From positions 1-30,220 of IMG/VR virus record IMGVR_UViG_3300017988_000514: DNA of 30,220 nucleotides, one strand, 5' to 3'. Source of the stretch: a virus (Duplodnaviria > Caudoviricetes). The notes below the pieces were generated by a model, which ran no database searches, had not been told where the DNA came from, and saw only the letters and a program-made list of their open reading frames with translations. A program made the translations under genes and the position numbers. Each line of letters begins with the position of its first letter. Within the stretch, counting starts at the first letter, position 1. This document shows positions 1-30,220 of this stretch, one piece after another.

Positions 1-1485
1 CATTTTTTCAGGGACACCATACTCTTCTGCCATCTCCTTGGCAGTTCGCTCAGCGTAATCTAATAGTCGCTTGTACTCAATGGCATCTGAATCCGTCCGA
101 TTAATTACGCTTGTAGAATCAAAAGGAGCATTCCCCCCGTTATATTCATCAATGGTGTTGTTTCCCTTCATGACACGAACGGTGTAGCTGGTGGGGCAAG
201 CATCATAAAGAACGTGGGTAGCTGCTGCTGCTTTCTTAGCCAAGCTGCTCATCTTATCCAATTCACAGTTACTGGCTGAAACTGTTTTAGCAATCTCCTT
301 TACTGCTGCTTCATGAGCACTGGCTTTTTTCGGGATGTGTATTCGATTCAGCTTCTGGTTCACCTGCATCATGATAGGAGAAAGAGCCCCACGAACGGCT
401 TCACTTGCTGCCTTGCTAAAGCTGTATCGGTTCTCCTCGAAAGTAATCCAACCTGAAGAACGCGACCTGTCCCATGCTAGCTTTAATGAACCTTCAACAC
501 CAAGACCGTGGAGACTTATTTTATCCCCTTCACTAAATTGAGGGGTTTCCAACTTCTTATCCGGCACTTGGTATTCTTGTTCTTCTCGTTCGGCTTGTGC
601 CCCCTCTTCTGAAGGAGGGTAAAATTCATTTCCAGTTAGCTCATAGGCAAACCGGTATAGTTCTCGTGCTTCTTCGGACTCAAAAACCAGTTCTTTTCCA
701 CGACTCGCAATAATTCCATGGTCACCCATAAGTTCACCATACCCGCAATCATTACAGGTCAAATTATAGTCGGGGTTGAAGACATGTAAACCCAAATCAT
801 CGTTTCGCTGTTGCTCATTCTCATCGCCAAAGGATGTCTCAAGGGCCGTCTTAACCGACGCTATACGTTCGGCTCCAGCCCCTTCGGGGGCTCCATGCCA
901 ATGACCATCACTATGTTCATAACAGCAGTAATCACCACTATTGCGGTTGCCTGAAAACATTTCACCACAGCCCTCACATTTCTTGGTTTCAATGTGATCA
1001 TCCATGCGTTGATTGAGAGCGTGCTCATCCTTAAGCTTCTGATTTAGTTGGGCAGTTTCTTTAGGAGTCAACGAGGAGGCTTGTGACCTGCGTTGTCCAA
1101 CCTTTACCGAGGCCAGTTGTGGTTTGGGAGTGATTGGAGGTTTCCTCTGAGGGAAAAACCCCTCCGCTTCACCACCGGGACGATAGAAGAAACCCTCCGT
1201 GTGAGGACGGGCTTCAGGATGGTAGCCTTCAAAAGATTTAGAGGCACCTGCTGGGTTATCGAACCCCTTCGCTTCGGGTTGACCTTTATAGCGTTTTGCT
1301 TTCTTCTTCAATAAAGTATTTTCAATAAACCCCCGAACTCTATCTGGGGCGTCCTTAGTAGCAAGGTAACCCCCTATTTGTTTAGAGTACTCGCTAGTCA
1401 AATCGTCAGCATCACAGGGGTTCCAACTACCGCCAATAGCTTCAGGGTAAGCAAATTTCGCCTTTTTCAAAAGAGCATTATCCAT
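1..1485 (-). CDS. Modular hypothetical protein, possibly an internal head protein; partial (495 codons, runs off the left edge)
   Basis: Not in the ORF track; translated by hand. ATG at 1485, preceded by a GGGG SD-like tract, gives MDNALLKKAKFAYPEAIGGSW... and stays open to base 1 (...AEEYGVPEKM). It has two CxxC motifs (KCEGCGE, TCNDCGY) and recurring K-x-A linkers. Confidence 0.85.
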   Translation of the reverse strand, partial: MDNALLKKAKFAYPEAIGGSWNPCDADDLTSEYSKQIGGYLATKDAPDRVRGFIENTLLKKKAKRYKGQPEAKGFDNPAGASKSFEGYHPEARPHTEGFFYRPGGEAEGFFPQRKPPITPKPQLASVKVGQRRSQASSLTPKETAQLNQKLKDEHALNQRMDDHIETKKCEGCGEMFSGNRNSGDYCCYEHSDGHWHGAPEGAGAERIASVKTALETSFGDENEQQRNDDLGLHVFNPDYNLTCNDCGYGELMGDHGIIASRGKELVFESEEARELYRFAYELTGNEFYPPSEEGAQAEREEQEYQVPDKKLETPQFSEGDKISLHGLGVEGSLKLAWDRSRSSGWITFEENRYSFSKAASEAVRGALSPIMMQVNQKLNRIHIPKKASAHEAAVKEIAKTVSASNCELDKMSSLAKKAAAATHVLYDACPTSYTVRVMKGNNTIDEYNGGNAPFDSTSVINRTDSDAIEYKRLLDYAERTAKEMAEEYGVPEKM

Positions 1486-1514
1486 CTAACTACCCCTTAA
1501 GACATAGTAATCCC

Positions 1515-1534
1515 CTAACTAAGAATTTCGTAGT
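1515..1534 (-). promoter_or_regulatory. Candidate phage late-promoter motif, copy A (ACTACGAAATTCTTAGTTAG)
   Basis: Matches the motif shared by four minus-strand intergenic regions; lies 30-50 nt upstream of the ATG at 1485. Confidence 0.55.
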
Positions 1535-1541
1535 CTATGGT

Positions 1542-1874
1542 TTATGGCGTTGGCGGATTTGGTGAGTTCACAGGAGGAGCCCCTGCTGTAGCGGTCTTCC
1601 CTTCAGCCCAACTCGATACCTTGTTGATACCGTAGAGAGCCCCACAGATAGTCACAATGAACGTAGCACCCGCAGTTAAAAAGGCGTCAAACTGCTCAAT
1701 AGTGATCAATTTGTGATGCACAGAAAGACAATACGAAACCCCTACCCCAAGTACAAAAGCAATCACCGCAGCCATATGTACACGGGTGGAACTCCCGCTA
1801 CCATCGGATTCACTATAAACGCTCCGAAGCCAAAGTATAAAAGACTGAAAAAAAGAAACAAGCTTACTCCACAT
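1542..1874 (-). CDS. Small two-TM membrane protein, holin-like (110 aa; alternative start at 1889)
   Basis: A DGSGSSTR motif is followed by two hydrophobic segments (VHMAAVIAFVLGVGVSYCL; AFLTAGATFIVTICGALYGI) and a Pro-rich tail. GGGGG SD at 1883-1887 favours the ATG at 1874. Holin function is inferred. Confidence 0.55.
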   Translation of the reverse strand: MWSKLVSFFQSFILWLRSVYSESDGSGSSTRVHMAAVIAFVLGVGVSYCLSVHHKLITIEQFDAFLTAGATFIVTICGALYGINKVSSWAEGKTATAGAPPVNSPNPPTP

Positions 1875-1891
1875 AGAAATAACCCCCATAC

Positions 1892-1911
1892 TTAGAGAAG
1901 CAATATTGAGT
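1892..1911 (-). promoter_or_regulatory. Candidate phage late-promoter motif, copy D (ACTCAATATTGCTTCTCTAA)
   Basis: Most divergent copy of the shared motif; fills the short gap between dps and the holin-like gene. Confidence 0.45.
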
Positions 1912-1913
1912 TT

Positions 1914-2390
1914 TTATGCTTGAAGATGCGCCTGAAGGAACCACAAATCCTTGTCAGCCTGACGAACTAACTCAATAAACACATCAGCGGAGGCTTGGTC
2001 GTTATGGCTGAGGCACCCTTCAATGGCTGTTCGCATGGCATTTGCAGCTTGCCCAAGGCGTGTAGAAAGAGCTAGGAGGTGGTCTGAGCCCCTTACAGTG
2101 TCCATGGGATACTCTGGGATGGTGGACTTCGCTGCAACCTGTCTCACCGTGCCCTCAGCCACCCCACCTAAAGCCGTAATCCGTTCTGCTATAAGGTCAC
2201 TGGCGTCTTCCAGATGTTTGGCTATTTCATCAAATAGGAGGTGTAGCTCATAAAAAGCCATCCCCTTGATGTTCCAATGAGCCTGCTTAGCCTGAGTTTT
2301 TAGGTCAATGGTGTCTGCCAAACGGTCGTTTAGTAGAGTTACAAGTTGAGTTCGGCTGCTCTCGGGTATATCGACTGACGTTGGAAACAT
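1914..2390 (-). CDS. dps: Dps-family mini-ferritin (DNA starvation/stationary-phase protection protein)
   Basis: Dps signatures KQAHWNIKGMAFYELHLLFDE and DLIAERITALGG, plus C-terminal DKDLWFLQAHL. The ferroxidase His/His/Asp/Glu residues are present. 158 aa, GAGGG SD. Confidence 0.95.
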   Translation of the reverse strand: MFPTSVDIPESSRTQLVTLLNDRLADTIDLKTQAKQAHWNIKGMAFYELHLLFDEIAKHLEDASDLIAERITALGGVAEGTVRQVAAKSTIPEYPMDTVRGSDHLLALSTRLGQAANAMRTAIEGCLSHNDQASADVFIELVRQADKDLWFLQAHLQA

Positions 2391-2398
2391 AGAGCCCT

Positions 2399-2419
2399 CT
2401 ACACAAAGAATTCAGTAGT
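2399..2419 (-). promoter_or_regulatory. Candidate phage late-promoter motif, copy B (ACTACTGAATTCTTTGTGTAG)
   Basis: Copy of the shared motif directly upstream of the dps SD. Confidence 0.55.
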
Positions 2420-2898
2420 TACCCTACTCGAATTTGGTAATTAGGAACATTTCGATGAACGCCAGCGTACCCCTTGAATAGGGGAATGGCCAAATCAAAG
2501 TTACCCTGAAATGTTAGGTAGTACCCCCTGAGAGGATCATACCCCGAATCAAGAAGGGTCATAACACCACTACCAATAGGAGGAGGGGGAGGGGGTTGAG
2601 GAATGAGATAAATTTGAGAGGATGCCATGAGGGGATTGGGTGGTGGGACACTCAATTGCCACCATGTTTTCGGTTGATTATAGAACTGCTGGCAGAAAAA
2701 ACTAAATGCTTGGATACAATCTAGCTGCCCAACGTTATACCAAATGAGGTATAACGAGTTACCATAGAAGGTTGTGTATTGAGGAAAGGATTCTACGAAA
2801 GTAACTGATAGGATGGCACGCTGACCAGTGTCGATGACACCGTTACCCATGTCCTGTTCTTCTCCTATTTGAACCGCTAAAATATTTTCAGTGCCCAT
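2419..2898 (-). CDS. Hypothetical protein with a poly-proline stretch (159 aa)
   Basis: ORF in operon context with an AAGGA SD; no recognisable family. Confidence 0.75.
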   Translation of the reverse strand: MGTENILAVQIGEEQDMGNGVIDTGQRAILSVTFVESFPQYTTFYGNSLYLIWYNVGQLDCIQAFSFFCQQFYNQPKTWWQLSVPPPNPLMASSQIYLIPQPPPPPPIGSGVMTLLDSGYDPLRGYYLTFQGNFDLAIPLFKGYAGVHRNVPNYQIRVG

Positions 2899-2907
2899 TT
2901 GGGTCCT

Positions 2908-3564
2908 TTAAAAGCTTAAAATCCACGAGAAAATAATATTGGTTCCGGGCGGTAGAAGAAGAGGCGATAGCGTCTTATAATTCAGAAGCGTAACTGTATT
3001 CTGAGCAGCAGATACGGTTGAGTAGGTTGTTGGATCACCTGTAAAATAGGAAGCCGTCTGCATATTAGTTACAGGACTAACACTATTTGTACCACCTCCA
3101 ATAAGTCCCATTTCACGGATGCCCTGAGTAATGTTGTCTGTCGTAGCATTTACCGTACATTGAAAATTGACATAGGTGGATAAGGTATTAATGGGAGTCC
3201 AACCACCATTATTATCTGGCTGAACGTAATTGATACGGGAAAGAGGTTTACGAAGGAATTCTTGAACAAGAGCGGTTTGAACCGGGGTTTCCTGCGGTTG
3301 AGTTTCCGGGGCCCAAGTTGGTGAGCCTGCACCAAGAGCAAGACCCCACACTGAGTACAAAAGCTCATGACCGAGAAGATAAGGAGGGTTGGGGTCAGTG
3401 GGGTTCACATTAGCTAATAATCGAGCAAATAGCCACTTCACGTTATTCGCAATAACGTTGTGAGCTTTGTATAAGAGTTCTCCAGTATCTTCCCGTGTAA
3501 CATAAATATTGGTTGGAATTAGGTGGTCACAGATTGATTCTACAATAGCAGCATTCATACTCAT
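2908..3564 (-). CDS. Baseplate/tail-collar-like structural protein (218 aa)
   Basis: The pattern HNVIAN...ALGAG...TALVQEFLRK...IREMGLIGG...NYKT...IIFSWILSF resembles tail-collar/fibre-attachment domains of contractile tails. GAGGA SD. Confidence 0.65.
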   Translation of the reverse strand: MSMNAAIVESICDHLIPTNIYVTREDTGELLYKAHNVIANNVKWLFARLLANVNPTDPNPPYLLGHELLYSVWGLALGAGSPTWAPETQPQETPVQTALVQEFLRKPLSRINYVQPDNNGGWTPINTLSTYVNFQCTVNATTDNITQGIREMGLIGGGTNSVSPVTNMQTASYFTGDPTTYSTVSAAQNTVTLLNYKTLSPLLLPPGTNIIFSWILSF

Positions 3565-3569
3565 ATCCT

Positions 3570-3788
3570 CTAATTAAACTCAACAACAGTTCCAATATTC
3601 ACTTTAGGCGGCAAATCGGAAAGGTTCTTCAAAGTAGTGAAAACTCGATTGATCTTGAGATATAGCGGCTCCTCAAGAATCTTTACACCTCGGCCAGCTT
3701 TGATTAGAGCACCCTTCTGAGGGTCATGCTGAAGCCAGTAAACGTGGACATCTTGATTGATGGAAATCAATTCGACTTGAGTGAACAT
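3570..3788 (-). CDS. Small hypothetical protein (72 aa)
   Basis: Fills the gap between two minus-strand genes exactly; GAGGG SD lies in the end of the upstream gene. Confidence 0.7.
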   Translation of the reverse strand: MFTQVELISINQDVHVYWLQHDPQKGALIKAGRGVKILEEPLYLKINRVFTTLKNLSDLPPKVNIGTVVEFN

Positions 3789-3790
3789 AG

Positions 3791-5722
3791 TTAGCCCTCT
3801 TTGGTTGGGGATACACGGGTGATTCGGTATCTCATATTATTAATACTGTCCGCTCCCCATCCATCGGGGTTTGAGTCAATGTTATCTTTCAATTCTGCCA
3901 AACTGTTGAATGTTTCCGCGTAATCCCCATTTCGCGTAAACAAATGAACCATCCTACGAGAAGGTACCCCTCGGTGTTCCCCCTCACCGGCTGGTATGTA
4001 AGCAATCGGTAGCCCCCGATAACGATGGGTGTATGGTTGGCCTTCCTTGCTTCTAAGATAAGCATCCACTGCCGCTGCCTCTTTGGTGTTATTACTGGCC
4101 GCTTCACAGATTTGACGAATTTGATCCCCAGATTGTTGTAACAGTTTGATTACCCCGTTATGGTAATTGCCAGAGTTTTTTACCACATTTTTCTGTAGCT
4201 CTTCCCAAGTGACCCAAACAAGTCCGTCTGTTTCCTCATGAAATTGTAGGTTACTGGAGCCCCCCGCCATTGGGTTCAATTCAAACTCCGTAGGTACCAG
4301 TCCAAGGAAGTTGAAATACTTGAACTTTCCATCCGTAAACACATAGGCGGGGACGAGCCGAATACTTCCTTGATACCCTGTTTCCTCCGCCATCTCTTCT
4401 TTGGCACTTTCAGCCGGGGACATTCCCGGTTGAATAGCTCCTCCGATAGTTCCGAAACAATCCCCCTGATTCACTTCAGGGCTACGCCACGCCAAACAAA
4501 TGCGTCCGGTGGTGGTACATATAGGAAGGATGCCCGACGCTGCTCCTCCCGCCCCAACCCAATATCCTTTCTCATCTTCTCGAAAGGCCCTTTTAGATGA
4601 CGTTTTCTCTTTATCCTGTTGTTGCTCATTCTTTTCATCATCTGGTTTCAGATCAGTTTCGGGGTTGGACTCAGTTTCTGAGGGTTCAATGACCTCATTT
4701 CCCTGCTCATCCACTGCTTCGGCCTTATCCGAGCTTTCAGGGACATTTTCTTTGGAAAGGATTGACCAGTTTGTGTAGATAGTTGGAACGGGGTAGTTGC
4801 CTTCTTTTAACTCTGCCACAGAAGGAAAGTCTGCAAAGGTAACGCAACGACCGTCCGGGAATTTAACAACCCACTCCTTCTTTGAGTTGGAATAGATAGC
4901 CATATCATCCCCAATAGTGGCATAGGGAGAATAGGCTTCATCCCCAACAAAAATACTCTTAGGGATTCCCTCAGCATTTGTCGTCTTCATCTCTACGTCA
5001 TTATCAAACTTAATGGTAGGGGTGAATTCAGGAACTCGTGAACCTTTCTTCTTGTAAATTGCGTTGAGCAGGTTATTCTTGAAACCAGTCCCACTTAAAG
5101 GGATCGTTCCCCGAGGGTTCCCCATCATGTCATATACGATGATGTACATAGGATTGGGTTGAGACTTCAAACTACGGCTGCGGAAATTACGAATGACGCT
5201 CCGTGCATCGTTGACTGTAGTTTTAGACGGTTTTTCATAAGTAAGTTCCAAGTGACGTTGTACAGGGGGTCGTTTAATGGTTTTTCCTGATGCCGTAACT
5301 ACTTTACTGTAAACTTCATTAACAAAGTGGGGATCAATCCGAAACGTACCCTCGAAAACCTTTACTGTGGGGTCTTTACTGATGGCTGACAGGGCTTTAT
5401 CACTATCCGATTCACCAGTAATCCCTTTAAAACACATCAATGCTGCTGCATAGATTTTTACAATAATGCTTTCCTCAAAATTCAAACTTAGCATAAATGC
5501 GGACATTTCATCTAATAACGCGTGGACCGCTTCCGCAACCAACTCACTCATCGTGGAGGGTTTATCCTCAACCAGCGGGAACTTCAATGAAAACACAGTA
5601 AAGTTGGGAATTCCAAGGTCTAAGGTAATCACTGCATAGGGTCTGGCGTCACGCACAACCGTGATAGAAAGGCCACCAGTGGCAGGTGAAAGATAGGCGT
5701 TTTTGAGAGTCTCTAAATTCAT
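3791..5722 (-). CDS. Modular 643-aa protein containing a Nudix hydrolase domain
   Basis: Nudix-box-like GGAIQPGMSPAESAKEEMAEETGY (about 4373-4444), preceded by AASGILPICTTTGRICLAWRS and followed by ETDGLVWVTWEEL. An acidic linker precedes the domain. Confidence 0.85.
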   Translation of the reverse strand: MNLETLKNAYLSPATGGLSITVVRDARPYAVITLDLGIPNFTVFSLKFPLVEDKPSTMSELVAEAVHALLDEMSAFMLSLNFEESIIVKIYAAALMCFKGITGESDSDKALSAISKDPTVKVFEGTFRIDPHFVNEVYSKVVTASGKTIKRPPVQRHLELTYEKPSKTTVNDARSVIRNFRSRSLKSQPNPMYIIVYDMMGNPRGTIPLSGTGFKNNLLNAIYKKKGSRVPEFTPTIKFDNDVEMKTTNAEGIPKSIFVGDEAYSPYATIGDDMAIYSNSKKEWVVKFPDGRCVTFADFPSVAELKEGNYPVPTIYTNWSILSKENVPESSDKAEAVDEQGNEVIEPSETESNPETDLKPDDEKNEQQQDKEKTSSKRAFREDEKGYWVGAGGAASGILPICTTTGRICLAWRSPEVNQGDCFGTIGGAIQPGMSPAESAKEEMAEETGYQGSIRLVPAYVFTDGKFKYFNFLGLVPTEFELNPMAGGSSNLQFHEETDGLVWVTWEELQKNVVKNSGNYHNGVIKLLQQSGDQIRQICEAASNNTKEAAAVDAYLRSKEGQPYTHRYRGLPIAYIPAGEGEHRGVPSRRMVHLFTRNGDYAETFNSLAELKDNIDSNPDGWGADSINNMRYRITRVSPTKEG

Positions 5723-5809
5723 GGGTATTCTTATTCTTATGATGATATAGGGTTATTGAGCTACCCAACTTGAAGGAACCCTACCTTCAAACCTGCCTCC
5801 AACCCCTAT

Positions 5810-5829
5810 CTATTAAAGGAATCGGTAGT
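5810..5829 (-). promoter_or_regulatory. Candidate phage late-promoter motif, copy C (ACTACCGATTCCTTTAATAG)
   Basis: Copy of the shared motif upstream of the 643-aa gene, where minus-strand transcription would have to restart after the plus-strand island. Confidence 0.55.
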
Positions 5830-5845
5830 TTTCTAATAACCTACT

Positions 5846-5880
5846 CCTTGACCTCCGTGACACGTCACGGGGGTTGAAGG
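5846..5880. repeat. Inverted repeat / hairpin 1
   Basis: Core CCGTGAC-AC-GTCACGG (5855-5870), extendable through CCTTGACCT/GGGTTGAAGG with G-U pairs and a bulge. Confidence 0.75.
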
Positions 5881-5881
5881 C

Positions 5882-5916
5882 TATTTGGTGCCGAAGCCCC
5901 TCTTCGGCACCAAATA
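5882..5916. repeat. Perfect 15-bp inverted repeat / hairpin 2
   Basis: TATTTGGTGCCGAAG-cccct-CTTCGGCACCAAATA; no T-tract follows it on either strand. Confidence 0.9.
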
Positions 5917-5928
5917 AAGCTCACCAAG

Positions 5929-5963
5929 TGTCACTTATGCAACTTATGTCACTTATGTCACTT
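5929..5963. repeat. Tandem 9-bp direct repeats, four copies (TGTCACTTA consensus)
   Basis: tgtcactta-tgcaactta-tgtcactta-tgtcactt, followed by the AT-rich tract ttcaaataaatttaaat. Confidence 0.85.
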
Positions 5964-5993
5964 CCTCTAGTTCAAATAAATTTAAATCGGGGC

Positions 5994-6021
5994 TTGCAAA
6001 TCTGTACATCAGTGGTATTAT
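5994..6021 (+). promoter_or_regulatory. Sigma70-type promoter with extended -10 for the 6069 ORF
   Basis: TTGCAA (5994-5999), 16 nt spacer, TATTAT (6016-6021) preceded by TGG. Confidence 0.65.
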
Positions 6022-6068
6022 GTGTTCAGAAAGAATGTTCCAAGAAAAAATTTAGAAGAGGCTCAAGT

Positions 6069-6587
6069 ATGAATCAACGTGAGTTTTTTACTGCTATAGC
6101 GGGAGCAACTGGATTTGCACTCATTGCCCCCAAACTTTTTTCGACTTCAACCGGACGACCCGGTGAAGTGGAGATGCCCACTCTTAATCAGATTTGTGAT
6201 GGGTTTAGTACTATTCACAAAGAAGGTTTAGCAGTGAGGCATGTCTGGGTTCATGCAGATGACCTTCGGAAATTTAGAAAAACCATGGAACCCGCCTACC
6301 CCGAGGGGAGAGAAGACCGCGACCATCTCTGGGGAGCTTACATCAACCCCATACCCGCAAATCAAAAGCGTGGGACCGTATGGCTTCAAAGTGCTGTGAA
6401 GAATGAAAAAGTCCTTGCAATTAGAGTCAATGGGAAACAGGCAGCATCTATTTATACTCTCACAGTTGACCTCAATGGAACACCCCGCCGCCGAAATGTC
6501 CATATAACTAAAGAACCCCACGATCCCCACTTTTGGGCAGTGGATGATCTGATGCCACGTGCCGCAAAACCATTGAAAAATGGGTAA
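6069..6587 (+). CDS. 172-aa protein: Tat-like N-terminal signal/anchor plus a putative major-capsid-protein-like fragment
   Basis: The likely start is ATG 6069 with GAGG SD at 6058-6061 (the track's start at 5874 runs through hairpins and repeats). N-terminus MNQREFFTAIAGATGFALIAP. The core ICDGFSTIHKEGLAVRHVWVHADDLRKF...HLWGAYI...GTVWL recalls HK97-fold capsid segments. The ORF is well supported; the product call is tentative. Confidence 0.7.
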   Translation: MNQREFFTAIAGATGFALIAPKLFSTSTGRPGEVEMPTLNQICDGFSTIHKEGLAVRHVWVHADDLRKFRKTMEPAYPEGREDRDHLWGAYINPIPANQKRGTVWLQSAVKNEKVLAIRVNGKQAASIYTLTVDLNGTPRRRNVHITKEPHDPHFWAVDDLMPRAAKPLKNG

Positions 6588-6600
6588 AATGTGGTATTAT
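6573..6600 (+). promoter_or_regulatory. Sigma70-type promoter with extended -10 driving the CRISPR mini-array
   Basis: TTGAAA (6573-6578), 16 nt spacer, TATTAT (6595-6600) preceded by TGG. It shares GTGGTATTAT and the spacing with the promoter at 5994-6021. Confidence 0.65.
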
Positions 6601-6676
6601 AGGGGTGTGAAAGGCCAGTTTTTCTTGTTTATTTTTAGTGTAATGCCCATAGATACAGGGGTTTGCTAGTAAATGA

Positions 6677-6909
6677 CCTGTGGTTATAGTGGATTTGTCG
6701 TATGAATCCAACATGCCGTTGAACGCGACTGGAATGAGCACCCTGTGGTTATAGTGGATTTGTCGTATGAATCCAACTCAATCACGTTGAGCACGATCGC
6801 TGGCCCGCCTGTGGTTATAGTGGATTTGTCGTATGAATCCAACACATCCCCATTGATGGCATCGGGCATACCTCCTGTGGTTATAGTGGATTTGTCGTAT
6901 GAATCCAAT
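6677..6909 (+). CRISPR. CRISPR mini-array with 4 repeats and 3 spacers; no cas genes in the window
   Basis: 36-nt repeat CCTGTGGTTATAGTGGATTTGTCGTATGAATCCAAC at 6677-6712, 6742-6777, 6808-6843 and 6874-6909 (last base C>T in copy 4). Unique spacers at 6713-6741 (29 nt), 6778-6807 (30 nt) and 6844-6873 (30 nt). Orientation is inferred from the upstream promoter, the AT-rich leader and the variant last repeat. Confidence 0.92.
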
Positions 6910-6960
6910 ATTGGTGGTATCCAAGTTGAGGATTTGTTTATCGGAATAAAAGACCTTCGT

Positions 6961-6995
6961 ACAAGACGAGATCGAACGCGACGAGACACGACAAG
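6961..6995. repeat. Degenerate pentanucleotide tandem repeat (7 units)
   Basis: ACAAG ACGAG ATCGA ACGCG ACGAG ACACG ACAAG. Confidence 0.65.
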
Positions 6996-7046
6996 ATTTG
7001 GTACCTTATCAATTACCATTATTACAACTGACCTACAAGTTAATTT

Positions 7047-9761
7047 TTACTCATACTCATAGGACTGAAGAATGTCACTTCCCCCAATTTCCCATACAAG
7101 GTCCTGACGGGGCGCAAGCAATCCCATTGGATGGTTGATATCCCAGTTCGCCACTTCCCCTGTTACGGTGTTGGTTGTATCAATAACCTGAATCCAACTA
7201 TCCGAATTTGTCAGATAGTTGGAACCAATAAATCGCCACACGATGGAACCATCATAGGTTGGAACAGTTGAAGATTGACTAAATCCAATTCGAGCCGTTG
7301 CAACACTTTCCAACTGGGTTTCCGAGTTATAGTTACTGTGAACAATGGACATGGTGATACTCGTTGAAGTAAACGAGGTGACTAACAAAGTGAGTCCATT
7401 TAAGAAGGTAGCGTATGTGAAACCCAACAAAGCAATTAGGCTGGTGTTAGCCACAAGACCCATACCTGTAGTGCTATTTACGGCCAAAGTAAGTTGGTTG
7501 TTGAGAATTTGAACTGCCCCATAACTAGTCCCCACCGTAGCAATGGGAGAGGTGATTCCCGGAGTGGGTGGAGATTGGGGAGGAGACTGAGGAGATGATC
7601 CCGACGAGGCAATCTGAAGACTACCATAGTTGTCGATCATAAATTGTCCTGTGTAAAATGGCGTGCTGGGAGCCCACTGCCGGGTACCAAAAACGTACAA
7701 CCCATTAGCTGCTTGATAATACGCTTGATAGATAGAAGGTGAGGGTAGTGGTGTCCAATACATTTGATCTGTATCCGCAAGGGGGTCTTGATTGGTGTTT
7801 TCTTGAAGGGCTCGGTATAACTGCCAACCACCCGGAGTCCACATCCCTGCATTAAAGTTACCATCCTCACCCCAAAATCGGCCACGTACAAGGGTACCGA
7901 GAGGATATGCTGTAGAAGCACTCCACACCTGTGGAGAAACAGTTAGCTGCTGCCAAACAGAGGGAAGAATCGGGCTAAGCATTCGGCGACCGTAAGAAGA
8001 TAAAGTAGTGGTGGGGTTGTTTACATCAAAAATAGGAGCCTGATACAACATCGGATTGAAGGGTGGTTCCTCCACCTGTTGAACAATGATTTGCAAAATG
8101 TCATCAATACCACCTGCACTTATCGTTCCATCTGCCGTGGCATTTGGAATAGCCTGTGAAACAATAATAGCAGTGTTCCCCCCAATAAGTGTGGCTGAAA
8201 CTACGGTATAGATTCCATCATTACCTGTGCTACCTGAAACTGTAGCCACTCCTGTGGCTGGTAGATATGAGATTTGATCCCCTGCAACTGTAAACGTCTT
8301 GGTACCTTGATTGACTGCTATGATTGCAAAAAGGGTACAGTTTGTATTCTGGTAGTACCCCTGATAATACCCTTGTTGTGAGGTGGGCAATGCAGCGTAG
8401 GCCGCGATGGTAATCTGCTGTGTACCAATATTGATCCACACCAAAGAGGTTGGGGGACTTAAAGGGGGACTGGACAGACCATCCATTGTTGTACCTTGAA
8501 GAATGGGGTTCCATGTTGGGAGAATAGTGCCTGTTATCCCACTTGTAAGAGCCAGTTGAATATTTCCATTTGAGTCTTGGATTATTGTACCGGCTAAAAT
8601 CTCTGTGAGTGGAATCCACCCAACTATAGGCGGTTGAGTAAGAACATAAGCAACAAGAGAGTAGTAACCCATTTGCTGCTTTGTTAAAGTGTTTAACTGA
8701 AACTGTGTCAGATAACGGGGGCTCAAAAAACAGTCCACATTTTCGTTAGAACCAAATACAGCGGTAAATTCCAAACCCACATGGGCTGGCTTTGCTAAAT
8801 CAATAGCACCATAAAGGGTGTTGGTGATTTGTTGCAACTCAGTCAAGCTCTCCACATCTGTGAAGGGGTCTGAACCTCCCACATTAACACTCACTAACAC
8901 CGTGTTACGGTCGCTTTGATCATAGAACCCACCGGGTACAATTTGTTTGTATAGCTCCTCTACAACAATGTTCTTGCCTGTGTAAGCATAGATGACATCT
9001 TGAATAGATTGAGGAGTTGCCCCTTCTTGATACGCCCCTAGAAGGTCTACCAGCATGTCACGGTACCCCACAGGATAGGTCAATGGGGCGGGAGCAGGAC
9101 CAGAATTCGTCCATACCACTGACCCATCAGTAGTTGTTTCTCCAAGAGAAAGAGCCCATGATGGTTCTTGTAATCCTGTTTGGCCGGGGGTGGTAGCTAC
9201 TTGAAGGTTTCCATTACTATCAAGAACAACCGCACGGAGGAAAGCTCCGGTGTTTGCTTTCCAACCACCAAAAGAAGATGCTCCAAAGTCCCCCATGTCA
9301 AACTGGGAAGACTGTTGAAAAATCCCGGTGATGTACAAAGGGGCTGCGTACTGCCGTTTGACATCAGCCGGGGTCAGGTAGGTTGGGTTCTTTGCAACAA
9401 TGTCGTATGAGTACATATACTCGATACGAGCCAACTCCATGGAAATCGCACGAAGGAAGGCACCCCAGATGCTCTGGTCATTTCGCGTGGTGTAGTAGTT
9501 TGCCAACGCGTTGATGAGCGATTGAAACCGGGCGTCTTCATATAACAAGAGGTCTTCCCGACTGCGTAAATAGAATTGATCCTCCTGTGTAATGACAGGC
9601 ATCTGTACCCAGACCAAGGCATTCTGGTCAGGCTCCTGATTCAGTGAGCCCAAGGTATCTACGCAGATGTAGGTAAACCTACCATATTGCACTGAATCGA
9701 GATAGCTGTAGGTTACGGTAGCTGACCATACTCCTCGTGGATTATAAAGAGGCGATGCCAT
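7047..9761 (-). CDS. Baseplate wedge protein, gpI/gp7-like, carrying Trp-rich carbohydrate-binding-like modules (904 aa)
   Basis: Lies directly downstream of the J-like gene. IDLAKPAHVGLEF contains the KPAH motif typical of gpI-like proteins. Several W...DSNG..Q....G..G...P.W.......T.DG..VW repeats. Confidence 0.7.
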   Translation of the reverse strand: MASPLYNPRGVWSATVTYSYLDSVQYGRFTYICVDTLGSLNQEPDQNALVWVQMPVITQEDQFYLRSREDLLLYEDARFQSLINALANYYTTRNDQSIWGAFLRAISMELARIEYMYSYDIVAKNPTYLTPADVKRQYAAPLYITGIFQQSSQFDMGDFGASSFGGWKANTGAFLRAVVLDSNGNLQVATTPGQTGLQEPSWALSLGETTTDGSVVWTNSGPAPAPLTYPVGYRDMLVDLLGAYQEGATPQSIQDVIYAYTGKNIVVEELYKQIVPGGFYDQSDRNTVLVSVNVGGSDPFTDVESLTELQQITNTLYGAIDLAKPAHVGLEFTAVFGSNENVDCFLSPRYLTQFQLNTLTKQQMGYYSLVAYVLTQPPIVGWIPLTEILAGTIIQDSNGNIQLALTSGITGTILPTWNPILQGTTMDGLSSPPLSPPTSLVWINIGTQQITIAAYAALPTSQQGYYQGYYQNTNCTLFAIIAVNQGTKTFTVAGDQISYLPATGVATVSGSTGNDGIYTVVSATLIGGNTAIIVSQAIPNATADGTISAGGIDDILQIIVQQVEEPPFNPMLYQAPIFDVNNPTTTLSSYGRRMLSPILPSVWQQLTVSPQVWSASTAYPLGTLVRGRFWGEDGNFNAGMWTPGGWQLYRALQENTNQDPLADTDQMYWTPLPSPSIYQAYYQAANGLYVFGTRQWAPSTPFYTGQFMIDNYGSLQIASSGSSPQSPPQSPPTPGITSPIATVGTSYGAVQILNNQLTLAVNSTTGMGLVANTSLIALLGFTYATFLNGLTLLVTSFTSTSITMSIVHSNYNSETQLESVATARIGFSQSSTVPTYDGSIVWRFIGSNYLTNSDSWIQVIDTTNTVTGEVANWDINHPMGLLAPRQDLVWEIGGSDILQSYEYE

Positions 9762-9768
9762 ATTGTCC

Positions 9769-12700
9769 TTATGTAGTAGTCAAAAAGTTTATGGTAATCC
9801 TGCCGGGGACGATATACTCGGTGCTCGACATAGTAACGTCACTCGCCGTTCCTTCTCCCCATACTTGGTAGGTCACAAAGTAAGAACGAAGGGATGGGCT
9901 GCTGGTATCAGCCGGAATGGTAACGATGACCTTCTGTGCATAGGCTGAACTAAGTGGGGTAGTTGCATTGATCTGATCCCCTGTACCGATAATGTAGAAT
10001 GATCCTGATGAAGCTGAAGTAGGTGGGGTAGCCGCATTAGCAAGAAAACCCTGAATAGAGTTTGTACGGGTGTATGACTGACCTTGATACAAGAAGCTTA
10101 CAAAAGCGTTTGCCTGACCACCGGAAGGTATCGTGCTATCAGGAAGAACTGGACTAGCGGTGATGAAACTATTGGCTGGGGTAGCCAATCCAGCAAAAGC
10201 TGGGTCAGAAGACAGTGGAATCCAGATTGTAGAAGTTGGAATGACTACACCAATGTCATAAGAACCATCACTCTTAGCACATTTTGTGAGAGGCACGTTA
10301 ACTGTTTTCACTCCAGTAATACCTTTAACTTGAGCAATGATTTCCGATTGATCCAAAGTAGGAGAGGCATTATCCATTACGAGGTCGATGGTAGTACGGA
10401 TAATTGGGTCAAGTGTATCTGCTGAAGCATCGGCCTCCAGTACTACTGTCATGGTGACATCCACAGGATTGGCAATCATCGCCTTCACAAGAACGTCAGC
10501 AGCCGCGTGTTTTGTAGTAGCAAGTTGGTTGGCAAGAGCCTCCACAAACGCTGGATACTCAGTGGCAAAGGTAAACGCCTCTGTGATGAAATAGGAAATA
10601 GTTACCGATCCCCCATCTGGAATACGAGTTGCACCAATGTTGATTCGAGCAATTGCTGCTGTACCCGAGACTGTATCCACGGTAAGGATATAGTCGAAGT
10701 TCTCCAACATCACCGTTCCGTTATAGGCCACTTTGATATAGCGACTGTCATGCGGTACTAAGGCCCCAATAAGTCCCGTTGAAGTGGATACATTGATGGT
10801 TCCATCTGAGTTATATGATGCTCCATCCAATGTAAGTGTAGTGTTACCATAACTCTCTGGGAGCCACACATTATGTACAAACCCTTGATTATTCAAAATT
10901 GAAGCTGAGGTGCCAACTAATGTTTGGGACTCATTTGCAATGTAAGTCAACTGTTCATTGACAGTAAATTTATTGTAGGTAACCAAAATTGGTTGGTAGT
11001 TCTGAATGCTATTGCCGGTAACAATCCCTGTTGTGGAAATTACCCCTGTGCTTAGAGAAGATGTAAATGTAGCAGTGAACGAGGTGCCATTTGAGGAAGA
11101 TACCGTAACTGTCTGCCCATTCAAAATAGGAGCCAGTTGTGCTGAAGAAAGATTCAATAAGGTAACAGGAGCACCCATTCCAAATTTGTTGTTACAAGTT
11201 ACAGTGACCGTATTGTTTGTAATTTGAACAGCCGTGATTGCATAGCTAACACTCAACGGTTGTACACCATAGGTGTGATAAGAGCCAGTCGCTACAATAG
11301 TGTAGTCTGTTCCATAGCCATAAAGAGTGGACTGATCAATAGAACGAACTGAGACTACATTGCCGGGGGTGTTACCTGAATTCAATGGAACATCCATAGC
11401 CGAGTCGATTGTAACTGGTGTGCCTAAAATAGCAGTGATGGTCTTTGTCAGAGGAGCACTTGCAGTGGTCGATACCTCTACAACATCCCCTGCCTGATTA
11501 GAACCACCATTCAACAAAAAATCGGATGTATGAACAAGATTGATAAGAGAGGTGGAAACAGTTCCGGTCTGGGTGGATTGGCCTATCACTGAATTAACCG
11601 ACACAACCGGCTGAAGGGCTGGGGTGTCTGACAGGGGGGACTGATATCGAGCTAGCAATCGAAATGTAGTGTTTCCCGACTGAGAAGCCAGATTAGCAAG
11701 TATTGCCTTATTTGTAGCTGGAATTCCATTGAGTAATAAGGGCACAGCAACCTGTGAGATATTATCTCCCAAAATTTGATATGCCAAATCATTGGGGTTC
11801 AAAACAATATACCCATTTACGTTATCAAACTGAGCAAGCTCTAAGCCTAGATAAAAGCTACCTGTAAGACGTGTTACAAGAAGCTGCACTCCCTGATAAA
11901 GGGGATAAGGTAAAGTAGAGAAGTTAGGAATTTGAAAACGAAGATTATTTCGATCCAAGGTTCCAAGGGTGATGTAGGTTGTTGGAATAGCATAGGTGCC
12001 TGAATTTTCATATTGAAATGCTACAACCTCATCCTGTTCTGAAAAACTAATACCCCGAGTATAAATATCCACGCAACCAAACACATGCTTCTGACGAATT
12101 GGGTCCCAATCACGAAGCATTTCAATATCACCTGCCGCAACCACTGTGGCTGAACTAATGCCGGGAGTTGCAAGAGCGGTTGTGAGGTACCCGTTACGAG
12201 TCCCAGAATCTACTCCTGTGATAAGACGAGCTTCGATACGGGCAGCGTATTTTGAATTCAACTCATCGTCTTGACCAAATGCTGCTGAAGCGAGGTTTGT
12301 GCAGTACCAACCCGCAGGGGCTCCAGAACCAACAGAGTTAATAGTTCCTGCACCTACGTTTGTATTGCTACCAGCCGATTGACAAGACGCTGGTACGGTA
12401 ACCGCCCAATAACCACTTACTGGATTGTAGTAAGTATTGATGGAGTTTGAAGCAATACTCGCAGAGCCAGTAGTTACAAAACTCAAAGCTGGAGTTTGAG
12501 CATCAGGAACCGTCTGAAGTACAAGACCTATTGGAAAACTGACGCTACTCGTCGGCATGACATATGTATAGAAAGTTACCTCCACAACTGAACTAGTAGC
12601 TCCGATACGAGGTATGCCAGCGCGTTCGCCTAAAACATCAAACTGTTGATCAATGAAGGTCTGAGTATCATTGGCATTTAACCCGTAAGCACGCGAAATT

Positions 12701-13941
12701 TGTTGTTTGATAGGAGATGAATTGAAAGGATCACTAAATCCATTTCCACTGACATTATCCACCTGAGATAAGGCTGATACCGATTGGCTCACACGGGAGA
12801 ACCATTCTCGAACGCTCATATTCGCGAGTTCGATTGCCACTGGGTCAATCATGAGATCACGAAGTTCTGAACGTGGTGAAAGGTCAAGGTTTGGGTAGTT
12901 CCGGGTGACCTGTTGAATCATGCGGCTGGCGATGTCTTCCTTACGCTGAAGAGCAAGAAAATCTGTAGGAGAGATTAGTTTGAGATTGATAAAGCCACAT
13001 GTGATAGGGCCATTCTGTTGTGACTCAAAAACTATTTGGGTGTTTGGGTCTTGAACCACCGTGGATAGCATGGCGTAAAACACATCTGCCCCATTTACAT
13101 CCGTTTGAGGGATGTCGATATAGTTAAAGTTGTTCTGCTGAATCACATCCACAGTAGTGGTTGTTTGGGTGCCCCCGGCTCCATCATAAGCAACCGTATC
13201 TGTAGAGCTAAGAACTGAAACTCCAGTACGACTCAGTTGAGAGGGGGAGACAATATCTCCATACTGGACAAAAACAGGACTTAGACCAGCAGGATCGGTG
13301 GACAACATGATGCGGGTGCCCACTACTCCAGCATATGTTGGTTGAGCCCATTCGAGGCGACAGACGTTCTGTGCTTTGTAGGAACGCACCCCCGAAGGAG
13401 GACCGATAAGGGCAGCATTGCCACTTACAAAGGGGATAACCTCAAAGGTCAAGGTAGGGGTAATAGCAATATATCCAAAATTTGTCCATACAACCCCATT
13501 GTCAATAGTGAGGCTTCCTAGAGTAGTGACGAAACTTGGTGGATTGTTACCTGACACTCCTGCTGTAGTTACAACTTGAACATATCCATTGGAATCTACA
13601 ATACGGGTGCCCAGCACATAGTTTGTATTCCGTGTCCATGGAGCAGCCGTTGGGTCATAGTTACGACCCAGAATTTGAATGTTAACATCCCCTAACGTGG
13701 GGTCAATCGTGATAGTGCCTGAAAAATTGTGCTGCCCACTATTGATAAGCCCATACGTTCTATTGTAAGTAGTTTGGTTATAAACCAACACTTCAATTTG
13801 ACTAGTATTCGTATCTGCTAAGAGGGCATAGGGTAAGGCTGTTGTATCAATAGACAGGGAAACCGATTGCCCTTGCTGGGGAGTAGGCAATATGGGAGTT
13901 ACAAGCGTAAGTGCGGTTAATGTGTTATTCGGTGTGGGCAT
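9769..13941 (-). CDS. Baseplate J-like wedge protein (1390 aa)
   Basis: DLSPRSELRDLMIDPVA, VTVPASCQSAGSNTNVGAGTI, GQDDELNSKYAARI and GCVDIY segments typical of baseplate J/gp6 proteins; C-terminal EYIVPGRITI. Confidence 0.85.
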   Translation of the reverse strand: MPTPNNTLTALTLVTPILPTPQQGQSVSLSIDTTALPYALLADTNTSQIEVLVYNQTTYNRTYGLINSGQHNFSGTITIDPTLGDVNIQILGRNYDPTAAPWTRNTNYVLGTRIVDSNGYVQVVTTAGVSGNNPPSFVTTLGSLTIDNGVVWTNFGYIAITPTLTFEVIPFVSGNAALIGPPSGVRSYKAQNVCRLEWAQPTYAGVVGTRIMLSTDPAGLSPVFVQYGDIVSPSQLSRTGVSVLSSTDTVAYDGAGGTQTTTTVDVIQQNNFNYIDIPQTDVNGADVFYAMLSTVVQDPNTQIVFESQQNGPITCGFINLKLISPTDFLALQRKEDIASRMIQQVTRNYPNLDLSPRSELRDLMIDPVAIELANMSVREWFSRVSQSVSALSQVDNVSGNGFSDPFNSSPIKQQISRAYGLNANDTQTFIDQQFDVLGERAGIPRIGATSSVVEVTFYTYVMPTSSVSFPIGLVLQTVPDAQTPALSFVTTGSASIASNSINTYYNPVSGYWAVTVPASCQSAGSNTNVGAGTINSVGSGAPAGWYCTNLASAAFGQDDELNSKYAARIEARLITGVDSGTRNGYLTTALATPGISSATVVAAGDIEMLRDWDPIRQKHVFGCVDIYTRGISFSEQDEVVAFQYENSGTYAIPTTYITLGTLDRNNLRFQIPNFSTLPYPLYQGVQLLVTRLTGSFYLGLELAQFDNVNGYIVLNPNDLAYQILGDNISQVAVPLLLNGIPATNKAILANLASQSGNTTFRLLARYQSPLSDTPALQPVVSVNSVIGQSTQTGTVSTSLINLVHTSDFLLNGGSNQAGDVVEVSTTASAPLTKTITAILGTPVTIDSAMDVPLNSGNTPGNVVSVRSIDQSTLYGYGTDYTIVATGSYHTYGVQPLSVSYAITAVQITNNTVTVTCNNKFGMGAPVTLLNLSSAQLAPILNGQTVTVSSSNGTSFTATFTSSLSTGVISTTGIVTGNSIQNYQPILVTYNKFTVNEQLTYIANESQTLVGTSASILNNQGFVHNVWLPESYGNTTLTLDGASYNSDGTINVSTSTGLIGALVPHDSRYIKVAYNGTVMLENFDYILTVDTVSGTAAIARINIGATRIPDGGSVTISYFITEAFTFATEYPAFVEALANQLATTKHAAADVLVKAMIANPVDVTMTVVLEADASADTLDPIIRTTIDLVMDNASPTLDQSEIIAQVKGITGVKTVNVPLTKCAKSDGSYDIGVVIPTSTIWIPLSSDPAFAGLATPANSFITASPVLPDSTIPSGGQANAFVSFLYQGQSYTRTNSIQGFLANAATPPTSASSGSFYIIGTGDQINATTPLSSAYAQKVIVTIPADTSSPSLRSYFVTYQVWGEGTASDVTMSSTEYIVPGRITINFLTTT

Positions 13942-14711
13942 TAGTTACCTACCAGTTGTGATGCCGTTGTTAGAGAAAAGCTAAAGGGTACTCCATTCGG
14001 ACTCCCATAAGAAGTCAATACTCCACTTACAGCGATAGAATTTGGATCAACCTGAACTGTCTGCAAATTGTTTACATCCTTAAGCATCTCTTGAGGATCG
14101 AGGGATTGAACCGTCCGTTGAGCCGCCTGTATTTTCTTCAAACTTTGCAACGAATTGATAACCTCATTGGAAACATCAGCGTCTGTTACCGAGACACCAA
14201 ATTTTCTACCGATGAAAGTCTTAAGCTTGGAAGTAAACTGCGGGTAGAAGGAGCACTTAGAGGTGAGAATCATCTTCAACACCTTTTGTATTAGCTTGTT
14301 TGTTCCTATTACATGCAACACAGAACCGTTGCTAACGCCCTTAAAGTCATTTAACTGCCCTGTTGTGCTGCATTTTAAGCAATAGTTTTTGAGAGTTAAG
14401 TAGGAAACCTCAATAAGTGGAATGTAAGACCGCACAGGTTTATTGAACACAATTTTGTAGAATTGATCAGAGGTTTGAATTCTATTCGTGTCGGGGGATA
14501 TCGTATACCCGTAAATTGGGTCGTCAATTTGAACAAGTTGGCCGCGAACATACAACCGCACCAACGAAGCTCCATTGATCGGGGCCCGCATATTTAAAAC
14601 CACATTACTAGCTAGATGTAGAGTTCTAAAGTCTCCTACATCAACCACGTAACGCTCAAAACTTTGCGCGTGGTCGCAACTAGATAATTTTGTAGACAGA
14701 TCGTAACTCAT
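13941..14711 (-). CDS. Baseplate wedge subunit, gp25/gpW-like, with an N-terminal extension (256 aa)
   Basis: C-terminal KLIQKVLKMILT...FYPQFTSKLKTFIG resembles gp25-like proteins; CLKC motif; TAATG stop/start coupling to the J-like gene. Confidence 0.65.
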   Translation of the reverse strand: MSYDLSTKLSSCDHAQSFERYVVDVGDFRTLHLASNVVLNMRAPINGASLVRLYVRGQLVQIDDPIYGYTISPDTNRIQTSDQFYKIVFNKPVRSYIPLIEVSYLTLKNYCLKCSTTGQLNDFKGVSNGSVLHVIGTNKLIQKVLKMILTSKCSFYPQFTSKLKTFIGRKFGVSVTDADVSNEVINSLQSLKKIQAAQRTVQSLDPQEMLKDVNNLQTVQVDPNSIAVSGVLTSYGSPNGVPFSFSLTTASQLVGN

Positions 14712-15418
14712 TAGGACTCAACTGCTCCCTGTTCTTTAATGGCGATGGGAGTACTCTCATCGCTGTGATTCATCAGATATAGTTCCCACGGGGTAGGAGG
14801 ATCAGCCTGATGGACGCGGTAGTACGGCTGACCTTTGTAGAAGTTGGCTGTATTTACATCGTCTACTAGAACAGATACGTACTCCGGTTTTGAAAAAAGA
14901 CCGTTGATTTTATCTAACAGCGATTGAAGAGTTTGAGGATTATCTGGGACTGAGCCAGTGTTACTCTGCTGGTTTGGAGCTTGAATAAAGTCATGGCTAT
15001 ATTGAGCCGCATCTTCATTCTTTTCAATCAAACAGCGTACCTGATTCATGTAAAACACCCCTTCTTCATCCCGTTGAAGCATCTCTTTGAATCGTGCCTT
15101 GATTCGACTCATCATTACCATGGGCACATGGTCATCATTATTGGGATAAGCAAAGTGCCCATCTGGCCCCGGCTTCCATATCTCTTTAGAAAAAGAAGGG
15201 GAAAGCGGTTGATCGTTACTTGTTGAATAGTATTGTTCTAGTATCCCCGCTGTCTTCCTAAGTTGCTGGGCTCGAATCTGGTAGAACAAGGAGATGTCAG
15301 TGAAATTATCTTTCCGAGCAGCCACCCACGATTGAAAAGCAGCCCATTGAGAAGCGGTGAACCGTCCCAAAAAATTAAAGGGTGGATGTGCATACGCATA
15401 TTTGAAAACACCTGCCAT
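14711..15418 (-). CDS. Hypothetical protein in the baseplate cluster (235 aa)
   Basis: ORF translationally coupled (TAATG) to the next gene; no family recognised. Confidence 0.75.
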   Translation of the reverse strand: MAGVFKYAYAHPPFNFLGRFTASQWAAFQSWVAARKDNFTDISLFYQIRAQQLRKTAGILEQYYSTSNDQPLSPSFSKEIWKPGPDGHFAYPNNDDHVPMVMMSRIKARFKEMLQRDEEGVFYMNQVRCLIEKNEDAAQYSHDFIQAPNQQSNTGSVPDNPQTLQSLLDKINGLFSKPEYVSVLVDDVNTANFYKGQPYYRVHQADPPTPWELYLMNHSDESTPIAIKEQGAVES

Positions 15419-15420
15419 AT

Positions 15421-18021
15421 TTATTTCACCGGCCCTGAATTATTTAGGAGAAAGTTGTGCGTATAGATGCGTTTGTTGGGTACCTCACCCGCAGCGTAAT
15501 TTTCACCACCGATGTAGAGTCGGGCTACACGACGTACACCCAATAAGGCAGTCTCAACAAGCATAGACCACCCCACCTTACCGTCGATATTTGTGAGTAC
15601 ATGCATACCCGAACGAATGGCGGGTGCCAACTGAGGAAGTTCACCCATGGGGAGACCATGTACCTTTACCCCTTCAATAGTTTCTAGGGTTGGAATGGGG
15701 GTGGACTCTGATACCACTACCGCTGCACCATTCTCAGCTTCGAAGCGATAGCAAACCTCATCACTAAAGTCCATCCACTGTACAGGAAGTTTCTTCTCAT
15801 CTTGGAAGTTGAGAATAGCATCGAGTTCTGTGCCAATCACTACCTCCGCGACCCTAAAATCAGGTAGAACATACATATCAATTGCGGGGCAACCTGAGGG
15901 GGTGGATGCAGAGCCTGACTGTGTGTAATCTGTAGTTGTAGTGTAACTACATGTTTGATTACTAGAATTATCTACAGCGTTAAACCCAAAGTAGTCACCT
16001 CCCGAATCCACCCAATATTGAGAAACAAAGGATGTCGTAAGTGTCTGCATATAACCAACAGTTCCTAAATAAGTAGCTGGAGCACTTACCATTGTTCCCG
16101 AACTGATTGTAGTTTGAGTTGACCCGGCAACCGGTTGTTTAAAGAAAGTACAAGTAACTGTGTCATTAGTTGTTGTAAACACTGAAGCTGCCAATGTGTA
16201 TCCCGGTAACCCTGATACGGTGGCAGTAGATACGGCCATTCCTACTGCCACTGGGGGAGAAGTAAATGAGGTTCCACTGGCTGTGATCGTTCCTACATCC
16301 TCGTTGATATAAGTGACCGAGTTTGTTACAAACGTGTTGCCACTTAAATAAGTAAGTGTCCCTGTAACTGATAGATTGACAGTAAGAGTTTGATTTGTAG
16401 TTACACTAGGTGCTGTAAAAGGAACATTCCACCCCGTCAACCACCCATTGGTATATGTTGGACTTGGAGTTCCAGTTGCAGTTGCGCCTACGACTGTGCA
16501 GGAACAAACAATACTGTTTCCTGTGTTATTGGAACCCTGCTGTTGAGGAGGAAAGCCTTCCGTTAATGCAATGGATAGGATGTAATCACTGCCATTCCCT
16601 ACAACAAGGGTTGGTGAAATTGAAGACACTTGTGGGTTGTTCATATAGAACACATCCATGTTAAAGGAAGTCCACCCTGTGCCCTGATAGGCTGAGAAGA
16701 GATCAAATGACTTGTTGGTACTGTTGTACCATGCAATGTCGTCAGCTTGAATCACCAAACTAGTTGAAAGAACCTGTGAACCATTTTGAATCGCATTGGC
16801 CGAGCCCCCGTTGTAATTCAACGTGAAATTTGTGCCATCATACCCAAGTGAAATCAACCCTTGATACGCTGTATTATCGGTAGAAGAAAGGGTAAACAAA
16901 CTACTTGAAGCCGCAGCCGCTTTGTCTACTGATTGCCCATTATAGGTTTGAAAAGTGAATGTTGGATTACTTGGATCATTGTACAAATTCAAAGTTCCAG
17001 TAGTTCCTTCAAACACAGGAATGTAGAATATAGTGGGGTACACAATACCTGAAACATTAACGGAGAGAGTAATTGGTTGCCCTGTTATTTGAAGGTTGGT
17101 TGCACCCCCAGCAGGAGTGATAGTTAAATTGCCAGTTGGGGTACTGGCGGCTGGGGCTGCAATCAGAGTTACAGGGGCAAGTTCCCCTGAACTTGAAGTG
17201 ATATGAAACACACGGCCACTATGATACCAGTAATCCCAATTACCTTCAATTGGATATACTCCAGCTTGTGAGAAAGTAACGGCGATGCTGCTAGTACCAA
17301 CATAACCGCCACCACCATTATTTTGTGGTGCAGGTAGAAGTGGAAAGCCGCCATTAACGGTCATAGTCTGACTGGCGGTTCCTGTGATAGTCCCTATACC
17401 TGACCATGTTGGCATGGCTCCAGTAGCTGAAGCACCAATTCCCCAGTTCACACCATCTTTATAGGTGACGGTAAGAGTGTAGGTTCCGGCAACTGGAACA
17501 AGAAGATTTCCGGTAATGATGCAGTTAAAGTTAGAACTATAGGGTGGAAAATCGATAACCCCTGTTTGTACTCCCAAGGAATTGAAGATTGACCATGAAG
17601 GATCATCCCCCGATGCATTGGCGATGTAAGCATCAAAGGCCAAAGAATTATTGGTCTGTGTAGCTAAAGCGGTATTAATGGTACGGTTTGTACCCCAGCC
17701 GGAGTCACTTGGATTCTTAAATGTGTATGCTGCCACCGGGCCTGAGGTTGGGGAATCGTTCCACGCGTAACAAGTAACAATGCTGCCGATTTGAATAGTG
17801 CCGTTACTTTGCTGCCAGTTTACTGAAGCAACGTTAGAGGTATAGTTGTTACCCGCAATAGAAGCTGATCCCTGAAGGGTATCCGAACCCCCTACGGTGC
17901 CGGTATAAGTAAGCGTGGCTGTACCTGCACCTGTGGTTGTGTCTACACCAACCGTAACAGGAATAGTCTGGGGGTTAGCTCCACCGATTACTACATTGAC
18001 TGTTTCGTACTGAGTTCCCAT
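15421..18021 (-). CDS. Virion-associated adhesin-like protein with a PA14-like domain and a C-terminal Hint (intein-like) domain (866 aa)
   Basis: PA14-like NFNCIITGNLLVPVAGTYTLTVTYKDG. The Hint domain begins at G|CPAIDMYV (Cys at 15889-15891) and ends ...ENYAAG...IYTHN (Asn at 15454-15456). GAGG SD. Confidence 0.75.
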   Translation of the reverse strand: MGTQYETVNVVIGGANPQTIPVTVGVDTTTGAGTATLTYTGTVGGSDTLQGSASIAGNNYTSNVASVNWQQSNGTIQIGSIVTCYAWNDSPTSGPVAAYTFKNPSDSGWGTNRTINTALATQTNNSLAFDAYIANASGDDPSWSIFNSLGVQTGVIDFPPYSSNFNCIITGNLLVPVAGTYTLTVTYKDGVNWGIGASATGAMPTWSGIGTITGTASQTMTVNGGFPLLPAPQNNGGGGYVGTSSIAVTFSQAGVYPIEGNWDYWYHSGRVFHITSSSGELAPVTLIAAPAASTPTGNLTITPAGGATNLQITGQPITLSVNVSGIVYPTIFYIPVFEGTTGTLNLYNDPSNPTFTFQTYNGQSVDKAAAASSSLFTLSSTDNTAYQGLISLGYDGTNFTLNYNGGSANAIQNGSQVLSTSLVIQADDIAWYNSTNKSFDLFSAYQGTGWTSFNMDVFYMNNPQVSSISPTLVVGNGSDYILSIALTEGFPPQQQGSNNTGNSIVCSCTVVGATATGTPSPTYTNGWLTGWNVPFTAPSVTTNQTLTVNLSVTGTLTYLSGNTFVTNSVTYINEDVGTITASGTSFTSPPVAVGMAVSTATVSGLPGYTLAASVFTTTNDTVTCTFFKQPVAGSTQTTISSGTMVSAPATYLGTVGYMQTLTTSFVSQYWVDSGGDYFGFNAVDNSSNQTCSYTTTTDYTQSGSASTPSGCPAIDMYVLPDFRVAEVVIGTELDAILNFQDEKKLPVQWMDFSDEVCYRFEAENGAAVVVSESTPIPTLETIEGVKVHGLPMGELPQLAPAIRSGMHVLTNIDGKVGWSMLVETALLGVRRVARLYIGGENYAAGEVPNKRIYTHNFLLNNSGPVK

Positions 18022-18030
18022 TTATACCTC

Positions 18031-21000
18031 TTAACCTACAACTTGTTGCGGAAACGCATTCGTGGCCGCAAGACGTAAGATACCATCGTTATATACCTTC
18101 CACTTGAAGGTTCCAGTAATTGATACACCAGAATCCACTACCGTAATTCCAAACACGTTATCCCCCATGCTTCCCGAGGCAAACGGCCCAGAAATACGGA
18201 TGTATGCAACCCCACCACTTAGAGAGTCTACACTTGCTGTAAACCCAGAATTTACTGAAATACCACTCAATAAAGTGGCAGAGTTTGTTGTAATTACTCC
18301 AGTGGCTACCACATAAAACGAGTGGTTTGAACGCGGGGAAATGGAATCCGTGTTACCCGCATCCACATACCCAAGGTAATTTGTTGAAGTGCTGTCTGTA
18401 TAGTCAATACCCGTTTGCAACATAAGACCACTTATTACTGCAACTGTAAATGTTGCTTCGGTATAAGCTCCATTGCTGGTGTCCGTTACCCGGAAGGTTA
18501 CAGGGTTGCTATACCCGGTTTGCGTTGTAACTCCATTAATATTTCCTGAACTAGAACCCAAAGAAAGTCCGCTCGGTAGTTGATTTGAGGAGGAAGGAGA
18601 AACCGACCATGAGTAGCTTCCTGAGCCCCCTGTCGCTGTCAATATCTGACTGAAGGAACGACCTGAGGTCACCTGATTGATGGAAGCTGTTGTAATGGAT
18701 AGCCCTGAGGGTTGAACAATTAAGTTCAAGGTCGCCTCTGCATTAGGGGCTAAGGGATAGGTGTCTCCTAAACTATCTGTTACTTTAAAAACTAAGTTGC
18801 TATTATAGGTAGCTCCGGTTGTACCTGAAATATACCCTGAAGAGGATAAAGAATATCCTGATGGAAGTGTTCCTGAAGCAAGGCTATACGTAAGCGGTGT
18901 GTTGTAACCTGAGGCCGTCAATTGGAACCCATAGCTTGCTGTGACCACACCCACTGGAAGGACTGTAGTTGTAATAGCAAGACTGGAGGTGGAGTTCAAT
19001 AAAACGAACGCCTGAGCCAAATTGCCGATGGAATCCACCACTTGAACTAGCACTGAATAATTACTAAGTAAAGTAGTAGAAGACCCGGAAATAAAGGCTG
19101 TTACTCCATTATCCGCAGTATTTCCATGCAGATAAAGTCCTGTTGGAAGTGGGTTTGGACTAGAGGGAGCAACCTGCCACGAGTTGGGGGTGGTGAATGT
19201 TCCATATACCTCAAGTAGTCCCTGATAAGCTGCACCACGATCCACCAATCCGACGCCAGAAGTGTCGATAAGCATCGTTGAAATGCCGGTTTGAAGTAGG
19301 TAGGTCTGAGAAGCTGTATGTCCGGCTCCTCCTACCGTATCCACCACACCAATAGTGATGCTTTGACTATAGCTGCTTACTGTGGTTACACCCGAGAAAA
19401 CTCCTGTTGTGGAATTGAAAGAAATTCCACTTGGAAGTGCTGGACCTGTTTGAGACCATGTATAAGGAGGCACACCGCCAATAGCTGACATCTGGAAAGA
19501 GTAACTCTGGCCGGGGATGATCTTTGGAAGACTGATTGTTGTGATTTGAACATTATTATTGATGGCGAGATTAAGAATCGCCGATGTTGTAACGCTACGA
19601 GAATCTGTAAGATCAATGATCAAGTTCTGATTATAAGAGCTATTAGTGGGAGTGCCTGAAAGCAGTCCTGCTGAATTCACTGTCATGCCAGTGGGTAAGG
19701 CTGGAGAACTAGAGTCTAATGACCAAGTATAGGGTGAGATGCCCCCAAATCCCTGAAGAATGAATCCAGTTCCATTGTACGGTTGACTGGTAACCGCTTT
19801 TGGTAATAAAGAAGTAAGAATAACCAATGGGTTGACATAACTAATAACCAAGCGATGGTAAAGAAAAGCACTTTGACCATTCTGGTTTATAATCCTAAAC
19901 CATAGATCAAAATATCCAGCTTCAGTTGGAGTGCCTGTGATGTTAACATATGCCCCTGTAGGATCGAGGGAGAGGGAAAGACCCAAAGGAAGGCGACCAT
20001 GATACACACTCGCAGCCGTTAGTTTCACAGAGGAGGAGGAGCTAATAGTAGAAGCATATGATACTTGTACGTTACCATCTACAACGTGATCAATAAGAGA
20101 GAAAGCATTTTGCTGTGTGTCCCATGTTATAGTTACTGTACCATGAACAACTCCTTGAATGTCATAGTACTCTATGACACTCTGATTGGTGGCAATTCCT
20201 ACCAAAGTACCATAAATAAGAGTAGTGTTTGTATCTAGGGATAGGCCGGGAGGGAGATTCGAACCTGCTTGTACCCGAGCATAAAGATTACTAGCTGTTG
20301 AAATAGAAGGGGAGTTGACCCATGGTTTAAGTGGATTCAATCCAACAAAATCCCCAACAATGTATGGGCGGGTGAAGCATTGAGTAGCTCCAATATCAGT
20401 TGTTCCACCATGAGATAGAAGCGTATACTCACGGGTGATGGTAGCCACCTGATTATTGCCCTGCAAAATTGGAAGCTGAATACTTATTTGACTATTCAAG
20501 GATGCTGAAGGTGGGCCGGATACGCTAACAACACCATCAGTTCCATCTACGGTCACGGTCAACCCATTGGATGTAATAGTACTGGAAGGATTGCTGATAC
20601 TATAACCGGAAAGGTCACCCAAAATAGGAAGAACCACTGTTGTAGTATCTTCAGTTCCCCAGTAATGATCAAATGTAAATGAATCCAGATGAATGTTGCT
20701 GATAGGAGCATCTGATTGATAGGTAAAAGTGTTTGTTAGGGAAGTGGCAGCACTATCTGTGACCTCAAGGGTAAAGTGATTTACTCCTGCCTTTTTGGGT
20801 GGCACATTTACAAGGATTTCAACTTGACCATCAACAAGAACAAAAACCTGAGAAGACGCTACTTCAATTTGAATAACCTTAGAGATGGTATTGTTTAGGC
20901 TATCTGTAGCTCGAAGACCCACTGTCCAAGAACCATAATTAGTGAGAGTGAAACTAAGGACATTACCAGACTGAATTGTGACTCCGGGAAGAGTTGTAAT

Positions 21001-21357
21001 AGAAGACAAGAGTGTCCATGTTACTGTTCCAGTCCCACCGCTGCTAACTAGAGGAAGGGTTTGAGCGGAAGGAAAACTAGCTGGTTCAAAGTCTTGAGAA
21101 TTGTTCAAAATCGTGAAGAGAGTGGGATCAACTACAAGAACAGTGATAATTGTATCTGCAATATTCAAAGCTGAATCAGTGACGATCACATGAAGCGTGT
21201 ATGTTCCGGGGCTCAAAGAAGTCGAGGTGATGGTCAACGTTGAACCTGTAATGTTGAATGACCCATTAGGCAGTGAAGTTTTTGGGTCAGAGGTGGGGGC
21301 GAGGAAGATGTAAGGTGCTACACCCCCGACTCCGACTAATGCTGTTGTAGTTGACAT
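18031..21357 (-). CDS. Ig-like (He_PIG-type) repeat protein, probable tail/virion fibre (1108 aa)
   Basis: Multiple repeats of the form ITT..LP......Y...L.A.GG..PY.WS.....LP.GL.L...G.ISGTPT. Confidence 0.85.
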   Translation of the reverse strand: MSTTTALVGVGGVAPYIFLAPTSDPKTSLPNGSFNITGSTLTITSTSLSPGTYTLHVIVTDSALNIADTIITVLVVDPTLFTILNNSQDFEPASFPSAQTLPLVSSGGTGTVTWTLLSSITTLPGVTIQSGNVLSFTLTNYGSWTVGLRATDSLNNTISKVIQIEVASSQVFVLVDGQVEILVNVPPKKAGVNHFTLEVTDSAATSLTNTFTYQSDAPISNIHLDSFTFDHYWGTEDTTTVVLPILGDLSGYSISNPSSTITSNGLTVTVDGTDGVVSVSGPPSASLNSQISIQLPILQGNNQVATITREYTLLSHGGTTDIGATQCFTRPYIVGDFVGLNPLKPWVNSPSISTASNLYARVQAGSNLPPGLSLDTNTTLIYGTLVGIATNQSVIEYYDIQGVVHGTVTITWDTQQNAFSLIDHVVDGNVQVSYASTISSSSSVKLTAASVYHGRLPLGLSLSLDPTGAYVNITGTPTEAGYFDLWFRIINQNGQSAFLYHRLVISYVNPLVILTSLLPKAVTSQPYNGTGFILQGFGGISPYTWSLDSSSPALPTGMTVNSAGLLSGTPTNSSYNQNLIIDLTDSRSVTTSAILNLAINNNVQITTISLPKIIPGQSYSFQMSAIGGVPPYTWSQTGPALPSGISFNSTTGVFSGVTTVSSYSQSITIGVVDTVGGAGHTASQTYLLQTGISTMLIDTSGVGLVDRGAAYQGLLEVYGTFTTPNSWQVAPSSPNPLPTGLYLHGNTADNGVTAFISGSSTTLLSNYSVLVQVVDSIGNLAQAFVLLNSTSSLAITTTVLPVGVVTASYGFQLTASGYNTPLTYSLASGTLPSGYSLSSSGYISGTTGATYNSNLVFKVTDSLGDTYPLAPNAEATLNLIVQPSGLSITTASINQVTSGRSFSQILTATGGSGSYSWSVSPSSSNQLPSGLSLGSSSGNINGVTTQTGYSNPVTFRVTDTSNGAYTEATFTVAVISGLMLQTGIDYTDSTSTNYLGYVDAGNTDSISPRSNHSFYVVATGVITTNSATLLSGISVNSGFTASVDSLSGGVAYIRISGPFASGSMGDNVFGITVVDSGVSITGTFKWKVYNDGILRLAATNAFPQQVVG

Positions 21358-21374
21358 CCGATTTCCTCTAACTT

Positions 21375-24300
21375 TTAGTGACTAACAATGTTTACATTCA
21401 ATGTTTGAACTGACGATGCGCTGTATCCTTCGCTATCGACAACTCGTAAGGCTACAGTAACTGAATAAGAGCTTACTGTGGGTGCTGATGCCTCATTCGT
21501 GGCTGTGACCGTATAGTACCCACTAGGAGTAAGGGTTTGATCAACATCCGCTATACTAGCGGATGTACTAGTTTCATTTAAGGCAAACGCTAGCACACGC
21601 TTAGTTGGTGAGTGTTGAATAAAGCTTCCAAGACCCCCGGCTATTGTTACCGAATCTACAAAATAACTATAAGGAGCGTGCCCTAATTGAGGGGTAGACA
21701 TATACTGGTTTGGAATAATAGAACCAATTTGCGGTTCCGTAGATGCGTTGACATTAATAGTCCACGTATAAGGAGCAAAGTTGACCATAATAGAAGTTTC
21801 TTGTTGAATGGTCACACTCAATGTTCCAGAAACATTTGTAGTATTCGACGCACTGTCCGTTACAGTTACCGTAACATTACACACATAAGGAGTGGTGCTA
21901 GGTGTGAATTGAGAAACGGTGATCTGCAACTGGGCACTGGACGTACCATTATTAATAGGAACAAACCGTGAATCGGACACTCCTGTAATGTTGTAAGTGT
22001 AGGGAGCATCACCCCCTGAAATTGTGATTGGCAACGAGAGGGTCTGAGTGACCGTATACTCACTAACCAAGACTGAGGACAAGGGGACCCAAGTTGCCAC
22101 AAGAGTTGGGTACACATCTGTGATAGTCAAAGTGTCCGTAAATGCCACATTGTTGAATGTAAGCGTATCAACCCCGGCTCCTGTTGGACGGTAGTCGTAG
22201 CTCATAATAAATCCATCCGCTGTAACATTACTGTTGCCCGTGGTGGGTTGCCCATTATACGTTGTTGATGGGGAACCTAAATAGGCCGTACCCAAGCTGT
22301 TTTGCAATAATGGTAAGGAGGCATCTCCCGGCTGGAACCCAACATACTGCACAGAAACAATGGCATTGTTATTGACCACTCGATATTGAGTGCCAATAGT
22401 GGCTTGAGCCCCCACATGGGCAGGAGAGATAATGGTCGCTGTCTGAGCATTTACTGCAAAATTGACTGTTACACTAGCTTGAGTACCATATGTTACTGAG
22501 GTAGCCGTGAAGGTGGTTGGGGTAGAGGTTACCACACCCGTGGGTGTTCCCTGCAAATACACCCGAGTACCCGGAGTTGAAGATAGAGTAATCCCAGCCG
22601 GAAGATCAGTTGCAGTCCAATTAGCAATAAGATCAGAATCTACGTAGTAAGTATTCGTGGGAATAGTACGATTGACATACACATAAGCTGGAATCGTGTT
22701 ATCCAGAATATGAGTAGGCTGCGTTGTAGACTGGGCAATCTTTACTGTAATGGTGGTTGGAACTGAGGCTACTCCATTTTTATCCGTCATTACAACCACC
22801 ACATTGTAACTTCCAGTAGTTGTTGTTGCAGATGAAAAGCCGGGTAGGTTACTGATAGGTACATTGGCGTATCCGGGGAGAGATGTTCCACTTTGAATAC
22901 TGGGGGTGTATGGTGCGGTGCCTCCTTCAGTTAACAAAGGATATGCCCAACCATATGTACCAATGGAGTTCGCTGTTAATGTATTTAAATCAAGGTTGAG
23001 TGCATCCGTGAATGTAATAGCAACAACCGGGCTACCCGTTCCGCCTCCACCCACTTTAAGACTGAATCTCTGAGCCGTACTGGCTGAAGTACTGGAGATT
23101 CCACTAAGTTGAAGCTCGAAGCTTGCTCCTCCATTAGTAGTAGGGGTCCCTTGTAAGAGAATCACACAATCGGCTCCAGTGGTGCTATACCAAGAATTAC
23201 CACTGGTGAACGTCATACCAGCAGGTAGAACTCCATTGATAATAGTGGCAGTTACTGGAGGGTTGGGTATATTGGACAACTGAATCGTGCCATTATTCAT
23301 GAGCACCATGCAATAAAATTGGTTAGCACCGGGAGTGTACGTTACTCCGGCAACAGGGTCAGGGAATCCACTAGCTAATGGTGTCATTGTCCAAAGGCTA
23401 GGAGTAGTGGGATGCCCATTTGTATTCAAGGTATAGGGGGCAAGGGTATATTGACCGGAGCCCTGTTGCTGACATGTAATATTCAACAACTTGGATGTGA
23501 TATGACCCACTGAATCAACGCAGGAAATGGTGACCTTAAACGTTCCATTTGCAGTCGGGGTAGCAACTAAAAGAGGACCGTAGCAAACGGCACCGGGGAG
23601 GGTATTACCTGCCGTTGGGTTTACGTAGAACTTATAGAGTTCATCGCTATCTAACCCTGAGGCGTCGGATGGAACCCCTCCTGTGGCTGTTAGTGTAATT
23701 GCAATATTGCTTGGATAACTAGCTGGATAGACAATTTCATCCGTATTTTCAATTGTTAAGGAACTTGGAGTCACTCCTCCGACTACTGATATTTGAGAGG
23801 GACTGGCAATTGCTAACCCTGTACCTATAATTCCATTGTCGATAAGGCCGTTCAAAACATAAGGTGAGCGACCGCCAAACACTGGAACTACGAGTTTAAA
23901 CTGTTCGTCAGTAACAATAGTGGGTTGATTAAGCACACCAAAAGAAAGTGAAGCTGGAGATAAAGTAATGCTATAATTCCTTGAAGCTTTTGCTCCCACC
24001 GCATCCGTAACCTGAACTGTGAAAGTAAAGGTTGTACTAAAATCTGTAGTTGAATTATAGGTACAAGGCACTCCTCCCAAAACCCCTGAATTTGGATCAA
24101 TGGTAAGACCAATAGGAGTAATTCCAGCCACGATTGCCCATGTGTATGGAGCAAGTCCACCTGTATTTACGATAACAATGGGCTGAGGACTACTTGGATT
24201 TGAATAATTCTCATAAGGGAGCCCTACAACGGCTGGAGGAAGGGACGAGGTGGTAATAAGTAAATCAGTTGGAATAATGAAACTCAGAGTAGTTTCCGCA

Positions 24301-27300
24301 ATATAGGCGGGGCTGCTGCTATCCATGACAGCGAAGGTTGTTGTAAAAGAACCAAGCTGTGTTGGGGTGCCGCTAATAGTGCCATCAACGTTAATCCGAA
24401 GACCCGGTGGCAGACCCTCTGCATACCAGCTATAGTTTGGATTACCCCCAGTCGCTTGCATTTTAAATTCCTGCATTGGCTTACCAATATAGGAATTGGA
24501 AGGCAGGGCGGTAGTGGTAATCGTCACTGGAGAAGACGAAGTTGCTGAATTGGTTTCGAGAAGATAAATTGGAGTAATAAGTTCCTTGGCATGGGGTCGC
24601 CCTGCAATTGGAAAAACATCCATTGCCATGGTACTGAGTAAGGAACTAGCATTCGCAAATCGCGAAGTTGCAACCATAAGCTTGAGTTCATTTGTAACAG
24701 TATCCCGAGCAATGGCTCGAACAACCACCTCATACGGTTGCGGGGCAACTGTAGTGGAGGTAGTGCCTGTGATTTCAAACCCGGACTCCCCACCAATACC
24801 CAAGGTGCCTGTTAAAGCCCCTTGAGCGGCTGCTGCGGGGTTATACTGCTGATCAATCACGAATATTTGTTGGGTCAATTGACGACGCAACTTAACTGGA
24901 GGATTGGCTGTGCCAAAGTCATTCTGTGTTTGAATGATGATATTCTGTGCTCCGGGGGATGTGAACACCTTTGCCACTGTACGCGTGTTAAGAGGTAGCC
25001 ATCCTGTGGAGGTATTATCTGGGAAGATGACTTGCCATGAATCTGAATCCACATAACTAGCATTCAAAGTGATGTTCAGTGTCTGACCCAAAAGCAGATT
25101 CGTATTATCGAACGTGACATTTGCTGCCAATAAAGTAGTTGGGAATGTGTGGCTAAAATCCCAAGGATTGGAATTAAGGGCGATGGTGTAGTCCGAGGAC
25201 TGGGCCACCATATTCATGGAGTAGTCCCCTGCACTTAATGTCTCTTCAAACACACGTGCCGATGCTGTACCACCATTCTCTAATCCATCATTGAAAATAG
25301 TAATGGGTGTGCCCGAACCCGGTGGGGTTTGAAGTGTGATGTTCCAACCTCTATATGCTGTGTAGACACCATTAACCGGATACGGTTGCCAATTCGTAGT
25401 AAGGTTGTAGGTCTCATCTACAACTGCAATGGTTGGAGAGGGTAGTAAATTACTTGCAGCTAAAATAGAGCTTGAAACAACGACCAATGGAATTGAATAT
25501 GCTGGACCATAATAACTTTGACCATAGACACTGTATACGGTATCGCCCACCTGTTGCACTTGAGCCGAGCCCGTGCCCGTAACTATGCGAACAGGAGTAG
25601 TTGCTGGGATTTCTTCCAGATACAAAATTGTTGGATTACCTGAAGTTCCCCATGAAATAATAAACGTAGTATTGTCAGGAACAGAAGAAACTGAGGAAAT
25701 GGGACTCGTAATTTGCAAAGGGATAGCAACCTGAGCCACTGTCATGGTGATTACGACACTATACCCTGTGGTGTACCCTGTTGCTGATGCTGCGACTACA
25801 AACTTGTAAGTGCCGGGTGTAAGAGCATTCCCAACGATTTGATTTTGACCATTGATATACAACCCATCCGGTGCTCCAAGTACCCCGCTTCCAAATACCG
25901 TGCCACCAATTAATTCAAAAGTAGCGGCTGATACTGGGTTACTCAATGGATCAGTTGCTGTCAATTGAATTGGGGTAATGTTGGTTCCAGTGGAAGAATT
26001 AATGGTGGAAGTAACCCCATTAACAGTCAGTTGTGGAAGACCAGTACACTCGCATAGAACCTGTGCATACCCTGTCCTGCTTCCCGTAGTAGCCGCAATC
26101 GTGATAATCCACTTTTGTCCAATAACAGCGTTGGATGGAAAGTGAAGAGTTACAGGGGTTGTAGGTGTGCCCGTATTGATAGACAGCCCTGTGTTAGTTA
26201 AGGTCGCCGTAGATTCAAGTGAGGAGGCACCCACTGCGTTTACAGTAAAAGTGATTGTTTCAGCAATATTGAATCCATCGGGAGAATACAAATTAAAAGT
26301 AGCTGTACCACCAGCCTGCCCAAGCGCATAATCATGAGCAGAAGTACCAGCCACTCCAATTTTGATGGCATTTGTACTCAACCATGAGGTGCCACTTTGA
26401 GCGACCGCCCAGCTACTAATGGAGGTAAGACCCCCTGAAACAGGGAGGCCATTGCCATCAAAGACCTGAAGGTTTATCTGAGCCGTGCCAGTACTTGTGA
26501 TGCTATACGTCGCCGATTTATTGGTGGTTATCCCACCCCCAGAGTTAAGCGTCAACGGACCGGTTGTAGACCAATGATAAGTCAACGGTAGGGCAATTGG
26601 AGTTCCCTGTGATTGCAATGTCCCGAGAAGATTATCAATCTGAGCATCCGCATGAAGTAGGCTGCTTCCAGTGTCGTAGTAGGCTCCCATAGCAAAGTCC
26701 AAAGTACCAGCCTGTTGAGACTGGGAACTAATGGAAAGCGTGAGAGTAAAGGCGCGTTGTGGAGTGTCATAGAAGGAACCGGGTTGATACGCAAGAATTG
26801 TAAGTGGAACAGCAACAGGAGATGAATTATAGTTTGGTAGGAGTTGCAGGCCACCTACAAGATCGGTCGTAGAGAATGGGGTATTCCCAAAGTGTGCGGG
26901 GGTTACACGCAGAACTAATTGGTCTTCATTCGAGGTGACAAACTCTAAACCAGAGGGAAGACCTATGGGTATGATGAAATTACAGTTACTTTGAGTGGTT
27001 CCATACAATCCAAACCCTTGAATGAGAACATCCGCAACAGCGGCGTCGTAGGAAGGAATAAGCAGGGTGGTTCCATTAACCACTGGATTGGACGCGTTTG
27101 CAGCAACATAAAAGGGTGTTTTCACTTCCATGAAAATTGGGAAGTTAACAACACTCACCCCATCTGTGCAGGAAACAAAGAACTCATAGGGGTCTTGCTG
27201 ATACTGTGCTCCTGAAAAAGTTATCGTGCAAATAGAATTAGAGATGCCCGAAGGAGTAATGGTAATCCAAGCCGGTGCCGTCCCACTTAACGTCCAAACT

Positions 27301-27449
27301 CCCGCAGCGGTCAATCCAGTTACAGTTAAAGTACCTATGGTGTCTGATCCCAGCGATACAACGCGAACAGACAGACCACTGCTGCTTTGTGCCAGAGGCA
27401 TAACTGAGTTGACATTTGAATTGATATTTGCTGTTAGCGTGAGGCTCAT
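21375..27449 (-). CDS. Very large Ig-like (He_PIG-type) repeat protein, probable tail/virion fibre (2024 aa)
   Basis: Repeats such as ATGGNPNYSWYAEGLPPGLRINVDGTISGTPT and GGLAPYTWAIVAGITPIGLTIDPNSGVLGGVP; Ser/Thr/Gly-rich beta composition. Confidence 0.85.
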   Translation of the reverse strand: MSLTLTANINSNVNSVMPLAQSSSGLSVRVVSLGSDTIGTLTVTGLTAAGVWTLSGTAPAWITITPSGISNSICTITFSGAQYQQDPYEFFVSCTDGVSVVNFPIFMEVKTPFYVAANASNPVVNGTTLLIPSYDAAVADVLIQGFGLYGTTQSNCNFIIPIGLPSGLEFVTSNEDQLVLRVTPAHFGNTPFSTTDLVGGLQLLPNYNSSPVAVPLTILAYQPGSFYDTPQRAFTLTLSISSQSQQAGTLDFAMGAYYDTGSSLLHADAQIDNLLGTLQSQGTPIALPLTYHWSTTGPLTLNSGGGITTNKSATYSITSTGTAQINLQVFDGNGLPVSGGLTSISSWAVAQSGTSWLSTNAIKIGVAGTSAHDYALGQAGGTATFNLYSPDGFNIAETITFTVNAVGASSLESTATLTNTGLSINTGTPTTPVTLHFPSNAVIGQKWIITIAATTGSRTGYAQVLCECTGLPQLTVNGVTSTINSSTGTNITPIQLTATDPLSNPVSAATFELIGGTVFGSGVLGAPDGLYINGQNQIVGNALTPGTYKFVVAASATGYTTGYSVVITMTVAQVAIPLQITSPISSVSSVPDNTTFIISWGTSGNPTILYLEEIPATTPVRIVTGTGSAQVQQVGDTVYSVYGQSYYGPAYSIPLVVVSSSILAASNLLPSPTIAVVDETYNLTTNWQPYPVNGVYTAYRGWNITLQTPPGSGTPITIFNDGLENGGTASARVFEETLSAGDYSMNMVAQSSDYTIALNSNPWDFSHTFPTTLLAANVTFDNTNLLLGQTLNITLNASYVDSDSWQVIFPDNTSTGWLPLNTRTVAKVFTSPGAQNIIIQTQNDFGTANPPVKLRRQLTQQIFVIDQQYNPAAAAQGALTGTLGIGGESGFEITGTTSTTVAPQPYEVVVRAIARDTVTNELKLMVATSRFANASSLLSTMAMDVFPIAGRPHAKELITPIYLLETNSATSSSPVTITTTALPSNSYIGKPMQEFKMQATGGNPNYSWYAEGLPPGLRINVDGTISGTPTQLGSFTTTFAVMDSSSPAYIAETTLSFIIPTDLLITTSSLPPAVVGLPYENYSNPSSPQPIVIVNTGGLAPYTWAIVAGITPIGLTIDPNSGVLGGVPCTYNSTTDFSTTFTFTVQVTDAVGAKASRNYSITLSPASLSFGVLNQPTIVTDEQFKLVVPVFGGRSPYVLNGLIDNGIIGTGLAIASPSQISVVGGVTPSSLTIENTDEIVYPASYPSNIAITLTATGGVPSDASGLDSDELYKFYVNPTAGNTLPGAVCYGPLLVATPTANGTFKVTISCVDSVGHITSKLLNITCQQQGSGQYTLAPYTLNTNGHPTTPSLWTMTPLASGFPDPVAGVTYTPGANQFYCMVLMNNGTIQLSNIPNPPVTATIINGVLPAGMTFTSGNSWYSTTGADCVILLQGTPTTNGGASFELQLSGISSTSASTAQRFSLKVGGGGTGSPVVAITFTDALNLDLNTLTANSIGTYGWAYPLLTEGGTAPYTPSIQSGTSLPGYANVPISNLPGFSSATTTTGSYNVVVVMTDKNGVASVPTTITVKIAQSTTQPTHILDNTIPAYVYVNRTIPTNTYYVDSDLIANWTATDLPAGITLSSTPGTRVYLQGTPTGVVTSTPTTFTATSVTYGTQASVTVNFAVNAQTATIISPAHVGAQATIGTQYRVVNNNAIVSVQYVGFQPGDASLPLLQNSLGTAYLGSPSTTYNGQPTTGNSNVTADGFIMSYDYRPTGAGVDTLTFNNVAFTDTLTITDVYPTLVATWVPLSSVLVSEYTVTQTLSLPITISGGDAPYTYNITGVSDSRFVPINNGTSSAQLQITVSQFTPSTTPYVCNVTVTVTDSASNTTNVSGTLSVTIQQETSIMVNFAPYTWTINVNASTEPQIGSIIPNQYMSTPQLGHAPYSYFVDSVTIAGGLGSFIQHSPTKRVLAFALNETSTSASIADVDQTLTPSGYYTVTATNEASAPTVSSYSVTVALRVVDSEGYSASSVQTLNVNIVSH

Positions 27450-27460
27450 TGTTTATCCAT

Positions 27461-30220
27461 TTACGAAAGTATAGTTACTGTGTTAGAAGTTGAGTCGGCT
27501 GTCACACCGCCGAGAAAGGGATTAGTTGCCACTGTCCTAGCCAAAACAGAGTTCGCTGAGAGAGAAGCCTTTCCATTAGTCTGGAAATCCGACGTAACAA
27601 CAATATTGGAGTTAAATTCCGCCAAAGCGATGACCGTGGAAGCGATGACATTGGTTTCTGAAACTGTATCTGTTGCATGAGTTTGAAGGTTGATGGTTGA
27701 ATTTCTCTCCCCGGTAAAGAAAGCTCCGGGGGTGGCTCCAGAATCAACAACCAAATTAACACTGGAGGCAGTAATTTCAGAAGAACTTGCCACCATTCCA
27801 ACGCCACCATCAGGAAGGGAGATAGAACCTCCCGAGAGAATTACATTGCACCCTTGTTCAAATGCCCCAGCTTGAAGATTATTCAAAAAGGTACAGCCCA
27901 CAAAATCAATTTCAGAGTCAATACCATAAACAGCCGAATTGGTGAATCCAGTGAATGTTATGTTATTGAAAATGACTCGGGTGTTGTCCACAAAGAATGC
28001 CGAGGTTGGTCCACTTCCAAACCCAGTGAACCCAGTACAATCAATGACAGCAGGAGCAGTTGCCCCCGGTACTGTAGTAATAACCAACCGACCCGCTTCC
28101 TGAATGGTATAGGCAAGGTTGCCTAATGCGTAATACTCTGATGCAATGATAGTTCCATCCCCCAATGCAATTGTTTGAAGAGTACCTTGAAGGGTGCTAA
28201 TGGAGTATGGAGTATTCGTTTGCATAAGTTGAATAGAACAAGGATCACGCAATACAGGGGGGAGAATACCCAAAGCTGCTGTAATAGTTAATTTGGGTGT
28301 ATTCGGAGTTAGACCATCATTGCTATCATTCCCACTGGCATTGTTGACATATAGGATAATTGGGGCTGTAGTAGATTGTAGGTTTTGACCAAGCACTGTT
28401 CGTGGAGTCGGGGTATCAATAGCGTAACCAACGTGAGGAGTGGCCTGAGAAAATCCGCGCCCCCCTGTTGCGGCTGTAATGAATTGAAGCTCCTTGCGAA
28501 AACCCTTATTCATAGGTGGAATGAAATCATTTGTGTGAAGGGGGACTTCAAACGTATGCTCCACATTACTCTGACGCATTGCTACATAGTTTGAGTCAAA
28601 CAAAGAAGCCAAGGGAGCATTTGTCAAAGTGGCGTCTGGCCAATTCACCAAAGCGGGAAGGGTTGTAGAGATTGGAACCTCCCGATTGTAGGGGTACACA
28701 TCTTCCAAACCAACAATAGGAGCCGCACCCGAGCCATTAGTAGTTACCAAGGCAGTTTCATCATTGTGCAGAACTTCATAGTTACGGTTCAAGACACCTT
28801 CTCCTTGATAAGGAATGTACCGCTCTATGATTGTCAAAGAAGAACTTGGACTCAGGCCGGGGAGGATGGAACCGCAGAACAGAAAAGTTGAGGATGCATA
28901 ATTCCCTAGCACTATAACTGTCACCGTACCATTGTTGAAATTGACCGTGGAGCATTGTACTGCGTTCAAATTTCCAAGTTGATCGAGAACCCAAACATAA
29001 CGGGTGACGTCATTACCAGAGATACCTTTAATGATGCAATTGTTAGCTGCCAGTACAAAAGTAGTTAGGTTTGTAGTGCTGCTATACTGGGCAACTTCAA
29101 CTGTTACTCGACTATCCATTGGAAAGTTTATATCGGTGGTGTAGTTGCCAAACAGTACTGTCTCTTCAATTTCAGTAACCCCTTTAACTGGAGCGTTGTA
29201 GACTAACTGGGCAGTATTTTGTGCAAGAAAGGACATAACCAAAGTCTGGGTGCTTAAAATAACCGCTGCGATAGTAACAACACATTGCGTCCCCTTCATC
29301 GAAATAGAGGAAGTGGTTTGATATACCCCTGTTGCCAAATCCCAAATACGGGTTGGATAAAGCCCACTTACTTTACCATTGAGTTGTGACCTGTTGAGAA
29401 TAAAAACAGTGGAGGTTCCTACCACTGTTCCTGTAGACCCTGCTACTTTAACCCAAATCTTGTTACCGAATACAATGTTGGAATATTTGGGGTTAATCGC
29501 CCAAACTTGATATGCATTTGTTGTTAGCTGATTGGTTTGAACTTCGTACTCAGAAATACCATAAACAGGGAGAGTCTTTCCTGAAGTAGTATCTAAAAGA
29601 CTACCGCCATCCACTGCAATAGGAGTAACCCTTAAATCAACCCCAGAGTTGGCTGGATATTGAACTCCAATGGTGCAATAAATATTTTGAGCACCGGGAT
29701 CAAAGGGGGTGCCTCGCAAATTGGAAACCAACGTCACCGTAACCGAGTTGGAACCAAGACCCGCAATCTTAACTTGTCCTGACAATAAGTTGATGGCCGT
29801 TTTTATGTTGTTGGAAACGTTGAAACCCTGTACCGTCGCCGATACAATAGTGGCTGGGGATTGTGTTGGCAAATAAATAGTAAAAGCATCTCCCTGTAGC
29901 CATGGACCTCCCTGAGCACTCGAAGGTGGCCAAAAAGATTTCATATTGGTGGTAATCTTTTTAGTTACATAAAAGACTCGAAGGTCAGAACTAAACCCAT
30001 TTGCAAATCCATCCCATTGAGAAGGAAGCGTATTTGTATTGGGAACAGCCGAGGGGGCGACAGAAATGTAATAATCCAATGCAGAGCCCAGACCTTCAGT
30101 TTTAAGTCCTGCACCATCCCCACGACCCAATGCATATCGGGTGTTGCCTGTGATTAAGTCTACAAAACTTTCTTGCATGGTCTTATCCATATCCCACGCA
30201 TCGAGAGTCACCGTTTGACG
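27461..30220 (-). CDS. Tail fibre/tailspike-like protein with a C-terminal right-handed beta-helix; 5'-partial
   Basis: The frame stays open to the window edge (CGT CAA ACG before the track's GTG at 30211). LYVNNASGNDSNDGLTPNTPKLTITAAL is the typical cap motif of pectin-lyase-like beta-helices, followed by parallel beta-helix-like repeats. Confidence 0.75.
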   Translation of the reverse strand, partial: RQTVTLDAWDMDKTMQESFVDLITGNTRYALGRGDGAGLKTEGLGSALDYYISVAPSAVPNTNTLPSQWDGFANGFSSDLRVFYVTKKITTNMKSFWPPSSAQGGPWLQGDAFTIYLPTQSPATIVSATVQGFNVSNNIKTAINLLSGQVKIAGLGSNSVTVTLVSNLRGTPFDPGAQNIYCTIGVQYPANSGVDLRVTPIAVDGGSLLDTTSGKTLPVYGISEYEVQTNQLTTNAYQVWAINPKYSNIVFGNKIWVKVAGSTGTVVGTSTVFILNRSQLNGKVSGLYPTRIWDLATGVYQTTSSISMKGTQCVVTIAAVILSTQTLVMSFLAQNTAQLVYNAPVKGVTEIEETVLFGNYTTDINFPMDSRVTVEVAQYSSTTNLTTFVLAANNCIIKGISGNDVTRYVWVLDQLGNLNAVQCSTVNFNNGTVTVIVLGNYASSTFLFCGSILPGLSPSSSLTIIERYIPYQGEGVLNRNYEVLHNDETALVTTNGSGAAPIVGLEDVYPYNREVPISTTLPALVNWPDATLTNAPLASLFDSNYVAMRQSNVEHTFEVPLHTNDFIPPMNKGFRKELQFITAATGGRGFSQATPHVGYAIDTPTPRTVLGQNLQSTTAPIILYVNNASGNDSNDGLTPNTPKLTITAALGILPPVLRDPCSIQLMQTNTPYSISTLQGTLQTIALGDGTIIASEYYALGNLAYTIQEAGRLVITTVPGATAPAVIDCTGFTGFGSGPTSAFFVDNTRVIFNNITFTGFTNSAVYGIDSEIDFVGCTFLNNLQAGAFEQGCNVILSGGSISLPDGGVGMVASSSEITASSVNLVVDSGATPGAFFTGERNSTINLQTHATDTVSETNVIASTVIALAEFNSNIVVTSDFQTNGKASLSANSVLARTVATNPFLGGVTADSTSNTVTILS

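What the first reader, a model, noticed from the sequence alone, without database searches (positions are those of the whole stretch)
5994..6995. Self-contained plus-strand cassette: promoter, capsid-like membrane/Tat protein, twin promoter, Cas-less CRISPR mini-array
Seen: this is the only plus-strand unit in 30 kb of minus-strand structural genes. The ORF and the array each have a promoter with the same architecture (TTGnAA-16 nt-TATTAT, both ending GTGGTATTAT), unlike the motif found before the structural genes. No cas gene is adjacent. Inference: a co-regulated, host-RNAP-driven early module for counter-defence or competition between phages. It would pair guide RNAs, borrowing a host or distant phage effector, with a small accessory protein. 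This is the best candidate for an undescribed system in the window.
Basis: partly seen in the sequence, partly recalled or inferred. Interest (0 to 1): 0.85.

Follow-up and report, generated by a model that had tools for sequence, protein, structure and literature searches.

The report
Phage CRISPR mini-array targeting its host
A large bacterial virus carries a three-spacer CRISPR array, one spacer of which exactly matches a methionine-synthesis gene of an Acidobacterium, its likely host; the guides likely load onto a non-cutting Cas12m-like protein, seen beside a similar repeat in another phage but not in this fragment, and would turn host genes down rather than cut them.

Summary
In detail: four 36-nt repeats, three 29-30-nt spacers, a 172-aa ORF and twin promoter-like sites, with no cas gene in a contig that is only about 10% of a jumbo-type phage.

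Spacer 2 matches 30/30 a chromosomal Acidobacteriaceae gene (homocysteine methyltransferase/MTHFR) in one genome and in contigs of three wetland runs. No spacer matched any related phage examined. One strain has a different leader-end spacer, so the array is likely still acquiring.

The only related repeat found (27/36 identical) lies in another phage contig, directly behind an 856-aa Cas12m-like (V-U1) protein lacking the first RuvC aspartate, the zinc finger and the third aspartate. One spacer there matches the start of an Acidobacteriaceae restriction-modification gene.

The ORF is not the array's partner: it resembles part of the clade's major capsid protein, its one homologue sits in a relative with no array, the promoter motif recurs elsewhere in relatives, and a variant deletes the ORF's start but keeps the array.

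Best reading (about 50%): a satellite array for a phage-borne, nuclease-dead type V effector that silences host genes. The effector link is indirect, and transcription is not shown.

The parts
5994..6021 (+). Promoter-like site 1 (TTGCAA-16-TATTAT), clade-type motif
   Evidence: look-alikes in relatives G599 and G601; deleted in an X1 variant; transcription not shown
6069..6587 (+). ORF172: degenerate Tat-like start (QR instead of RR) plus a region like part of the HK97-fold capsid protein; accessory, not shown to act with the array
6573..6600 (+). Promoter-like site 2 (TTGAAA-16-TATTAT), overlapping the ORF's last codons; likely drives the array
6601..6676 (+). Leader; the spacer next to it differs between strains
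6677..6712 (+). Repeat 1 (36 nt, 3' hairpin, ends in AC)
6713..6741 (+). Spacer 1 (29 nt); target unconfirmed; replaced by another spacer in run X3
6742..6777 (+). Repeat 2
6778..6807 (+). Spacer 2 (30 nt); 30/30 to an Acidobacteriaceae homocysteine S-methyltransferase/MTHFR gene; a plus-strand guide would be complementary to the coding strand
6808..6843 (+). Repeat 3
6844..6873 (+). Spacer 3 (30 nt); target unconfirmed
6874..6909 (+). Repeat 4 (terminal; last base changed), marking the trailer end
3791..5722 (-). Flanking conserved gene (643 aa, NUDIX domain); borders the insertion site
7047..9761 (-). Flanking conserved gene (904 aa, next to the baseplate-J gene); borders the insertion site

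Best explanation
This is a real CRISPR mini-array in a jumbo-type phage, one of whose spacers exactly matches an Acidobacteriaceae chromosomal gene, and its guides are likely loaded onto a predicted nuclease-dead Cas12m-like protein encoded elsewhere, which would bind host DNA and lower transcription without cutting. Shown: the array, spacer turnover at the leader end, the 30/30 host match, and a 27/36-identical repeat sitting behind a RuvC-degenerate V-U1-like gene in another phage. Inferred: that promoter 2 makes pre-crRNA; that the effector lies in the roughly 90% of this genome not held, or in a co-infecting phage; that binding inside the methyltransferase/MTHFR gene blocks transcription; and that this helps the phage, by lowering methionine/SAM for SAM-dependent defences or by sparing methylene-THF for thymidylate (established pathways, untested here). 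ORF172 is a separate capsid-derived accessory protein.
For: Spacer 2 is 30/30 in L009/G001 and 27/30, 27/30, 26/30 in orthologues, where the printed differences leave the peptide the same or nearly so; a chance 30/30 match in the whole genome collection is expected about 3e-5 times. The same site with the same flanks lies on non-phage contigs in runs X1, X2, X3. The orthologue in L008 passes the NCBIfam cut-off for the bifunctional enzyme. L125 holds 13 repeats of 36 nt with 30-nt spacers, 27/36 identical to ours; 13 positions were fixed by my search and 14 of the other 23 match (p about 7e-4). It was the only multi-copy locus of 120 and of 23. Its adjacent 856-aa protein and a 57%-identical homologue both hit Cas12u1 best (E 1.3e-5). 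They align along their length with L228, which hits Cas12u1 at 4e-29 and solved Cas12m chains at 1.5e-11 and 2e-7. Both lack the first RuvC Asp and end before the zinc finger and third Asp. L125 spacer 8 (27 nt) equals a 30-nt stretch less 3 internal bases at the ribosome-binding site and start of a type IIG restriction-modification gene in G399. Cas12m silences inside coding regions and has T- and C-rich PAMs (PMC11013384, passages).
Against: No effector is seen in this contig or in five related phage records, 10-74% complete, so the link rests on repeat likeness to one locus. That locus's phage (G604) is not shown to be kin: 3 protein hits to G599, one of them an HNH endonuclease. Only 1 of 3 spacers here and 1 of 12 in L125 has a convincing target. 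The two 5' flanks (CCGC; GCAA) share no PAM and neither is TTN. The target is mid-gene, not at a promoter. The AlphaFold model of the effector was unusable (mean pLDDT 35). A conserved Asp lies next to the second RuvC position, so that site is uncertain. No transcript evidence. No cas1 was found in the four phage records or in G001, so the source of new spacers is unexplained.
Confidence: 0.5

Rival explanations
1. Same non-cutting effector, but the host spacer is a tolerated by-product of acquisition. The array's selected job is to block other phages or plasmids, as known for Cas12m.
For: A non-cutting effector makes host spacers harmless. Cas12m defends against plasmids and phages by binding (PMC11013384, abstract and passages). 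13 of the 15 spacers in the two arrays have no confirmed target and could match unsampled elements; restriction-modification genes like the L125 target are often on mobile islands (own knowledge).
Against: Both confirmed targets are bacterial genes; none matched the phage collection above chance, or G599, G601, G604 and the other held loci. Spacer 2 is kept in the window and in array contigs of X2 and X3 while spacer 1 changes.
Confidence: 0.25
2. An orphan array whose effector has been lost or is supplied by the host; it is a relic or only conditionally active.
For: No effector in this contig or in related phages. A Terriglobales genome (G641) carries a full-length homologue with intact catalytic residues. 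The insertion site is a hot spot for selfish elements.
Against: Repeats 1-3 are identical and the leader-end spacer varies between strains. No related repeat in the host genomes searched. The G641 homologue has no array within 14 kb, and a cutting effector with a perfect chromosomal spacer would likely kill the host (inference).
Confidence: 0.15
3. The guides act on RNA: with an RNA-targeting effector (type III or VI), or simply as antisense RNAs against host mRNA.
For: The plus-strand guide from spacer 2 is complementary to the mRNA, as are the unconfirmed leads for spacers 1 and 3. No PAM is evident. PMC7162821 raises an RNA-interference-like mode (passage).
Against: The only related repeat sits behind a type V-like gene. 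L125 spacer 8 has the same sense as its target mRNA.
Confidence: 0.07
4. The first reader's module: ORF172 and the array form one co-regulated system, with the small protein as partner of the RNA.
For: Adjacent, same strand, matching promoter-like sites, inserted at one site that is empty in 7 of 11 related loci.
Against: The homologue lies in a relative without an array; likeness to the capsid protein and paralogues in that relative; the promoter motif is clade-wide; a variant loses the ORF start but keeps the array; the related array L125 has no ORF172 homologue on its contig.
Confidence: 0.03

Closest known systems
CRISPR-Cas subtype V-M (Cas12m, formerly V-U1)
   Same: 36-nt repeat with hairpin and terminal AC, no cas1 nearby, degenerate RuvC, best HMM hit Cas12u1 (for the L125 effector). 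Known members silence by DNA binding and occur on plasmids and some prophages (PMC10442227, PMC11013384, PMC11656645; passages).
   Different: Known Cas12m are about 600 aa, keep D-E-D, H-D-D or N-D-D triads and a zinc finger, and are described as targeting mobile elements. P0005/P0006 are about 850 aa, lack the zinc finger and third Asp, and have Thr/Lys at the first position. Confirmed targets are bacterial chromosomal genes. In this window the array stands without any effector.
Viral CRISPR mini-arrays (reviewed in PMC11656645, passages)
   Same: Short Cas-less array in a virus genome, with its own promoter-like site.
   Different: Those have repeats identical to the host's and mostly target related viruses. 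Here no host repeat match was found and the confirmed target is a host gene.
Huge-phage CRISPR arrays with chromosome-targeting spacers (PMC7162821, passages)
   Same: Compact arrays in >200-kb phages, often without interference or acquisition genes; some spacers match bacteria of the same samples; silencing proposed.
   Different: Examples named in the passages seen concern transcription and translation genes. A methionine/folate gene and a candidate dead V-U1-type effector were not among the passages read; the paper's supplements were not seen.
TldR (nuclease-dead TnpB repressors; PMC10705468, abstract)
   Same: Phage-borne, nuclease-dead TnpB-family protein guided by RNA to repress a host gene.
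   Different: TldR uses natural guide RNAs against conserved promoters and is not a CRISPR array system; here there is a true array with exchangeable spacers and a mid-gene target.

Membership tests
CRISPR array | Identical short repeats with unique spacers of even length | tested here: met
   4 x 36 nt; spacers 29, 30, 30 nt
CRISPR array | A spacer derived from foreign DNA, and polarised spacer change | tested here: met
   spacer 2 is 30/30 in G001; leader-end spacer differs in X3
Subtype V-M (Cas12m) | cas12m gene next to the array | tested here: not met
   none in the 30-kb contig; contig about 10% complete, so an effector in trans is not excluded
Subtype V-M (Cas12m) | Repeat belongs to a family linked to a V-U1-type effector | tested here: met
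   27/36 to the L125 repeat, whose neighbour hits Cas12u1; one locus only
Subtype V-M (Cas12m) | Effector of about 600 aa with zinc finger and DED/HDD/NDD triad | tested here: not met
   P0005/P0006 are 856/844 aa, with no zinc finger, no third Asp and first Asp replaced: Cas12m-like, not a typical member
Subtype V-M (Cas12m) | 5' PAM (TTN, or other T/C-rich) | tested here: inconclusive
   flanks CCGC and GCAA from two different arrays
Subtype V-M (Cas12m) | RNA-guided DNA binding without cleavage | not testable with these tools
   needs biochemistry
Host-borrowing viral mini-array | Repeat identical to a host CRISPR repeat | tested here: not met
   no exact match of 26 nt in genome contigs; none in 201 and 81 related genomes; G001 is incomplete
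Host-borrowing viral mini-array | Spacers target related viruses | tested here: not met
   10 or more mismatches in G599 and G601; no phage hit above chance; 2 spacers unassigned
Tat substrate | Twin-arginine motif passing the TIGR01409 model | tested here: not met
   ORF172 has QR and no hit; its homologue P0004 has RR and passes the cut-off
HK97-fold major capsid protein | Full-length fold | tested here: not met
   only about 70-100 residues resemble the capsid protein (hhalign 90%, E 1.7e-6; Atlas TM 0.40-0.46); no Pfam or PHROG hit
TldR | Non-CRISPR guide RNA against a conserved promoter | tested here: not met
   true array; the target is at about codon 266 of the stop-to-stop frame

The most novel reading that the evidence does not exclude
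Large phages of Acidobacteria carry an undescribed, enlarged, zinc-finger-less and fully dead Cas12m-related effector with satellite arrays, and use it as natural programmable CRISPRi against the host. Spacers taken from the host chromosome are kept because they silence methionine/SAM supply and restriction-modification genes: a reprogrammable anti-defence and metabolic-steering system.
Probability: 0.3. Interest if true: 0.85.

Novelty: new variant of a known kind. Interest (0 to 1): 0.62.

Why it matters
Host-targeting spacers in huge phages were reported with silencing proposed but not resolved in the passages read (PMC7162821). This case supplies a named host gene, a host family, and a concrete candidate effector whose sequence predicts binding without cutting, so the idea becomes testable in E. 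coli with one gene and one repeat. The effector family (two members found) is a divergent nuclease-dead Cas12 that may have a new PAM. The spacer also assigns a likely host family to an uncultured jumbo-phage clade. My literature searches listed no paper on this effector or these phages; the 2022 survey of virus-encoded CRISPR systems was not held and may cover similar proteins.

Tried and rejected
Exact repeat scans found nothing in viral or genome contigs. In metagenomes 5 of 6 loci were single chance matches and the sixth (L004) is the window itself. Rfam gave nothing. The repeat's fold is not more stable than shuffles (z -1.1), so the hairpin claim rests on its sharing with L125.

Phage and plasmid BLAST of the array gave only E 3-9 hits.

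Spacer 1: no match within 3 mismatches in 401 family genomes. An ABC-2 permease lead has 6-11 mismatches over 15 orthologues, and the gene was not found in the 5 genomes with the closest spacer-2 sites: unconfirmed. Spacer 3: 23/25 to a Granulicella sensor kinase at chance-level E: unconfirmed; it was searched within 3 mismatches only in G001 and G002 and by BLAST.

L125 spacers 1-6: no match in 22 genomes of G399's genus. 3 of the 5 hits were short matches to truncated spacers 9 and 10, treated as chance. The apparent duplication of spacer 2 in X2 was read as an assembly-graph loop. Uncovered parts in X2, X3 and X7 are not taken as absence. P0003 is a repeat-rich artefact.

AlphaFold model of P0005 was unusable, so no fold search was run. 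PDB sequence searches with P0005 and A2 were empty. Searches for more effector loci gave only L125 itself and only P0006 among proteins; P0006's DNA context could not be obtained. Earlier-findings look-ups were empty.

Full report
Observation. The window is the whole held record, a linear virus contig of 30,220 bases rated about 10% complete. Between two minus-strand genes lies a plus-strand unit: a promoter-like site at 5994-6021, a 172-aa ORF (6069-6587), a second such site at 6573-6600, a 76-nt leader, and four 36-nt repeats with spacers of 29, 30 and 30 nt. The fourth repeat has a changed last base, which marks the trailer end. The two promoter-like sites are the only two of their exact pattern in the window (0 of 300 shuffles reach two; pattern chosen after the fact). 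No cas gene was seen.

Setting. The flanking 904-aa gene found 11 related viral loci, one on a 231-kb contig rated 74% complete (G599), so this is a jumbo-type phage. At the same site 7 of 11 loci are empty, one holds a GIY-YIG endonuclease, and three hold a 412-aa ORF that I read as a homing endonuclease (not family-scanned). None of the 17 loci holds an array. The unit is an accessory insertion at a hot spot.

The ORF. Among 1.84 billion representatives there were 3 hits: itself, a repeat-rich artefact, and one true homologue, P0004, 36% identical over residues 1-117. P0004 is encoded in G599, about 13 kb from the syntenic site. My repeat scan over all 231 kb of G599, in 12 stretches, found no CRISPR-like array. 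A profile of the two proteins matches residues 170-241 of G599's HK97-fold major capsid protein (probability 90%, E 1.7e-6), and the Atlas's best structure rows are mostly capsid proteins at TM 0.40-0.46. G599 has further short ORFs with Tat-like starts or weak profile hits. P0004 passes the Tat model; ORF172, with QR for RR, does not. A relaxed form of the promoter motif occurs 5 times in G599 and 3 times in G601, one of them just downstream of P0004 with no array behind it. In run X1 a contig joint removes 5964-6107, that is promoter 1 and the ORF's first 13 codons, at depth 5.5 against 6.65 for the intact form (one contig each). The ORF is therefore most likely a capsid-derived accessory protein and not the array's partner.

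The spacers. Laying four public runs showed non-phage contigs in X1, X2 and X3 (wetland metagenomes, three coded studies) that carry spacer 2 exactly, with the same loose flanks (depth 17.6 and 22.5 for the two whose rows were shown). A degenerate scan of 185,579 genomes gave 2 loci, both uncultured Acidobacteriaceae. L009 matches 30/30, with the same flanks, and L008 27/30. The gene is the bifunctional homocysteine S-methyltransferase/MTHFR (L008 orthologue, NF006396 over cut-off). A plus-strand guide would pair with the coding strand in mid-gene. Spacers 1 and 3 have only unconfirmed leads, both also antisense to Acidobacteriaceae genes. No spacer matched related phages. In X3 a contig runs from the ORF through the leader and repeat 1 into a different first spacer and on into repeat 2, as expected for leader-end acquisition. 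X1 also holds a contig with the last 30 bases of the repeat behind at least 255 unrelated bases, possibly a second array; it could not be followed.

The repeat family. The repeat was not found in host genomes. A gapped hairpin pattern gave 120 viral loci from 53 of 64 parts of the collection (DNA flanks fetched in full for 80); only L125 had multiple copies, and a tighter pattern over the collection again gave only that array among 23 loci. L125 has 13 repeats of 36 nt, 27/36 identical to ours, with 30-nt spacers, directly behind an 856-aa ORF, P0005. P0005 and its 57%-identical homologue P0006 hit Cas12u1 best in PADLOC (E 1.3e-5), and the Atlas places P0005 with TnpB/Cas12f-like clusters. 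One of 301 Terriglobales-level genomes held a homologue, L228, which hits Cas12u1 at 4e-29 and solved Cas12m chains and keeps D, E, D and the zinc finger. Against it, P0005 and P0006 have Thr and Lys for the first Asp, Lys aligned to the Glu with a conserved Asp beside it, and both end before the zinc finger and third Asp. L125 spacer 8 is 27 nt and equals, less three internal bases, 30 nt over the ribosome-binding site and start of a type IIG restriction-modification gene in G399; G397 has one more mismatch. The other 11 spacers have no convincing target. L125's phage is not shown to be kin to ours, and no effector was found in five relatives.

Mechanism. Most likely promoter 2 makes a pre-crRNA that a P0005-type protein, encoded in the missing part of this genome or by a co-infecting phage, processes and uses to bind DNA without cutting. 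Cas12m proteins process their own crRNA, need no tracrRNA, have T- and C-rich PAMs and silence within coding regions (PMC11013384, passages; PMC10442227, passages). A non-cutting effector explains why a perfect chromosomal spacer can persist. Silencing this gene could lower methionine and SAM, which phage T3 attacks to defeat type I restriction and BREX (10.1101/2023.02.27.530186, start of abstract in the listing), or spare methylene-THF for thymidylate (own knowledge). These benefits are inferred. Against: one linking locus, no shared PAM, 2 of 15 spacers assigned, no RNA evidence, no cas1 in the phage records or G001. The main rival, that host spacers are harmless by-products of an anti-element system, keeps about 25%.

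Known and new. Cas-less viral mini-arrays are known but usually share the host's repeat and target related viruses (PMC11656645, passages). Huge-phage arrays with chromosome-targeting spacers are known, with silencing proposed (PMC7162821, passages; supplements not seen). Phage-borne dead TnpB repressors of a host gene are known (PMC10705468, abstract). PMC12607003 (passages) mentions phage type V proteins with missing RuvC motifs without testing them. What is new here is the pairing of a repeat family, a divergent dead V-U1-like effector and named host targets in Acidobacteriaceae. Verdict: new variant of a known kind; interest 0.62.

Noticed in passing
window 6401-6422; L050:1501-1522 (G601): 22/22 identity between the inside of ORF172, where its likeness to P0004 ends, and the -35 side of a promoter-like site in a related phage. 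The ORF's tail may be a recombined piece.
   Followed up: partly
window 5929-5963 and 5882-5916: A 9-nt tandem repeat and a perfect 15-bp inverted repeat upstream of promoter 1. The X1 deletion starts at the tandem repeat, and X2 shows extra repeat-like letters there.
   Followed up: no
run X1, loose end before window 6814: A contig with the last 30 nt of the repeat behind 255 or more unrelated bases: possibly a second array of this family.
   Followed up: no
L125:6858-9428 (-) and array at about 5980-6760: Complete candidate system in a 98-kb phage contig: 856-aa dead Cas12m-like gene, leader, 13 repeats decaying at the trailer end. The protein is on 10 contigs up to 248 kb.
   Followed up: yes
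L228:6175-8364 (-) (G641): 730-aa V-U1-like protein with intact D-E-D and zinc finger but no array within 14 kb; a possible TnpB-to-Cas12m intermediate.
   Followed up: partly
L059:198-488, 748-1359, 5739-6347; L063:6922-7179 (G599): Several short ORFs with Tat-like starts or weak likeness to part of the phage's own capsid protein: a small paralogue family of unknown role.
   Followed up: partly
L125:9798-12650 (-): 950-aa helicase-plus-methyltransferase gene just upstream of the effector.
   Followed up: no
window 1914-2390 (-) and 3791-5722 (-): A Dps/ferritin-like gene and a NUDIX-domain gene among the structural genes, both conserved in relatives.
   Followed up: no
L068:10569-10758 (G601): Three imperfect repeats about 88 nt apart in a non-coding-looking stretch; not a CRISPR array by length.
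   Followed up: no

Follow-up and report, generated by a model that had tools for sequence, protein, structure and literature searches.

An inserted jumbo-phage gene that appears to join a Tat-type leader to a capsid A-domain, and its possible role as a decoy for capsid sensors

What is a gene that seems to couple an export signal to a piece of capsid doing in the baseplate and tail-fibre module of a phage? The question is raised by an ORF in a 30,220-nt stretch of Caudoviricetes DNA (positions 1 to 30,220 of IMG/VR record IMGVR_UViG_3300017988_000514), hereafter called the window. From the letters alone, the original prediction had described this ORF as a Tat-like signal fused to a fragment of the major capsid protein (MCP), and had proposed that it titrates capsid-sensing defences or poisons the assembly of a competing phage. 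The gene, its expression signals and the segment that carries them are located as follows:

5723-7046, no strand assigned: whole inserted cassette (gene and CRISPR mini-array), between a NUDIX-domain gene and a baseplate gene
5994-6021, plus strand: sigma-70-like promoter site, TTGCAA-16-TATTAT with TG before the −10; consensus match only
6057-6061, plus strand: ribosome-binding motif GAGG, 7 nt upstream of ATG 6069; read from the sequence
6069-6587, plus strand: ORF of 172 aa, which begins MNQREFF and continues with a 14-residue uncharged stretch
6573-6600, plus strand: second sigma-70-like site, 10/12, extended −10, ahead of the array; consensus match

The ORF is the sole sizeable plus-strand gene within a minus-strand baseplate and tail-fibre module. 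The baseplate and NUDIX genes that flank it are 1,324 nt apart in the window. In the related records G044 and G045 they directly adjoin each other, and in G001, the closest of the available relatives (baseplate proteins 74-77% identical to those of the window), the gap is ~85 nt. By this sequence comparison, the gene and the array are a ~1.3-kb insertion absent from three close relatives (G001, G044 and G045), and gene 6069-6587 is a phage accessory gene that was inserted here and has a predicted promoter of its own. The two sigma-70-like sites have the same architecture and are suggestive, four such sites having been found where 3.3 were expected by chance, so that each is weak when taken alone. 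Coverage in the sole RNA run was limited to 6927-7098. Upstream of the promoter, a perfect 15-bp inverted repeat with a 5-nt loop (5882-5916) is possibly a terminator or an insertion-end feature. Two other genes of the window, a Dps/ferritin-like gene at 1914-2390 and a gene at 3791-5722 whose 643-aa product contains an internal NUDIX domain, are conserved in G001 and G044.

The ORF was assigned to no family in Pfam, PHROGs or NCBIfam (a single Pfam match at E 0.23 was disregarded), and a PDB sequence search gave no match below E 0.9. Its only true homologues were P0004, found at E 1.3e-8 among 1.84 billion proteins and 32% identical across 131 columns, and P0007. A further candidate, P0003 (E 2e-11), was rejected as the sum of weak matches to Ig-like repeats. 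Alignments of both true homologues begin at residue 1 of the ORF and define its leader:

6069-6146, plus strand: Tat-type signal peptide, residues 1-26, with QR replacing the RR of P0004 and P0007

Both homologues read NRRxFL, which bears out the earlier description of a Tat-like N-terminus whose first R is replaced by Q. The S/T-R-R-x-F-L-K motif is found in P0004 and P0007 and not in the ORF itself (N-Q-R-E-F-F), in which codon 3 is CAA (Gln), a single base away from the Arg codon CGA. P0004 scored above the TIGR01409 cut-off (18.1 vs 16.7 bits), as did the related G001 protein P0009, while the leader of the ORF was unscored by PF10518 and TIGR01409 at E<=10. In the accessible part of the TatP study, the first Arg tolerates Lys and not Ala, and Gln is reported solely at the second position (PMC1182353). 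The leader thus appears to be Tat-type by descent, and since QR is not among the tolerated variants reported there, working Tat targeting of this copy is in doubt.

The remainder of the protein divides into two parts:

6165-6440, plus strand: putative stand-alone HK97-fold A-domain, residues 33-124, from the family MCP (profile comparison, fold searches)
6441-6587, plus strand: C-terminal 48 residues, a predicted beta-hairpin then a low-confidence tail, with no conservation among homologues

When the 231-kb record G001, the source of P0004, was searched with an HMM built from four small genes, a 318-aa protein was matched as well (E 4e-5 to 1.6e-4). This protein is the MCP, with matches to NF042927 (E 2e-35), phrog_2522 (E 5e-42) and phage G gp27 (6WKK; E 1e-52). 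The relatives' family MCP was used as the reference throughout, the query phage's own sequence being known from the window alone. The alignment to the MCP that had been suggested as a check failed at the level of single sequences, direct BLAST giving a non-significant E of 0.81, but it stood at the level of profiles: a signal-less profile of the query, P0004 and P0007 gave a match to that of the MCP across MCP 179-241 (93.9%, E 1.5e-7). The score of this comparison (52.2) exceeded all of 100 column shuffles (maximum 19.0); for the query alone, the score was 30.4, the best of 100 shuffles being 20.0. Identity to the MCP is only ~20%; an MCP-only HMM did not find the ORF, and an enlarged A-domain profile ranked it 17th at E 5. 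The core motifs LWGA and RGTVW are retained between the ORF and P0004.

Fold searches pointed in the same direction. Seven of the nine rows listed for ESM Atlas's own model, a search independent of our alignments, were capsid-named or capsid-family clusters (TM 0.40-0.46, residues 25-165), the other two being an unnamed 142-aa viral cluster and DUF2396; feature matches from the same source (0.86) were taken as leads only. AlphaFold, run from a 17-row alignment, gave a pLDDT of 74-86 across most of residues 33-112 and below 50 in the C-terminal tail (model residues 102-134); this model is partly circular because the alignment contained MCP rows, and the single-sequence model (pLDDT 36.5) was unusable. 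With AlphaFold followed by Foldseek, also suggested beforehand, capsids were indeed listed first, with SaPI1 and HK97 on top, but the best E was 0.014 and no match reached E<=0.001. VIA-align returned capsids or encapsulins in 35 of its first 36 rows, the remaining row being PF0899, with a best Z of 7.2 (the tool's bar is 8) over 85 residues at an rmsd of 3.3. All three structure searches thus put capsids first with scores under the tools' confidence bars, and the similarity to the HK97 fold on which the original prediction depended is present in both profile and structure searches, weakly in the latter. In the model, ~84 residues align along HK97 253-383 and gp27 150-280, a span that would correspond to the A-domain with its last strand, the intervening hairpin being skipped.

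Taken together, the homologues, the profile comparison and the fold searches support the earlier reading of an MCP A-domain fragment and name its source: residues 33-124 are an A-domain descended from the phage-G-gp27-like MCP of the phage's own jumbo-phage family. This segment is predicted to fold alone, with the P-domain hairpin excised and the last A-domain strand joined directly. Only residues 33-124 align to the MCP; the P-domain with its spine helix, the E-loop and the N-arm are absent. The product was correctly judged too short to build a shell, since at 172 aa it represents only ~90 of the 318 MCP residues, a full MCP having ~280 residues or more. Where an MCP gene would be expected in the head module, behind protease and scaffold genes, this gene lies between baseplate and NUDIX genes and on the opposite strand. 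We discarded the idea of a Cas protein, since homology to the capsid accounts for the ORF. Separately, ESM Atlas and phrog_17546 contain unnamed viral clusters (53-355 members) of leaderless proteins of ~90 aa that share the A-domain-like fold, and a larger signal-less A-domain-like family may exist.

We then scanned the relatives' records and the cultured phage Tunturi_5 in six frames for MCP-derived ORFs. G001 carries four Tat-tagged MCP-derived genes: P0004, P0008, P0009, whose two A-domain motifs have changed places (BLAST against the MCP, E 4e-10), and a gene with MCP 98-128. G028 carries two, and G046 repeats both; as the same phage as G028, G046 was excluded from counts. A-domain pieces recur in G001 (three), G028, G019 and G022, and several Tat-tagged pieces come from outside the A-domain (MCP 98-128, 22-64 and 274-302). 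G022 codes for a Tat-tagged MCP paralogue of 365 aa with a good ribosome-binding site (L144:13651-14745; G022:273651-274745), from which MCP 52-83, which we take to be the E-loop region, is missing; this near-full-length form is possibly the starting form of the family. Signal-less MCP pieces, N-terminal and A-domain, were found in G022 (L151:479-751 and 979-1512), G011 (L190:4377-4868) and G019 (L201:9482-10198, an A-domain gene with a Cys-rich insert containing CxxC twice). Among 19 ORFs that begin in a Tat-like manner, 6 matched the MCP-only HMM at E<=0.01, compared with 5 among 35,807 others, with G046 and 7 true MCP genes left out; the Fisher P of 4e-18 is overstated, as the denominator consists of stop-to-stop frames that are mostly non-genes and related phages are not independent. 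For three further ORFs of the 19 (the query, P0004 and P0008), profiles show descent from the MCP. No Tat-tagged MCP piece is present in G008 or G011, two complete records, and such genes are therefore optional.

Searches for relatives of the locus itself were mostly blank. No relative of the ORF was found in viral contigs, metagenomes gave the window's own contig only, an alignment-based locus search gave P0004's loci only, tblastn against cultured phages gave two Vibrio matches at E 0.09, and a PF25209 search of G001-G003 gave no match. The genome search of five relatives was blank as well, yet in G046, one of the five, a local HMM detected an A-domain gene with a Tat tag, which makes blanks from that search tool weak. 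Two side observations concern the neighbourhood of the tagged genes. Directly before a Tat-MCP gene of G028 lies another ORF with a Tat leader (L223:17215-17820, 194 aa) and no significant MCP match. In G001, a tmRNA and a tRNA with a CUA anticodon, called Pyl by ARAGORN and possibly an amber suppressor, are found near the Tat-capsid genes (L002:4574-4974 and 8952-9025).

Tunturi_5, a cultured jumbo phage of Acidobacteriota, offers a system in which the design could be tested; twin-arginine is not mentioned in the accessible part of its description (PMC11924767). Its MCP is 72.6% identical to that of G001, and its sole Tat-like ORF in the six-frame scan is gp172 (PP885688.1 122430-122723; L276:22430-22723), annotated as hypothetical, in which a Tat leader precedes MCP 274-302 and then 100-128, a permuted order. 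Its host is Tunturiibacter psychrotolerans X4BP1, and the presence of gp172 in a cultured phage makes the bait reading developed below testable. In the same genome, gp90 (L275:18759-19988) is annotated as 'major head protein'; it has a Walker A motif, reads like an AAA ATPase and was not matched by the MCP HMM, so that on sequence grounds the annotation is likely an error.

The other half of the cassette is the CRISPR array:

6677-6909, no strand assigned: CRISPR mini-array of four 36-nt repeats (the last with one mismatch) and three spacers of 29, 30 and 30 nt (repeat scan)

Repeats with unique spacers of even length are present, a combination seen in 0 of 100 shuffles, and a Pfam/PHROGs scan of 16 ORFs found no cas gene in the window. 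We compared the contigs of 7 sequencing runs, with X1 entering twice and X7 and X9 left out. X2 carries a different spacer 1, and X3 appears to hold spacer 2 twice. Spacer 2 matches perfectly over 30-31 letters (31/31) in contigs with non-repeat flanks in four of the seven runs (X1, X2, X3 and X5); the target element is GC-rich, and its contigs are deeper than the phage in X2 and X3. Both spacer turnover and a protospacer, as expected of a CRISPR array, are thus observed. The array, the insertion and the hints of decay taken up below had escaped the original prediction. Searches of viral contigs, GTDB genomes, plasmids and phages yielded no exact copy of the repeat, and Rfam no family; a simple 16-mer scan of the relatives' stretches, run without the window as positive control, gave no arrays. 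Three 19-nt spacer-core matches in viral contigs were rejected as chance, having 5, 7 and 9 mismatches over 30 nt; spacer 1 lay outside that scan.

What, then, might the gene do? We tentatively favour a role that we regard as possible, if somewhat short of probable: its product would be a decoy for sensors of the Avs7/8/10 type, held at the host Tat translocon away from the real MCP. As far as the accessible text of the relevant study goes, Avs7, Avs8 and Avs10 attach to the A-domain of the MCP (PMC13581612), which makes a decoy, or a poison of assembly, more plausible. For sensors that bind the A-domain, a separately promoted copy of it would be a natural bait, and the decoy reading is also supported by the neighbour in the cassette, a conflict element with a protospacer match. 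The product would be expressed early from the host-type promoter, the A-domain copy would occupy the sensor and leave it inactive, and bait and sensor together would be led by the Tat signal to TatBC, for tethering at the membrane or for export of the sensor as a hitchhiker. Hitchhiker export through Tat is a known process. In the window's copy, the QR motif would weaken targeting, so that the protein may function poorly or the gene may be on its way out.

Several points count against this reading. A free A-domain could trigger the sensor instead of blocking it. Within the part of the study accessible, Avs7 also touches the P-domain and the E-loop and forms a complex of ~1 MDa, and Avs sensors read folds (PMC13581612). 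If sequence matters nevertheless, ~20% identity to the MCP would make a poor mimic; some tagged pieces are not A-domains; and the host is only inferred. A complex of ~1 MDa also exceeds the size limits of Tat export. Further points against the decoy are the QR motif, the variant in run X1 in which promoter and signal are deleted, the lack of Tat-tagged MCP pieces in G008 and G011, and fold scores that all fell short of the tools' bars, the AlphaFold model moreover drawing on MCP rows. A broader version of the decoy reading, which we hold as doubtful, would have the jumbo phages of the family maintain a collection of Tat-tagged mini-genes made from their own capsid gene. With these as bait, the exporter would pull capsid sensors or a rival's capsid subunits to the membrane, or remove them from the cytoplasm as hitchhikers; the near-full-length Tat-MCP would be the start, and stand-alone A-domains the refined end, of such a series.

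The original prediction's second option, that the protein acts against a competitor, we consider unlikely. The A-domain copy would join the capsomers of a co-infecting related phage or pull its MCP to the membrane, stalling head assembly, and gene and mini-array would together be a superinfection-exclusion module. The A-domain forms penton and hexon contacts, according to the accessible part of PMC13581612. The G022 paralogue lacks MCP 52-83, as a dominant-negative subunit would, and the insertion is shared with an array whose spacer 2 matches co-occurring DNA. Against this, the family MCPs are 88-100% identical over 80 loci, so that the phage's own assembly would be affected too; the low identity of the copy makes co-assembly doubtful; and the element bearing the protospacer was not identified as a phage.

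We likewise find it improbable that the window's copy is a degenerating leftover of a working gene family, its Tat motif short of the first Arg and its promoter and signal deleted in part of the population. The CAA codon in place of CGA fits such decay, as does the fact that the ORF has no relative above 32% identity apart from its own cluster of 2. A deletion variant bears on the same point and starts at a repeat:

5929-5963, plus strand: 9-nt tandem repeat, left end of the 144-nt deletion variant; copy number differs in X3

In run X1, one contig skips 5964-6107 (144 nt), and the depths of the skipping and intact paths (5.5 and 6.65) add up to about that of the left flank (13.1). As read from the sequence, the skip removes promoter, start codon and QR motif and leaves the domain just an internal ATG at 6174. 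However, this variant comes from one contig in one of the seven runs, with 30 letters on the short side, and X1 is possibly the window's source sample. Moreover, the frame is intact over 172 codons and is accompanied by a promoter site and a ribosome-binding motif, and LWGA and RGTVW are preserved despite the 32% identity to P0004.

That the Tat translocon itself is the target seems very unlikely. The protein would jam or saturate host Tat export, for instance of periplasmic defence proteins or receptors, and capsid pieces would be no more than convenient cargo supplied by the gene with the highest expression; the signal is indeed constant while passengers are varied and sometimes permuted pieces of the MCP (P0009 and Tunturi_5 gp172), but neither the frequent capsid origin of the passengers nor the signal-less A-domain genes of G019 and G022 would be explained. 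A helper of the phage's own head assembly, as a membrane-bound nucleator or a minor virion part, is highly improbable: although the copy is situated within a structural module, it is encoded on the other strand, downstream of a host-type promoter, and is missing at this site from three close relatives; in G001, its homologues are surrounded by tRNA and small genes, and G008 and G011 do without Tat-tagged pieces.

If the decoy reading is true, this export-tagged A-domain copy would represent a novel type of counter-defence and, within the literature searched, the first case of phage accessory genes turning the host Tat pathway against immunity. The A-domain is a surface that a phage cannot easily change and that several families of bacterial sensors read. 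A literature search at the level of abstracts, covering few subscription papers, found no paper on Tat-tagged capsid fragments; the accessible part of a 2026 review of Tat mentions phages for SlyD and in its references only (PMC13673990), and neither twin-arginine nor decoy occurs in the text of a jumbo-phage survey (PMC7824862). As far as can be seen, the design is new to print, and the locus at 6069-6587 is a good, if possibly decaying, example of it. Added here are a whole A-domain predicted to fold by itself, a graded series of such genes within a single phage family, and, for testing, a phage and host in culture.

Several known systems can be compared with the gene. With the MCP of Bacillus phage G gp27 type (6WKK; NF042927, phrog_2522; HK97 fold), it shares the A-domain order of helix, strand, helix, LWG, strand and strand and the predicted fold, whereas it lacks N-arm, E-loop, spine helix and P-domain, has a Tat-type leader and cannot build a shell. 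Pyrococcus furiosus PF0899 (2PK8), for which we know of no export signal, is a stand-alone 94-residue protein that resembles the A-domain (Z 7.0, 84 residues); it is an archaeal cellular protein of uncharacterised function with 10% identity. In the accessible part of PMC11476376 it is a known stand-alone look-alike of the HK97 A-domain, and it shows that an A-domain is able to fold alone. The leader resembles Tat signal peptides (PF10518, TIGR01409) in the position and spacing of the motif, the Phe at +2, the hydrophobic region and the RR of its homologues; it differs from them in that its first Arg is Gln, it falls under all curated cut-offs and its passenger is a viral structural domain. Huge phages reportedly carry CRISPR arrays without cas genes, and the mini-array is like these in being short, with its own promoter site, spacer turnover and a match to co-occurring DNA, while its repeat is absent from every genome and virus collection searched. 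Finally, Avs7, Avs8 and Avs10 (PMC13581612) and CapRel (PMC9712102) are, unlike the systems above, the proposed targets of the product, and no phage decoy is named in the accessible part of the former study; in the parts of both papers accessible, what they have in common with this gene is the ligand, the MCP, and for the three Avs proteins the A-domain interface that appears to be copied here.

Follow-up and report, generated by a model that had tools for sequence, protein, structure and literature searches.

A CRISPR mini-array in a phage insert

Does the CRISPR mini-array carried by virus record IMGVR_UViG_3300017988_000514 guide a protein, and if so of which type and against what target? 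The window, i.e. the whole stretch of 30,220 nucleotides that was analysed, contains four 36-nt repeats and three spacers (29, 30 and 30 nt) at 6677..6909. On the + strand, repeat 1 (6677..6712), repeat 2 (6742..6777) and repeat 3 (6808..6843) are identical, and the terminal repeat 4 (6874..6909) differs from them by a C>T change of its last base alone. Spacer 1 (6713..6741), spacer 2 (6778..6807) and spacer 3 (6844..6873), on the same strand, show no mutual similarity. The repeat begins with CC and ends with CAAC; its positions 2-6 are CTGTG and its positions 16-21 GATTTG. An earlier note on this DNA had described the same repeat and spacer lengths and the same motifs, and both descriptions are borne out with repeat starts at 6677, 6742, 6808 and 6874. 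No further copy of the repeat is present in the window within 14 mismatches, and self-targeting of the spacers inside the window is ruled out by at least 10 mismatches.

In run X3, a phage contig has an identical leader and a different 29-nt spacer in the place of spacer 1, i.e. the leader end of the array varies between strains. The phage arrays of runs X1 and X2 both contain spacer 2. Identical, regularly placed repeats, spacers that are each unique, a leader and polar variation mark the locus as a CRISPR array.

The 30-kb contig, a virus record, carries baseplate, Ig-domain, NUDIX and Dps-like genes. The earlier note called the array an orphan, and it is indeed an orphan mini-array with a class 2-type 36/30 layout. 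None of the 16 ORFs scanned in the contig matches a cas family. Using the neighbouring 904-aa protein (55-74% identity), we identified 11 related phage loci. The longest related phage record has 231 kb at a rated completeness of 74%, so this wetland phage is likely a jumbo phage. From the relatives a genome of about 300 kb is expected, with about 90% of it outside the contig.

The array lies in a 1.3-kb insert (5723..7046, no strand assigned) in the structural region, between a NUDIX-domain gene and the 904-aa structural gene. At this site, the 11 related phage loci are all without an array and without a copy of the repeat. In the eight loci with mapped ORFs, the NUDIX and 904-aa genes are 3-92 nt apart or have other small genes between them, and in a blastn search with 5501-7200 the relatives match essentially in the flanking genes only. 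An array finder gave no convincing array in the whole of the relatives G002 and G005, nor any from G003, G004 or the first 20 kb of G006 among its best 60 candidates, and the 231-kb and 184-kb relatives have neither Cas9 nor an array. The small genes in the gap differ among the relatives (loci L003, L009, L010 and L012), which suggests that the gap is an insertion hotspot.

Upstream of the array, the insert encodes a 172-aa orphan phage protein (6069..6587, + strand) that is not Cas-like. It has no Pfam, PHROG or NCBIfam match, and no viral locus with this ORF was found in the viral contigs. There is one near-identical database protein and a 29% homolog elsewhere in the relatives G002 and G003. 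Its Atlas look-alikes at 0.85 are mostly from Acidobacteriota, a lead only.

The insert also contains a strongly structured non-coding stretch at 5725-5960, with a 14-bp hairpin and four short tandem units near 5940-5965. The fold of 5725-5873 (+) has a z-score of -3.4, with none of 200 shuffles as good, and neither Rfam nor phages gave a match for the stretch. It may belong to the NUDIX gene as its leader RNA, or be the remnant of a mobile element. As a tracrRNA it was rejected, its pairing with the repeat being not above that of shuffles.

A sigma-70-like promoter with an extended -10 element (10/12 consensus matches plus TG) is predicted at 6573..6600 on the + strand, 76 nt upstream of the array, and likely drives it. 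It is the best of four sites in 5600-7200. Shuffles yield 3.0 sites, so the support comes from its location and not from the site count. The leader (6601..6676, +) runs from this promoter to the first repeat, at the end with the variable spacer. No RNA contigs cover the array, those of X6 and X8 lying on neighbouring sequence only. The contigs of run X4 cover the upstream ORF only, and in run X7 none match the window.

Spacer 2 matches a methionine-synthesis gene of the likely host

In an exact scan of genome contigs, the sole hit of spacer 2 is a 30/30 match at L013:825-854 in G001, an Acidobacteriaceae MAG. The protospacer is inside an ORF (L013:449-1627, minus strand) with NF006396 as its best family (E 4e-99), i.e. 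a bifunctional homocysteine S-methyltransferase/MTHFR gene, and lies near codon 266, in the middle of the gene. The NF006396 score is under the cut-off because the G001 copy is frameshifted around codon 370. This frameshift, near L013 position 545 and about 100 codons downstream of the protospacer, is either an assembly error or a real lesion. The neighbours of the gene are ordinary chromosomal genes. Given transcription of the array from the + strand, spacer 2 is antisense to the target mRNA. Three congeneric genomes carry the target gene with 3, 3 and 4 mismatches to spacer 2.

The target is also seen in the metagenomes, where the spacer 2 sequence occurs with non-array, G001-like flanks in contigs of X1, X2, X3 and X5 (four of eight runs). 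The depth of the target contigs compared with the phage contigs is 34 vs 7-13 in X1, 17.6 vs 3-4 in X2 and 22.5 vs 3-6 in X3. In X1 the repeat has a depth of 32-42, next to 7-13 for the phage and 34 for the target, contig depth not being the same as copy number. These X1 depths hint that the targeted population is without this exact repeat. The target gene family is present in G001 and absent from all four related phage records, in which no phage-borne copy of the gene that could be the target was found.

Following PMC7162821, a phage array is taken to target the host chromosome if it has a spacer longer than 24 nt with at most one mismatch to a bacterial chromosome from the same samples, and spacer 2 has such a match. 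We regard it as very probable that an Acidobacteriaceae bacterium is the host of the phage. This assignment draws mainly on the spacer 2 match, independent support being weak: the matches of 188 II-C spacers of the family to this phage group do not exceed 18 nt, the Atlas look-alikes at 0.85 are a lead only, and the phage Dps is 44% identical to a protein in one of five genomes.

A target was found for one of the three spacers. For spacers 1 and 3 there is no credible target in the viral contigs, GenBank phages, plasmids and Acidobacteriaceae genomes searched. In the viral contigs, where close relatives may be missing, they have no exact 22-nt match, and in focused searches of 121 relatives each the best matches have 7-9 mismatches. 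As G001 is incomplete, with a size of only 2.6 Mb, spacers 1 and 3 may match host DNA missing from it.

Searches for other copies of the repeat

Exact pieces of the repeat gave no hits in the viral contigs, none in the genome contigs, and in the metagenomes only the window's own contig. An Rfam search of the repeat returned no hits at E up to 1, GenBank phages gave chance matches only and plasmids none. The identical repeat is absent from the 401 family, 217 genus and 301 phylum genomes searched.

A blastn search with the whole array matched 22 of the 401 family genomes and 8 of the 217 genus genomes. Those beyond the spacer 2 gene were rejected, having at least 5 mismatches over the whole length and lying in unrelated genes. 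A tandem CCAAC pattern occurs in 106 of 401 genomes, mostly as chance or coding repeats; among the matches listed, with 51 more outside the list, there are two II-C arrays. The skeleton of repeat ends and centre was found in 5 of 301 phylum genomes with one match each, and the three examined have no array. One of the four closest target-bearing genomes has a cas1, of type I-C and with a different repeat. The tandem scan of viral contigs covered 11 of 64 parts (121 loci) and may miss related viral arrays. The unpublished genomes G008, G179, G253, G670 and G917 are the basis of no claim.

Similarity to type II systems

To the repeat type we assign an even chance of being II-like. Cas9 is present in 13 of 301 family genomes, and the seven arrays recovered beside Acidobacteriaceae Cas9 all have 36-nt repeats with periods mostly of 66 and 65, as here. 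The earlier note had kept type II-C in play for its shared 36/30 geometry, and all seven II-C arrays of the host family do have the same periods. Their repeats, together with that of a viral Cas9 locus (L172), share 29-30-nt spacers and 15-18 of 36 identical bases with our array. The G080 repeat, in which GATTTG is in register, has 18/36 identical bases (shuffle p 0.0012, uncorrected and the best of seven). The host-family repeats end with TACACT, whereas this repeat does not.

Among the viral contigs, 36 loci have the end-and-centre skeleton of the repeat, 35 as single matches and one, L172, as a multi-copy array with 11 repeats beside a Cas9 (E 4e-88) and a tracrRNA. Its leader and its worn repeat are at the same ends as in our array, so that it has both the repeat skeleton and the array polarity in common with it. 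Outside the six bases forced by the pattern, the similarity is 12/30 and not significant (p 0.09).

The L172 locus (L172:2346-6720) is on G623, a complete 640-kb phage, and comprises a 1131-aa Cas9, a tracrRNA-like anti-repeat and the 11-repeat array. The RuvC and HNH catalytic positions of the Cas9 look conserved when compared with a bacterial Cas9, and no cas1-sized ORF was recognised by eye in the 12.5-kb locus.

In contrast to the host-family II-C arrays and L172, our contig has neither cas9 nor a tracrRNA. There is no tracrRNA or anti-repeat in the window, and no cas9 in the contig or in four related phage records, the phage genome being incomplete. The repeat was compared with five tracrRNAs and pairs with none of them better than shuffles do. 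Borrowing of a host-family Cas9 was rejected on these five tests, and as the host-family tracrRNAs do not fit, the effector is probably encoded by the phage.

A 742-nt contig of run X1 (record 7) contains the last 30 nt of the repeat (window 6814-6843) in another context, with 30 flanking letters visible. Judged by eye, the letters that follow would let repeat bases 1-5 pair again beyond a bulge of 3 nt. The contig may be an anti-repeat, i.e. a candidate tracrRNA; just as well, it may be the start of a second array, slippage having removed 3 nt from its first repeat. As an anti-repeat, it would give a duplex that bulges on the crRNA side alone, unlike those of the host family.

In chromosomal II-C arrays, transcription proceeds towards the variable end (PMC8092290). 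Here the promoter and the variable end are on the same side, a polarity that the L172 phage Cas9 locus appears to share. The same source knows II-C and VI-B repeats of equal length with common ends, so the geometry cannot separate these two types.

Viral arrays with similar ends are also found beside IscB (17/36 identical bases), beside TnpB/Cas12f, or alone. A 36-nt-repeat array at L146:4336-6165 lies beside an IscB, and one at L191:5850-7613 beside a TnpB/Cas12f-like protein. L157, L163, L178, L190, L236 and L242 are cas-less viral mini-arrays with 36-nt repeats, most of them ending with TCCAAC, and L242 has two short arrays, each after a duplicated gene piece. No Cas9 was found in five orphan-array records.

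Proposed role of the array

Our preferred reading, to which we give a probability of roughly 0.4 as a whole chain, is the following. The array would be transcribed from its own promoter on the + strand, as the promoter, the leader, the variable end and the worn last repeat suggest. Spacers would be captured during infection by a II-C-type Cas1-Cas2, for which the 29/30-nt ruler argues. The transcript would be processed with a cognate tracrRNA, and the resulting RNAs would guide a Cas9-type (type II) protein encoded outside the contig, probably elsewhere in the phage genome, 90% of which is unseen. The Cas9-like complex would then cut or block the host methionine-synthesis gene during infection. 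We favour DNA cutting as part of host take-over over blocking, and binding of the mRNA independent of a PAM is possible. For a tracrRNA-dependent effector, taken separately, the odds are even, and we lean slightly towards the array being of benefit to the phage.

PMC5796797 reports that II-C Cas9 can repress genes without a PAM, and PMC12669027 a phage variant II-C2 Cas9 with a dead RuvC. Phage arrays that target host genes, with or without effectors, have been published by Al-Shayeb et al. 2020 (PMC7162821). Our array resembles those of the huge phages in being compact, on a large phage, without adjacent acquisition genes and with a spacer matching a bacterium of the same sample. The targets named there are a sigma-70 gene and a glycyl-tRNA synthetase, whereas here it is methionine synthesis, and for this array no effector was seen. 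We found no report of a phage guide against methionine synthesis in a limited literature search; the supplementary tables of PMC7162821 might list this phage.

Alternative explanations

Spacer 2 might instead be a bystander, i.e. the array would be an ordinary mini-array against rivals, or a relic, and spacer 2 would have been taken from host DNA during infection and retained, being no burden to a lytic phage. Virus mini-arrays for inter-virus competition were reviewed by Koonin and Makarova 2024 (PMC11656645), and phage-phage targeting is treated in PMC13037316. Like our array, the inter-virus mini-arrays described there are Cas-less, have few spacers and are located on a viral genome. They have repeats identical to those of the host and target mostly related viruses, whereas here no host copy of the repeat was found in the genome contigs or the 401, 217 and 301 genomes (G001 being incomplete), spacers 1 and 3 have no exact 22-nt match to related viruses, and the sole target found is chromosomal.

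A single host match, located mid-gene near codon 266 and not at a promoter, fits such a capture, as does the fact that most relatives manage without an array; host-derived spacers are also readily acquired in II-C and VI-B systems (PMC8092290). Against this reading speak the three identical repeats, the intact promoter and the presence of spacer 2 in the phage array of two runs. Spacers 1 and 3 match no phage or plasmid searched, and the G+C content of all three spacers, 53-60%, is above that of the phage (45%), towards that of the host locus (61%). We consider a bystander spacer rather unlikely.

A type V effector is the next candidate. In this case the guide would have the repeat ahead of the spacer, and a Cas12j-, Cas12m- or dead Cas12f-like protein of the phage would bind the 3' hairpin of the repeat followed by AC, and cut or silence the host gene. 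The 3' hairpin does dominate the free repeat, with pair probabilities of about 0.99. Within the transcript its probability drops to 0.15-0.45 for repeats 1-3, and the best fold of the repeat is no better than chance (z -1.11, with 30 of 200 shuffles as good). The 36/30 viral array of L191, beside a TnpB/Cas12f protein, and a dead Cas14 that a phage aims at a host gene (PMC7162821) provide precedents. On the other side, the 5' flank of the one target ends with CGC, which is neither TTN nor TBN, the motifs given in PMC11933828, and PF07282 proteins are absent from all four related phage records. All in all, type V appears improbable.

The earlier note had proposed a divergent type VI-B (Cas13b family) repeat, with which a Cas13b/bt-like RNase would bind a spacer-repeat RNA and attack the host mRNA. 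What had suggested it is present: the 36-nt repeat, the spacers of about 30 nt and a central U-rich loop, none of them specific to VI-B. According to PMC7613696, the Cas13bt3 direct repeat is 36 nt long; its terminal stem has 4 pairs, its inner stem has 6, and its loop has GAUUU at 16-20 followed by GU. GATTTGT at 16-22 of our repeat matches this loop. The likeness stops at the stems, which do not form here: stem 1 has two of four pairs and stem 2 three of six, at +3.8 kcal/mol, and the 3' hairpin outcompetes them. The reverse strand does no better, with two pairs plus one G-U and three of six. The same 2/4 end pattern is found in the Cas9-linked L172 repeat, and an Acidobacteriaceae repeat linked to Cas9 likewise has GATTTG at 16-21. 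The earlier note also gave the repeat two alternative folds; these are far from equal, as the 3' hairpin dominates the free repeat and the long stem is at +0.7 kcal/mol with pair probabilities around 0.001.

Two further points fit type VI-B, the orientation of spacer 2 antisense to the mRNA, which with one spacer is a coin toss, and the leader-to-array polarity, which is that of VI-B arrays in PMC8092290. No cas13 was found: the contig has no cas13b, and in searches run without a positive control there is none in 81 relatives of the target genome or in five viral records. Collateral RNA cleavage would also be expected to harm a replicating phage. In the search for similar repeats, which the earlier note had proposed, the most similar effector-linked repeats (18/36) are beside Cas9, and no identical repeat and no effector came up. 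Closest repeats beside cas9 were what that note named as evidence against VI-B; they are found here, but at 18/36 identity the argument is weak. The GATTTG centre and the 36/30 geometry do not identify type VI-B. We find a VI-B effector quite improbable, and the label should be dropped.

Very unlikely, in our view, is a use of the array without any Cas protein of the phage, in which the transcript would pair with the host mRNA as antisense RNA or divert a host Cas protein as a decoy. Such a use would agree with the antisense match and with the lack of an effector among the sequences searched, and an RNAi-like role is proposed in PMC7162821, as are repeat decoys in PMC11656645. The replacement of the spacer at the leader end and the ruler-length spacers imply the action of Cas1-Cas2, and a decoy needs a host system with this repeat, of which none was found in the genomes searched.

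About as unlikely is a class 2 system not yet described, with a repeat family of its own and the effector gene in another part of the phage genome, which would shut down the supply of methionine and hence SAM in the host, as an RNA-guided counterpart of the phage T3 SAMase. That enzyme reportedly acts against SAM-dependent restriction and BREX defence, and a link of our array to such defence would be speculation.

Significance for the phage and its host

The Cas9-like reading and its alternatives start from the same array, which is a new case of a phage guide aimed at the likely host. Its host-gene target and its unassigned repeat make it worth following up. Through the phage-borne spacer, Acidobacteriaceae are linked to a group of uncultured jumbo phages, and the few host genes published as targets of phage guides are joined by a metabolic one. 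As no match to the repeat came up in the collections searched, its effector may be new, either Cas9-like or another class 2 protein. Whether phage guides manipulate the host or are passengers is a general question, for which this case offers an exact target and several samples.
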